DNA from: Neodothiora populina
Taxonomy: Eukaryota
Direction of reading: 5' to 3'
DNA length: 64,000 nucleotides
Assembly: GCF_041146345.1 (NCBI RefSeq)
Contig: NW_027191402.1
Span: forward strand, 992,001-1,056,000
Shown: piece after piece, positions 1-64,000 of the stretch
How positions within the stretch are numbered: the first letter of the stretch is position 1
Layout of the letters: each line of letters starts with the position of its first letter
The notes under the pieces: generated by a model
Database searches by the model: none
Told to the model about the DNA's origin: nothing
What the model saw: the letters and a program-made list of their open reading frames with translations, nothing else
Made by a program: the position numbers and the translations under genes

Positions 1-3000
1 ACCAGGTCATTGGCGGACTGCCGCGCTTCTAGGCGATGCTGGAGGGTCTAAACTCCGCATCATGGGATCACTATCACAGACCCTTGAAGGATCGACTATG
101 TGTTAGCGGGGTTAGTTGAAGTTGCCGTGCGCCCGACAACACCAGTTGGCTAACACTTTACGTCGGCAAAGTAGAAGATACACTTGCCCTAGCTAAATTG
201 GCTTACGATGCATGTCTTGGTCCACCGATACCAACGCCTTTATAATAAACATGTCTCTGTCCGAGACGACGTGCATCTCAACATTCTGCAACATGGTTTA
301 GCAGATCCCTCGCAAACCTCTTGATTGTCTCGCATTTGCATATGCAATGTCTAAAGCAGCGCACAGACTTCTAGCACTATTTTTGCCCTCAATATAAGTA
401 AGCCATCACACAGTTGTACAACACTCCGGTCAGGTCACTACTTGGGTTGAGCTCGAAACGCAATGAAAGGCTCGAAAATGAGCCCCTTGGACGACACACA
501 TGACCTTGTAGCTTCCTAATGCAGTAGGAGTTAATGGCCTTTATTTCCGGGCGGAGCCACGCGCTTCATTATTACTGATGTACAGTCCCCATCGAGGCAA
601 AATCAAGAGCGAAAAATGGTCACTTGATATTGACTAGAGTCATCCCAAGCGACCCATGTGCCGGTTTCATCCAATCGATTCCAGATCTCGGAGAACAAAG
701 ATCTGGCATAAAGCGAGGGCAACGTGATCACCACCAAGCTGTGCATCATTTTCCAGAAACAATGCTCCGGTACGTCGCGAAATCTCGTGATATAACAGTC
801 ACAAGCAGTCAAACTAGACTATGTCGATTTAGTTGTCCTACGAGTATAAAAGAAAAGTGCTAGTGCTACGTTGGTTTGTTTTTTGGACCTCGCGACAATT
901 AGGCTCTCACATGCTGCCACATCCCAAAGGCCTCCTGGACTTGTTTGTGTGTTTCCGTCCTCGAAGCGATTAGACACCACAAAAAGGCGGTCCTCCCAAA
1001 TTGCCTACGATCGATCACCTTTTCCTCTATTCTGTTCCGCTGCTTTTTCTTGGCCTTCCGCCGCTATAGCAGCTCAAGTCCGCGCAACCCGCGCGCGCCC
1101 AATAGATCCGCATGATCCGCGTTCGATTCGTCCAGGTTTGCTACAACGGCTCCACGAAAATTTGCGGGTGATCGAGGTGCACAGCTGTCTAGCTGGCTCT
1201 GCTGGTTCCAAATTTGTTCGAAAAGAACATAATAAAAACTGACGACCTCATCACTCCACCGTCGAGAAGCGTTGTTGCGGAGTGGAGCGCGCCGCTTCTA
1301 GACTGCTCCACGGGCCAGGCTGCAGCACTGGAGGCGGCTGGAAAGGGCCTCCGGTGTTTTCCCTAAGGTCAATAGGTCCTGGATTGAATTGGTTTTCCTA
1401 TCGGCGTGGCCGCTTGACCTCTTGCCTCTGGTGACTGTTTGGTGTACATCTGGACGTAATCCAAGCGTGGCATCGATTCTGCCCCAGGTCACGGCAAGGC
1501 ACCCGGAATGGAGGGGGTCGACACTGGGGTGATCTGAAATTGTCTGATGTTCTTCTGGCGTGACGCGACGATGAAATTGAAATCAAGACTAACACCACCG
1601 GAAGAAGGGGCAATCGCAAGAGACCTTTTTCTGTCGCTGTACAGTCGCAAATCTCTCTCACAGCAGGACACATATCAGTGATGATACAGTCAGTAGATCA
1701 GCTTCTGTACAGATATCTCGTCGTCATGTTGAGTGTCCTACCATCAGTACGCAAGATTTCGCATGACCGACCAGCCACGACACCATCTCCACAACAAATG
1801 TTCCGGACTCCACTCCACTCATCCCCATGGTTCATGTGAGAGATGTTCCGAGTAGTGCCGAGCTTGCCATGATGCGGTTATCACGACTCGAGGATCGGCA
1901 TATGTAAGATGGCTGTGGGGGATCGGAACTGATGATGCAGCAGTTCGGCATGCATACAACCCTTTGAGTTTTTGCGTTTACTGTTCACTAAGAATTCATT
2001 GCCTTTTTTCTAGAGACTCATCGCCGGTTCATCAGAAACTCATCGACCAGCTTTCGGGAATCATTAACTAGGATCGAGTTCCTCCGTATGACGACAGTAC
2101 AAAATCTGTGCGGGCCGATCACTCTCAAGCTGACCATCTTGCTTATGAACGAGGGTATCGTTGTCACTAACCAGTCGGTGTGGTTGCTGTGTAATTTTTC
2201 TTAAGCAATAAAGAGATTCAATGTCTCACCCACACCGACGGGCTCTGGGGAAGTCCAGTCGATCCTACTCTCCGCTTTGTACAGTATGGGGAAAGATAGT
2301 GCAGGCTTCTGACTATAGTGGGGGAACTGATCTGTGCATCAATCTCCGCTGCAGGTGCACCTTGTCAAGCGACAGACGACCTTGACCCACCTGTGCCAAT
2401 GCTGAGTCCCATGTAGATGGGTGTCTCGGGTGACAGCTCACGTGTGCCAAGGAAAAGATGTTCCTGTCACAAAGGTTCCGAGGTTGTACGGGACATGAGC
2501 CGACCTGGTCATTGTTCATATGTCGAGTCATTACGAGATTAACGCCAGTGCCGAGGAACTGTTGCGGTGTGTCAAGTGACAAACATATGGAGCATATGAA
2601 CCTCATCTCCACACATGATGGGGTTGTGCGGGGGGTATCAGAGATCAGAGGGCCCTAGCTCTCTAAGCACGTCGGCCTCTTTGATTTTGTTAATATCTGC
2701 CCTTTCCTCTCTTGATATTTTTCTCGTAAGCGGGCTTCTCGTTCTCTTTTTCCTCTTCCTCTTCCAGAGAACGAGGAGCCTTCTCGTTGAGAAGCAAAAT
2801 TGATCCCCTATGTCCGTCGTCTTGGAAGACTCTAACGGAGGCCAGTCTTCGACTCGCTCATCTCGTAGTTACGACGGGGCAGAGGCAAAGACCAGGCTAG
2901 AGGCACCAGCAGAGGCAGAAGTGGAGGCGGAGGCAAGGGCCAGGCTAGGAGCAGCAGCAGCAGAGGCAGGCGTGGAGGCAGCGGCTGAGGAGAGCTCGGG

Positions 3001-4285
3001 ATCTTCTCCTGGGCTAGTGGCCAGGTCCACGTCGCGTGAGACCGCGACATATTCCTCCATGCTCGAAGCTGGGATGGCCTCCTCGAGGAACAAAGTCCAA
3101 AGTAAGTAATAGGCATGATGCGACGATATGAAAAATCACTTTGCGTGACTTCCCTAACGAACTTCATGGCGGAAGTTCGGCAGGTGCTGATACACAGCAA
3201 GTGAAGCATGGCGGTGAAGATAGACGAACACGTCTTGTAAGTGACCCGGTGGCCAATATGTGGTATATCAAGGCAGCCATATCCGAAGAGTGAGTAGGAA
3301 CACCATGCAGAAACATCTTCTTCCACCTACCTTTGTGAAACGATATGCTCCTTACCCTGTGTCGTCGTGCTTCACTAAATAGCGAATACAAGATATCATC
3401 TTACCAGCCTTACTCTTTCCCTATACTGGTAGCGTGCAATGCAGGTAGGCCTCCGACTCGATCACTCGGCACTCCATGAGGGCGCGTCGACAATGTACAG
3501 AACGTACGAACAATTCTCGTGGCAATCACCTCGAAGCGCTCGCGCTGACCGCCAGGCACACACAACCAAGAGAAGTGCATCTCCGTCTCGGCCTTATCTT
3601 TCGAGATCCCTCTTGCTCTCTGGGGTTCTGCAGAGTACTATAACTAGTCATGGCCAAAACGTGAGATTGTGTCGGTTGTGCCCCTGTCCCCTGCTGCCTG
3701 CTACTGCTAGGGTTTCAGAGAGCATCGGCAACGCGTGGATAAAGACCTGTATTAATTCGGTGTCGTTGTTCATCTGCACGACCTTGGCGCTGCCGGCAGG
3801 GTCGGTGAGGGAAGTAAAATACTGAGTGATTAATTGCGTAGAAGGTTATAAAATGGTCGTGCAATGAAAGCGAATGTCATATCATGAAGGAGTGAGATAA
3901 AGAAGCGGAGTAGCAACAACAGGGCATAAATCAAAGTGTGTACATGTGCAGGTGATGGTGATGTGGGCGAAGTAAAGTGAACCGGGCCGCAATATGTGAA
4001 TGACTACCGTGATACACTTAGTGATAGACGCCGTTCTTATGGCTCATATGGTCCACATATTCCACATGGCCTTCACTCACACTAGCCATGCTCTTTTCCG
4101 CTACGCTGGCATCGCGAACGAAGGAAAATCCACAAGTATATGAAGCAGTCTTACCACTCTTCTTCCCCTTTTCCCATTGAAGCAATCATGAATTTCTACG
4201 AGGATTTCGAGTGACCTCCCCCACTAACCGAGGAGGCGCTCATCGCTGTCAGCAAGGCATTGGAAATGGCCGATATGAGGATGAT

Positions 4286-4552
4286 ATGTCTGAGTCCTCC
4301 CCTAACTCTGTATCTGATGCTGCTGCTGCTGCAGCTGCTACCACTACCACTACCTATACCCAGGCACAATGGGACGAGATGCTCAAAGGCGGGCCTTCGA
4401 TGGCGCCATTCGTCATGAGGGAGTATGTGGAACCGAAGAGAGAAACCAAGAGAAAGCGAGGAGAGCAGGAGGAAGAGGAAGAAGACGGTGATGAGAAAGT
4501 GGAAGACGACGAAGACGTCGAAGAGTCCGCCTCGAAGAAGCCAAAGACATGA
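4286..4552 (+). CDS. Small acidic/basic low-complexity hypothetical protein (start uncertain)
   Basis: Open frame with Ala/Thr runs, an acidic tract and KRKR / KKPK motifs. TATA-like TATATGAA at about 4137. No family recognised. Confidence 0.3.
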   Translation: MSESSPNSVSDAAAAAAATTTTTYTQAQWDEMLKGGPSMAPFVMREYVEPKRETKRKRGEQEEEEEDGDEKVEDDEDVEESASKKPKT

Positions 4553-7500
4553 ACATGGATAGAGGGGCCTCCGTGCTTCACTTACTTGCTACCTCTGGGC
4601 AATTTTTCTCACTACCATAATGGACCTCCAGAATATCGGCATCCCCTCCTGCAGCACTCAATCATATTGCTCAGTTCACATCTTACAACTTTCCGGTGGG
4701 AGAAAACGTTCGCCGGCAGGAGTCATGCGTCGTATCTCCATATTCCACCCTCTCCATCAATCAGTCTGGATTTTCATGCAGTAGGACTGCTATTTATGGT
4801 TGGTTGCGGCACACTACAGTGCTGAAGTTAGGCCACGTATTGTGGAAGACCAAGGATGAAATTCATGACTGCACGCGACACCAGGAGCTAGCGTGTGTTG
4901 CCCAAGATGAATTTACAATAGGATGCAGATGGCTTTGAGCAATTGCTGAGGGCTGAGAGATTGCAGGGAACAGCAACACGATACAAAAGTTTAGCTAGGA
5001 TTGGACATTTTAATTCATTTTCGTTGGCCAAGTCCTTTTCACGCGACTCGACTTCCCGATTACACATGTTCTGTGGAAAACTTCGGACAGGGTCTCCATG
5101 TCTTTTTTTTGGTTCCAATTTTGATAATTCTGTACAATTCTACATAACATGTTCTTAATCTATCACTCCCTATATCATTGTATTCTACATTGAGTATTGC
5201 CACGAACGCGTTGGTGTCAACACTGTGTCACCCACCTTTGTGGCGAGTCTAGCAATTGTATAACCGATGACCAGAGAACTGATCTTCGTCGCTAATCTGT
5301 GACCCAAGAAAGATCTGTCGCAAGGATCACAGATGATGCGGCTCTGCGCCCGACTCTTACAACTGGTATGAGTCGTGGTGACCTAGCCGTCAAAAAAATG
5401 CAGGCGCACTGCAATGCAGATCAACCTCACCGTCAGACATATACCAGTGGTATAGCAGATGGCGAATGTCCGAATATGCGAACATCGAATCTCGACTTTG
5501 TATCGTCCCAAAATGAACAGTATCACATGTCCTACTTTTACGATTTGCTTTTCGTTTGTACCCCAACGCCTGCGCGCATATCGTAGCATGGCGTTGTGGT
5601 TCGAGCCAGCCTCTCGCAAATCTTGCCGAGGTGGGGTTCGCTGGCTGCCATGGCGGGGTACTAGGTTGAAGCGCCAGGTGGCCTTCAATTTCGGCGTGCT
5701 GCGGGCAGTACCAGAAGTACCTTGCTGAATTATCCTGATGCCTGAAAGTGGATTATAGCCTTCTGCAGTGTGCCAACGAGGCTGTTCTTTTTCTGCTCAT
5801 CGTGATGCAGCTCTTCTTCGTAATGCCAGATTTTATACGAAGCGTGGCGTACCCTTTGCTCAGGATCGGCGAAACGAGTTCATCGCCCGCTTAGATCTTG
5901 CTGCGTGTCACCCCGACCAATTGCTTGGGGTTATAGACTTCGAATCCAGGGGACGGACCTTACCTTTTTCACACCAAAATGGTGTGAGGTCGCTCTCGCA
6001 GCTGTTGGTGAGACCAGAAGCAGTAAAGCTCAGGGGGAACGGTACCACATGATCAATCCGATATGACCCAAGACTAAAACTGATCAAATATTGAACCCAT
6101 TCATGCGAGAGTTGAGACGTTTAGGCAAGACCGGCTTCTTGTATTCGCCAAGGACCTTTTCCAGGTGGTGAAATTCAATGCATAGCATGCACAATTTGAG
6201 CAACTCAAGTAGAATTTGTTGGTCTTTCTCTTTGTCCCACTACGGTAAGTCCCATGACATTGGTTCAGCGCCTCAATTGCTATCCGATTGGCGGTAGTGG
6301 GTACGATCTCTTCCTAGCAGTATAAAACAAGTGCTTGCGGACATGGTGTGCTACGGAGCACTTTGCCTGTACAGAGCCCAAGTTCACAAGTCGTAGGAAT
6401 GCAATGCGAGTTGCCAGGTAGTAGAAAATGAATTAGAGGAATGTGTCTCGATGCCAGGGCAAGCTATGTCATTATACGTAGGCCTGAGAGGCGTACAGGT
6501 TTCGAATGAGATACGACAGCGTCGTCACATTTACGCTATGCACACTACAAGCAAGGCATCACTGTCCTCGTGACGGAGCCGCAGAGTGAAAAGTACGCCA
6601 TGCGAAGCTCCGAAATCGAGATTCGAAGCGGCGATCCTGACGGACGCATGCGTATACGTGCAACGCCATGATGAGACCGCATCCGCCGATGGTGCAAAAA
6701 GGCGGAATCGGTCCAGATTCGACTGCGCCATAGCAGCAGAATCTCCACATCCCGCCATAAGATTTAATTGTGGAAACGTGTGGATTAATTTGGAGATGCC
6801 ACGTACGTTCTTGTAGTCCAGACACAATAGTTCCTTGCCTAGCAACCATAAGTCCCTCAAGCATGTGACGCATATTCCCTTGTTTAGTTCTTTAGTGGCA
6901 AAATTGTAGCCCCGCATCACGAGCTTGGAGAGCCTCCGTTCCTGGCGATCAGCTTGGGTGATCAGGGCACGTGTAGGCCCCTTACTGTGAGGCTAAGTGG
7001 GATGGCTTGGAGAACACCGCTATCTTGCTTGCAAGTCACCTGGAAATTGCTGAAGGTAGCCTAGACCAGTGAGACTGTACAGTGAGAATTACAAGCATGT
7101 CGAAGGGTTAACTTATGCTTTACCAGGAGGGGATACACTGAATCTACTCCAATGCATCGATCGTCTCTCAATGTCTGACTGCAGCATGAGAAAAGACCTC
7201 AATACCTTGCTATTGCACAGCTCTCAGTCAATGCTGCCTTAGATTCATTTTACCTTTATCCGTTGGCTCTTCGTGGACTAGGAGGTTGCTCTATAGTGGA
7301 GCTTTAGGCGACTTGTACGCTAGCCAGCAAGCCTCGGGAGTCTGGGCTGGACGGAAAAGCGGCGAACGTCATCCCCGCGTCATTGCCCATGATGTCAGTC
7401 CTGAGCTATCTGCGGGGCCCAGATATCCAAAACAAAGACAACTCAAGCACATAAATGAAGACCATCTCCTGCGTCAGTCATTGTTTTTGCATCCACAACT

Positions 7501-7566
7501 CTCTCACTACAATCCAAATAACTTCCATCAACCAAACCCATACCAATTCCCACCCGTTCTATAAAT

Positions 7567-7949
7567 ATGTCTGCTCCTAACGCCAACAAGCCTAACGAGG
7601 GTGTAAGTCTCCGCTTTTTTCTACCTCCAATGTGCCACACTGTCTGACATACTCCTAGATCGTCGGCCAGGTTACCAACTCCATCTCCAACGCCGCTCAA
7701 TACATCTCGGAATCAGTTCAGGGAACTTCTGCTGAGGCCAGCAAGGAGGCCAACAAGGAGCAGGCCAAGGGTGCGTTTTCATCTCTCGGAAATTCCATGT
7801 TTCGAACATCTTGCTAATGTGATACAGGCAACGTTCCCGGATCTGACTCCATCTCCGACCGTGCCTCTGGTGCTCTCGGCGCTGCCTCCGACAAGCTTGA
7901 CCAGACCAAGCACGAGGGCTCCGCTTCGGCCAACAAGCACTCCATCTAA
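7567..7949 (+). CDS. grg1: Glucose-repressible protein Grg1/Ccg-1 family (3 exons)
   Basis: Exons 7567-7602, 7659-7770 and 7828-7949 joined by GT-AG introns give MSAPNANKPNEGIVGQVTNSISNAAQYISESVQGTSAEASKEANKEQAKGNVPGSDSISDRASGALGAASDKLDQTKHEGSASANKHSI. NAAxY..VQG..ASKEANK is the Grg1 signature. Confidence 0.85.
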
Positions 7950-9399
7950 GCTCATCGCATTCAGAAGATGAGATCCGTCTGCCTCACGGAACGGATTGAA
8001 GCTGCATGGTAACGGGGTTTATGGAATAGGCCATGCATTAGTGGACCTAATTATGATATCTTGTTATGATCCGTATGATCATAATTGCCCATGGGGCATT
8101 AAATGAAATACAGTAATTCCTACTACAAACTACTTTCCACTTTCTGCCTTCGTGACTCTGCCAATTCGAGTTCTTCGGTGACGCCGTTGCTCCCTTTCTG
8201 CCTCTTGCACAGAGTAGTTGTCTGACCTGTAGACCATGCTTCGAGTGCTCAACTGCCTCTGCACAGGTGGCCACTTGATCAAACCATAGCATTCGCCGCT
8301 TACCAGTAAGTGAACTTCAAACTTGCAACACCATCCGCAACACGCTCAACCATCCTGACTGGCCCTTACTGTGTGTAGCTAACATTCATCAAACACATGC
8401 TCTTGTATCAAGCACAGTTTGAGGACCAATTTAGTACTAGGTCAGGAACGAGTAAAGGTTGAGCAAAGGCCAAGTGAACAGGAAGTGAGCGCTGAGCGGA
8501 TCAAAACAAATATAGTATCATAGCTGCAATAAACATTGCACAACCACTAAATCAAGATCAAAACAGATCTGACTGAATACCATGTGTATACCAAGTCATA
8601 GCATTCATGAAAATTGAATGAAATATGGGTGCAGACGGCGTGCATGTGAGGTGAAGCTGGTATGAAAGTGAGGTGAGCCCGGTGTGAACACCTACCAACA
8701 TACCTACCTATATCTCATCACTGTAGTGATACGTCTTGCAGGAGCAGATTCAGCTAAAGGCGACTTATGCAATTGATTTAGTATTCAGGGACGTTCATCC
8801 TCAAGGCGCGGCAAGGCCATGTCTGAAGAGAGGACATGTGTGTCGTCGCTATTTGCAGAGCATGCCCCGGGTAATTTACTCAATGCGCTCGTTCATACTA
8901 TTACTGCACGCCGCCACTATATTCTTCGCTACATGTCACTAATAAGAGCATCCTCTGCGTCTGCAACACCGGAACGTCTTCATCACGTCAAGATAATAAT
9001 CATGTTGGAAGCAGAGCAATACCGTGCGAAAGGGCCAAGGGATGAGGTCCAGCACAAGAAACGCCAAGCAATATGGTCCGCAACCAGGGTCGCCCTAGAG
9101 CACATGCACGCGAGATATCTTGGCGAGGTCCTATCTTATCAGATGGCAGAGATCAGAAGCCTCGGTCGGCGATTATGAGCTTTCTTCGGAGTTTTGAAAG
9201 GAAAAAAAGTTGGCTTGACTTGACTTGTTCTCCTTTTATCATACATGCAGTACATATAACCATCGCTATTTCTGTGTTTCTGATCTGTATACAAGTCATC
9301 TCAATCAATTGTCGGCTCAAGGTATAGACAAAGTCCACTCACGGCGGGCCTTCTTTTTCGCCTCTCGAACAAATCAGGAAAGAGCCAAAAGAAAAAGCC

Positions 9400-11640
9400 A
9401 TGCCTTCCCAAACAAAACCCAAGTCGCGCAAGAGCGGCGGCAGCGACAAACCAACAACAGCAGCACAGAATGACCCCCGATTCGCCGCCATCTCATCAGA
9501 CCCGCGCTACCGCTTGCCGTCGGCCAAGCACTCTCGCGTCAATGTCGACAAGCGATTTGCGGGCATGTTCAAGGATGAGGATTTCAGCAAGAAGGCGTCC
9601 GTGGATCGATATGGACGTAGATTAGGCAAGGGAAGTGGCAAGAAGGAGCTGGAGAAGTTTTATAGGATTGAGGGTGAGAAAGGGGACAGGGAGGTTGTGG
9701 GTAGTAGTAATGAAGGATCCGAGGACGAGGAAGAAGAGGCAGACGACGACGATGAGGTCCAGGCTGAACTCGATCGTGTAGAGCGTAAAGGCGCTGGTGT
9801 TAGAGACTTTGCTCGTGAAGGAGGATTTTCTGACTCCTCGTCAGACGAGGAGAGTTCTGATGAAGACAGCGACGACGAAGAAGACAACGAGGCCGGGGTG
9901 GTGGAGTTTCCTGACGAGCAGCAAGCATCTGAAGTTCCAGTTGGCGAAGTTACGAACAGACTGGCTGTCGTCAATCTCGATTGGGACAATATTCGCGCTG
10001 CAGATTTGATGGCTGTGGCACAGAGTTTCGCACCAGCAGGAGGCAAAGGCGTGCAAGAAGTGGTCATCTACCCATCAGAGTTTGGAAAAGAGCGTCTCGA
10101 AAGAGAAGAACTCGAAGGACCACCGCGTGAGATTTTTGCTTCAAACAAAGACAATTCCGAGTCTGAAGAAGACGAAGAAGATTCGGACGAAGAGGAGGAG
10201 CGTATCAAGAAAGAACTCTTGCAGGAAGACACAGGCGAGGACTTTGACAGTGCCAAACTACGTCAATACCAACTCGATCGCTTGAAGTATTATTATGCTG
10301 TCATCACTTTCGACACGCCCGAGACGGCAAAAGCCATCTACGACGACATGGACGGCCGCGAATACCTGACGACGGCCAACTTTTTCGATCTGCGATTCGT
10401 TCCTGACGAGGTTGACTTTGACACTGACGAGCCCCGCGACGAGTGCACAAAGCTACCACCAGGCTACAAACCCAACGACTTTGTCACGGACGCCTTGACA
10501 CATTCAAAAGTCAGACTGACATGGGACGCCGACGACACGACAAGAAAAGAAGTGCAGAAGAGAGCATTCTCGCGTGCGGAGATCGACGAGAATGACCTGC
10601 AAGCCTATATCGGTAGTGACAGCAGCGACAACGACGACGACGAAGACGCAGCACCAGCACACACCAACGGTGATGAGAACGAAGCACCTAAACTAAGCAA
10701 AGCAGAGATCCAACGCCAGAAGATGCGCGCCGCCTTAGGTCTCTCATCCTCATCATCAACATCCGCAAGCAAAAAAGCCAAAGAAAGCGCCCCGGTAGGC
10801 GACATGCAAATCACCTTTACATCCGGCCTATCCACCTCGGCCGCCGACAAAGACAGCAGCAAAGACAACAAGAAATCCAGCATTTTCGAAAACGACCCCT
10901 CGACAGTCAACGAGACGACGCGCGAGCGCTACATCCGCAAAGAAAAAGAGCGCAAGCAGCAGCGCAAAGAGCGCGCCAAAGCCCAACGCGCCGGCGCCGA
11001 TCCCTCTGCCGCTGCCTCTGATGACGAGGAAGAAGAACCCAAGCAAGACCAAGACCTAGGCTTCGACGACCCCTTCTTCTCGAACCCGCAAGGCGCCGCA
11101 AAAGCCAGAACGCAAGCTCTCAAAGCCGAAAAGGCCAAAAACCGCGCCGAGCGAGAAGAGGCCGCTCGCGCCACGGCGTCGCAACGCGCCGAGCTCGAAT
11201 TGCTCATGGTCGACGACAAGGCCGACGCTTCGATGCGTCACTTCAACATGTCCGAGATTGTGAAAGCAGAAAAAGCAGCTAAGCGTAAAGGAAGGAAGGG
11301 CGCGAAGAAGGACGACGAGGCGCAGAAGCCGGATGGTGCGGACTTCAAGATCGAGACTCAAGATCCGAGATTCAGGGGGTTGTTTGAGAGTCATGAGTTT
11401 GCTATCGATCCTACGAACCCCAGGTTCCAGAATACTGAGGGTATGAAGGCTTTGCTCGAGGAGGGCAGGAAGAAGCGAAAGGAGAGAGTTGTGGATGATG
11501 ATGACGACGAGGCGATCAGGCGGAGAGAAAAGAAAAAGGCTAAGAAGGTCGGTGATGAGGACCAGAAGGAAAGTGGTGGTGAGGACTTGCAGAAGCTATT
11601 GGCTAGAGTCAAGGCCAAGTCCAAGGGATTGAAGAAGTAA
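9400..11640 (+). CDS. ESF1: Pre-rRNA-processing protein Esf1 (NUC153 domain)
   Basis: Intronless 746 aa ORF with DPRF, VDRYGR, RLAVVNLDWD, YPSEFGKER, LRxYQLxRLKYYYAV and a C-terminal DPRFxxLFESHEFAIDPT. Confidence 0.95.
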   Translation: MPSQTKPKSRKSGGSDKPTTAAQNDPRFAAISSDPRYRLPSAKHSRVNVDKRFAGMFKDEDFSKKASVDRYGRRLGKGSGKKELEKFYRIEGEKGDREVVGSSNEGSEDEEEEADDDDEVQAELDRVERKGAGVRDFAREGGFSDSSSDEESSDEDSDDEEDNEAGVVEFPDEQQASEVPVGEVTNRLAVVNLDWDNIRAADLMAVAQSFAPAGGKGVQEVVIYPSEFGKERLEREELEGPPREIFASNKDNSESEEDEEDSDEEEERIKKELLQEDTGEDFDSAKLRQYQLDRLKYYYAVITFDTPETAKAIYDDMDGREYLTTANFFDLRFVPDEVDFDTDEPRDECTKLPPGYKPNDFVTDALTHSKVRLTWDADDTTRKEVQKRAFSRAEIDENDLQAYIGSDSSDNDDDEDAAPAHTNGDENEAPKLSKAEIQRQKMRAALGLSSSSSTSASKKAKESAPVGDMQITFTSGLSTSAADKDSSKDNKKSSIFENDPSTVNETTRERYIRKEKERKQQRKERAKAQRAGADPSAAASDDEEEEPKQDQDLGFDDPFFSNPQGAAKARTQALKAEKAKNRAEREEAARATASQRAELELLMVDDKADASMRHFNMSEIVKAEKAAKRKGRKGAKKDDEAQKPDGADFKIETQDPRFRGLFESHEFAIDPTNPRFQNTEGMKALLEEGRKKRKERVVDDDDDEAIRRREKKKAKKVGDEDQKESGGEDLQKLLARVKAKSKGLKK

Positions 11641-11723
11641 AGGACATAGTCTAGTCTGGCGTTGACAGCATCCCGTGTACAGTACCAGTCCTGATGGACG
11701 ATCTTTGCTGTAGATTTGTGCAA

Positions 11724-13322
11724 TCACAGTAAACACCACACCAGAACAACCACAAAAACAATAGCAGCGAGGACATCGAACCCAACAAGCGTCCAATCCG
11801 CCTTTCCTCCCCGACCATTCAACGGCAACTTCTTCAACTCCATCTCCGCCTCTTTCCTCTTGAGTCTCGCCGACTGGCCCACAAGCCCCTGCAGCGACTC
11901 ATCCAACGACCTAGCCATAGCCTCCTTTGAGAAGATATCAAACACCCTCTCGCGGCCCGCCTGTCCCATGTTTTTCAACAACCGCTTGCCGTTGTCGCCA
12001 TTGCTGAGGTCAAGCACTTTTTGCATGACGGCGGTCCACTGCGCCGGCTGCCGGATGTCTCTGAGCCAGCCGGTCGAGCCCTCGACGACTGTCTCTAGAG
12101 GTCCGCCTTCGTTGGCTGCTAGCACGGGCACGCGCGACAACATGCTTTCTAGAGGTACGATGCCGAAATGCTCGTTTTGAGGCGTGTAGATCAGTAGTGA
12201 AGCAGAGGCCAGGAGGTCGGTTTTTTGCTTGTCGGAAAAGGAGAGAAGGAACAGGATGGACGTGTCGGGGGTTATTTGTGAGGAATGAGTGAATTCGTTG
12301 GAGCGAAGGGTGGTGTGATTTAAGGAAAAGGAGTCTGCGAGAGCTTGGAGCGAGACGTGGGTGTGCACGTTTTCGGGGATGCGAGGATCATGTCCGCCTT
12401 TTTGTTCGTTAATTTAAGATACGAAAAGAGGGAAAAGTAAAAAAATACCGGCAATGACGAGTAGCGCATTCTTCCTCTCTCTTTCTTCCAGTCCAGCAAA
12501 AGCCTTGATGGCCAGCGCGACATCTTTTTTCTTCTCGAAGCGGTTGATGCTCAGAAAGACCTTCCGGTCAGGCCACAGGCTTTTTCTGTTCTCATCCGTA
12601 GCGGCAGAGATATCGACGCATGGATAGACAACTTTGAGATCTCGGTTGTTCAATTGTGGAAAGACACGCTTGACCACCGATGCGGTAAAGTTGCTGTTGA
12701 CAACAATACCGTCCGAGGCAGCCGTGCTGGACGACTCGATCCAATTGAAAGGAATCCTGTAACCATCCTTGACGGCTCCCAGCAATCCACTAGTCTCTTT
12801 CTGTACCAGCAGCTGATCTGGAAAGTGACAATAAAACAAAATGCCGACGTTGTCATACAGCAACCGAAGAAGCGGCACAGCTGCAGAAAGCTGATCAATG
12901 AAAAAATGCGTCGGCTTCAACGTGTCGAGCTCGGAAGAAATGAGAGTAATGGCCAGGACGAGATGGAGCTGCCGGAGAATGGCGCAAAAGATGGAAAATC
13001 GACCAGCGATTGTTTGAGGGATGAAGCCATCTCCGCGTACACGGACATCGAGGGTGCCTTTTTATTTACAAGAGGAAACATGATTCAGCCTGAGATTCTT
13101 CTTTTTCTTAGAATGAAAGAAAATAATGAAACAATAACAAACAAAGGGCTTACCGTCTCTTGCTTCCTCGAAACAGTGTGACTTGTCACAATATGAAGTA
13201 TAGACGGTCACTTTATGTCCTAGATTCTGCAGACCGACGGCGGCATCTATGACTAAACGTTCTGCACCGCCAATACCCAGATCTGGGTGGAAGAAGACGA
13301 TACTCTTCTTGTCGGCAGCCAT
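11724..13322 (-). CDS. ALG2: Alpha-1,3/1,6-mannosyltransferase Alg2 (GT4), 3 exons
   Basis: HPDLGIGGAERLVIDAA, HCFEE, FYCHFPDQLL, SINRFEKKKD and EHFGIVPLESM motifs across three spliced ORFs; C-terminal hydrophobic helix. Confidence 0.95.
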
Positions 13323-13658
13323 TTTTCTTTCCCTATATGACTATACGACAAAGAGACAAGAGGTGGCCATGTCAGGGTCAAATAAACACATGTCGACAAC
13401 AGCCAGATGACATCTGATAAGATAAGATCCTTTTGATCTTCGAGACTTGCCCCGCGCCGCCATCCAACGCTTGTGGCTGGCCAGCCTGTTTACATCTTTT
13501 TGTACCTTACGTACCTTAGTGTAGTAGTGACCACGAGATCCTGGGGTAAAGGCAATTGTCGACCTCGGCATTGTCGCCGTGTAACTCTTGACTGCCTACA
13601 CGAGAAGACATTCAGCGATGCAATCATGACCATACGATTACTATAACACAATTACATC

Positions 13659-16459
13659 ATGGCTTCCTCAAAAACTTCTTCCACTCTGTCAAACTCCGGG
13701 GCCCCAGATATATCTATACTTGGTGACAGACTCACACTTCATCCTCCGACAGTGACTGCTTCCTCTGATGCACCAAGACTACCCAATGACCCCAAGACCT
13801 CTCCGGAGCAACAGCTCCTGAGTTCATATGCTTCGTTTCGATCAGCCCCTTTTGATTTCCTTCGTGAACTCGGTCTCCATGTCTCCGGCACAGGGTGGCG
13901 ATCGTATGATCGTATCATCGGTCAAGAGATCTTTTACAAAGGATTCAGCGAGCGCATGAAGAACATGATCATGAGGACTCCGAGACTGCTCGACAAAATC
14001 CAGGACTTGGCCGAGAAAAGGGTTGATGTTGAAATTACCGAGGGCTTGTTGCCAGAAGGAGCACAAGCACGGAAACGAGAGCTAGAGGCGCAATTGGCAG
14101 AAGTCTGCGATGAGTGGACCGAGAAAATGATTTGCAAGATGGAGAGTCGTAGATTCATCCGCGGCGCGTATTATCTTGCCACCCAGTTGTTGACCCGGGC
14201 TTATCATCAAGGTATTTTTCGATTCGCCTTATGTTCTTTTATCTTGTACTAATTCACTTACCAGGCATCCACGTTTCCAGTGAAGAAGTCCTTCGCCTTC
14301 GTGCAGTCGCAGAGGAAGCCGAAAAGAAGAAACAACCCATCATCTTCTTGCCTTGCCACAGGTCTCACGTTGACTATGTCTCTCTTCAGCTGATCTGCTA
14401 TCGACTCGGTCTGGCTTTGCCGACAGTCGTCGCTGGTGATAACCTCAACTTTCCAGTTGTCGGACCATTTCTACAACATGCCGGTATGTCTTTCGACCTC
14501 TTTGACTTGATCATCGCTGATCATTCGATACAGGTGCCATGTGGATTCGTCGAAGTTTTGGAGATGATGCCTTGTACACGACTCTAGTGCAATCATATAT
14601 CGATACGCTTCTCCGAGAAGGATACAACTTTGAGTGTTTTGTTGGTGAGTTGCTAACTATAACACATCTTCAACTTGTACTAACAGAGACGATCAACAGA
14701 GGGAGGACGTTCGAGGACTGGAAAGCTGTTACAGCCAAAGTTCGGCATCTTATCATTCATCCTCGAATCAATCCTTTCGGGTTCTGTCGAAGATGCAATC
14801 ATTTGTCCTGTCAGCACTCAATATGACAAGGTCATAGAAGTCGAGTAAGGCTTTCTCTTCTTTCTTTTTCGTAACTCACTAATTACTGGTGCAGCTCCTA
14901 CATTTCGGAATTGCTTGGGCAGCCAAAGCCCAAGGAATCACTGACCAACTTCTTGTCATCGTCAAGTATTCTGTCTCTCAAGCTAGGTCGCGTCGATGTG
15001 CGCTTCCACCAGCCATGGTCGTTGCGTCAATTTGTCACTGAGCAGACGACTCGCCTGCAGCCGGGACTTCAGGGTTCCTATGATGCAAACATCAGACGCA
15101 AGATGCTTGCCACCCTCGGATTCAAGGTTCTTGCAGACATCAATGCTGCTTCTGTAGTCATGCCCACTGCTCTCATCGGTACTGTGCTGTTGACACTGCG
15201 CGGCAGAGGTGTGGGCTTGTCAGAGCTGGTACGAAGAGTAGATTGGCTCATCGCGCGAGTGAAAGCCAAGGGAGGGAGGGTGGCTCATTTCGGCACTCAG
15301 CCCACCGCCACCGTTGTTGAACGTGCGCTCGAGGTTCTCGGACCTGCACTTGTAGGACAGGTCGAGGGTCTGCCCGAATCGACTTATTTTGCTTCTGACA
15401 GATTCCAACTGAGCTTCTATCGCAACATGACGATTCATTTGTTTGTCGAAGAAGCGCTGGTGTCGGCGGCGTTGTATACGAAAGTCAAGGCTGGAGGCGG
15501 CCCGGAGAACCAGACGATGGACTATGCAGAGCTGGAGGATTACGTTTACTTTCTTTCACAGGTGAGGTTTGTACTCCTTCTCGATCTTCCAAAACTAACA
15601 ACATTAGCTCTTCCGCGCCGAATTCATCTTTCCCACGACGCCGTTGAGCGAGAATGTTCACAAGACACTCGAAGGCTTGGAGCGAGACTCAATCATCACA
15701 CTGAAAAGAAATGCGGACGATGCTTCTGTGATTGAAAGCATCACACTGAGTGAAGCGGAGCGGCTCAGGGGTCGCGAGAACTTTGATTTTTATTGTTTCC
15801 TCATCTGGCCATTCATTGAAGCGTCGTGGTTGAGCGCAGTGTCGTTATTGATGCTCGCACCACCAGCTGTACGGACGCCGACAGCGCTGCGACCAGCACC
15901 GTACACGGCGGATACCCCACCAGTCATAGAAAAAGCGTCGACACTAGCAGAACCGGCAGCACTACCTCTTACAGACGTCATAAATCACGCACAACTGCTC
16001 GGCAAGACATTGTATGCACAGGGCGACCTCTCCTACTTGGAGGCAGTGAACAAGGAGACGATACGCAATTCGTACAACCAATTCGCACTATATCCGAATG
16101 CCCTCATCGCCATCTCAGCAGCAGGTAAGAACGGCAAGTCTCCAGCAGGAGTGAAGCTGGCTCAGGCATGGATGCCGATTGGCAGAGCAGAAAATGGCGG
16201 CACTGTAAGAGCAGAAGGAATGTTGTGGGAGTTTTGCGAGAGGATCAGCAAAGCCAGACGAGAGGGCAAGAACCGGCGAGACGGCGGCACGGTGGTCAGG
16301 AGAGTGTTGGGACATGTCGAACTGGTCGGTAGCAAGTTGTGGAGTTCAGGGGTGGGAAGTGATGGCAATGCAAGCAAAAACCCAAGCAAGAAGGGGCCAG
16401 ATGCACTTGACATACAGGCGCAGGCTAGGAGCAGGCAGGATGTGCTGGCGAAGTTGTAG
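13659..16459 (+). CDS. Glycerol-3-phosphate / dihydroxyacetone-phosphate acyltransferase (PlsB/GNPAT-like), multi-exon
   Basis: PCHRSHVDY (HX4D), AGDNL, WIRRSF and EGGRSRTGK acyltransferase blocks across GT-AG introns; ends in AKL. Confidence 0.9.
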
Positions 16460-16742
16460 GAGTTCTCTGGAGAAGGCATGTCACGCGTAGTTGTACCAGC
16501 GGGGAGATGATCGACGTACAAGTGAATAGCAGCACTCTTGTTGTTGTTGTTGACGTGCCAGCCGCTCAAGTGAAGACTGGACGAGGCGAAGTTGAGTGTG
16601 CGCCTTGTGTATCTGTCTTCCTTTTCCTTCTTCTTTCTTTCTCTCTTTGCTCACGTGGCACATTCTCCAGGTTCATCTGTATCAGAATAGAAAAAGCAAC
16701 ACCACCACCATCATCACCATCATCATCATCATCACCACCACC

Positions 16743-18914
16743 ATGCCAAGGGGTGGTGGACTTGCTCTCGCAGGCGCCATCCCGCGCCTGTGCCAAGACA
16801 TCTACTCCGCCCTGCGGGGTGCCATCCCTACCGCCCTCTCTCCGCTGTCCACCACCGCCGCCAACTCCTCCATCTCCCCCTCCTCCTCCTCCTCCTCCTC
16901 CTCCTCCTCCTCCTCCTCCTCCATCACCACGACACAGGCAGCGCAGCCTGTCAACAGAAAGCGCAAGCGTGGGGAAGTAACTCCCCTCACGCGAGACGAC
17001 AACGACGACGACGAGGCCCGCAGCAAGGGCAGCAACAGCAGCAACAGCAGCAGCAGCAGCGGCAGCAGCAGCAACAAACGGGTCCAGCGCCGCACTTGGC
17101 GCGAGGACCACCTGTCTCGCACCTGGACGGAGGGCGATCGGCAGGCGATCCAGGATCTCGCGAGCGAGAGGGCGATCGAGAGGCGCAGACTGTCATCTTC
17201 ATCTTCCCAACACAACTCGTCGCCTCTCCTCGAGCACCGTCGTCGGTTCCGCATCGACACGGCGACCGCTGCTCTCGCCAAGACCGCCGCTGCCATCACC
17301 TCCAGTCCTCGTCCTGCAGCAGCAGGCAAGGAGAGAAAGCGCGTCGCTTTCGCCGAACAAGTCTCTTTTCTCCCTTCATCTGACCTTGACCGCGTCAAGC
17401 GCATCAAGCGCATTCAGTGGCGCCGCCTTGTCCAGCGTCAGCAGCAACAGCGAGAGTCGCTCATCCACCCTCGTCCACGACCTTCCCCCGCCGGCCTGGC
17501 TGTCGCCATGGAGCAATACCACGCGGCAGAGGTGCGTTGGGACAAGCTGCCAGAATGGTCCGAGTCGGACGAAGACGAAGACGTGCCAGAAAGTGGACTG
17601 CTGCACAAAGCAAGATCCGAAATGAAGAACAGTCACGTGGCGCGCAGAGTCGTGGAAAAGGCAAATGTACGCGTCGCAATGGACATTGAACAAAAAGCAG
17701 AAGCCACTCGCAAGGAGCAACAGGATGCTGCCAACAAGGTCCTGCTCGATATTCTACTGGGACAGGAGGCGCCTGCTGCTGTTGATGAGAAACAACAAGA
17801 TGAATGGTACGTCGCGCCATGGATCAACGAGCGCGGAAAGCAATACATAGTTCCGCGCAAGAGAAACCACCAACAGACCCTCGACGCAATGAAATCCGAC
17901 TCGGGATTGTTGTCGTCGCGCGGATTAGACGACAGAATGGACCAGGATCCGGCCATAGTCGACGATGAGGAGATGCACGAGTTCAAAGACATGAGCCTCG
18001 TGGAAGACAACGACAAGCTTGCAGGCAAAGTCGGCGTCAAAGAGAGACTCGAAGCTGAAGAATCAGAAGAAGAGAGTGAGGAAGACGAGTCAGAGCAAGA
18101 CCCTGCCGAGCTCAAAAAGAAACAGAGTCTCGGCAATTTCATCACCGACCTCGACGAAGAATGGTCCTCCAAAGTCGATGCCGCATTAGCAACAACGCAC
18201 ATGACGCGCATCCTCGCAAAAACCACAGGCGGCGTCGAAATCTCCCGCAGCGATATTGGCACTGTCATCCCAGGCAAAGGCTACCACTCAAATGACCCAA
18301 CAGGCTGGTTGAACGACGAGATCGTCAACGCCTGGTTCACCAATCTCGTCAGCGCATTGAACGAACGAGAGGGATACACCAAAGGCCCCAACAACGCCGC
18401 TCCATTCGCCGCTTATCCCACAGTCTGGTACAACAACGTCACCAACAAAGGCGTCGACAGCATCAAGCGCTGGTCACGTCGTCACGGCATCCAGGGTGAC
18501 AAACTCCTACACACCGAAGCCGTCTTCCTGCCCATCAACACAGGCGCCCACTGGACCATCATCTGTGTGTCAGGCAAATCCCGCCGCATCGCCCACTACG
18601 ACTCCCTGGACACGGGAAGAAACGAAACCTGCAAAAAATCCACCCCTTATCTCTCCATCGCACGTGACTGGCTCGCCATGGAATTAGGCGCCAGATACAC
18701 CGCCGACGAATGGACCGAGGAAGACCGACAATCGAACATTCAGTCCAACGGATCAGACTGCGGCATGTTTACTTGTCTTAACGGTCTGGCTTTTGCGCTG
18801 GGCTTCGAGAGTCCTGGGAGGGAGTTTGGCCCTGGACATATCCTTGCTGCGAGGCGCGCGCTTATTGCTTCTTTGATCAATGGCGGGTTCGTTGGCGACT
18901 TTGCCTTGACTTGA
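16743..18914 (+). CDS. Ulp1-family SUMO/Ubl-specific cysteine protease (peptidase C48)
   Basis: C-terminal WLNDEIVN, PINTGAHW, YDSL and QSNGSDCGMF catalytic motifs after a long low-complexity N-terminus; first ATG at 16743. Confidence 0.9.
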   Translation: MPRGGGLALAGAIPRLCQDIYSALRGAIPTALSPLSTTAANSSISPSSSSSSSSSSSSSSITTTQAAQPVNRKRKRGEVTPLTRDDNDDDEARSKGSNSSNSSSSSGSSSNKRVQRRTWREDHLSRTWTEGDRQAIQDLASERAIERRRLSSSSSQHNSSPLLEHRRRFRIDTATAALAKTAAAITSSPRPAAAGKERKRVAFAEQVSFLPSSDLDRVKRIKRIQWRRLVQRQQQQRESLIHPRPRPSPAGLAVAMEQYHAAEVRWDKLPEWSESDEDEDVPESGLLHKARSEMKNSHVARRVVEKANVRVAMDIEQKAEATRKEQQDAANKVLLDILLGQEAPAAVDEKQQDEWYVAPWINERGKQYIVPRKRNHQQTLDAMKSDSGLLSSRGLDDRMDQDPAIVDDEEMHEFKDMSLVEDNDKLAGKVGVKERLEAEESEEESEEDESEQDPAELKKKQSLGNFITDLDEEWSSKVDAALATTHMTRILAKTTGGVEISRSDIGTVIPGKGYHSNDPTGWLNDEIVNAWFTNLVSALNEREGYTKGPNNAAPFAAYPTVWYNNVTNKGVDSIKRWSRRHGIQGDKLLHTEAVFLPINTGAHWTIICVSGKSRRIAHYDSLDTGRNETCKKSTPYLSIARDWLAMELGARYTADEWTEEDRQSNIQSNGSDCGMFTCLNGLAFALGFESPGREFGPGHILAARRALIASLINGGFVGDFALT
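16881..16922 (+). repeat. (TCC)n microsatellite encoding poly-Ser in the Ulp1 N-terminus
   Basis: Directly visible TCC run; an AGC/AAC run follows at about 17031-17075. Confidence 0.9.
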
Positions 18915-19193
18915 TCTTTTCTCTTCTGATGATCACTCCTCTTCTGATGATCACTCGTCACATTCACAATGGAACATCTACACCGTCAGACGACGTGGTT
19001 TCTGTCTCTGTACAGATCGATAACCCTGTTGAATACACACCAGCCGAGGTCCTTTTCTCTTTCGACAAGATCATCTATCCATGACATATATGCGACGTTA
19101 CCACAGTCTCAAACGACATTTGATCACGAAGAGATCAACAAGCAAATAAACAGATATGAGAACTCGACATCCTCGATTCTTCGATGATCATAC

Positions 19194-19590
19194 ATCAGCC
19201 GCATACATGGCTATAATCGTACATTGCCTACATACGCGCGGCTGCAATCTCCGCCGACATCTGATATGTAGGAAAAGCAGCAAAACGGACAGATGAATGC
19301 GTCCGATAATCTTTTACCTTTGAGGACCATACATCGCCTACATACGCGCGACTGCAATCTCGCCCGACATCTGATCCACATGAAACACAATAGAGCAGAC
19401 GGATGAACACAACCGACTCCTCTTCACTTGGAAAGATCACACATCGATCGCATACACGGCTGTGATCATTCATCGCTTACATATGCGCGACTAAAATCTC
19501 AGCCGACATCTGATCCATATGAAGCTCAACAGAGCAGACTTGTTCACATACAGCCGACATCCTCTACTCTTCGAGCATCATTCATTCACT
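19194..19590. repeat. Degenerate tandem repeat, about 3 units of 110-140 bp
   Basis: Core CATYGCYTACATAYGCGCGRCT..AATCTC..CCGACATCTGAT recurs at about 19222, 19332 and 19471. Confidence 0.8.
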
Positions 19591-21688
19591 ACATGTACTC
19601 AAGACTTACTCTCTCTATCTACATCTGATCATAAGAGAGAACAACAAACGAGACACACTCACGCAGTCGAGATCCTTGCTACTTTGACCGTCATCCATCG
19701 CCTCCATATATGACGACTACAACCTCCTACGATGTTATACATTCCCCAAGGATCACTCATTGCATATATATCTGCACGACTCCAGTCTCAGTTGACGTTT
19801 GATCATGACAGAGATACCCAAACAGACAAACTCATGTAGTCGACATTTTACCTCAAGGACTACTCCTCCTATACATATATGCACCACTACAACCTCAGTT
19901 ATCATCGAATCACAAGAGAGAGCAGCATAGCAGATGGCTAAACATAGTCGTTTGGTTTTCATGACATCGATCGAGAGATGCGAGGCCGATGAATTCGAAT
20001 GCATTACATGTCGTCTGTTGCTGGCTACACTCTAGACACTGAAGCAAATGATCAACAAATACATCCGAGACAGCAACATCAACCAACGATTGCTATATGA
20101 TACAACAGCGGAGCAGGACAGGAACACCCGAGGCTTCCACTGCAGATTATAAATACTATGCAACACAGCTGTCGTAGAAGAGTAACGAATACATCCTAGA
20201 CTGCAATATCACTCCACGTTGGTTTATACACAACACTGAGGAGCAGCTATATGCAAGATCGCAAAGTCGCATGACTGTGACTGTATAACACAGCAACGGA
20301 AGAATAATAAATATAGACAGAGGGAATGTCAGACGACAACCACTTCAAGAGACAGCGGTCAAGATGAACACCAAACACACCGAAGACGAGACAACGCCGG
20401 CATCTACAATATACGATAGTGGACACGTAGACAGACAAATCTGCAACTACAATACCACACGACAGCAACCACAAGAAAACCCCGGCAACGAAAACCACAA
20501 GGACACAAAAGACACAAATCATCATGCAGACCATGAAAAAAGATTCTTCAACGACGAAACATGAGAAAACAAAAACCAGATCCACAAATTTTATACATTG
20601 AACGGCGTTTTGCGTACATCTGTCCATCTTATGCACACTGACCGGGAAAAGGTCCTCATTTCTGCTTGCACTCAAGTTGAACTTTGCTTCGAACAAGTCA
20701 TAGCAATTACCAAGCGCGGCGCTGGCGGAGTCTTCGGATCCTTTTTCCGCTCATCACTTTTTGTCCTTCTCCCTTCTGAGATTGGTGCATTGCAATACAA
20801 TGCAACGCAACACAAGCAATGACCTTGCAGACGGACCAGCAACAGGGGCACAGGCGCAATATACTGGAGTTTTTGTTTTCCGTCTCTTTTTGAGAAATTA
20901 TATACTGTTTCCTCTCGGAAGACTTGCATGCTGCGACAGGAGCAGCCAAGGGCAGAAGCGGGTAATGGGAGGGTATAGCGTTCCACAGAATGGACTTTGA
21001 GTGAAGAAGCCGTGATAAAACTGCGAATCCGGCAAGGCGTTATATTCAAAGACAGACAGATCATCGACGGATCTGATGGTTGATTTGGGGGCTGCTGCAT
21101 CCGATTTGTCTTTTGCTGTGCCTTGATTTGGGATTTCCTTCATCCATGGCGTTTCTTCTCTGCTATACGCAAACAAATGATACCCCCACCCGCCCGAGCC
21201 GTATATTTTCGAATTCATCAAAATTGTCTCATGCTTGATGGCTGTACTTGTTGGCGTCGTCTAGTCTAAAGTGAAGTGAAGTTGTCATCACCATGGACCT
21301 CTCGAACCTGAGCCGTCGATGAGAGGAGGGCTGTAGCTGTGCTACGCGCTTGACTATATATACCTTAGCTTAGCTTATGGAAAGTGATTCGGCTTGCGCT
21401 TGGTGCTATCATTTGATCGTCTTGTCAAAGCATGTTTAGATTCTTTTTGATTTCATGAACTGCTCGAAGCGGATTGGGCGTTCACACCTCATCGGAGATA
21501 TAGGAGAAGGGGAATGGGTCCACGACAGCTTCTGCTGGTTTGTATAATTTCTCGAATGAAAAAGTGGAATGAATTGAGAGGTGTTGTCTTACTTCCTCTT
21601 CTATCTTACGTGTGTGTGTATAGTACAATGTAACGTCTAGCTGTCGCCGTCTCGCCGCTTGTTCGGGTTCTATTGCGGGTATATCTCC

Positions 21689-24322
21689 TCACCCGAATCT
21701 CATCATCTCGGTTCTATCCTGTGTCGTATCAACATTCCCCTCTGTTTCTCCTTCTTCTTGTCCTCTCACCCGACCGCTATCGCTCGTCTTTTCTTCTTTC
21801 ACTCTTCTTTTGCCAGCCTTTTTACCCTTCCTCTTTCTCGCTGCTTGTTTCTTGCCTTTCGTATCCTCGTCGTTCTCCGGCGATGACGACGATGTGTCGA
21901 TCAACCCCTCTTCTTCTATTTCCTCTTCTTGTCCCTCGGCGTCCTCGACAATCTCCTCTAAATCCCAAATCTCATTCCACGACTCAGGATTCAGTTCCAA
22001 AGGACCAGGCAAGACGCCGCGTCGAGCCGGGTTGTTCGATTGATTTTGTTGTCCTTGTACGTTGACGCCACTGTTGTTGTTATTGCTCTCTGGTAAACAG
22101 ATCCACTCCCTGACGCATCCAGGCACATCGTCCCCGGAGTGCGAAATGACTATCAGAGCTTGGTTGTCTGATAACCCTGCGAATGACACGGCGTCGTTTT
22201 CGGCCAGGATTGAGGGTCGGAGGACTTTGGAGTCTTTTTCTGGGTAGGTGGTCTTTTCGTCTTCTGTTTCGTGCAGAGCTGGAACCTTGGCCTTTTCGAT
22301 CCATTGCACCCGCTCGCCATGCGACAAGAACAACAAACACTTGTCTCTGACGTCGGCGTCTAATCCGCTGAATGCTTCGTCCAGGATGACCAAGTCTGGT
22401 TTGGCGACTAGAGCTCGTAGGAACAACAATAGACGCTGCTGAGGGAACGTCATTTCTCGGAATGTCGACTCGTCTGCCCAGTCTAAATCTCGAGACACTG
22501 ATGCCAATGAGGTTAATCTCGAAACGCGTCGACGCGACTCGAGCACGTCGTCGCGGATGATCTGGGGATTTTCGAGGGATTTCGTCGGTCGGTGCCGACT
22601 ATGTCTCAGTGCTGTAATATCCTCTAGTACGGAACTCGTAGATGCAGACAAAGGCGCCAGCTCGGGCGCGAACCACCTCAAGAACGCATCCACGCTCCTA
22701 TCATTCTCGAATGTCAACGCAGGCTTCGACAGAAACGTATCTGCAAACGCCGACTCGAGCACTCGTCGCACAGACAGGTGTTTCGGGAAATAAGTGTGCA
22801 CTTCGGGACTCGAATGCCCCATGCGTTTTTGCAGGTCAAACACTGAAATTCCCGGAACGCCGGGCGAAGGCAGGCGACTTCTGCCGAACAGCTTGATGGG
22901 CAGAGCATATGTCTGTGGGTGATCAGAGGTGATCAACGACAATAAAGTCGTCTTGCCACTTCCGTTCGGGCCAAAGATCCCCCATCTTTGACCACGGTGA
23001 ATCGTCCAGTGTAAACCTGGTTCTGACTGATCCGGTTCTTGCCAATTGCCCAAAACTGTCTTGCGGTCGGGTGAGTCCAGAGCGCCGTAGCCCACTTTGA
23101 CCCCGGTCATTTCGACAATCGCTTCTCCTTGTGCTCTCGGGGGGTCTGATCGAGGGAATCCGTCGCGAGATACATTAATGACCGTATATTCTTCGTCAGA
23201 CTCGATAGGAAAGTCGACCATCTCATTGTAGAGTTTCGATAAAGCGGCAGCGTCCTTTGGATACTTTCGCTGACCAGTCGGAAGTGAAAACTCGACAATC
23301 TTCCTGACGACATCCTGTTTGGGAGCAGCGTGGACGGACATGTTCTTGTCGACGATATAGACCATATGATTGATCCAAGCAGGGATATGCTCGTCCGGCT
23401 TGAGCGAAAGAACGATTCTTGGACTGTTGCGCTTAGCCATGTCGCGTAGCAGATTCGATAGCATCCTCACAGTAGGCGGATCCAGTCCCATGAATGGTCC
23501 ATCAAGCAGAAGCAGCTCGGGCTTACTCAACAAACTCTTTGCGATTCTCGCTCTCCGCGTCTGTCCATTGCTCAGACTACTCACGGGTCTGTCGAGTAGA
23601 TCTCCTAGCTTCAGTTGTTGAATCACGTTCTCCAACGCCTCGTGATCGAGTTTGTCTTTGGCCGACTCCAGTGGGTTTAGTTCGGTGTTTCCCTCGAGGT
23701 AATCTTTCAGACTGAAATCCGTCTCTTCTTTACGTGCTTCGTATCTCGCGGCCATGTACGCGCCTTTGAGACTCGTGCCACCGAACCCACCTCGGTCAGC
23801 ATCGAATCCGACATATTTGATTGCGTCCTCCGGCCTGCGCAACCTTTCGTCTTGAACCTCATCTGATGCAAGAAAAGGGAATGATCGCGCCGTCGGAGGC
23901 AAGCAGACGAAGCTATTGTTCAGTATCTGCAGAAATTCTGTGCGATGCAGTGAAGCAGGCGCCACTACTGCCCAGTATTTCTTCGGTGACTGTCCATTTG
24001 TGTTCGATGCCAATTGAAAAGAAAACTTGGAGAAGATCGGAGGTGTCTTGGGTGGTGTCGTTGATTTTGCGCTCTTGCCTTTTTCGCTTGCTCCTTCCTC
24101 GTTGTCTTCTGTTTCTGCTTCCGCCGATGCCTTTTCTTTTGTCTTTGTACTTTTAGGATATTCGCGGTAGAATGTCGCCTTGTCAATCTTGACTATTGGC
24201 AAATGTTCGTTGACACATCGAGTTGATGAAGGTGTCGATGACGACGCTAATCGTTTGACGGATGTGTTCAATTGGTGCGGTGATAGAGGCCTTCGTTGTC
24301 GTCGCGCTATTAACCTGATCAT
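21689..24322 (-). CDS. Soluble twin-NBD ABC ATPase, ModF/YDR061W-like
   Basis: LSNGQTRRARIA signature, LLLLDGPFMGLD, GPNGSGKTTLL and ILDEAFSGLD; no transmembrane domain; Arg/Ser-rich N-terminus. Confidence 0.85.
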   Translation of the reverse strand: MIRLIARRQRRPLSPHQLNTSVKRLASSSTPSSTRCVNEHLPIVKIDKATFYREYPKSTKTKEKASAEAETEDNEEGASEKGKSAKSTTPPKTPPIFSKFSFQLASNTNGQSPKKYWAVVAPASLHRTEFLQILNNSFVCLPPTARSFPFLASDEVQDERLRRPEDAIKYVGFDADRGGFGGTSLKGAYMAARYEARKEETDFSLKDYLEGNTELNPLESAKDKLDHEALENVIQQLKLGDLLDRPVSSLSNGQTRRARIAKSLLSKPELLLLDGPFMGLDPPTVRMLSNLLRDMAKRNSPRIVLSLKPDEHIPAWINHMVYIVDKNMSVHAAPKQDVVRKIVEFSLPTGQRKYPKDAAALSKLYNEMVDFPIESDEEYTVINVSRDGFPRSDPPRAQGEAIVEMTGVKVGYGALDSPDRKTVLGNWQEPDQSEPGLHWTIHRGQRWGIFGPNGSGKTTLLSLITSDHPQTYALPIKLFGRSRLPSPGVPGISVFDLQKRMGHSSPEVHTYFPKHLSVRRVLESAFADTFLSKPALTFENDRSVDAFLRWFAPELAPLSASTSSVLEDITALRHSRHRPTKSLENPQIIRDDVLESRRRVSRLTSLASVSRDLDWADESTFREMTFPQQRLLLFLRALVAKPDLVILDEAFSGLDADVRDKCLLFLSHGERVQWIEKAKVPALHETEDEKTTYPEKDSKVLRPSILAENDAVSFAGLSDNQALIVISHSGDDVPGCVREWICLPESNNNNSGVNVQGQQNQSNNPARRGVLPGPLELNPESWNEIWDLEEIVEDAEGQEEEIEEEGLIDTSSSSPENDEDTKGKKQAARKRKGKKAGKRRVKEEKTSDSGRVRGQEEGETEGNVDTTQDRTEMMRFG

Positions 24323-24591
24323 CGCGGCGACCGTATCAACATCTATTCCTTCTATGCTTCATGCAACACGAAACATGTGAGAATCGCAAAAGAAGCCTCG
24401 GTCTCGGATTCGGCTGTCCCGTCATCGAGTATCAGCCTCGGGATATGGTTTACCTAGTTCCGAACGTTGCTGACGTCCTTTTGTTCTTACTCCGCAGCTT
24501 TACTCCGCATCTCCAACGCCCTTCTCGACTATTTGTTCCATACACACTTTCCTTGACCATACTGACTCGTTTTGTTTTCGTCAAAGACAAC

Positions 24592-25071
24592 ATGTTCCCT
24601 GCTCTTCAGCCTCATCGTCCCAAGGTATCTCTTTGCATCTAGTACAAGCAATGGAAACAAGAAACTCAGAATATCTCCTAGTATCCACAGTCCCACTCTT
24701 CAGTTACTCCACCATGCAAGCAGCAAATCAGACGTGAACACTCGACCACTTCCTCACAGACAGTAGACATCCACCGCATCACTCTCGAAGAACAACATAA
24801 ACCAAGACCTCGTACCCAAATCGAAGCAATGCCTCCCCTGCACTCTTCAGTCCTATCAAACCCCCACTCTTCCTGGCAGGCAGCAATGCCACCCTTTGAC
24901 GCAGCCATAACTCATCCTGTTTTCTTCACTTCGACTCCTCTGCGCAAAACCCCGTTTCCTCTGCCTGTGCTGCCTGTCGCAAGGTTCAATCCTGTCGCTA
25001 CTGGGTATGTGTTTGAGCAGAGGAGGGCTGGGGCGAGTGCGACGCTGGGTAATGGGGTCACTAAGCTGTGA
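24592..25071 (+). CDS. Hypothetical two-exon protein of about 141 aa
   Basis: ATG 24592 (MFPALQPHRPK), GT-AG intron 24625-24681, then an open frame to TGA at 25071 ending GVTKL. Confidence 0.35.
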
Positions 25072-25648
25072 TTTGAGAGTCTTGTGAGTTGTGCAGATGT
25101 TGGCGTTTCATGCTTGCTTGTATACATGAGACCAGACGGGACTCGGAGGAGGTTTCGCCTTTACATGGCACGCTTCGATCATCGATGCCGGACTTCACCG
25201 CGATATGATATCTACTGTAGAAGCGAACGGAAGACTTCGGAATGAACATGCCCGAGCATTAATCTCGAAGGCGAATTTTCCCGACAGATGAGCGGGAACA
25301 CTTTGATTCGTATATCAGGACTTCAAACTCTGCACTTGAAGTTGCGCAGACAGTGAATATCGACATGGATTTCAACAACTCCAACTCCAACAACAGGAAT
25401 CGGTCCACGATAACAAGGACTGCCTACAGTGGCCAAACGGCACTGAGTGGGCTACTACTTGAAGAGCACTCAAAAGCGCCCAACATCTATTACGCGCAAG
25501 AGCGGCGAAGACGTCCACATCGACTATGCTCGTAGCAGCCACGACCACTGAGCCAAGTGCTCTTCATGACTCTTCAGCAGAGGCACATGCGGACGAGACA
25601 CATCTTCCTGTGAGAGAAAATCCTGCATTCAATACACAGAAGGATCTA

Positions 25649-26665
25649 TCAACCTATGCATGCATTCTTCTTTAGCCTGCGCTGCTGCTCCCTCTTCATC
25701 CTGGCTTTATCTCTCGCAGCAAAGACAATCTCACGCAAAGACTTAAAGAGAAATAGCCCCACGAAACAAGCGAGTACGACAGCTGCAGCGACCAGAGACG
25801 TGACAGCAAGACCGCGACACGTCCGAGCAAACTCCGCCCAGCCATGACTTGCTTGTATCTGCGGCTTTACCGCCAGAGCTACTTGCATGGCACTGAGGGC
25901 GACCCCGAATATTCCAAAAACAAAAAGTATAGGCCCGTAGTATTGCGCGAACTGAGCGCCATACTGCCCATGGACTTTGAAGTAATTGAACCGACCGAGG
26001 AAAACCGGGGACCAAGAATTCAAACGAGTCAAGCGTAAATCTCCAAATGCATACCGCGGCGAGAGATGTTCATTTTCGAAATGCTCAAAGCGCTTGATGA
26101 ACCGGATGAATTCCTCAAACTTTACACCTTTTGGCAAAAGCAACGCAGACCCCTCGCCCTGCCCAGTCCCAAGAAGAAAGTCCGATCGATGACGAATGAG
26201 AAACGCATACGACCTGACAAACCCCCTAGCAGCTTTGACGAGATCGGAATCCGTATGGGGATGGGACAGATAAAACACCCAGAACGCATGCGAAAGAAAG
26301 TATTTAGGCAACGGCTTGACATAGACGCGATCATATATCCACACTAAATGCAAGCCCGGATCCTCGGTGATGATGATACCGCGTCCGCGCACGCGTTGAT
26401 GCGTCAGTGATGAAATGTGCGTATTATCTTTTTTCGCGACCAGGCCGAGCCAGAACCTGTTTAGGTCGGAGGTCAGAAGCTCGGCTTCGAGGTAGGCCTT
26501 TACGCTTGGATAGTCGAGAGCAATCCCAGGTGCATCCGGTAGCCAGTCCTTGAAGATTCCGGGCGACTGTTTGGCATGGCGGACGATGTTTGATTCTGAG
26601 TCGATGGATAGGCCGTGGTAGAGTTGGTCCCATGCTCGGAAGGGCGGGTCGCCAGACAAACCCAT
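25649..26665 (-). CDS. DUF6601-type fungal membrane protein
   Basis: LTHQRVRGRxIIITEDPGLHLVW, KPLPxY, GFVRSYAFLIRHxSDF, PRYxFGDLRLTRLN and LSAMQVAL, with two C-terminal hydrophobic helices. Confidence 0.8.
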   Translation of the reverse strand: MGLSGDPPFRAWDQLYHGLSIDSESNIVRHAKQSPGIFKDWLPDAPGIALDYPSVKAYLEAELLTSDLNRFWLGLVAKKDNTHISSLTHQRVRGRGIIITEDPGLHLVWIYDRVYVKPLPKYFLSHAFWVFYLSHPHTDSDLVKAARGFVRSYAFLIRHRSDFLLGTGQGEGSALLLPKGVKFEEFIRFIKRFEHFENEHLSPRYAFGDLRLTRLNSWSPVFLGRFNYFKVHGQYGAQFAQYYGPILFVFGIFGVALSAMQVALAVKPQIQASHGWAEFARTCRGLAVTSLVAAAVVLACFVGLFLFKSLREIVFAARDKARMKREQQRRLKKNACIG

Positions 26666-28075
26666 CTTGAAGAATATAAACAAGAAGACAGACGCAAAAA
26701 GGGGTGCACGTATTCAGATCAGGGCATTACATCCGGTACCACACCCCGTCAAGACGCCTGAACACAATATGCCACGTGAGAAACACAGCCTACCAGGAAG
26801 ATGACTTGAGTAATCATAGCAATAAATCATTTGGTCTCATGCCTTCGGCGTAAGATCAGCCTATCAAGTGAAATCATCACCTTTGGTTATCTGTGGCGCT
26901 TAGAGCCATGCAAGGCGACCCGGAGCGGTGGTGGGGAAAGGAACCCTCTAAACACAGCCCCGTCGAGGCAGGCTATGGATCTACCAAACTCCACACAAAG
27001 CACACGCATGGAAACTGCTGGGGGGCAATGCATTTGCACCTATCTTGATGATTTTGCGATAGGTGAACTAGGAACAAGTCGTGGATTGCTGAGAACATAT
27101 ATATCCATTTGCTTTCGCCGACAACTTGCTCTGGGCTCACATTCGCCCTGTCACCTCCGAGACCGTGAATTTCTCAAGAGATGCTCGTCGATTTCCTTGC
27201 AGGCGTACGTAATCCTAGACTTGTTTCTGTGTGCCTCACTGCGACGCGTGACCGGAGGAGTATTCTATCAGAGGATCCAGGCCTCAAAGGCACGGCAACG
27301 GGTTGAATGCGCCTCGTCATTCCTCTATTTGCCGGGAAATAAGCCTTCACATTACATGTTCCAGCATTCCTCAGCCTTGGTGCTCATGGCGAGAGGACGT
27401 TCAAGTAGTGGTTACTGTGCAGCTATGGCTGTAAGAGAAAGACCTCGAGACAGTGGTCAAAAGAGTAGGGGGAGGAGAGACATATAGCTATCGTTGAAGC
27501 ACTCGAGTGGTAGATCTTCGGTAACCTCAAGGCCTCGTCTTCTTGTCTACGAAACAATATCAACGCACTCTTTTCTGCCAGAATCTTGACTCAACCCAGT
27601 ACGACGCAAAAGGTCACCTCTCGTATACGTTGAGATCCACCACGTTCAGATCTTTCATTCCAATATATCCTCGTTAATCCCGCGGATCTGATCGAGGAGA
27701 AAACAAGCCGCCCAGCAAGGTAGTCGACGAGATAAGCTTCCCGGCCGGTCGAGATCTCACCATTAACCGTCTGGACGCCGATCGCGTGACAATCCGTGCA
27801 CCCTCATTCTGCTGCGTCATGTTGCGCAAGAACGTCATTACCGGTTCCTTTGAGTTTCACTCAACTCACAGCCAATACTGTACCTTCACCATAGGGTTTC
27901 GATAATCATGACAGATGGATGTCCTGTATACCGTTAGACTCGGGGTTATGGCTTGTCAAGTAGAGTAGCAGTATTAATGGAATTGAAACCCCGTAGTCCT
28001 ACTTTTCTGATTGATCATCGCATTTCCCATTGATTATACCCAAGGGAGACACCTTTGTGTACTAACACCATAAAA

Positions 28076-29611
28076 ATGTCGGAAAAGGACGAACAGTCAA
28101 AAAACGGGTCAACATCTGAAGAAGGAGGAGAAAAGAGCCCGCCCAAGCCCGTGGGATTCTTCGACCCATCACTAAAACACATCCGCCGCAAGATCTTTTC
28201 CAAATGGTTGCTCACGACCGTGGTGCTCATGGGGTTCATCATGGGCATCTTGTCCATTTACTGGGGCTGTCTTTTCCGCATCGAGGATAACTTGGGTAGT
28301 CTTGTTTTCTATGTCGTGGACATGGACGCGCAGGTTGCGCCGTATAATACTTCTGGAATCACGCCGCTGGTCGGACCTATAATCACCGGTCTTGCGCGAT
28401 CGATGGTCGCGAGTGGGAAACCTACTCTCGGATGGGGACCGTTGTTCGCTTCTGACTTCAACTATGATCCCATTGCTGTGCGACAGGCTGTATACGATTT
28501 CAAGGCATGGGGTGCCATCATCATCAATCCTAATGCGACGGCGATGTTGTACGAGGCTGTTCAGACCGGAAACACTTCTTATGATCCTCTCGGGGCTTGT
28601 CAATTGGTCTACCAGGATGCGCGAGACGATACCAACTGGTTTGACTTTATCAATCCTATCGTCAGGTCTTTCCAGACGGAGGCAACTTCGATGGTTGGAA
28701 AGCAGTGGTCGAGCATGATGCTCGAGAATGCTAGGAGCAACACTACTTTGTTGGCGAACATGGCAGCTGTAAGTGTAGTTTTTGACGCCATAGACAGCAG
28801 TGTGCTAACATTAGCTAGGTTCCACAAGCAATCAGTCCAGCAATCGGGTTCAGCGAGTACAATCTGCGCCCGTTCTACCCTTATCAGTCAATCCCAGCAG
28901 TGTCGATCGGACTGATCTACTTGATCATCCTGAGTTTCTTCAGTTTTGCTTTCTATTTGCCCATTTGGTTCGGAGTAAGTGACTTGGCTTCTGCAGACGA
29001 TAAAAAACCAGCGCTGACATGTAAATCAGTTCCTCAAGCCTGAAGGGCACCCGCCGCTTCGATTTATTGAGTTTGTCGTGGTGCGTTGGGGAGGTACGAT
29101 AGCCGCCTATTTTTTCTTGTCTCTCGCATACTCGCTCGTCTCGCTTGCGTTCCAGATCAACTTCTCTGGCGGTAACCCGATAACATCGCAGACGGAACCG
29201 ACTCTGATCGAATATGGCAATCCTACTGCGTATGGCAAAGGAACATTCCTGGTATACTGGGCGCTGAACTGGGTAGGAATGGCGGCTCTCGGACTCGCAT
29301 GTGAGAATGTGGCCATGGTAGTAGGACAGCCGTGGACGGGTCTATGGCTGATCTTCTGGGTCATCACGAATGTCTCGACTGCATTTTACGACATCGACAT
29401 CGAGCCTGGTGTTTTCTACTATGGATATGGGTTCCCCCTGCACTATGTCGTCGAGGGATCGAGGCAGATACTGTTCGATCTCCACTCGCGCATCGGACTG
29501 GACTTTGGAGTGCTCTTTGCTTGGACGGCGGTCAACTCGGCGATATTCCCTATTGCTTGTTGGTTTCTGATGTACAAGAAGAAGCACGACACGCGCGAGT
29601 ACTGGGCTTGA
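28076..29611 (+). CDS. Nitrosoguanidine-resistance Sng1-like membrane protein (DUF3533), 3 exons
   Basis: LSIYWG, IGLIYLIILSFF, FLVYWALNW, LACEN and WLIFWVITNVS motifs; introns at about 28769-28818 and 28975-29029. Confidence 0.85.
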
Positions 29612-30160
29612 GGAGGTAAAACAACAAGTGACGAGGCACATGAATCTGCATGACAGCAGGAGGAAAGTGTCATTATATATAAATGATTGTAAACATAATA
29701 CCGATATTCAATTCACAGTTTCTGATACCTCTGACAACATATTGATTGATATCGAGCGAATCACTAGATAACAGAATGGTGGGATTGTAATATAGAGCAA
29801 GGATGCCTGACGATGACAGGTCGGTCTAACCTCGGAGTTGGGTAGAAGTGATACGTCACGGCTAAGTGTTTTGTCAGGCAGCCACGAGGACCCCGCCACA
29901 GCTTAGGAAGGTACGAGAGTGGATTAGTTATTGTTACAACACAACTACTCTTATCCTCTTCTCATCATCTGACAAACCATCACCATCCTCATCCTCATCA
30001 GCTTCATCAAACCCACGCTCTCTCCACTGTCACTACTCCGTCGTCTGCCATCATCGTCATCATTCCCGTCCCATCGCCCAAGATTAGCTCTCCAAAGGTA
30101 GCCAAGCTGGGTAAAAGGCGACTCTCCGGCGACGAGCCGCCTACCGCGCACAAGAAAGTC

Positions 30161-33100
30161 ATGACAGTGAGTGATCTATAGACAATAACAGAGGAGATGG
30201 AATTTAATGACAGAAAAAGGACGCCAAGATGGACGTCGATAGCCCTGCCGCAGCTGTAGAACAGCTCAAGCAGGCACAGCAAGACAGCAACGGCGAGATC
30301 GATGAGTCTCTATACAGCAGACAACTGTACGTGCTGGGCCACGAGGCGATGAAACGCATGGGATCATCTAATATTCTTGTCGTTGGTCTGCGTGGTCTCG
30401 GTGTGGAAATCGCAAAGAACATCGCGCTGGCCGGAGTCAAGAGCCTGACGCTATTTGATCCCAAGCCTGCAGAGATTCAGGATCTCTCGTCACAATTCTT
30501 CCTTCACCCTGAAGATGTCGGCAAGGGTCGCGCCAGCGTCAGCGTGCCTCGTGTGTCTGAGCTAAACCCCTATGTTCCAGTCAAGGAGCACCCTTCTCCC
30601 AGCCTCATTTCGGACCTCTCCCAACTCAAGAACTACCAGTGCATCGTCTTGACCGACACCCCGCTCAAGGACCAGCTTACCATCTCCGACTACTGCCACC
30701 AGAACGGCATCTATGTTGTCATTGCCGACACTTTCGGCCTCTTCGGTCAGATCTTCAACGACTTTGGAAAGAACTTCGCCATCGCCGACGCCACGGGCGA
30801 GAACGTGCTGAGCGGCATTGTCGCCGACATCGACTCGGAGGGAATCGTGTCGGCACTGGACGAGACTAGACACGGATTGGAGGATGGCGATTATGTTACC
30901 TTCACCGAAGTCGAGGGAATGGAGGGCATCAACAACAGCACCCCTCGCAAGATCACCACAAAGGGCCCATACACTTTTTCCATCGGTGATGTTTCTGGTC
31001 TGGGTCAGTACAAGCGCGGAGGTCTGTACACGCAGGTCAAGATGCCCAAGATCATCGACTTCAAGCCCTGGAGCGAGCAGATCAAGAACCCCGAGCTGGT
31101 CATGTCCGACTTCGCCAAGTGGGACCGTCCCGCCCAGCTCCATGTCGGATTCCAGGCTCTTCACAAGTTCGCCGAGGCCCACGGCGGCAAGTTTCCCAAG
31201 GCACACAACGATACAGACGCCGCAGAGGTGCTCAAATACGCAGAAGAGATTGCCGGTGCTGGCGAAGAAAAGGTCGAGCTGGACGAGAAGCTCATCAAGG
31301 AGCTCAGTTACCAGGCTCGCGGTGATTTGAGTCCCATGGCTGCCTTTTTCGGTGGCCTGGCCGCTCAGGAAGTTCTAAAGTCTGTTTCGGGCAAGTTCAG
31401 TCCCGTCCACCAACTCATGTACTTTGACGCTCTCGAGGCTATCCCTACCTCGACAAAGCGTTCCGAAGAGCAATGCAAGGCCCTCGGTACCAGATACGAT
31501 GGACAAATCGCCGTCTTCGGAAAAGAATACCAGGACAAGCTCGCGAACCAGCGCCAGTTCCTTGTTGGTGCCGGTGCCATCGGTTGCGAAATGTTGAAGA
31601 ACTGGGCAATGATCGGTCTCGCCACTGGACCCCGAGGACAAATCACAGTCACCGACATGGACCAGATTGAGCGCAGTAACTTGAACAGACAGTTCCTCTT
31701 CAGACCCAAGGATGTCGGATCGCTCAAGTCTGAGAGTGCCTCCAAGGCTGTTCAGGCCATGAACCCTGATCTGAACGGCAAGATTGTTGTCATGAAGGAT
31801 CGCGTCGGTCAGGACACCGAGCATTTGTTCAACGAGGCCTTCTGGAACGACCTTGATGGCGTCACCAATGCCTTGGACAACGTCGATGCTCGTACCTATG
31901 TCGATCGCAGATGTGTCTTCTTCCACAAGCCTCTGCTCGACAGCGGTACCCTCGGTACCAAGGGTAACACGCAGGTCGTCTTGCCCAGAATCACCGAGTC
32001 TTACTCCAGCTCTCAAGATCCACCTGAGCAGTCGTTCCCCATGTGTACCCTTCGCTCTTTCCCCAACCGCATCGAGCACACCATCGCCTGGGCCAAGGAT
32101 CTATTTCACACTTTCTTCGCTGGTCCTGCCGAGATTGTCAATCAGTACTTGACAAATCCCGATTATCTGGGCGCAGCACTCAAGCAGTCCGGCAACGAGA
32201 AACAAACCCTCGAGACGCTCAAGGATTCACTTGTCGACGAGAAGCCGCAGACGTACGAGGACTGCATCAAGTGGGCACGCACGCAGTTTGAGAAGCAATA
32301 CAACAATGCTATCCAGCAATTACTATACAACTTCCCCAAGGATTCCAAGACCTCTTCGGGACAACCCTTCTGGTCTGGACCCAAGCGCGCGCCTGACCCA
32401 CTCCGCTTCGACACGAACAACCCGACTCACTTCACGTTTGTGCTCGCCGCCGCCAACCTTCACGCTTTCAACTACAACATTCCCCAGAAACAGCTCAAGG
32501 ACAAGAATGAGATTATCAGTGTGCTCGACAACATGATTGTGCCTGACTTCAAGCCAGACCCTGGTGTCAAGATTCAGGCCAACGACAGTGATCCGGACCC
32601 CAACAGTGCGTCGGGACCTACGGATGACGACAACGAGCTCGACAAGATCATCAAGTCTCTGCCGTCACCCAAACAACTGGGCGACTTCAGACTGACTCCG
32701 GTCGAGTTTGAAAAGGACGACGACACCAACTTCCACATCGACTTTATCACGGCCGCTAGTAATCTACGTGCGGAGAACTACAAGATCGCCATGGCCGATC
32801 GCCACAAGACCAAATTCATCGCTGGCAAGATTATTCCCGCCATTGCCACGACTACTGCCTTAGTCACTGGCCTGGTCATTATTGAGTTGTACAAGATTGT
32901 CGACGGCAAGGATGATATTGAGCAATACAAGAACGGCTTCGTGAACCTTGCATTGCCATTCTTTGGCTTTTCCGAGCCGATCGCTTCGCCCAAGGGAACA
33001 TACCAGGGCAAGAATGGCGAAGTCACCATCGACAAGTTATGGGATCGCTTTGAGGCGGAGAATGTCACTCTGAGTCAGTTCCTCAAGGACTTTGAGGACA

Positions 33101-33389
33101 AGGGATTGACCGTGACGATGATTTCGTCGGGTGTCAGTTTGCTTTATGCCAGCTTCTACCCGGCCAGCAAGAACAAGGGTAGATTGCCGTTGAAGTGAGT
33201 TTTTTCCTTCTCTTAACCCCCACGAACAAAGAACTGACACTACAACACAGGCTGTCCGAACTCGTCGAGACCATTTCCAAGAAACCCATTCCTTCGCATC
33301 AGAGCAATGTCATCTTCGAGATTACCGCAGAGGACACGACCGAGGAGGATGTCGAGATTCCATATGTCATGCTCAAGCTCAACAAGTAG
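30161..33389 (+). CDS. UBA1: Ubiquitin-activating enzyme E1
   Basis: [32 protein letters not shown], active-site PMCT and FEKDDD. Likely micro-exon ATGACA (30161-30166), intron 30167-30213 and last intron 33195-33250. Confidence 0.97.
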
Positions 33390-34080
33390 ATTTGTCATGA
33401 GGGAAAGAAGATTAAAGTAGAGATGGCGCATCAAATATGAGAAATTATGCAAAGTATCGTCTCTTTCATCACTATGATCCACAGAAGGCTGTTTACAAAT
33501 TCAAGTAAGATAAGTCGGACGATGGAGCTTCTCGATGAGCAGCCCAAGACAAAGAGATGGAACAGTGCAGAGATCCCGAGTACAATTTGGCCAGGTAGGT
33601 CAAGGTAGCGAGGACCGGGATCTCGGATCAAAAGTGATTTCAGCCTGCCGCCGAGCCAGCTCATTCATTGTTTGCGCACTAGAAGCGAGGAGAGAGAACG
33701 CACATACCAAGAAAGCTTCATGCCTTTCCATCCGATTGTATTCCAAAGTGGTGGGGATTAAAATCCAATTATAACGCATGAGTTGTCAGGTACATGAAAG
33801 GCCGAGTATCTAAGCTAAGCTACCTACCTCACACACCAGGTAGGTGAGGCTGAGAAGGGGCGATGCACGGTCGGCACTGCATTGGGTGTGGCTTTAGGTA
33901 TGGAGGAAGGAGCGGTCATGAACAGTCAGAGAGAAATGCAAGGTACTTACTGGCCAAAATCTAGGTAGGTAAGGTAAGGTAGGCAGCGGGGGCTAAGAGG
34001 GTCAGGGCATGTACTACCTAATTGTTTTAGTAACTGCGTCACACAAGACAGCCACTTGTTTCTTTCCTTTTTTCCTTTTG

Positions 34081-36096
34081 TTAATATCCGCCTCTGCCCC
34101 TGCCTCCTCGTCCCCTGTTACCACGACCGCCGCCACGACCACGACCGCCGCCAAATCCACCCCTTCCGCGTCCATTACCACCACCAAACCCACCACCACC
34201 TCTTCCTCCCCTCCCACCTCTCCCACCCCCTCGACCCCCCCTCTCACTGTCCGCCCTCGGCCCCCTCTTCCTCCGTTCCTCTCGTCCCTCCTCGCTAACA
34301 TCAAACGGACACTCGATGCCCAACATTTCACAGAACGCCACCGTCTGCGGGTTCGTATATTCTCTCGATCCGCCCGTCGCTTCCGCTGCTGCCACGTTGG
34401 CCGCTAGGGACTGGGAAGAGTCGTAGGGCGGGGCTGTTATTGTGAAGTTTTGGGGGATCTCGTAGGTTGGGACGGTGGATTGGATGTGGGTTCGGGCGGC
34501 GGAGATTAGGGATTTCAGGTCTGGAGGGTCTGGCTGAGAAAAAGAAGAGGAGGGGGAAGAGCCGAGTTCGAGAGGGTGGGCTAGAGCCACGGCGCGCGTT
34601 ATGGAGAGGTATTCTTCGTCGTAGTGCAGTTTTAGCGGTCTTTGTAGGGAAGGAGCGCTTTCCTTTTCTGGTTGGTCTTGTTGCGCTTGCTGTGCAGTGG
34701 CATTCGAGCTGTCCGGTGCGATAGAAAGTAGTTGCAGGAAGTCTCGGTTGGGCAGACATTTGTCCAAGGCCAGGAATTGGGTTCTCCTGTTTTTGATCTC
34801 TGGCGGGTGCGGGATTAGTTCTTGAGGTATTGCTTGTTGTCGTGGGGGTCTTGGCTGAGGACGCGCAAAGGCTGCTGGGAGTTGAGAACGCAGAGATTCA
34901 GGCACTGCTGATTCTTGTTGCTGTGGGACTTGTGAAGAGGCAGTCGTTGCGTCTTCGTCTAACGTCACTTTGACACCGTCTAGACCTTGGCCTGGTGCGA
35001 CTTGAGCTGTTGTTTCTGATATCGATGTTGGCGCGGGGTCGTCGTCCAGCTCCAAATCGATTTCGTCGGCATTGGCTTGAACGACAACTTTCTCGTCGTC
35101 CATGTCGAGGTCTAGGTTGATTTCATCCGTGTTTTTCAGACTGCGCTGCGCGTTCTCGTCCATGTCCAAATCAACCTCGTCTTCGTTCTTCGACTGTGCT
35201 CTCCCTTTCGCATGTCTATTCGTCGCATCGGGCGCATCATGTTCGACAACAGCAGCATATTTGCAATGCAAATGCGCCGAGAACCAATACCTCGGTCTCA
35301 GTCTGTCCAGCACATACTTTGCAGCCACACTCCCCAACTGCCCGTTCTTAGCATCTTCTTCCAAATGCGCCTTTTGTCTGAACAGTCTCTGATAATCTCC
35401 CTTCCACTCGACCCCTCTCGGCCAATCATGACTGATGCCAATATCAACCTGCGTCTGAATCTGCAGTAGTTTTCTCACGTCCATCTCTCGCACGTGATAG
35501 ATGGACTTGACATCATCGCTGTTGTATGGCAGTCTCTCGAAATGGCTTTTCTTGTAATCGAACCCTTTCCATATCCCACTCAGTCCCGCTATTCTCAATG
35601 GCCCTAGCCTCAGCACATTCGCGGCTCCCATGTAATAAATGTTTGGCGCAACCCAACCACCGTAGTAGAGCTCGAATAAGTAGTTTGAGGCTTCATGGTT
35701 TCCACCAACGAAGATTGTGAGGTAGGGCGCTGTGCGTGCGCCCGAGTAGTATTCGTGAAAGTCGTGCATTGCGCGGTATTTGGCTGGCATTGAAACTGCG
35801 TTTAGGTCTGCCGCATTCCGTACAGACTACTCTTGGTGTTAGTCAGTCATCACATTTTTGGATACAATAGAAGCAGATGTTCCTTACTTGGAAATCGCCG
35901 CCTATGATCAATAAATCCACGCTTGGCCACCCTTTGACTGCACATGATCGCTCTACTGAAGCGTAGATAGCGTGTAGTGTGCCGTGACCCTGGTCGGTGG
36001 TGTTAGTATTTACAGAGCGTGCAAAGAAAAGACATGACATACACATCCTTCTACCGCTATTCTCATTCCCTGTTCTTCTGATAGTTGAGACTCCAT
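34081..36096 (-). CDS. DBR1: RNA lariat debranching enzyme
   Basis: IAVEGC|GHG, GDFQ, GGNHEASN, SHDWP, FSAHLH, FLALDKC and NPQT motifs; two 5' introns; RGG-rich C-terminal tail. Confidence 0.95.
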
Positions 36097-36343
36097 ATTG
36101 GCGAGATAGACACACAAAAGGCGATGTGATGACAATCATTAAGTCGCAATAATTAATTTGGTATAATCCAGGTGTACGCGGTTCTTGGCGCGTCTGAAAC
36201 GCACCCGCGATCTCACGTGCGTGTGGGCGAGCATCAATTAATCATCCACCTTCGTCTAGACCATTACTAGGACATGTCATACAAAAAGGGTGAAACACAA
36301 GTCAATGCCACGCTCAATACTGATCCCGACGACACCTCTCACC

Positions 36344-36655
36344 ATGTCAAGCACAAACACTACAGACACGGCCACAGCGGACAACGATCTCCTGCTGAGT
36401 TTATTTGTGAATTTACGGAATGCAGCATCCACTTTTGGAACGGAAAGTGAGCAGTATCATGTCATTCACAGTATGGTCTACGGGCATCTGAGGCAGATGA
36501 GGGAAGCCGGCAAGAAGACAGATCTCACTGGTGCAAAGGAAGAAAAAAGTCGTCAGGTTAATGATGCTACTGCTGGTCTCGCTGATGCTTTTGAGAGGTT
36601 GGATCTGGAGTTGAAAGGGCGGGATCGAGCGAGGGAGGATTTGATGGAGGTGTGA
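36344..36655 (+). CDS. Small hypothetical protein (103 aa)
   Basis: ACCATG start context, protein-like composition, divergent from DBR1; no family recognised. Confidence 0.45.
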   Translation: MSSTNTTDTATADNDLLLSLFVNLRNAASTFGTESEQYHVIHSMVYGHLRQMREAGKKTDLTGAKEEKSRQVNDATAGLADAFERLDLELKGRDRAREDLMEV

Positions 36656-38052
36656 CTTTCTAAAGAGATGACCTGACTTTTGAGAACTGGGAGGTAGGTT
36701 GTGGCTTTTTATTTCTTTAATCTGCCTGCCGCTTGCATGCTGATTGGTGGTAGCACAGGCTTGTTGCCTCTGTAGTCATTCCATCCGAAGAGTACGACCG
36801 TGGCTTTCTCACTTCATGGATGGTATCTCCATCTAAGGTCATCACAACGAGTCTCTCGATCGTCTTGGCACAAACGTTGCTGTACAAGCATTACCCCAAG
36901 ACAACTTGGTATTCGGCACGTTCTAGCATCTCACAAGCTAGCCGATCAACAGCAGAAACCTGCTGCTGCAGGAACAACCCATAATCGCGACAAGCTCTCT
37001 GCGAGACTATGGCAGGCTTGCTTCCTCGGGAAGGTCAGAGACAAGCCAATCGGCAGGTTCAGAGTGCCAGATTGCGAGACATCTTGCCATGCGGCGATCT
37101 TGATTATCATCCATCTGTACAAGTACTGCTCTGCACGGACGCGATGATCAGGATGACCTTGAGGAAATCACAGCGGCGGCACAAGTCTGCTTAAATGCAG
37201 ATCCTCCATACTGACTTTGGCCAATAAATCTCGTGTTGCATCACAGCTTCCTTTACTGTGCTGTCACTGCTAAGCGAAAACCATTCGATGTCGGGCGTGT
37301 TACGAGCTTGGTTCTAGAACAAGGTTGTGGACTCGGGTAGATAAGACCGGCACTAATCAATTGTGGAGTCGTTATCTCTAGTCTGGTTCTTGCAGGTCCC
37401 CATAGAAGCTACTCCTCACCGTAGTCTGTTTACAATTCACTCGGCGCGTCACATATATCATTGTCGGGATGCTATACTTTCATGCCGCGCACTTGTGTTG
37501 ATAGACTGGAATCATAATACTTGAGCGGAAGCATCAGATAGGAAGATCAACCCCTTTTCCCCTCAACAGATTTCACAGTCATGACACTACAAATGCTGCA
37601 GCCTGCACATACTGCATATGCAATCGCGCCAATCCATGCAACAATACGGGGACGATGCACTCCTACAGCAAAGACTGATATGCCTGGATCACCGGAGCGG
37701 AAGGTCGCCAACCATGCTATAATATAGAGTATCTCGGTACGTCATGGAGTCCGAGTTCTCATGTTACGTTATTCGTGCTATCACACGCAACCTGCCTAAA
37801 CGGTAATGGTCTCCGTAACTCTTCGTAAAGCTTGATCGAAAACCAGCAACAATAATCGTGCCTCAACACTGATCGTCCCTAGGAGCGAAGATGATGCCTG
37901 TGCTATGATCTTAATGCGTGATTAGTTTCTTCCCCGCTCCTCGCGTGCTTCAATATAGGTATGGTGATCGATTTTTGTTTCATAAAGGGCCTCGATCCCT
38001 CGCATATGTGAGGTTTTCTCTCTTGTCAATTCTCAAAAGTCACTTCTCTATC

Positions 38053-39940
38053 ATGCGTTTCGTAAGTGATTTGGCCCTCGTGGCCGCTGCCTGCGCGATT
38101 CCAATTGCGGCGCTCAGTGGTAAAAACATCCCAAGGCGAGCAGGTGATGCAGCACCACGTATGCTTCCCAGACAGCTCCCCGCCGAACCAAAGGGAGTCA
38201 AGACAATCATCACTCCCAATGGATTCAACATCACATACAAGGAGCCCGGTATCTGTGAAACCACTCCCGGCGTTAAAGGTTACTCTGGATTCGTCAATCT
38301 TGGCCCCGATGTTCACAGTTTCTTCTGGTTCTTTGAGTCTAGAAGCAACCCAAACACCGACCCTGTCACTCTCTGGCTGAATGGAGGCCCTGGTTCCGAC
38401 AGTATGATTGGACTCTTCGAAGGTAAGCCTTGAAGTTTTGATCAACAGATCAAATCTCGCTGACGTGAGACCAGAGCTTGGTCCTTGCCGTGTTGCTGAG
38501 AACCTCACAACCTACCTCAACCCTTATGCCTACAACGAGGTCTCTAATGTTATTTTCTTGAGTCAGCCGTTGGGAGTCGGCTTTTCTTACGGCTCCAAGG
38601 AGGCTGGATCGCTTGATCCGTATCTCGGAAGCTTCTTGAATGCCTCGCAAGCACCAGTCGATGGCCGTTACCCTGTGATCAACGCTACAGCTATTGACAC
38701 CACCGCTCTTGCGGCTGTTGCTGGCTGGGAGGTCGTACAAGGTTTCTACGATGCGCTCCCGCAACTCGACGCCAATGTCACATCCAAGACGTTCAACTTG
38801 GCAACCGAGTCTTATGGTGGCCACTATGGTCCTGCTTTCTTCGACCATTTCCAGTCCCAGAACAAGCTCATCCAAAACGGATCCATTTCGGGCATTCCTC
38901 TGACCTTTGATTCCTTGACCATCATCAACGGTATCATTGACGAGTACATCCAGGCTCCTTATTACCCCGAGTTTTCTGTCAACAACACCTATGGCATCAA
39001 GCTCTACAATCAGACTATCTACGACTACACCCAAATTGCCCTCTACATGCCTAACGGATGCTTGTCCCAGGTCGAGCAATGCGCCGAGGTCGACATCAGC
39101 ACTCTCGGTGGCCAGGCAGTATGTTCAGAAGCCCAATCCATGTGCCGTGACAACGTTGAGGGTGTGTACTACAACTTTGGTAATCGCGGCGTCTACGACA
39201 TCCGGCACCCATACGACGACCCGACTCCTGAAGAGTACTTCTTGGACTACCTGAACCAGGCCTCCGTCCAGGAGGCCATCGGTGTAGACACAAACTACAC
39301 CTCAGCTTCGAACAACGACGTCTACTTTGCTTTCCAGCAGACCGGCGATTTCGTGTACGGCAACCTGCTCACCGATCTGGAGAGAATCCTCAACTCTTCT
39401 GTTCGCGTATCCCTTATCTACGGAGACGCCGATTACATCTGCAACTGTAAGTTTTCTCCCTCCTTCGAAACCCCAATCCATCCAAACTAACGAACAAATG
39501 AAGGGTTCGGAGGCGAAGCCGTAAGTCTGCAAATCGACTACGCGCACTCGGCTTCTTTCCGCTCAGCAGGGTACGTCCCGATGGTTGTAGACGGCGTCGA
39601 GTACGGCGAGACACGCGAGTACGGTAACTTCTCCTTCACGCGCGTGTACGAATCCGGCCATGAAGTTCCTTACTACCAGCCCATCGCCGCACTGGCTCTG
39701 TTCAACCGCACTATCAACGGCTGGGACTCGGCGACGGGAACTACTAAGATTACGTCGAATTATACGACGGTTGGTAATGCTACTGCTACGCATACTAATG
39801 CTTTCCCGCCGCTGCCGAGCGAGACGGGAAATCGTACTTCTACGGCACAGACTGGCGGTAAGGTCATTGCTGGGCTTAAGCAGTACCTTAGAAGAGGCGC
39901 TGGAGTTATGAGGGGTGGTGATAGACTTCGTAGGAAGTAG
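38053..39940 (+). CDS. Secreted serine carboxypeptidase (S10), 3 exons
   Basis: Signal peptide, [43 protein letters not shown] and [10 protein letters not shown]. Confidence 0.93.
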
Positions 39941-40051
39941 ATGGAAGTGGTCTTGTTTAGATGATGATGCCGAACGAAAATGTTTATGACAGGTTTTGAC
40001 GTCACCATAACACAGAAAACATTGAGCTTGATTCGATGCCATCTTGAGACG

Positions 40052-40571
40052 TACAAAGGAGCTCATGTTTAGTCATTGACTCCGCCGGCGAACAGTCGAT
40101 GAATGGTCAATGAACGGGTAGTGAGTCTTTGATCAACGGTGAATGATTCATTGAGAAATAGCTAATGACTGCTCGGTGAATGCTCGATGATTTCTTATTA
40201 ATCAGCTAATAACTGCTCGATGGATGGTCTGTAAATCCTCAATGACTACGTGCGAGGGTCCATGAGGTACAGGCGGCGATGTCGTTAGCCGAATCAAGGA
40301 ATGTCCTGACATTGCCGTATGTTGTCTGTCGACCGCCTGTGACCATCTCGTCGCTTCCATCATCATTGAGGGAAAGGTCGAGATATTCCACTGCGTCGGG
40401 CTCGAAGCGCAGTCTCGGGCTGACGTGGTCATCCTCATTTTCCAAAAAGCGTGGTCCTGGCTGCACCTGGCGCCTCGTCGGAGGTCGAGTCGCGGAAGGA
40501 AGTAGTCTCTGGTTAGCATCAAAGAGACGGGGTCGTTGAATGGTCAATGACTAAAAACGAGCGCCTTTGTA
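40052..40571. mobile_element. Non-autonomous TIR element (MITE-like, TA-flanked), copy 1
   Basis: Left TA|CAAAGGAGCTCATGTTTAGTCATTGAC and right GTCAATGACTAAAAACGAGCGCCTTTG|TA are imperfect inverted repeats of about 27 bp; the body aligns with 45125-45862. Confidence 0.8.
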
Positions 40572-40637
40572 GCAAAGTTTATCGGTTGTAGTTGATCAAT
40601 TAGCTCGGTAAGGGAGGCACAATCAGGACCTCAAAAG

Positions 40638-43600
40638 TCACTCTGAGCCCGAATCAACACTACCCATCGCCCGAGGATACTGCACCACGGGCTTCCAACC
40701 ATTCACAATTGCATCACCAACAGGCGTGCCCCAGCCCCCACCTGAAGGCGTGTAAATGACACACCGATCTTCAGTCTGCATGCCGACCATGCTCTTCTGC
40801 CCGATGTTTATCCATCGCTCACCTCCATCAGGCAACTTCCTGACCCAATAATTGGCCCCGTTCTCGCCCTGTTCGCCACCAGCCATACCGTACGGTCGCC
40901 GCGTGCGACTCCCCGTTATGACGCTGAAATGCAATGGCGCTCTGCACTCGTAGTCTCTGATGACGCCGTCGCCGCCATCGAAGAGTCCTTTGCCGCCACT
41001 TCCTTTGCGGATTGAAAACTCGCGTAACAAGACTGGGTAGCGCTTTTCGAGGACCTCGGCGTCTGTTATCCGTGTGTTGGTCATGTGCGTATGTACGCCG
41101 CTGGCGCCTTGCCAGGAAGGGCCTGCGCCTGCTCCACCGCAGATGGTCTCGCCGATTGCGTATGCGAATCCCGTGTCTTGCCCTGAAGGTAAAGCGTTAC
41201 CGCCGCCAAAAAAGCCGAGACAGTTCATGCAGCCTTGAGACGCGGCGCAGAATTCAAAGGCTTTGAGGATCGTGTCGACGACGCGCTGTGAGGTCTGTGT
41301 GTTTCCTGCGCAGACGGCGGCGTGGGGTGAGGGGTTCAAAAAACAGCCTTTTGGGAGGATGATTTCGATTGGAGCGAGACAGCCTTGGTTCAGGGGGATG
41401 TCGCTTCCTATCATGCTTCGTAGGCAATAGATGATTCCTGAGTAGGTTATTGAGGTTGGTGCGTTCATGTTGGAGTATAGCTCCGGGGTCGTGCCAGTAA
41501 AGTCAAAAGTCGCACTTCCGTCGTCGCGGATGGTGATTGCTAGAGAAATGGTTGAGCTGTTGTCCATGGTTTCTGTTGTTTGGAAGAAACTGCCGCGCTG
41601 TTCTTGACATTTGATCAGAAAATTACGCACGGCGAGTTCTGCGGTCGTCTGTATGGCGTTCATGTACAAGTGGACTTTTTCTAACGAGTGCTCTTCTATT
41701 AAGCGATGCAGCAGAATAGCACCCTTATTGTTTGCTGCCGCTTGAGCCTTGAGGTCGGAGAAGTTGTCACTGAGCCTGCGAGAGCCACTGCAATCAGGTC
41801 TTAAACCAGGCTCGGCAAAGATCTTTGTAAGGCCCTCTTCATCAAATTTGTTGTCTCGTATCATCAGATGGCTGTGTATAGCGGCTCCTTCTTGCCATAA
41901 TCTGAACCATTAGCATCCATAGGTCGTCCGGATAGTTTCTTATTTCCTACTCTGTAGAGTTGGGTGGCATGCTACTTCCACCCAGTCCGCCTATGTCGGT
42001 ATGATGGCCGCGGGAAGCAAGAAAGAACACTATGTCTTTCCCTTGACTATCAAATACAGGAGTGACAACCGTGATATCTGGTAGGTGAGTTCCTCCAACT
42101 TCTGTTACAAGTTAGTAAGCCGAAGACCAAATAGGACTGCAAGACACTTTCCTGGATGGTTCGTAGCATATACATCTCCAGGCCGCATCGTATCACCCAA
42201 CAACTTTATCTGTCCTCTGACAGCATAAGCCATAGACCCCAAAAATACAGGTATGTGCGGAGCGTTGGCGACCAGTTCTCCAGTTGGTCCAAAGATGGCA
42301 CATGCGAAATCCAAACGTTCCTTGATGTTCAGTGATACAGCAGTCTTCTGGAGAGCTCGTCCCATCTGTTCAGCTACACCCGTAAATCGATGTCCGAATA
42401 CAGATAATTGAACAGGATCTACAGTCCCTTCGAACTTGTGCTGGCTATTCGACGGTTCGACATCAACGACAACGTGTGCTTTGAGAATGCGAGCCTTGGC
42501 TGATGGGGTCAGAACAATCGTTTGCGTCTTGTCGACGATCATGGCGGGTCCTGTGATTTCAGTGAATGGCTGCAAGTCATCTAGTAAGTACACCGGTGTC
42601 GATACAAGTCCAGTTGTACTGAAGTATGCACTGATTTTCATTACCTCTTTCGTTGAGGCAGTCGGAAAAAAATCCTTTACCAGTGACTCGGTAAGCGCTT
42701 CTCCTGGGATCAAGGCCTTTTCAGCTTTGCCGATTCCGCAGACTCGAATGTCGTCGATGATAATGTCACGATCGTCTTGCCAGATGAAGCCAAATTCACG
42801 AATATGTTCGCTCAGAAAAGCGGCCTTGTAGTTTCCAGAGCCTTGCTGCAGCACCATCATCGCGGTATCAGTACCCTTATACCTCAGGTTGAGATAGTGT
42901 TCGAATTCGATCAAGTGTGACTGAACACCGGGATCAATCAAATTCCCTGTGACTCTGCCCTGCAGTGCTGTGAATCGAGCTTTGACTTCAATTAAGGTAC
43001 TATCGTTTAGCTTTATAACGCTAGGTTCCTGAGCCTCTTGCACCACTTCTGCCAGTGCCATACCATAAGCTGAGAGGATACTCGAGTACTTGTGCAAGAT
43101 CACACGGTCAATCCCTAGGTTCTGAGAGATTTCGCATGCGTGTTGTCCACCAGCACCTCCAAATATACCTAAATCATGGGAACTAATCTCATGTCCGCGG
43201 GCTTCTGTTAGTGCTCGAATTGGTCCGCACATTGATTCGTTCGCAACCTCAATGAACCCATCCGCTACTTGTTCCGGGGATAACCGTATGCCAGTATCTG
43301 CATAGATCTCTTCACTCATTTGTGAGAACTGCAGGCGCACACATTCGACATCTAATGGTAGATCTTCACTCGGTCCGAAGATTCTCGGGAAGAAGTTTGG
43401 GATTAAACGACCGAGAAGCAGATTGGCGTCGGTGACGGTGAGACGTCCGCCTTTACGGTATGACGCTGGACCTGGATGAGCACCAGCACTCTGTCAAGGA
43501 TCAGCGCAGATCTTTTTTTGCTATTCGAAAAGTCCTACCTCGGGCCCAACTCTAAACAGCCCATTCTCCCAAGAGAGGATAGACCCACCTCCTGCTGCTA

Positions 43601-44818
43601 CTGTGTTTATATCCAGTTGAGGTGTTTGAATCGTGACTCCCGAGATTGTTGTCTCGAAAACATGTTCGAAGATCCCATCGAATCTGCTAACATCTGTGCT
43701 GGTGCCTCCCATATCGAAGCCGACAATAGGTCGGTCTACATGGCATGTCCGCGCGTAGCCAACGACGCCTCCTGCAGGCCCACTTAGGATGCCTCGTAGG
43801 CCTCCAAATGACCTGTGGTCGACCAAGCCGCCGTCGCTCTGCATAAATTCGCATCTGACTCCATCGAGGTTACCGTCTTGGAAGCCTTTCGCGAATCCCT
43901 GAACATATTGTTTTGTCGCGAGTGTAGTGTAGGCGTCTGTGGAAGCCGAGCCTCCTCGCGGGACCATTTTTATCATGTTTGCTCCGACTTCGGATGATAG
44001 GGAGACGTGAGAAAATCCAAGTTCGGTGGCAATCTTTGCGACCTCGAGTTCGTGGGCCGGATATAGATACGAGTGAGCAAAACAAACCGCAAGGGTAGTG
44101 TATCCTGTCTGCCGAAGATGCTCGAGAGTGGACGTGACATCCACTTCATCCAGTGGTTGTAAAATCCGAAGCATAGTTCCACCAATTCCTCTAACTAGAA
44201 CACCAGGTACCTCCTTTTGGGTAGTGACGCCATTCTCAGTGTCCTCGTCAAAGCCTTCAATTGTCACACGTTCTTGGATCTCTACAACTTTGTCATATAG
44301 TACTTTTGGCTTCTTGATCTGCAGGTCAAAAATATCTGGCCTTTGCTGAGAGCCGATCTCGAGAAGACTACGCAACCCTCGAGTCACCAAAAAGGCATGG
44401 CGAGTACCTTTGCGCTCTAGTAACGCATTGGTGGCCACTGTCGTACCCATACGGATTGAGTGGATATGCTCTTTGGGCAAAGGCTCATTGCGAGGTAATT
44501 CATAGCCATGAAGGGTGGACAGGATCCTGCGTATGCCTTTCTATGCTGTTAGATCATATGTCCGAGTGAATAAAGAAGCTTTACGATACCTTCGCTAGGC
44601 GCATCTTTATAGTGACCAGGATCCTCTGAGAGAAGTTTAATAACGATATCATCTCGTCCATCGACGGACGCATAACAGTCTGTAAAGGTGCCACCACGAT
44701 CTACATTCAAAATTCAGTATCTAAGCTTCATTATCTGAGATGTCAATTTAAGCTTACCGATTGCTAACTTGATACTGTTCCGTGGCAGAGTTGCGCTGCC
44801 AACATCTGTTCGAGCCAT
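40638..44818 (-). CDS. OXP1: 5-oxoprolinase (ATP-hydrolysing; hydantoinase/oxoprolinase family), multi-exon; one intron has a GA donor
   Basis: [70 protein letters not shown] and [11 protein letters not shown]. Confidence 0.9.
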
Positions 44819-45124
44819 AGTGGCATGAAGTCCAAACGTGAGTGACGCCTTCCATGTTCACTACTACTACTCGGTATCTTATATCCATTCATGGTTCAAG
44901 ATCTCGCTTCGACCTGCACAATGAATGACTGTATATCGTCCTGGATCAAGCAAGAGTGGATGGATTTGGGCGACGGCGCAAATGGAACACAGTCTTCGTG
45001 ATGTTACGACGTCGCGAATTGTTCGCTGGGACCTGCCTTCTGTCCTTCGCCTATCGTGTCACATATATGAGGATAATGGACCTCCTATCTGTGCTGGTTG
45101 TGCAAGTCCGGCAACCCCGCACTC

Positions 45125-45862
45125 TATAAACAAGCTTGTTTTTAGTCATTAACCCCGCCAATGAATAGTCGACGAATAGTTAATGAACGGTGCTGCCAAA
45201 CCCACTACCTCTACCAACCCAACTACTCCAGGATCCGGTCGGATGACCCCCCTAGCAGACCTGGAGGACAAGGACAAGGACAAGAACGAGGAGCAGGTCC
45301 AGAGTACTCAAAGATCTGGTGAGGGCTAAGACGGTGAGAAGGACAAGGACGGGGGGATGCACGAAGAAGGACACGAAGACACCTAGGGAGGTACTGAAGG
45401 CAGCCAGGATGCGTCTAGCAAGGCACAGGAGTGAGGAATAAGGTCCGGTGGTTTCCTTCCTTTTCTTTTCTTTTCTTTTCTTTCCTGCCATGGGCCCTTT
45501 CGTGGCACCTTCTAAAGAAGGAGACATCATTTAGCTAGCATAGGGAATACGTTCAACCTCCAGCTAAAGCATTCGTCTGGAAGGAGGGCTGGTTTGTCAG
45601 GATGGCACCTGCCTCGATGCGGCAGACAACCGGCATACAGTAACACCGGTACTGTCCTGCACTCTATATAGCGGGGCTTTCCTCCAGGGTAGTAAGTCTT
45701 TAATCAACGGTAAATGATTCCTTGGCGAATAGGTAACAATAACTGCTCAGTAAATGCTCGATGATTTCTTATCAATCAGCTAATGACTACTTATTAGATG
45801 GTCTGTAAATCCTTAATGACTACCCGGTGAATGGTTAATGACTAAAAACGAGCTCCTTTGTA
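45125..45862. mobile_element. Non-autonomous TIR element, copy 2, with an internal insert of about 500 bp
   Basis: Degenerate left TIR TATAAACAAGCTTGTTTTTAGTCATTAAC and right TIR GTTAATGACTAAAAACGAGCTCCTTTGTA; 45687-45823 aligns with 40116-40249. Confidence 0.8.
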
Positions 45863-46326
45863 CTGAAATATGGAGATCTTTCTCGACAACATGCCTTGCC
45901 TCATGTCGCAGAGTAACAAACACAATTGTCCGACACTCATTGATATATGAAGGTGTTGCAGGTGTGCATGTGGGACTTGCAAGCGCAGAACTTACTATTC
46001 TCTACAAGCCCAAGGTAGATTAATACACGAACGGCTTGGACATCTACTCCATTAGCAAAATGTTGTGTTATGAACGACAAGTGCTTCATAAGATTTTCTA
46101 CATCCCTCTATGACACTAGCCACCGTCAAGTAGCCAACGACGAGTTGCATATGTACATATTGCCGATGTGATCCAAGCTCGGAACTACCGGAGTGGCTTT
46201 GATCGGGTCCCCTTATCTCCTCTTCGGACTCGTCAAGGTCAATTGGACCCGCAACTCGTACACATCCCAAGTGCGTAATGCCTTCTACGACACCACACTA
46301 TATTAGACTCCACAAGAGATTCATCA

Positions 46327-47954
46327 ATGTCAGTGCAGTATACTCGGAACAGACTCGGCTGTTGGTCGTGTAAAGAACGCCGCGTTAGATGTACTCGAGA
46401 GCAGCCGACCTGCCAGTCTTACAAGAAACGCGGTCTGAAATGTAGATATGGACTGAAATTGACATGGGAAGATGACGCCTTGAAGCGTGGAGTCGCCCAC
46501 GGCAGGCAAGGTATTGAAATTTTCGCGTTGTGAAAGTCTCTGCTATCTGACTTGTTACACAAAGTAGTGTGGTCTGAAACAAAAGGCGATGCTGCTCACC
46601 TTAAATTTGAAAAGCATGAGCAGTCATGTCTACCACGGCTAATCATTCGGCATGGAGAATTCCATTTCCTCAACACGACGTATGGAACTTTTCAGGGCCA
46701 GGATATCGTTCCAATCAATGATCAATCATACCTCAAGTTCCCACTGGCCGGTTCACCTGGTTCATTTGTCCTAGACGAAGACGCTCTCTGTGGGTACTTT
46801 GTCAAGAAGATATGCCCGTCATGCACTTTGGACTCTTCCACCAATCCATACCTGCAGTATATTGTCCCTTTGGTAATGGAGTCTGAAGCTATACGACACA
46901 CGCTCATTGGTATCTCTGCTACAGAGCTCAGTTGGAATAGTGACAGTCAGCGGTGTCGAGACATGGCCGCGCATCACAAAACGAAAGCTCTAGGTGCACT
47001 GAGTGAAGCTATAGAACACAGAAATGACCATGGTTATACGCGCTCCTCAACAATTCATATCGTAGCATCTACCATTATGCTATGCTTTTTCGAAGTGAGT
47101 TTTCATGCGTGGTCTTACAAGCTCGACATTTGACATTTTCCAGATTTTAGAGAACTGTTCTCCCACTGTGTAACCCACCTCAAAGGCGCCCGCACTATAA
47201 GCGAGCAGCTGTTGATGAACAATAACATCGTCGAGCCAGGATTCAGGCGCTTTTGTTTGATGTATTTTGTCGCACACGATGTCATGGGACATAAGGGTGA
47301 CTGCTTTTTTGATACCAAGACGTGGTTTGCAGGTGATGACGAGGAAGAGGTCTGTGTTGATGTCTCATCAGGAAGAGCTCATGCTGATGAGAAAGACAGA
47401 TCGATGCCCTTATGGGATGCTCTCGCGGCCTCATGCATATTGTCAATTCGATTTCTGAGCTCAAACGATTGGTAACTCCAGGTTCCTGCAGCCTTTCTCG
47501 GTACATGGCATCGCGTGACAGACTCGAAAGACAGCTTCACTCGCTACGGCAGACATCGAGACATTTCAGCACTGATATAGATCTCATGAAAATTGCAGAG
47601 ATGAAGAGACTCTGTGGCCTTTTGTATTTGTATGTACGACTGGACGATATGCGACCGAATTACGTGCCAGTTCAGCATCTCACGAGTCGCATTATATATC
47701 TTTTGAAGCAAGCACCTACCAGAGATACTCTGCTTTGGATTATTTTCATAGTTGGGACCATGGGTGTCCGGAATGAGGATGATAGAAGATTAGTACTCGA
47801 CATCTTGCAATCAATGCTTGACACGCGGCCGTTGTCGAATATTAGACAGACACGATCCATCATTGAGAGTATTTGGAAAGACAGGGATATCGGTGTCGAA
47901 GGGAACTGGGAGGACATGCTACAGCAACGATGTGTTCAGCTTAGTCTGGCTTAA
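46327..47954 (+). CDS. Zn(II)2Cys6 transcription factor with a fungal_trans_2-type C-terminal domain; fifth Cys replaced by Tyr
   Basis: GCWSCKERRVRCTREQPTCQSYKKRGLKCRYG; later NPY, HLKGAR, HDV, IDALMGCS and LLWIIFIVG motifs; 4 exons. Confidence 0.85.
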
Positions 47955-48419
47955 TATGTGGCCAAAATCCAGAAGATCGTTCGGCTTGGTTATCTTCAAA
48001 CAAATGTTTGTGATTGGCTCTGATTGCTGATGTCCGATACTGAGACCGCAGCCGTACCCGAGCGGGTCGACCAGCCTTAGCGCGATGAGCCACCTTGTAC
48101 ACCTTGTACAGTATCTCACAAGCGAAAGTTAGCTTGGTACTCGGTTAATCACTTCTGATGACACACATGTACCTATCTCGTCAAGCCATGTAGTTGTCCC
48201 TCGCGTTGACCATCCTCAGCTGGCTCTGCAATCAAGGCACGGAACTGCCCGTAGATCGTCCTACAGGACTTGTCTGTACGTGGTAATATGGCTCTTGCTG
48301 ATGGTCATTGTATTGTATATATCTCTACTCAAGTGCGTGTGTAAGTCTCTGTTCTATAATCATTATTGTTCATTCTCTAAAAGTGTCGTGCCACATTAAA
48401 CGTGGATAGATTACAAAGT

Positions 48420-50294
48420 ATGCGTTTTTTTGACATAAGAGATGAGATTCAGGAGGCCCCGGTGAGCACGGAAAGTATAGAGAACGAAAGAGGAGAAATC
48501 ACTCAGATGAAAGGCCGCGATAGTGATCGGGCATCAGAGTTTCTTACTACAGCACATCAGTATAATTCTCTCACACCAGCTCAAGAAAGGAAGCTCAAAC
48601 ATAAGCTCGACCGATGGATGATCCCTATGCTTTTGTTCACAGCCACACTGGTACGCAAAGGTTGTCTGGCTTCCAGGGCTATATTAACTTATACCAGGGC
48701 GCAGTGGACAAGGTTACACTCGGGACGGCGAGTCTATATGGGTTCCAAAAGGATGAGAACTTGCACGGGCAGCAGTATTCTTGGTTCGTTTCTTCTACCG
48801 ATCATCTTGCCCGAACTCGCTAACCATCGCAGGCTCGGTAGTATCTTATCCCTCGGAGCCCTATTTGGAATGTTCCCCAATACCTACCTGATCAGCGGCC
48901 TGCCTTCTGCAAAGTTCATGTGCATTTGTTCAATCGTTTGGTCCGGCATGGCACTTTTGCTTGCTGCATGCACTAATTGGAGTGAACTCATGGCTGTGCG
49001 TTTCCTCATGGGAACTGCTGAATGCGTGATTATACCAGTAAGACAACACCTTGAAGTCAATTGATGATGTTTTGACATGTCTTCAGTCAGTCACACTTAT
49101 CGTGAGTCGATTCTGTTTTGACATGTCTTCAGTCAGTCACACTTATCGTGAGTCGATTCTACACAAAAGTCGAGCAAGCCCCTCGAAATGCCTGGGTATT
49201 TGGATCGTGGAGTTCGTTGATTAATGGATTCCTTGCCTGGGCTATTGGCCATGTCCCAAATGACGCCCCCCTTCATATCTGGCAATATCTATTCCTGATC
49301 ACAGCTTCAGTGTCAATGGCCTGGTCCATATTCGTCTTCTTCATGTTACCTGGCACACCCATGGAGGCAAGATTCCTCACTGAAGAAGAGAAATATCATG
49401 TACTGGTGCGCGTGGCAGAAAACCATACTGGTGTCGAAAGTAGGATTTGGAAATGGGATCAAGTGCTCGAGGCAGTGGTTGATCCAAAGACATGGATACT
49501 GTTCTTCTTTGATATCGCAATTAACGTGAGTACGATTGTATATTAGACAGACAAATGCTAACAAAGCAGATTCCGAACGGAGGGTTGCAAACCTTTGGTA
49601 GCATTATTATCAAGGATCTAGGCTTCGACTCTCTCAACGCCTCATTACTTTCTATGCCCACGGGCATAATGTCTACCGCTGCGTCTGTAATTTTCTCGTA
49701 CGCCGCTGCCAGATGGCATAATCGACGTGCCCTTGTAACGATGATCGCGTGCTGTGTACCGATCATCGGGACTGCACTGATCCATGGCCTGCCAAGGGAC
49801 AATCTACCTGGACGGATGGTTGGCTTGTATCTTGTATGTCATGCCGTCGACTAGACTATACCATTCACTAATTAGGATGTAGCTTTACACATACTTTGGG
49901 CCTTATTACGTTGCAATCTCTCTTGCTCAGGCGAATACAGCGGGCAATACGAAAAAGGTAGTAGTCTTTGGTATCCTGTACGTGGGATACTCTATCGGCA
50001 ATCTGGTAAGACTTCCAAGATGGTATCTTATCATTCAAGACAGCTAACAGCATTTAGATCGGACCACAAACATTCAGGACTTCGCAAGCTCCCGAGTACG
50101 TTGGCGGTGTAATCGCTATGATTGTCTGTTATTGTGTTTGCGTTGGTCTTGCAGGCTTGTATTGGGTAGTCACTGTCGCTGCCAACAAGCGTAAACAGTC
50201 CGGAGATGTGCCCAGGCGAGAATCGCCGCAAGGGTTTGATGGGTTGATGGATTTAAGTGACTTCAAGAGACCTGGTTTTCGGTACATTACATAG
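48420..50294 (+). CDS. MFS anion:cation symporter (Dal5 allantoate/dipeptide permease-like), multi-exon
   Basis: KLDRWMIP, DKVTLGTAS, QYSWLGSI, RFLMG, IWQYLFLI, ARFLTEEEK, DPKTW, IPNGG, NTAGNTKK, GNLIGPQTF and FRY motifs. Confidence 0.88.
49069..49160 (+). repeat. Perfect 46-bp tandem duplication spanning a 3' splice site
   Basis: GTTTTGACATGTCTTCAGTCAGTCACACTTATCGTGAGTCGATTCT at 49069-49114 and again at 49115-49160. Confidence 0.95.
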
Positions 50295-50610
50295 ACTACC
50301 CTGGACTGTGATTCGGTCTAGTTCTATGGTCGGATGCTCTTGGAATCTTAGGTTCACGATGGATTGTGAATCACCACATTCCTGCATTTGACATTCACTA
50401 GTATCGCACCGACAGCCGGACATGCTGTCCGGGTCATGTGGGCCTGCATGGGCCTGCATAAGCCAAAGGAGATGCTAAGCAATGATGCTACGGCTCGGTT
50501 TGTCCATTATCGCTTATCATATCTTGACTATGGATGGGTAGGAAACCTGTGCCATCTTGACAACGAGGTGAGCAGTAGGTAAGGTTGTTTCTATACGCCA
50601 ATTCATTCCT

Positions 50611-52176
50611 TTATGGAGTTCCGCAATAGCGCTCCTCCACCCACCTCAGCTCTTTATGTCCGTCCGAATCATCGACGACACGAACAACAACCACCCGTAT
50701 CTCAGGGTAGATAGTCATCAACCTGTTCAAGCCTGATCGGCCAGCCATGTATGTGACAAAAACAATCTTCTTTTCTTCGATCCCATGGTCTAGCAGAACC
50801 CTGACCGCCATCAGTGCAGCACCACCACTGCTCATCTGCGGGTCTAATAAGAGGACCCGGTTGTGGTTCTCTACGCCAGAAGCAAACTTGTAGTAATGAA
50901 GTTCTGGCTCTCCCGTACGATAAGATGTCTGGATCAATAACCGGCCTGTCCGGCAGTCCGGAATTACACGCCTCAGGCCTGTTTCCAGGACCGATCCTCC
51001 GCGTAGTATCACGACAGCGCTGACTTCACCATTGAGTCTCAAGCCTTTATAAGCATTATCTTGTGGCGTGCGTACGTCGCAAGGATCGAATTTACAGCAA
51101 TCAGTGGCACTGGCGAGGCCGTTAGTTTGCGATGTAATTGCACAAGCAAAGTGAACTTACTGTTCCATGAGTAACGATGCAAGTCGGTCAAAGTAAAAGA
51201 TAAAGTCCTCTCGCGAGGTCCGTGAATCCATGAGAATGGTGTTGATTCCGCGTATTTGCGGCGTGCCATCCAAGATGGTGACATTTTTGGATAGAGGTGC
51301 CTCTGCAGTGGCTTGACCCAGGCGTGTGAGGTCAGCTTGATGTTGTTTCGATTTGGCACCCAGCGTTTTGATGATGCGATCTGAGACCATGCTTATAGCC
51401 ACTCGATTTTCTATTCCGCGAGGCACGATGATGTCTGGAGTTCGTTAGTACCCAAAGTCAAGAGAATACAGGGTAATCTTACCTGCTACATTGCGCTGAG
51501 GCTCAACATATAAATGAAAATTGGGCTTGACGAATTTGAACCATTGCTTGATGCAACCCTCAATGTCACGACCTCGCTCTCGCACATCTCTCACGACTAT
51601 AAGATAATTCAGTACTGACTAAACAATATTCGAGGAAGATTAGTCTTACGTCTTCGAGAGAGGCAGAGATCTGCATCGGCTTCACAGAATATCTTCAGAT
51701 CAAGAACATCCAGCACTCGTTGATCGTGGAGTGCAAAGATACCCTCCAGGATCAGAACATGAGGCGAGTAGATTGTTGTCGTCTTGTCGAGCCTTGCATG
51801 TTTTTCAAAAGAATATACTGGAATGTTGGCCTTTTTTCTTCACAACAGTCAGCTGTATCATCCCACGGCAAATATAATAAAAAACCAACCCCTGTTTTAT
51901 GTCTTGTAGCACTTGAACAAGTACGTCAAAATCAATAGCTTCTGGGGAATCGAAATCATAGTTGTTATTGAAGGCTCGAGCCGATTGTTCGGGTGTAAGT
52001 GGTCGGTAGAATGAATCCATCGATAGAATGACTACCCATGGTAGACTGAGTTCATTGATGATCGCATGAGCCAATGAAGTCTTTCCCGAGCCTGAACTGC
52101 CAGCCACGCCAATTATACTAGTATTAGCCCACGGGGGAGAGTAATGCATCTTTTCAATGTTATCGTTGGTAGCCAT
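50611..52176 (-). CDS. URK1: Uridine kinase with a C-terminal UPRTase-like domain
   Basis: [56 protein letters not shown] and [15 protein letters not shown]. Confidence 0.93.
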
Positions 52177-52528
52177 TGCAGACTAAAGACAATCCAGCTA
52201 TTCAAACCAAACCTCGCGCATCTGTGTTCTTTTATAATCCGAGTCCAAGCGTGTCAAGATAAGATATGAGAGATATAGTAGATCGCCTACGAGCCAAGCG
52301 GAGGATGAGACTATCAAAGCGGGTCGCATCACGTGTAATCGCGGTCCAAGCTTTGCCGGTCGGCTTTTCCTGCACGTCAAAAGTCTGCCGACCTTCCTGA
52401 CGACTTCTCTTCTCCGACATCATTACTGCAGCTTCAAGACTACTCGACATTGTGCGATTGAATAGCTTCATCAAATTGTCTATCATCCAACCTGATGGAC
52501 CTCAGGAGATAGGATCTCATCTTCAACA

Positions 52529-53700
52529 ATGGTGCGTCGTCAACTACCGTCATGGTGACATCTGTGGCCTAACAACATCTGCAGAGCACTTCTACAATTT
52601 CCCCTCCCGCATCCACACGGCATCCTTTCGAACGTCGTGTGGATGAGGTGAAACCGTCAAAAACGTAAGTCAGTCGTCCTTGCGAACTTCCTTCTCGAAT
52701 GATGTGTATACAATTAAGTTGGGAATCTCTCCTAAATATAATGCGGAGAACTACAGTAACTTATCTTTCTGATCACCGAGTCACAAATATTCTTTTACAA
52801 GCACAGGATCCAACATATGCAAGAAGCTTACAATTTGTTGACAGGGACATAAATTTCGTGATCATGGACTATCTAATCAATGAGGGCTACCCATCAGCAG
52901 CCCAGAAGTTTGCAAAAGAAGCGAATATTGTACCATCTTCCGATTGCGAGTCAATCCAAGAAAGGGTCGATATCCGCAATGCAATCATCGCCGGCAATAT
53001 TCAACCGGCTATTGAGAAGATTAACGAGCTCAATCCTCAGGTACGCGCTTTTTGTTTTACTTTTTTCCTTCTTGCCGAGATGATATCGTTTCATGCACCA
53101 CGCAGAGACCTACGGGTATTGCTGAGAAAACCACAACATACTTCAGTCCTCAGTCTGAGCTTTTTTCCCTCGATTCACACAATTATGTCGTCGTTTGTAG
53201 TCATAAGCAACTAACATTGGAGGCATCAGATTTTAGATACCGATCCCAATCTTCATTTTTCTCTTCTTCGCTTGCAACTAATAGAGCTTATACGTGGCAT
53301 TGTGAGCGCTCCCGGTCCGCCATCAACTAGCGCTTTTACCCCGGCTCTTGAATTTGCTACTGCTCAACTTGCACCCCGTGCGCCGACGTCGCCTTTATTT
53401 CAGAAAGACCTTGAGCAAACGATGGCGCTCTTGATATTCCCACCTGAGCGCCTCACCCCTCAACTTAAAGCGCTGTTGGACCCTGCTTTGCGTCAGACAG
53501 TTGCGACATCCGTGAACGAATCTATATTGTCGTCTCAAGGAGAACGCAGGGAAGCTCGTATACGCAACCTGGTCCGGCTACGCGCATGGGCTGAGCAAAA
53601 GGCCCGTGAAGCGCGTTTGACCCTGCCTGCAAGGATAAGTCTTGGTCTGGGCGATGACATGGACTACACTTCGTCAAATGGTGATGCCATGGTCACTTGA
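52529..53700 (+). CDS. GID8: GID/CTLH complex subunit (LisH-CTLH-CRA), 4 exons with an ATG-only first exon
   Basis: DINFVIMDYLINEGYPSAAQKF (LisH), IRNAI..GNIQPAIEKINELNPQIL, LHFSLLRLQLIELIR and LEQTMALLIF; introns 52532-52584, 52665-52844 and 53041-53229. Confidence 0.9.
52694..52780 (+). ncRNA. Intronic box C/D snoRNA (candidate guide for LSU Am2326, yeast numbering)
   Basis: C-like ATGATGT 52699, guide TGGGAATCTC 52720-52729, D' CCTA, C' ATGCGGA, D CTGA 52769, and a short CTCG/CGAG terminal stem, inside a long (180 nt) intron. Confidence 0.75.
53075..53161 (+). ncRNA. Intronic box C/D snoRNA (snR40/U32-like 18S Gm1271 guide plus a second guide)
   Basis: C-like ATGATAT 53080, guide CATGCACCAC 53092-53101, D' CAGA, C' TGCTGA, guide ACTTCAGTCCTCAG 53140-53153, D CTGA 53155, inside a 189 nt intron. 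Confidence 0.8.
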
Positions 53701-53777
53701 TGTTTGATAATGATGATTGTGTGAATTTAGCGTTGGCGTTATTGGTTGTTTTACAATACAAGTGTACTTTTTTTATT

Positions 53778-54931
53778 TCATGCTTTGTGATAACCCGAAT
53801 ACGAATCTGATCGTACCTGCCACTCGCTTTTCACCAGAACACTGATGTTCTGACCCTTGACCAGCTCCGCTTCGCTCTCGGTAGGGCTAATTGGACGATC
53901 ATTTGAGACACTAGCCTGGTTGATACCACCACCAATTTGCTGTTGAACCATGCGTCCATCATTGACTTTTCGTGAGCATTCACCATAGTGGTCCAACTCA
54001 TGGCTGCCTCGAATCGTAGTGAATGTTTTGGTGACGTGAAATGCCCAAACCGTCTTGATGGCCGGCATGTTGGCCGTGACGATGGCGGTCACGAATTCAA
54101 TGGTCGTGACTATGACCACGCGACCGAAAATATAGGTGAAGTCAGGCTTGGTCGCCAGATCATAAAGAACAATCATTCGAAGACCAGAGACCAAGATCGT
54201 ACAGCCGCCGAGGGTCATGACTGTGATCAATTCGAGGCGCTTGCGACGTGTGGCTTGCAGGTGCCAGAGAGGGTAGACTGGTAGTGCGTAAATGATGATG
54301 TCTACAATGACGTTCTACTTATGGTTAGTATGTGTGTTGAAAGAAGTAGATAGGATACGAACCGCTGCAGTAGGAGCGTAATATGAGATTCCCGTCGTCA
54401 AACATTTCGCACCGGGATAACGTTCTGGATGTAGATATGCTCCTATAGGACGGCATTGCAAGCCGTAAAAGATCCAGGTGCCGACGACTTGAACGACGAC
54501 GAGTCCCATGACTGTGAAGATGGCATAGCGAAAGGTTGTCATGCCGAGGAATCGGAGATAGAAGAGCAGAAAAGAAAACTTGATGAGGAGTTGGACCCAG
54601 AGATAGTAGAATTCTTCGGCGAACAGATACTGTGACAAAGTCAGATAGACTGACGTGACGGCTAACAAAAACTTACTGTTCGTAATGTCAAGTAGTCTGC
54701 ATCGGACACCTGAGATAAATGTCTCCCAGCGCCATACCGAACCCAGCAGTATGTGATCGCTTGCTGTCCTACCCAGAAAATAAAAGCAGCGACCATCGCC
54801 CAATCATCTGCGCCGAATGATTTTGCAATATAGACTCGAGAATACACACGCAAAACAAAGGAAAGTGTGCATATGATAACAAATGGAATAGTGATGCCTA
54901 TGGATAGGCCAACAATGTCGTCCCAGGCCAT
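53778..54931 (-). CDS. PTH11-like integral membrane protein (fungal rhodopsin domain, no CFEM), 3 exons
   Basis: LRVYSR..FGADDW, YGAGRH, IKFSFLLFYLR, QCRPI, N(V)IVD..IYALP and AIVTANMP. Confidence 0.88.
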
Positions 54932-55759
54932 GGCTGAGAAAAAGGCGAGATACTCACCCCCTTGACGGACCAGAGGGACATGTCGAGATACATACTTATA
55001 TCACTACTACTCACGAGACAAGAGGTCATAGGCGATCAACCGAAGCCCTATTTTCTCTCAATAACAACCTCGCGTACCTCGTGTGGGGAAAGTAGTTACT
55101 TGTTGAGGAGGATTTCTTACTGAATCACCTCCCTAGTCTAGTACCTTTACTCGATCATTGCTTGTCGCTCATGACTTCTTTCAGGTATGCCGACGGGCGG
55201 ATCCACTGGAGAGTGAGTTTGATCATAAAGCTGGCCGTGGATCATGGGTTCAGGAACGGTCAATTTGACACACCAGCTCCAATATGGGTGGACCATGCAC
55301 AAGTCGAGCAGGCCTAACGACTCGCGATTGTTGAAAGGCTGGATCTTTGGAATCGGATCGTGGCCATGACATGTGTAGACCCGATGCTATTGAAACGGGA
55401 GTCATGAATCGTGTCAGACTCGTCGTTTTGTATAGCTCGGAAAAACCCTGATATACCCGCCTCTTTCTGCCAAGATGATTTTCGTAGCATGACTCCTGGA
55501 ACGCTGGCCCATGTACTTACTCGCTCGCGTTAACCCCTGGCGTATAAATATATATTGCATTTTGCACGCCGACGGCATTCATACCGACTGACACGATCTT
55601 CACGCGAAATCGCCTGATTTGTACATGGCGTGCGTAGGATTAATAGCGTAGCACCTCGCAATTAGGAAAGAAGACAATACCTTTGCTCGAAGTCCCCTGT
55701 ACTATAGTGAATGCTGTAGACTTTTTCTTTCTCGTCATACATCCAAGAGTCGTGTCGCA

Positions 55760-57202
55760 ATGGGCCACGAGGAGATCATAGCAGTGCACCCTTCAGGATG
55801 GCAAGACGAGCTTCCTGAGCAAATCATCGAGTTGAGCGCGTTTGATCATGTGATGCCCAAGATATATGTCTTGATGGTTCTCGCATTCGAGTTGCCAGAT
55901 GGTCTCTCTCCGGATGAAATAGTGGAGAACTTTCAAGAAGGACTCGAGGTTACCTTGGCTTGCTTTCCGGTTCTAGCTGGAACACTCCAGTCGAAAGAAG
56001 ACAACACTCTTTGGGTCTTGCGAAAGAAGGAGCAGACTGTTCAGTTGGTGGTCAACCATATCGATGGTGCAGATGACGATTTTCCGACTTATCATGAGCT
56101 GGAACGACGTGATTTTCCAGCTGCACTGCTCGATGGTCCCAAACTGATACCAAAGGCCGCCACCGAGGTACAACTATTTCGTGGAGACAATGCAGACAAG
56201 GACATATTCATCTCTGCCTTTCAACTGAACTTTATCAAAGGGGGCCTGATCCTGGGCATTGCTGTTCATCACAACGTTACCGATGGTCCAGGATGCGACG
56301 GATTTCTGTCTACATGGGCAGAAAACTCAAGAGCCTTTGCTAACGACACTCCTTTGCCATCTTTCGACCCTTTATATCTTGATAGATCAAGACTCAATCC
56401 AAAAACTGTCCCAGACTCAGCAAGAATGAAAGTACTGCAGAGTAAGCTCACATCGCTGAAACATGTGAAGGAGCCTCCCGGTCCACCTCCGGCGGATTTT
56501 AAGATGCCGGAGTTTGTTCCAATGATGTGGCATTTCTCGACGAGCAACGCCAAGAAGCTGAAAGAAGCTTGCCAGCCGGTGGGAGGATCTTCGTGGGTGT
56601 CGACCTATGATTGCATTATGGGTCTTTTATGGAAGAGCACAACGAAAGCCAAACTGCCTTTGTTGAAGCCAGACATGACATCCAAGAGCGTGCTGATGCA
56701 CGCAGTGAACAATCGGCAGATGCTCGATCCTCCCTTACCGGAACGCTTCTTGGGAAATGCTGTAAGTCTGGCCAGCACCAAAGGTCAGTCCATTCAGGCA
56801 GTCATCGACATGAGCCTGCCTGAAGCAGCAGCACTTGTTCGAGAGTCTATTACCAAAATCACTCCCGAGAGCGTTGGTGAAGTTGCTGAGTGGGTTGCCG
56901 GAACTCCTGACAAGGCCTGGATTGGCATGGATTTGAATGCATTTCTAGGCACCGATCTTGCAGGAACATCATGGACGAAGATGACAACATACACTTCTCA
57001 CGACTTTGGTTTTGGTCCTCCCACGGCTGTCCGCTGGCCCAAGCCTGATTGGGAGGGCTATGTGTTTGTCTTTCCCCGTCGCATCAAGGTTGATGACCCG
57101 GAAGAAGGGTTTGAGTGTTGCGTCTGCCTTGAGCGTGGCAGTCAGGAAAGATTGATGAAAGATGAACTACTTACCACATTTGCGTCGCCACGCGGACTTT
57201 AA
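55760..57202 (+). CDS. BAHD/Tri101-like CoA-dependent acyltransferase
   Basis: LSAFDHVMPKIY, FPVLAG, QLNFIKGGLIL, HHNVTDG (HxxxD), LGNAV and DFGFGPPTAVR; intronless. Confidence 0.9.
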   Translation: MGHEEIIAVHPSGWQDELPEQIIELSAFDHVMPKIYVLMVLAFELPDGLSPDEIVENFQEGLEVTLACFPVLAGTLQSKEDNTLWVLRKKEQTVQLVVNHIDGADDDFPTYHELERRDFPAALLDGPKLIPKAATEVQLFRGDNADKDIFISAFQLNFIKGGLILGIAVHHNVTDGPGCDGFLSTWAENSRAFANDTPLPSFDPLYLDRSRLNPKTVPDSARMKVLQSKLTSLKHVKEPPGPPPADFKMPEFVPMMWHFSTSNAKKLKEACQPVGGSSWVSTYDCIMGLLWKSTTKAKLPLLKPDMTSKSVLMHAVNNRQMLDPPLPERFLGNAVSLASTKGQSIQAVIDMSLPEAAALVRESITKITPESVGEVAEWVAGTPDKAWIGMDLNAFLGTDLAGTSWTKMTTYTSHDFGFGPPTAVRWPKPDWEGYVFVFPRRIKVDDPEEGFECCVCLERGSQERLMKDELLTTFASPRGL

Positions 57203-57694
57203 CATGAGATCCAACACGTCGCTCGGCGCAAGAAGTCGAAGGATTGTGACCACAGGTCAGTAGATAGCAACATGAGATGATGTTTCCAAGCTCTGCCGTC
57301 CCCGTTCAAAAGCGCCTGTGATTCCCTTGTAGAGTAAGCGATCATCTTTTCTTTTTCCCGCCTGTGATCCGAACATGGACATTACAGGCTCAATTCCCCG
57401 CTTCGCCGATCTTTGGCCATATCTGTTCAGTCATCATTTGATGACGAGGCCGCGGAATATTGATGCTTCAACTGGAGAAACATTCTACCCCGCATGTCCT
57501 TCCCCACGAATTGTCCATCACATCAAGTCTGCTATAACCTAATTGGGTACCACTTAATTATACATGTACTACTCCTCGATGTGTTGCGCCACGCGGAAGA
57601 TAGGGCCGAGTTCGATATATGTTGCTACTACTTCCCATCGCACGATGTCTGCCATGTGCTTGCCCACACTTCTTGTCGTGCTACAGCTTGAATC

Positions 57695-59650
57695 ATGTTA
57701 AAAGTCACACTACAACTTGTTCGGACGAGGGCGATCTCTGCGAGTGGCCATTGCTGTGGGATGTCAAGTAAGGGATCATGAGATAACAGAATACAAAAAC
57801 ATAGCTGACAATTACAGCTCGCGTTCATCCTGTTTGGCTGTATGTCACTTTTCAGAAACCCCAATCTGAAATATCGCTAACAGAAATCTAGATGATCAAG
57901 GCGTATTCTCTGGAATTGTCGGCAATGCTGATTGGCTCGACACTTTCAATCACCCCGGTAGTGGACTCGAGGGAATCATCGTCTCCATCTACAATCTTGT
58001 TAGTTATCAATATAGGCTTGAAGTGTATATGAACTGATAAGTTTTCGCCAGGGTGCGTTTACGGGATGCATTCTTGCCTTTCTCGGCGGAGAGAAGGCCG
58101 GTAGACGTCGATCCATGTGGATAGCGATGGTTTTTATTGTCAGTATATGCAATCGCATGATGATTACTTCCGCTAACAGAATTACAGATCATCGGGGCAA
58201 TTCTACAGACCACATCGTATGGAGTTCCCCAGATCATGGTGGCTCGCTACATCACCGGAATTGGTACCGGTATCGAGGCAAGTCTTTTTCGAATCACTTA
58301 TGCCCAACACATGGCTAATATGCGAAAAGACGTCGACCGTTCCTATGTATCAATCTGAACTTTGCGAAGCCAGCCACCGTGGAAGACTAGTATCGAGCGA
58401 ACCGTTATTTGTTGGAGTCGGTATCGTAATCGCATACTTTTTCGATTATGGGCTGTCATTTGCTGGAGGTGAGTTTGCCTGTCACTTATCAAGATCAATC
58501 TAACATTGATCAGGGCCTCTTGCATGGCGACTACCCATAGCCTGTCAAATCATTTTCGCTTTCTTTGTCGTCGGCATTGTTTTCGGTCTACCTGAAAGCC
58601 CGCGTTACCTCTACAAAGAAGGACGTAACGAAGAAGCCCTTAACGTACTTTGCGATGTCTACGACTGCGCCCCGCATGCTCCGAAGATCGTCAAGGAACA
58701 AAACGATGTACTCGAGGCACTTCGTATGGAGCGTATACATGGCGAGTACAAGTGGAGCCAGTTGTTTAAGCGAGACGATGTTCAAACCGGAAGAAGAATC
58801 CTTCTCGCATACGGCATGCAATTCATGAATCAGGTCGGCGGTATCAACCTAGTCGTGTACTACGTACCGTCTGCGTTGGAGTTTAATGCCGGTCTCAGTC
58901 ATAACTTGTCGTTGCTCATCGGAGGATTCGTTCAAACCATGTTTTTCTTCGGTTCGCTTATTCCTACATTCTTACTGGACAAGTTAGGCAGAAGAAGACC
59001 GATGATGTGGGGAAGTGCCGGACTGGCTCTTTCGATGATGTTGATCGCGGTACTACTCAGCTTTACACAAGCCCGCGGCTACTCTGAATCGTTAACTCAG
59101 AGTACCTCTTCTGCTAGTGTTGCGTTTTTCTTCACGGTATGTTTCGTACTCGAATATTTACGAGGAATCAAACTGACACGAATTAGTACATGTTCATCTT
59201 TGGTGCATCTGTCAATTGCATTCCCTGGGTATATGTGCCTGAGATTCTCCCTCTTCATGCAAGAGCCAAAGGGTCAGCTATTGCGACCTCTTCGAATTGG
59301 CTATGGGTAAGCATCTTCGTCCTAAACCCACAATCATGTCGCTAACCACTCAAAAGAATTTCGTTATTGTTATGATCACTCCGACCATCTTGAACAAATT
59401 ACAGTGGCAAGCATATCTCATCTTCATGTGCACAAACTTGGCTTTCGTACCTCTGGTGTTTTTCTGCTACCCAGAAACGGCCAATTTGACGTTGGAAGAA
59501 GTCGATTATTTATTCGTAAAGGAAGGACACAAAGGTGCCAATAAATTGATGCATCGTGCAAAGCCAGTTCACGCGAGTCTGAAGGACGATGTCGAAAAAG
59601 GTGCAGAGGCCATGCACTTAGAGCATGCTAGCGACGAGACCAAAGTGTGA
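57695..59650 (+). CDS. MFS sugar porter (Stl1-like), multi-exon; apparent +1 frameshift just after the ATG (possible pseudogene)
   Basis: FGYDQGVFSG, GRRR, ETSTVPMYQSE, AWRLP, LPESPR, QFMNQVGGIN, GRRRP, PWVYVPEILP and YPETANLTLEEVD. Confidence 0.85.
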
Positions 59651-59914
59651 GAAGTAGTATAAATTAAATGATCAACATTTACAAAAAGAACAAGAAGACA
59701 ATCTATATATCCAGACTAGAAGTGAAAGATAAAAAGCGTCTGGGATTGCGTCCCCACGAATACATATTCGAGGAGATAGAGCATCTTGAACAAGGAAATG
59801 AAAAGAAAGTGACTTGTCTCGGAGATCATATAGCCCCATCCCTATCCTCCCATGTTCCACCTGGATCATTTGCACTTGACATTAAAAACCAGTCGATTCT
59901 CGTTTTTAAGTCGC

Positions 59915-61112
59915 TTACTGAGCAAGCTTGCCCATACCAGCGTTGGCGGTGACGTGAGAGGCCACGGTGGAGGCAGCAGCAGCGGAGGCGATGGTGTAAC
60001 CCTTGAAGTCAACAAGGAAGTTGGTCTGGGCAGAGCTGAAAGCGCCAGAGCTGCCGAAGGCGTTCATGACACAAGAGCGGCCGAGAGAAGCCTGGCAAGC
60101 GGTTCCGGAAGAAGTTGAAGGGACGGTGAAGAGCTGGCCTGCGCTGCCGGTCTCGACGGGAGCGACGACGTTCTGGAAAACGTTGCCCTCGGCGAGGATG
60201 TAGGCACCGGAACCGACCTCGAAAGCGTGACCGCTGTTGTCGTACCAGTAGTTGTTGACGGCGTGGAGGACGGTGTTGCCGCCGACCTTGGGGGAACGTC
60301 CAGAGGTGTAGTAGATGTAGTTGTTCTTGAGGGTGATGAGATCGTTGGACCCATCAAAGTAAAGAGCCCAGTAAGTGTGCTGGTCGCAGGTGGCCTTGTA
60401 ATTGTTAGTGTCATTTCTCGCTTTTGTCAATTTCAAAACTTACAGAGTAGGTGGTGACACCGTTGATGTAGTTGTTAGTGATGGAGACACGTCCACTGCC
60501 CAAGGTTCCAAGGACAATGTGCTGGCGACCGATGAGAGAGGTGGTGACGTGGTCAATCCAGACGTTGTCAGAGTCGTTGATGGTGATGGCATCACCACCC
60601 CAGACGTAGTGAGGGTTGATGTTGGTAATCTCAATGTTCTGGATGATGATGTTCTTGGCGCCGCTGACGATACGGAGACCCTTGCCCTTGATCACACCCT
60701 TGCTGCCCTGTCCGATGAGGGACTTGTTGGACTTGATGGTGATACCGAGAACACCTGCCTGGTAGTAAGAGGCGGAGGTCTTGGGAGCGCTGGGCTCGTA
60801 GTTCTCGCACCAGCTGTCCTGGTCGATGGCGACCTGGCAGCCAGAGCCAGTTCCCCAGGGCAGACAGCCACTGCCGGACTTGGTGCCTTCGGAGGAGGTG
60901 AAGTCGAAAGTCTTGGTCAAGACAATGACACGGGCGCTGCTATCACCGAGGTATGAGACCAGCTCATCGTTGGTGGTAGGGTAGACTGGGGAGGCGCTGC
61001 CACCACCAGTGGTACCAGCGGCGAAACCCTCAGGCTTGCCGACAACGCCAATAGCGGCGACGGTGTTCGCCATTGCGGCGAGGGTGGCCGTAGCCAAAGC
61101 AAGGTACTTCAT
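59915..61112 (-). CDS. Secreted pectin lyase (PL1), 2 exons
   Basis: Signal peptide, [36 protein letters not shown] and SGRSPK. Confidence 0.95.
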
Positions 61113-62252
61113 ATTGAAAGGAAAGAAGAGAACGAATGGAGGTGAGATAGTTAGAAGGAGAGTGATGATTTTTTTCTTCTCTGACAGCTACAGACCTGAG
61201 ACTATATACTCGTTTCTGGGAGACGTCGGTTAGCATCTCACAGTAACATAGACCACCTATCTCAATAGTATGGTGGTGGGTGACCGATGCGACCACTACG
61301 GTACGGCACAGGGGCCATTCACCCATCGCTTGTGTGTTTCATGTTGGCTATGCGCTGCGGATAGCACTACAACCCAAAGTTGCTTCAGCCACCAAGGGTG
61401 GGTTTGATATGTCAAAGTGTGGAAGTTTCCATCATTCCAGGCCTTTGCTGGCAACGCGTGCCGCATTACCGCCACCACGGGCGGCCACCACGAGGTTTAT
61501 GTTGACATGGTCGCGTAGTGGTCACTGCTCGTGAGTTAAAGCTAAAGAAAGTAGGAGTATAGCTACTATGAGGCACTGTATCTGCGACGTGGCCAAGACG
61601 GGAAGAACGTCCGTCTAGAGGAAATCATCCAACCGCAATATGGTTGGCGTTGTCCACTCGCATCGAGGACAAGACCTATAGTGTATTGCAAACAAGCGGT
61701 TCATCCTGGAGGCAATTCCATTGCATTTCTTGTGAGTAATCCGTGGATCATGTGTAATTTCGCCATCTACCATGGTGCGGATCCATTCTTCGCCGCAAAG
61801 TCTGCCCGAGGGTTTCGGACAGCTTCGCCGATCGATTAGTCGGTTGTAGTGGGTCTGGCACCGACCTCTAGTCAGAACGTCGCTTCGGCCGTCTCACAAT
61901 CTTGAGTGTGCCAACAATGCAATATGCATAAAAGACTAGTAAATGTGTAATCCAGAGACTTGCCTATTGCGTCAAAGTAGACACCACACTCTTTTTTTTA
62001 TATTACCATAAGTGAGCCCATTCGCGGTGGGTGAACTGCATCTAGATCTTTTATTGCGATGTATCCTTCTATAGTAATATACGATGAACCGAGATGAATG
62101 TGGTATCACAAGTAGCATGCCGTAGAACCATACAACCAAGAATAATGCTTAGCTTGCAGCTGCTAGAAAAGCATGGCGGATAAAGCGCAAAACGATAACC
62201 CCGCGCAATCCCCTCTATTACTCTAGAAGCACTCTGTCCTCAACATCAACAC

Positions 62253-63024
62253 ATGACATCTATCAATATGGCCCCAAATAACGCCGAACTCTCGTTGATT
62301 GCCCCTGTTGTGAAAGCACCCTTCGTTTGCAGACCGGCTGATCAGAGCGATGTCAAGGCTCTAGCTTCAGTTTTCTTCGATAGTTTCAATGCTCCCTTCT
62401 TCAAATATGCTATGCCTGACACGCCCAGAACCAGAGAGTGGTGGGAAAAGGCTTGGCTGATGGGTATCAAAGACGACCCTACCGCTCGCACTTTTATAGT
62501 GTTCGACTCCTCCACGAAAGATGAAGTTCGGCACGAGGGAAAACCCGTGGCTTTTTGCAGATGGATTGTGCCGCAGTCTGATGGCAATCTTGATCGCTTG
62601 TGGCCGGATCTGCTAGAAGACGAATGGGACATGGGGGTCATGGGCTCATTTTTCCACGGCATGGACGAGAACCGAGCAAAACTCATGGGCAAGCGCCCGC
62701 ACTGGAGTAAGCCATGCTATATCTCTTGCGTACTTTTATCTGTCTGTATGCGAACTGCGCTTACTTGGTCATTCAGTGCTTGAGATGCTCGGAACTCACG
62801 AAGATTACCAAAGGCACGGTCTCGGCAGTGCCCTTGTTAAGTGGGGCTGCGATCTCGCGGATCAGGACGGCTTGGAGGTGTATCTTGACGCAAGTGAAAG
62901 AGGCGCCCCCGTATACCAAAAACATTTCGCTTTCGAAAGTAGAATGCAGATAAACATTCCCGACAGACCAGCTTATGGTAGTTTTGTCTATCTAAGTCAC
63001 GTCAGGCCCCATCAGTCGGTATGA
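62253..63024 (+). CDS. GNAT-family N-acetyltransferase, 2 exons
   Basis: VAFCRW, LGTHEDYQRHGLGSALVKWG (motif A) and YLDASERGAPVYQK. Confidence 0.9.
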
Positions 63025-63316
63025 AGGAGCAAGACAGTCGTGTCACCTGTTTTCCATATAGCCAGATTACAGCCAAGATGTTATGTACAGTCTGGAATGA
63101 TTGATCTCCATGCACGGTCTGTTTCGCTCGGCCTTTCCTCCGGTATACAAGATGACTTTGGACGAAGCTCTTTTCATTCGGGCAGTTCCCGCACTGGAGA
63201 AATGAAAACTTGATTGAAGGATTATATCGCAAAAGAATTGATCGATAGCAACGGTGAGTGAGAAAGATTGCGAACACTTCGCCTTCTGTTTAACGCCAAA
63301 CGCCTTGATTGATACC

Positions 63317-64000
63317 TTAGAACTTCAGGGGCTCGCCTCTCTCCATCATCCTTCTTTCACTTGCTGCAACCATGTCTGGGTGGTCTGGGTCAGCTTAAAT
63401 ATATGCCAAATACCGGCTGCTGGGCTCACCTTTCCATTGGTTCCTGGCAGCATTTTCCAAGGACGGTAGAGTGACACCCTGGGTCTTGTCGTGGGTTTCA
63501 AGAGCCAGTGTTGCAACCACGACAGCCATGGTCAGACCTTGTGCATAAACACGTGCCTGCATGAGTTTCTGCTGACCACTGAGATATCTGTTCTTCGACA
63601 CCACCGCCAACGCAGCAGCCATGGAGACGACCCAAGAGCCAAGGACGATACTATACTTGTTCTGCTGAGCCCAATCCTGCCATCTTTCTGTTGGTGTCTT
63701 CTGTGCTTTTAATTGCTTCCTCACCGAAGAGACCTCCTGCTTCGTTGTTGTGTGGTAAGCATTATCAGGATGATGCATAGCCTCGAAGCTACGAGACCAG
63801 CGGTCTGCAGACAGGTATCCTTATCGGGTGTCAGCTGGCATTCCACGAAAGGGGACAAGTGCTACACACCAGCTCCCAAGCCACTGCTGGCTACTAAAAA
63901 AGATTTGAACGGAAGGGTAAGGGCTCTGCTGAAGGCTGGGAACCTCCGCGATGCTCCCCACAAGGCAAAGGCTCCAACCGCTGTGCCGGCAACACCTCCA
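63317..64000 (-). CDS. Rcf2-like HIG1-domain mitochondrial protein (5' end beyond the window)
   Basis: RRFPAF..LTLPFKSFLV, NKYSIVLGSW, QKLMQARVYAQGLT and a spliced C-terminus QWK|DMVAASERR. Confidence 0.85.

Follow-up and report, generated by a model that had tools for sequence, protein, structure and literature searches.

A candidate CUG-initiated, nuclear-type N-terminal extension of fungal UBA1

UBA1, the enzyme that starts all ubiquitin tagging, stands at the top of nearly all ubiquitin signaling, and how this E1 is shared between nucleus and cytoplasm is, to our knowledge, understood for mammals only. The UBA1 gene of Neodothiora populina, which lies in a stretch of 64,000 nucleotides (hereafter the window; contig NW_027191402.1, positions 992,001 to 1,056,000, numbered below from its first letter), raises the question whether a filamentous fungus might make a second, longer E1 from a non-AUG codon upstream of the annotated start. 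The candidate is a CTG at 30107..30109 on the + strand, proposed as the initiation codon of a long UBA1 proteoform from the identity of the homologous codon in 65 leaders as compared with control leucine codons.

The UBA1 gene, its conserved AUG, and its first intron

Judged by sequence, the gene is a Uba1 orthologue, nearer to Uba1 than to the paralogues UBA6 and UBA7. The product carries five Pfam E1 domains, all above cut-offs (PF00899, PF16190, PF16191, PF10585, and PF09358), amounting to the complete set of ThiF adenylation domains, FCCH, 4HB, SCCH, and UFD. Its best PDB matches are Uba1 structures, and it scores 1162-1293 bits against the yeast and human UBA1 chains versus 763-768 bits against UBA6 and about 703 bits against UBA7. 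On the + strand, exon 2 (30214..33194; placed by the Pfam, PDB, and protein record matches) is followed by a 56-nt intron (33195..33250, GTGAGT...ACAG) and, in the gene model, by the last exon (33251..33389), which ends in TAG 33387-33389. Removal of this intron leaves 988 + 1 + 45 = 1034 codons from ATG 30229 in exon 2, the annotated start, the same number as in a protein record (P0001, 1034 amino acids) that is 100% identical to the product.

The first-pass annotation had drawn attention to the CTG as lying in a strong context and in the open frame of ATG 30161, and its coordinates proved exact: with the CTG at 30107-30109, A at 30104 is -3 and G at 30110 is +4, and ATG 30161-30163 is in the same frame, which is open to TGA 29849-29851 without an in-frame ATG between. 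The length of this open frame is incidental, since among orthologues the first in-frame stop is met anywhere from 12 to 441 nt before the homologous codon.

For comparison, a set of leaders was assembled from 65 distinct orthologues, 64 from metagenome contigs plus the window itself. In 59 of these the next in-frame ATG follows 51-60 nt past the start site. The corresponding codon in the window begins the sequence ATG ACA (30161..30166, +), termed here the MT AUG and recognized by its spacing and context in the 65 leaders, 63 of which have a purine at -3. Many named orthologues are annotated from MT, and the public annotation of the Neodothiora populina genome skips ATG 30161. We consider the MT AUG at 30161 to be probably the main AUG start.

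Directly after the MT codons lies a 47-nt phase-0 intron (30167..30213, +; GTGAGT...ACAG), which starts with GTGAGT at 30167 and whose AG ends at 30213. If the intron is retained, a TAG at 30179 ends the frame, whereas the spliced reading runs from ...HKKVMT directly into KKDAKMDVD... and stays in the frame of ATG 30229. This intron, already postulated in the first-pass annotation, is supported by three observations. Of the 36 leaders for which splicing is required, 33 have a GT at exactly this place; in 22 of the 65 orthologues the intron is absent, and a single open reading frame runs from the leader through MT into the body; and two leaders form a spliced/unspliced pair, L028 being 99% identical to L030 minus exactly a 139-nt GTAAGT..CTAAC..AG intron after ATGACA. 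L028 extends 162 nt upstream of the CTG, a stretch that contains no ATG and carries a TGA in frame at -33. It could be an intron-less allele instead of a transcript, in which case it would be uninformative on the transcription start site. One sequencing run, probably of DNA (X1), assembled into two short contigs (30069-30229 and 30357-30600), both unspliced and without joints, and is likewise uninformative on expression, transcription start, and splicing.

The homologous codon and its context in 65 leaders

The expectation that aligned UBA1 leaders might share a near-cognate codon was borne out. At the position homologous to CTG 30107, 52 of the 65 leaders have such a codon, mostly CTG (46), with TTG in 3, GTG in 2, and ACG in 1; ATG is found in 6, GCY in 6, and TCC in 1. 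None of the 65 has CTC, CTT, CTA, or TTA at this codon, whereas these four make up 134 of 215 codons at control leucine positions in the same sequences, where CTG accounts for 64 (30%). Conservation of the CTG, of its context, and of the peptide downstream is above chance in this comparison, in which a binomial test of the codon restriction overstates significance because the leaders are mutually related. On a quick tree, CTG is found in all clades, ATG needs two changes, and TTG and GTG need one each. The 7 leaders of 65 without a near-cognate codon at the main site (GCY or TCC) count against a CUG start, and at one locus for which upstream sequence is available (L040) the leader is absent within 420 nt.

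The sequence around this codon is also depleted of AUG. An in-frame stop lies upstream with no ATG between in 45 of the 52 near-cognate leaders, in some at a distance of 15-33 nt, and just 4 of the 52 carry an upstream ATG in frame. The interval from the start site to the MT ATG is free of ATG in every frame in 65 of 65 leaders. The ATG-free zone upstream has a median length of 244 nt, compared with a frequency of about one per 49 nt for ATG farther upstream.

With regard to initiation context, A is present at -3 in 52 of 52 near-cognate leaders and G at +4 in 51. In the 43 leaders that were aligned, G-6 (41), C-4 (41), A-3 (43), A-2 (39), and G+4 (43) are conserved and -5 is variable. The resulting consensus, GNC-AAR-CUG-G, starts at -6, at an abrupt 5' edge of conservation, and reads GCCAAG-CTG-G in the window (30101..30110, +). 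Since -6 and -4 are conserved and -5 is not, the pattern is one of nucleotides, not of amino acids. Upstream of -6 the information does not exceed 0.56 bits at any position in these 43 leaders, and pairwise differences at codon positions 1, 2, and 3 amount to 0.70/0.68/0.68, as against 0.30/0.33/0.58 downstream. The synonymous-biased divergence that had been anticipated for a coding leader is present and three-periodic. Taken together, the leaders are conserved in the manner of a start codon followed by coding sequence. It is extremely improbable that the conserved block is instead a DNA or RNA element that is not translated, for instance a promoter or UTR motif, which would suit the conservation of -6 to -1 as nucleotides but not the three-periodic, synonymous-biased divergence downstream, the frame with UBA1 that is kept in the 22 intron-less orthologues, or the changes at the site itself, which stay within the set of AUG and near-cognate codons with no fixed motif being kept. 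A start-enhancing hairpin downstream of the CUG was unsupported both in the window (z -0.27) and in 52 orthologues (mean z -0.55 with simple shuffles).

All 6 leaders that have ATG at the site combine it with C at -3 and A at +4, a weak context, as expected if an intermediate efficiency of starting is selected. That ATG takes the place of CTG at the same position in two lineages also bears on whether non-AUG initiation is needed at all. Gene models of four orthologues (P0037, P0097, P0112, and P0119) put ATGs upstream, and conceivably splicing joins the leader to an unannotated upstream exon that supplies a normal AUG. Besides the substitution by ATG, three features speak against such an exon, which we regard as very improbable: the upstream parts of these models are unlike one another, no invariant AG acceptor precedes the CTG (in 43 leaders, A-10 in 18, G-9 in 26, and G-1 in 27), and L028, in its spliced form, is colinear with the genomic L030 over 162 ATG-free nucleotides upstream.

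A start at a more upstream near-cognate codon deserves more weight. In the window an in-frame ATT (30083..30085, +; context cccaagATTagc, A at -3) is a candidate additional start. The closest relative (L001) has ATC at its place, right after an in-frame TAG, and the window and L001 have A-A-R-AT[TC] at -24 in common. Another 18 leaders have an ATT 36 nt upstream of the main site in the context C-A-C-C, with C at -4 in 18 of 18 and A at -3 in 16 of 18, and the stretch from there to the CUG is three-periodic (0.77/0.85/0.32 bits). Altogether, 25 of the 65 leaders have an ATT in frame with A at -3, among them each of the 7 without a near-cognate codon at the main site. These observations would fit a translated leader that in this species starts mainly or also at AUU 30083, or at another upstream AUC or AUU, with the CUG serving as an internal leucine codon or a second start. 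This seems to us rather unlikely. Many leaders have an in-frame stop between any such codon and the CUG (for example L006 at -15, L034 and L039 at -24), the ATT position is weakly conserved in the full set (0.52 bits at -36), and a CTG that merely encoded an internal leucine would not stay limited to near-cognate codons. In some lineages the upstream AUU may nonetheless act as an additional non-AUG start, or as the real one.

The leader peptide and its possible role

The leader coding sequence (30110..30160, +; GKRRLSGDEPPTAHKKV), delimited by peptide conservation and codon-position divergence, encodes together with the MT codons a peptide of the form G-K-R-[RK]-x-S...P-x-K-K-x-M-T. In the window it comprises a first basic cluster KRR (30113-30121), a serine (30125-30127), and a second basic cluster KK (30152-30157), all on the + strand. 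A conserved KRR..KK peptide had been suggested as something to be found across Pezizomycotina, and it is indeed there, with a spacer between the basic clusters that measures 9-11 residues in 51 of 58 leaders and 10 in the window. Taking two basic clusters about 10-12 residues apart as the spacing of a bipartite nuclear localization signal (NLS), we counted the leader as having it. The motif [KR][KR]x(1-2)S is present in 48 of 58 leaders, with a conserved RRxS / SxxE serine. In a classical bipartite NLS, the second cluster usually has at least 3 basic residues in 5. As in many leaders this cluster is just KK or KR before x-M-T (in the window, KKVMT is followed by KK once spliced), the NLS reading leans on the spacing and on the human analogy.

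We consider it likely, from sequence conservation and by analogy to mammals, that the UBA1 mRNA is read from nested in-frame starts, yielding a CUG-started, nuclear-directed form and an AUG-started, cytoplasmic form. Some scanning ribosomes would initiate at CUG 30107, which is in the best possible context (A-3, G+4), and upon removal of the 47-nt intron this would give a protein about 25 residues longer than annotated, its extra N terminus presenting two basic clusters spaced like a bipartite NLS plus the RRxS serine. Ribosomes that pass the CUG would start at AUG 30161, and perhaps at AUG 30229, giving a short form without the first basic cluster. In other words, one gene might supply both a nuclear-directed and a bulk cytoplasmic E1, as mammals do with UBA1a and UBA1b from two AUGs. 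Initiation at the CUG, leaky scanning, and tag-driven nuclear import are what we infer from the pattern of conservation. Annotation based on ATG very probably misses a longer, CUG-started UBA1.

The extension might also start at the CUG and serve a role other than import, for instance as a phospho-regulated docking site, as a stability element, or in tuning UBA1 output. The weakness of the second basic cluster and the conservation of the RRxS / SxxE serine in the 48 leaders would agree with this. However, what is conserved is an architecture of two clusters with a 9-11 residue spacer, and the sole characterized N-terminal extension of UBA1, that of mammals, has a similar motif, KKRRVSG, that is an NLS. 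A non-import role thus appears unlikely to us, and a nuclear-directed tag is the reading that we prefer.

Distribution and comparison with known systems

The leader is present in predicted proteins of named Dothideo-, Eurotio-, Leotio-, and Sordariomycetes. In budding yeast the Uba1 chain starts only about 10 residues ahead of the IDE motif, and in fission yeast about 2, so the tag is not universal in fungi. A phmmer comparison of P0037 with 1.84 billion representatives, uninformative as to homologues of the leader outside Pezizomycotina, gave no alignment below query residue 48 among its 150 best hits; a few hits have unrelated N-terminal basic clusters (P0353, P0379, P0421, P0438, and P0481). 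Full-text searches by topic and by motif, supplements and Wei et al. 2013 aside, found no published report of a non-AUG extension of fungal UBA1; the abstract of the latter reportedly mentions N. crassa examples of conserved near-cognate extensions.

Most fungal UBA1 models begin at the MT or the MDVD ATG, and in some the model has been merged with a gene upstream. If the proposal is true, UBA1 gene models in hundreds of fungal genomes need correcting, a conserved nuclear-type isoform with a non-AUG start spans several classes of filamentous ascomycetes, and an essential housekeeping enzyme joins the short list of deeply conserved non-AUG proteoforms. It would also provide genetically tractable organisms in which nuclear versus cytoplasmic roles of E1, and a coupling to translational stringency, could be tested by single-codon changes.

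Three fungal systems offer parallels. Ustilago maydis Pgd1 acquires its peroxisomal PTS2 through a non-AUG start, AGG AUU (Kremp et al. 2020, PMC7214817). Like UBA1, it is a housekeeping enzyme, and its targeting signal in the annotated 5' UTR, its conserved near-cognate start, and its dual localization through leaky scanning parallel what is proposed here; it differs in its peroxisomal signal, in the codons used, in its basidiomycete host, and in having been tested experimentally. Fungal aminoacyl-tRNA synthetases achieve dual localization through near-cognate starts (Wallace et al. 2020, PMC7049704). Here, as proposed for UBA1, a near-cognate start in strong context (e.g., cccaccAUU) adds a targeting peptide, and weak AUGs and near-cognate codons have repeatedly been swapped in evolution, comparable to UBA1, although these signals are mitochondrial presequences and not a nuclear-type tag. 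In Neurospora crassa cpc-1, N-terminal extensions arise at near-cognate codons that are conserved (Ivanov et al. 2017, PMC5487733). Common to cpc-1 and UBA1 are the conservation across Pezizomycotina, an AUG-less coding leader, and A-3 and G+4 at the near-cognate codon, both perfectly conserved in cpc-1. The cpc-1 extension is about 180 residues long, with several near-cognate codons and interplay with uORFs, whereas that proposed for UBA1 is about 25 residues and tag-like.

The parallel with mammalian UBA1a and UBA1b concerns the orthologous enzyme itself, with nested in-frame starts, as proposed for the fungus, and an isoform-specific N terminus that carries a basic motif followed by Ser-Gly. 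The likeness to these isoforms pointed out in the first-pass annotation is sound at the level of the motif, human KKRRVSG (residues 8-14, within LSKKRRVSGPDPK at residues 6-18) corresponding to fungal GKRRLSG. The match covers 7 residues and adds about 14 bits in an ungapped HMMER alignment, and in both human and fungal UBA1 the motif lies 41-47 residues before IDE..LYSRQ. The two systems differ in that both mammalian starts are AUG (Met1 and Met41), whereas the proposed fungal upstream start is CUG, albeit ATG in 6 of 65 leaders. In mammals, the NLS and phosphorylated serines of UBA1a lie within its first 11 residues (PMC4596250 and PMC4013028), and VEXAS syndrome results from loss of one start-codon isoform (PMC12380878). 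We tentatively entertain the possibility, doubtful as it is, that a two-isoform E1, nuclear with a KRRxSG-type phospho-NLS and cytoplasmic from a downstream AUG, is ancestral to fungi and animals. Pezizomycotina would then realize it via tandem AUU/CUG near-cognate starts in optimal context, the nuclear-to-cytoplasmic ratio being set by start-codon stringency (eIF1/eIF5, stress) and not by transcription or splicing, and in lineages now using AUG a weakened context would have made up for the switch.

Gene model of UBA1 at its 5' end

The forward strand of the window carries a ubiquitin-activating enzyme E1 gene, UBA1. Its translation from ATG 30229 contains all five Pfam E1 domains, and the closest solved structures were yeast and human UBA1, with UBA6 and UBA7 ranking behind them. 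With the second intron (33195-33250) removed, the gene model from this ATG is exactly 1034 codons long, ends at the stop codon TAG 33387, and is 100% identical to a 1034-residue Neodothiora populina hypothetical protein (P0001), which begins with MDVD, the annotated start at 30229. The first-pass annotation had proposed a CUG-initiated, NLS-bearing extension ahead of this protein, and its coordinates were all correct on rereading: CTG 30107 lies in the context GCCAAG-CTG-G, in frame with ATG 30161, and the frame is open from an in-frame TGA at 29849 with no in-frame ATG ahead of 30161. A 47-nt first intron (GTGAGT...ACAG, 30167-30213) joins ...HKKVMT to KKDAKMDVD; if it is retained, the frame ends at TAG 30179. 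The public model omits both this intron and the conserved two-codon first exon at ATG 30161 (window 30161-30231). The more likely lengths of UBA1 are 1041 residues for the AUG-defined protein and 1059 for the CUG form.

Metagenome contigs were scanned with the N-terminal 224 residues, which yielded 80 loci. Four (L037, L063, L070, and L073) were left out, as usable upstream sequence was absent; in a fifth, L040, upstream sequence was present and no recognizable 5' leader was found within 420 nt. The remaining 75 loci and the window collapsed to 65 distinct leaders. Splicing is needed to join leader to body in 36 of these, with GT right after the second codon in 33 of the 36, which supports the intron proposed at 30167-30213; leader, MT, and body share one intron-less open reading frame in 22, and in 7 they are in frame but long. 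One orthologue is represented by two loci, L028 and L030, which are 99% identical except that L028 lacks exactly 139 nt (L030 1131-1520 compared with L028 1-260), a segment that starts with GTAAGT directly after ATGACA, includes CTAAC, and ends in AG. L028 extends 162 nt beyond its CTG on the upstream side; this stretch holds no ATG, and an in-frame TGA lies 33 nt before the CTG. The contig looks like an assembled transcript. In that case transcription would start upstream of the CUG in this relative, and only a non-AUG codon would be left to start the conserved peptide. If L028 is instead an intron-less allele, the exon junction is all that it shows.

Codon and context at the proposed initiation site

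The codon homologous to CTG 30107 was CTG in 46 leaders, TTG in 3, GTG in 2, ACG in 1, ATG in 6, GCT or GCC in 6, and TCC in 1. Hence, 58 of the 65 have either AUG or a codon differing from it by a single base, and the conserved near-cognate codon that the first-pass annotation had named as a check is present in 52, with AUG in 6 more. CTC, CTT, CTA, and TTA occurred at this site in none of the 65, whereas at four Leu positions that are invariant or nearly so in the same sequences they accounted together for 134 of 215 codons, and CTG for 64. The binomial tail for this restriction (4e-21) is overstated, the sequences being related; it is the contrast between the site and the control leucines within one set that carries the weight. 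A quick maximum-likelihood tree was built from 61 of the leaders (the other four having a translated piece of <150 residues); in it CTG was distributed over all clades, and ATG required two changes, TTG one, and GTG one.

The context of the site is also conserved. A at -3 was found in 52/52 and G at +4 in 51/52 near-cognate leaders, and among the 43 leaders aligning without insertion, G-6, C-4, A-3, and A-2 were nearly invariant while -5 varied. Since positions 1 and 3 of the triplet are conserved and position 2 is not, this is the pattern of an initiation context and not of a codon. Upstream of -6, information did not exceed 0.56 bits at any position. Mean pairwise differences at codon positions 1/2/3 were 0.70/0.68/0.68 upstream of the context, 0.30/0.33/0.58 in the first nine leader codons, and 0.12/0.005/0.55 in an invariant body peptide, so that the divergence of the leader is synonymous-biased, as had been anticipated for a translated extension. 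At cpc-1 in Pezizomycotina, A-3 and G+4 are described as the key positions and as perfectly conserved at the near-cognate codon (Ivanov et al. 2017, PMC5487733). C occupies -3 and A occupies +4 in all six ATG leaders (L010-L012, L016, L020/L021, and L035); here the start codon is strengthened and the context weakened. Pairing a weak codon with a strong context, or a strong codon with a weak one, is what selection for a start of intermediate efficiency would be expected to produce.

An AUG route to the leader is rarely available. Read back from the site, 45 of the 52 near-cognate leaders reach an in-frame stop with no intervening ATG, sometimes after only 15 to 33 nt; 4 have an in-frame upstream ATG, and 3 reach the end of the available sequence first. 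The next in-frame ATG after the site is the MT codon; it lies 51 to 60 nt downstream in 59 of the 65 leaders and is preceded by a purine at -3 in 63, and in none of the 65 does an ATG in any frame intervene. Where at least 600 nt of upstream sequence was available (47 leaders), the nearest upstream ATG in any frame was a median of 244 nt from the site, against about one per 49 nt further upstream. In the window itself, no frame contains an ATG over 29813-30160, which covers the 294 nt ahead of the CTG as well as the interval from the CTG to ATG 30161. A C/T-rich tract at about 29940-30080 lies within this stretch, and we take it to be typical of fungal core promoters.

A second start may exist in some lineages. 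Upstream of the site, 25 of 65 leaders have an in-frame ATT with A at -3, among them all seven without AUG or a near-cognate at the site. In the 18 leaders with ATT at -36, C-4 is invariant, A-3 occurs in 16, and the stretch from ATT to CUG shows three-periodic conservation (0.77/0.85/0.32 bits). The window has ATT at 30083 (cccaagATTagc), where its closest relative, L001, has ATC directly after an in-frame TAG. Other in-frame near-cognates upstream of the CTG (30062-30085) are ATT 30062 and several ATC; only 30083 has a counterpart in L001. In L034 and L039 a GCCACG-ATT motif about 37 nt upstream of the CTG resembles the upstream AUU start proposed for other lineages; it is not in frame, and an in-frame stop follows it. 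From its sequence, this lineage appears to have lost the AUU start and to retain only the CUG. Tandem near-cognate starts have an experimental precedent, described for Ustilago Pgd1 (PMC7214817).

The leader in predicted proteins

The best 120 matches of a first protein search were all close relatives, the named ones mostly Dothideomycetes. Most start at MDVD/MQVD or at MT..., the latter corresponding to ATG 30161. Twenty extend further upstream and bear out the predicted KRR..KK peptide in the common form K-L-G-K-R-R-L-S-G-E-E...K-K-[VI]-M-T; in seven of these, the sequence ahead of K-L-G is unrelated between proteins. Cladosporium-, Zasmidium-, Lecanosticta-, and Zymoseptoria-type proteins have an annotated Met at or adjoining the Leu position (MTKRHLSE, MKRRAESP, and MKRKLSDS).

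Two further searches served to name clades, the named genomes being represented by protein models and not by codons. L050, a locus with GCT or GCC at the site, groups with Chaetothyriales and other Eurotiomycetes; the leader was found in 17 of 101 new proteins, and in Aspergillus, over-extended models contain FTIPTEIPVRDAAKLGKRRASAD...PEKKIMT. L080 groups with Leotiomycetes (Drepanopeziza, ...GEGKLGKRKLSS...SKKIMA) and then Sordariomycetes (Metarhizium, DALGKRKLSNGE...KRIMT; Claviceps, GKRKLS), with the leader in 15 of 120 proteins. Uba1 chains in the PDB start about 10 (budding yeast) and about 2 (fission yeast) residues before the IDE motif.

In Aspergillus, Penicillium, Claviceps, Hortaea, Metarhizium, and some Leotiomycetes, many deposited UBA1 models run to 1250 to 1778 residues and include GST-, FKBP-, gamma-tubulin-complex-, or Exo5-type domains fused on from an upstream gene (P0182, P0203, P0205, P0208, P0214, P0215, P0219, P0168, P0174, P0210, and P0277; P0225 and P0231; P0068; P0263). 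Gene predictors extending up the open, ATG-free leader in search of an ATG are a likely cause.

Possible function and relation to known extensions

The leader consensus is [start]-G-K-R-[RK]-x-S-x-[DE]...P-x-K-[KR]-x-M-T, with a serine after the first basic cluster in 48 of 58 leaders. The two clusters are 9 to 11 residues apart in 51 of 58, a spacing that fits a bipartite NLS; the fit is incomplete because the second cluster often has two residues only. When the intron-less leader of L006 was compared with the PDB, the two human chains retaining the N terminus ranked first, residues 6-18 of human UBA1 reading LSKKRRVSGPDPK. The human KKRRVSG matches the fungal GKRRLSG, and the two motifs lie about equally far from the catalytic core. 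In mammals, UBA1a is described as starting at Met1 and UBA1b at Met41, with the NLS and the serines needed for phosphorylation within the first 11 residues of UBA1a (PMC4013028, PMC4596250). From the motif match and this mammalian NLS, we therefore infer that the fungal leader may be a nuclear-targeting tag.

The comparative evidence supports the CUG-initiated extension of UBA1 suggested in the first-pass annotation: a non-AUG codon at or near 30107 very probably initiates translation of the leader. A role of the leader in directing nuclear import, by analogy with UBA1a, is somewhat better than an even prospect, and we consider the two together probable. Wei et al. 2013 may list N. crassa examples. 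In the full-text literature searched by topic or motif, a scope outside which that study falls, we found no report of a non-AUG extension of fungal UBA1. Non-AUG N-terminal extensions giving dual localization are an established kind (PMC7214817, PMC5487733, PMC7049704, PMC6582344), to which the fungal UBA1 extension would belong.
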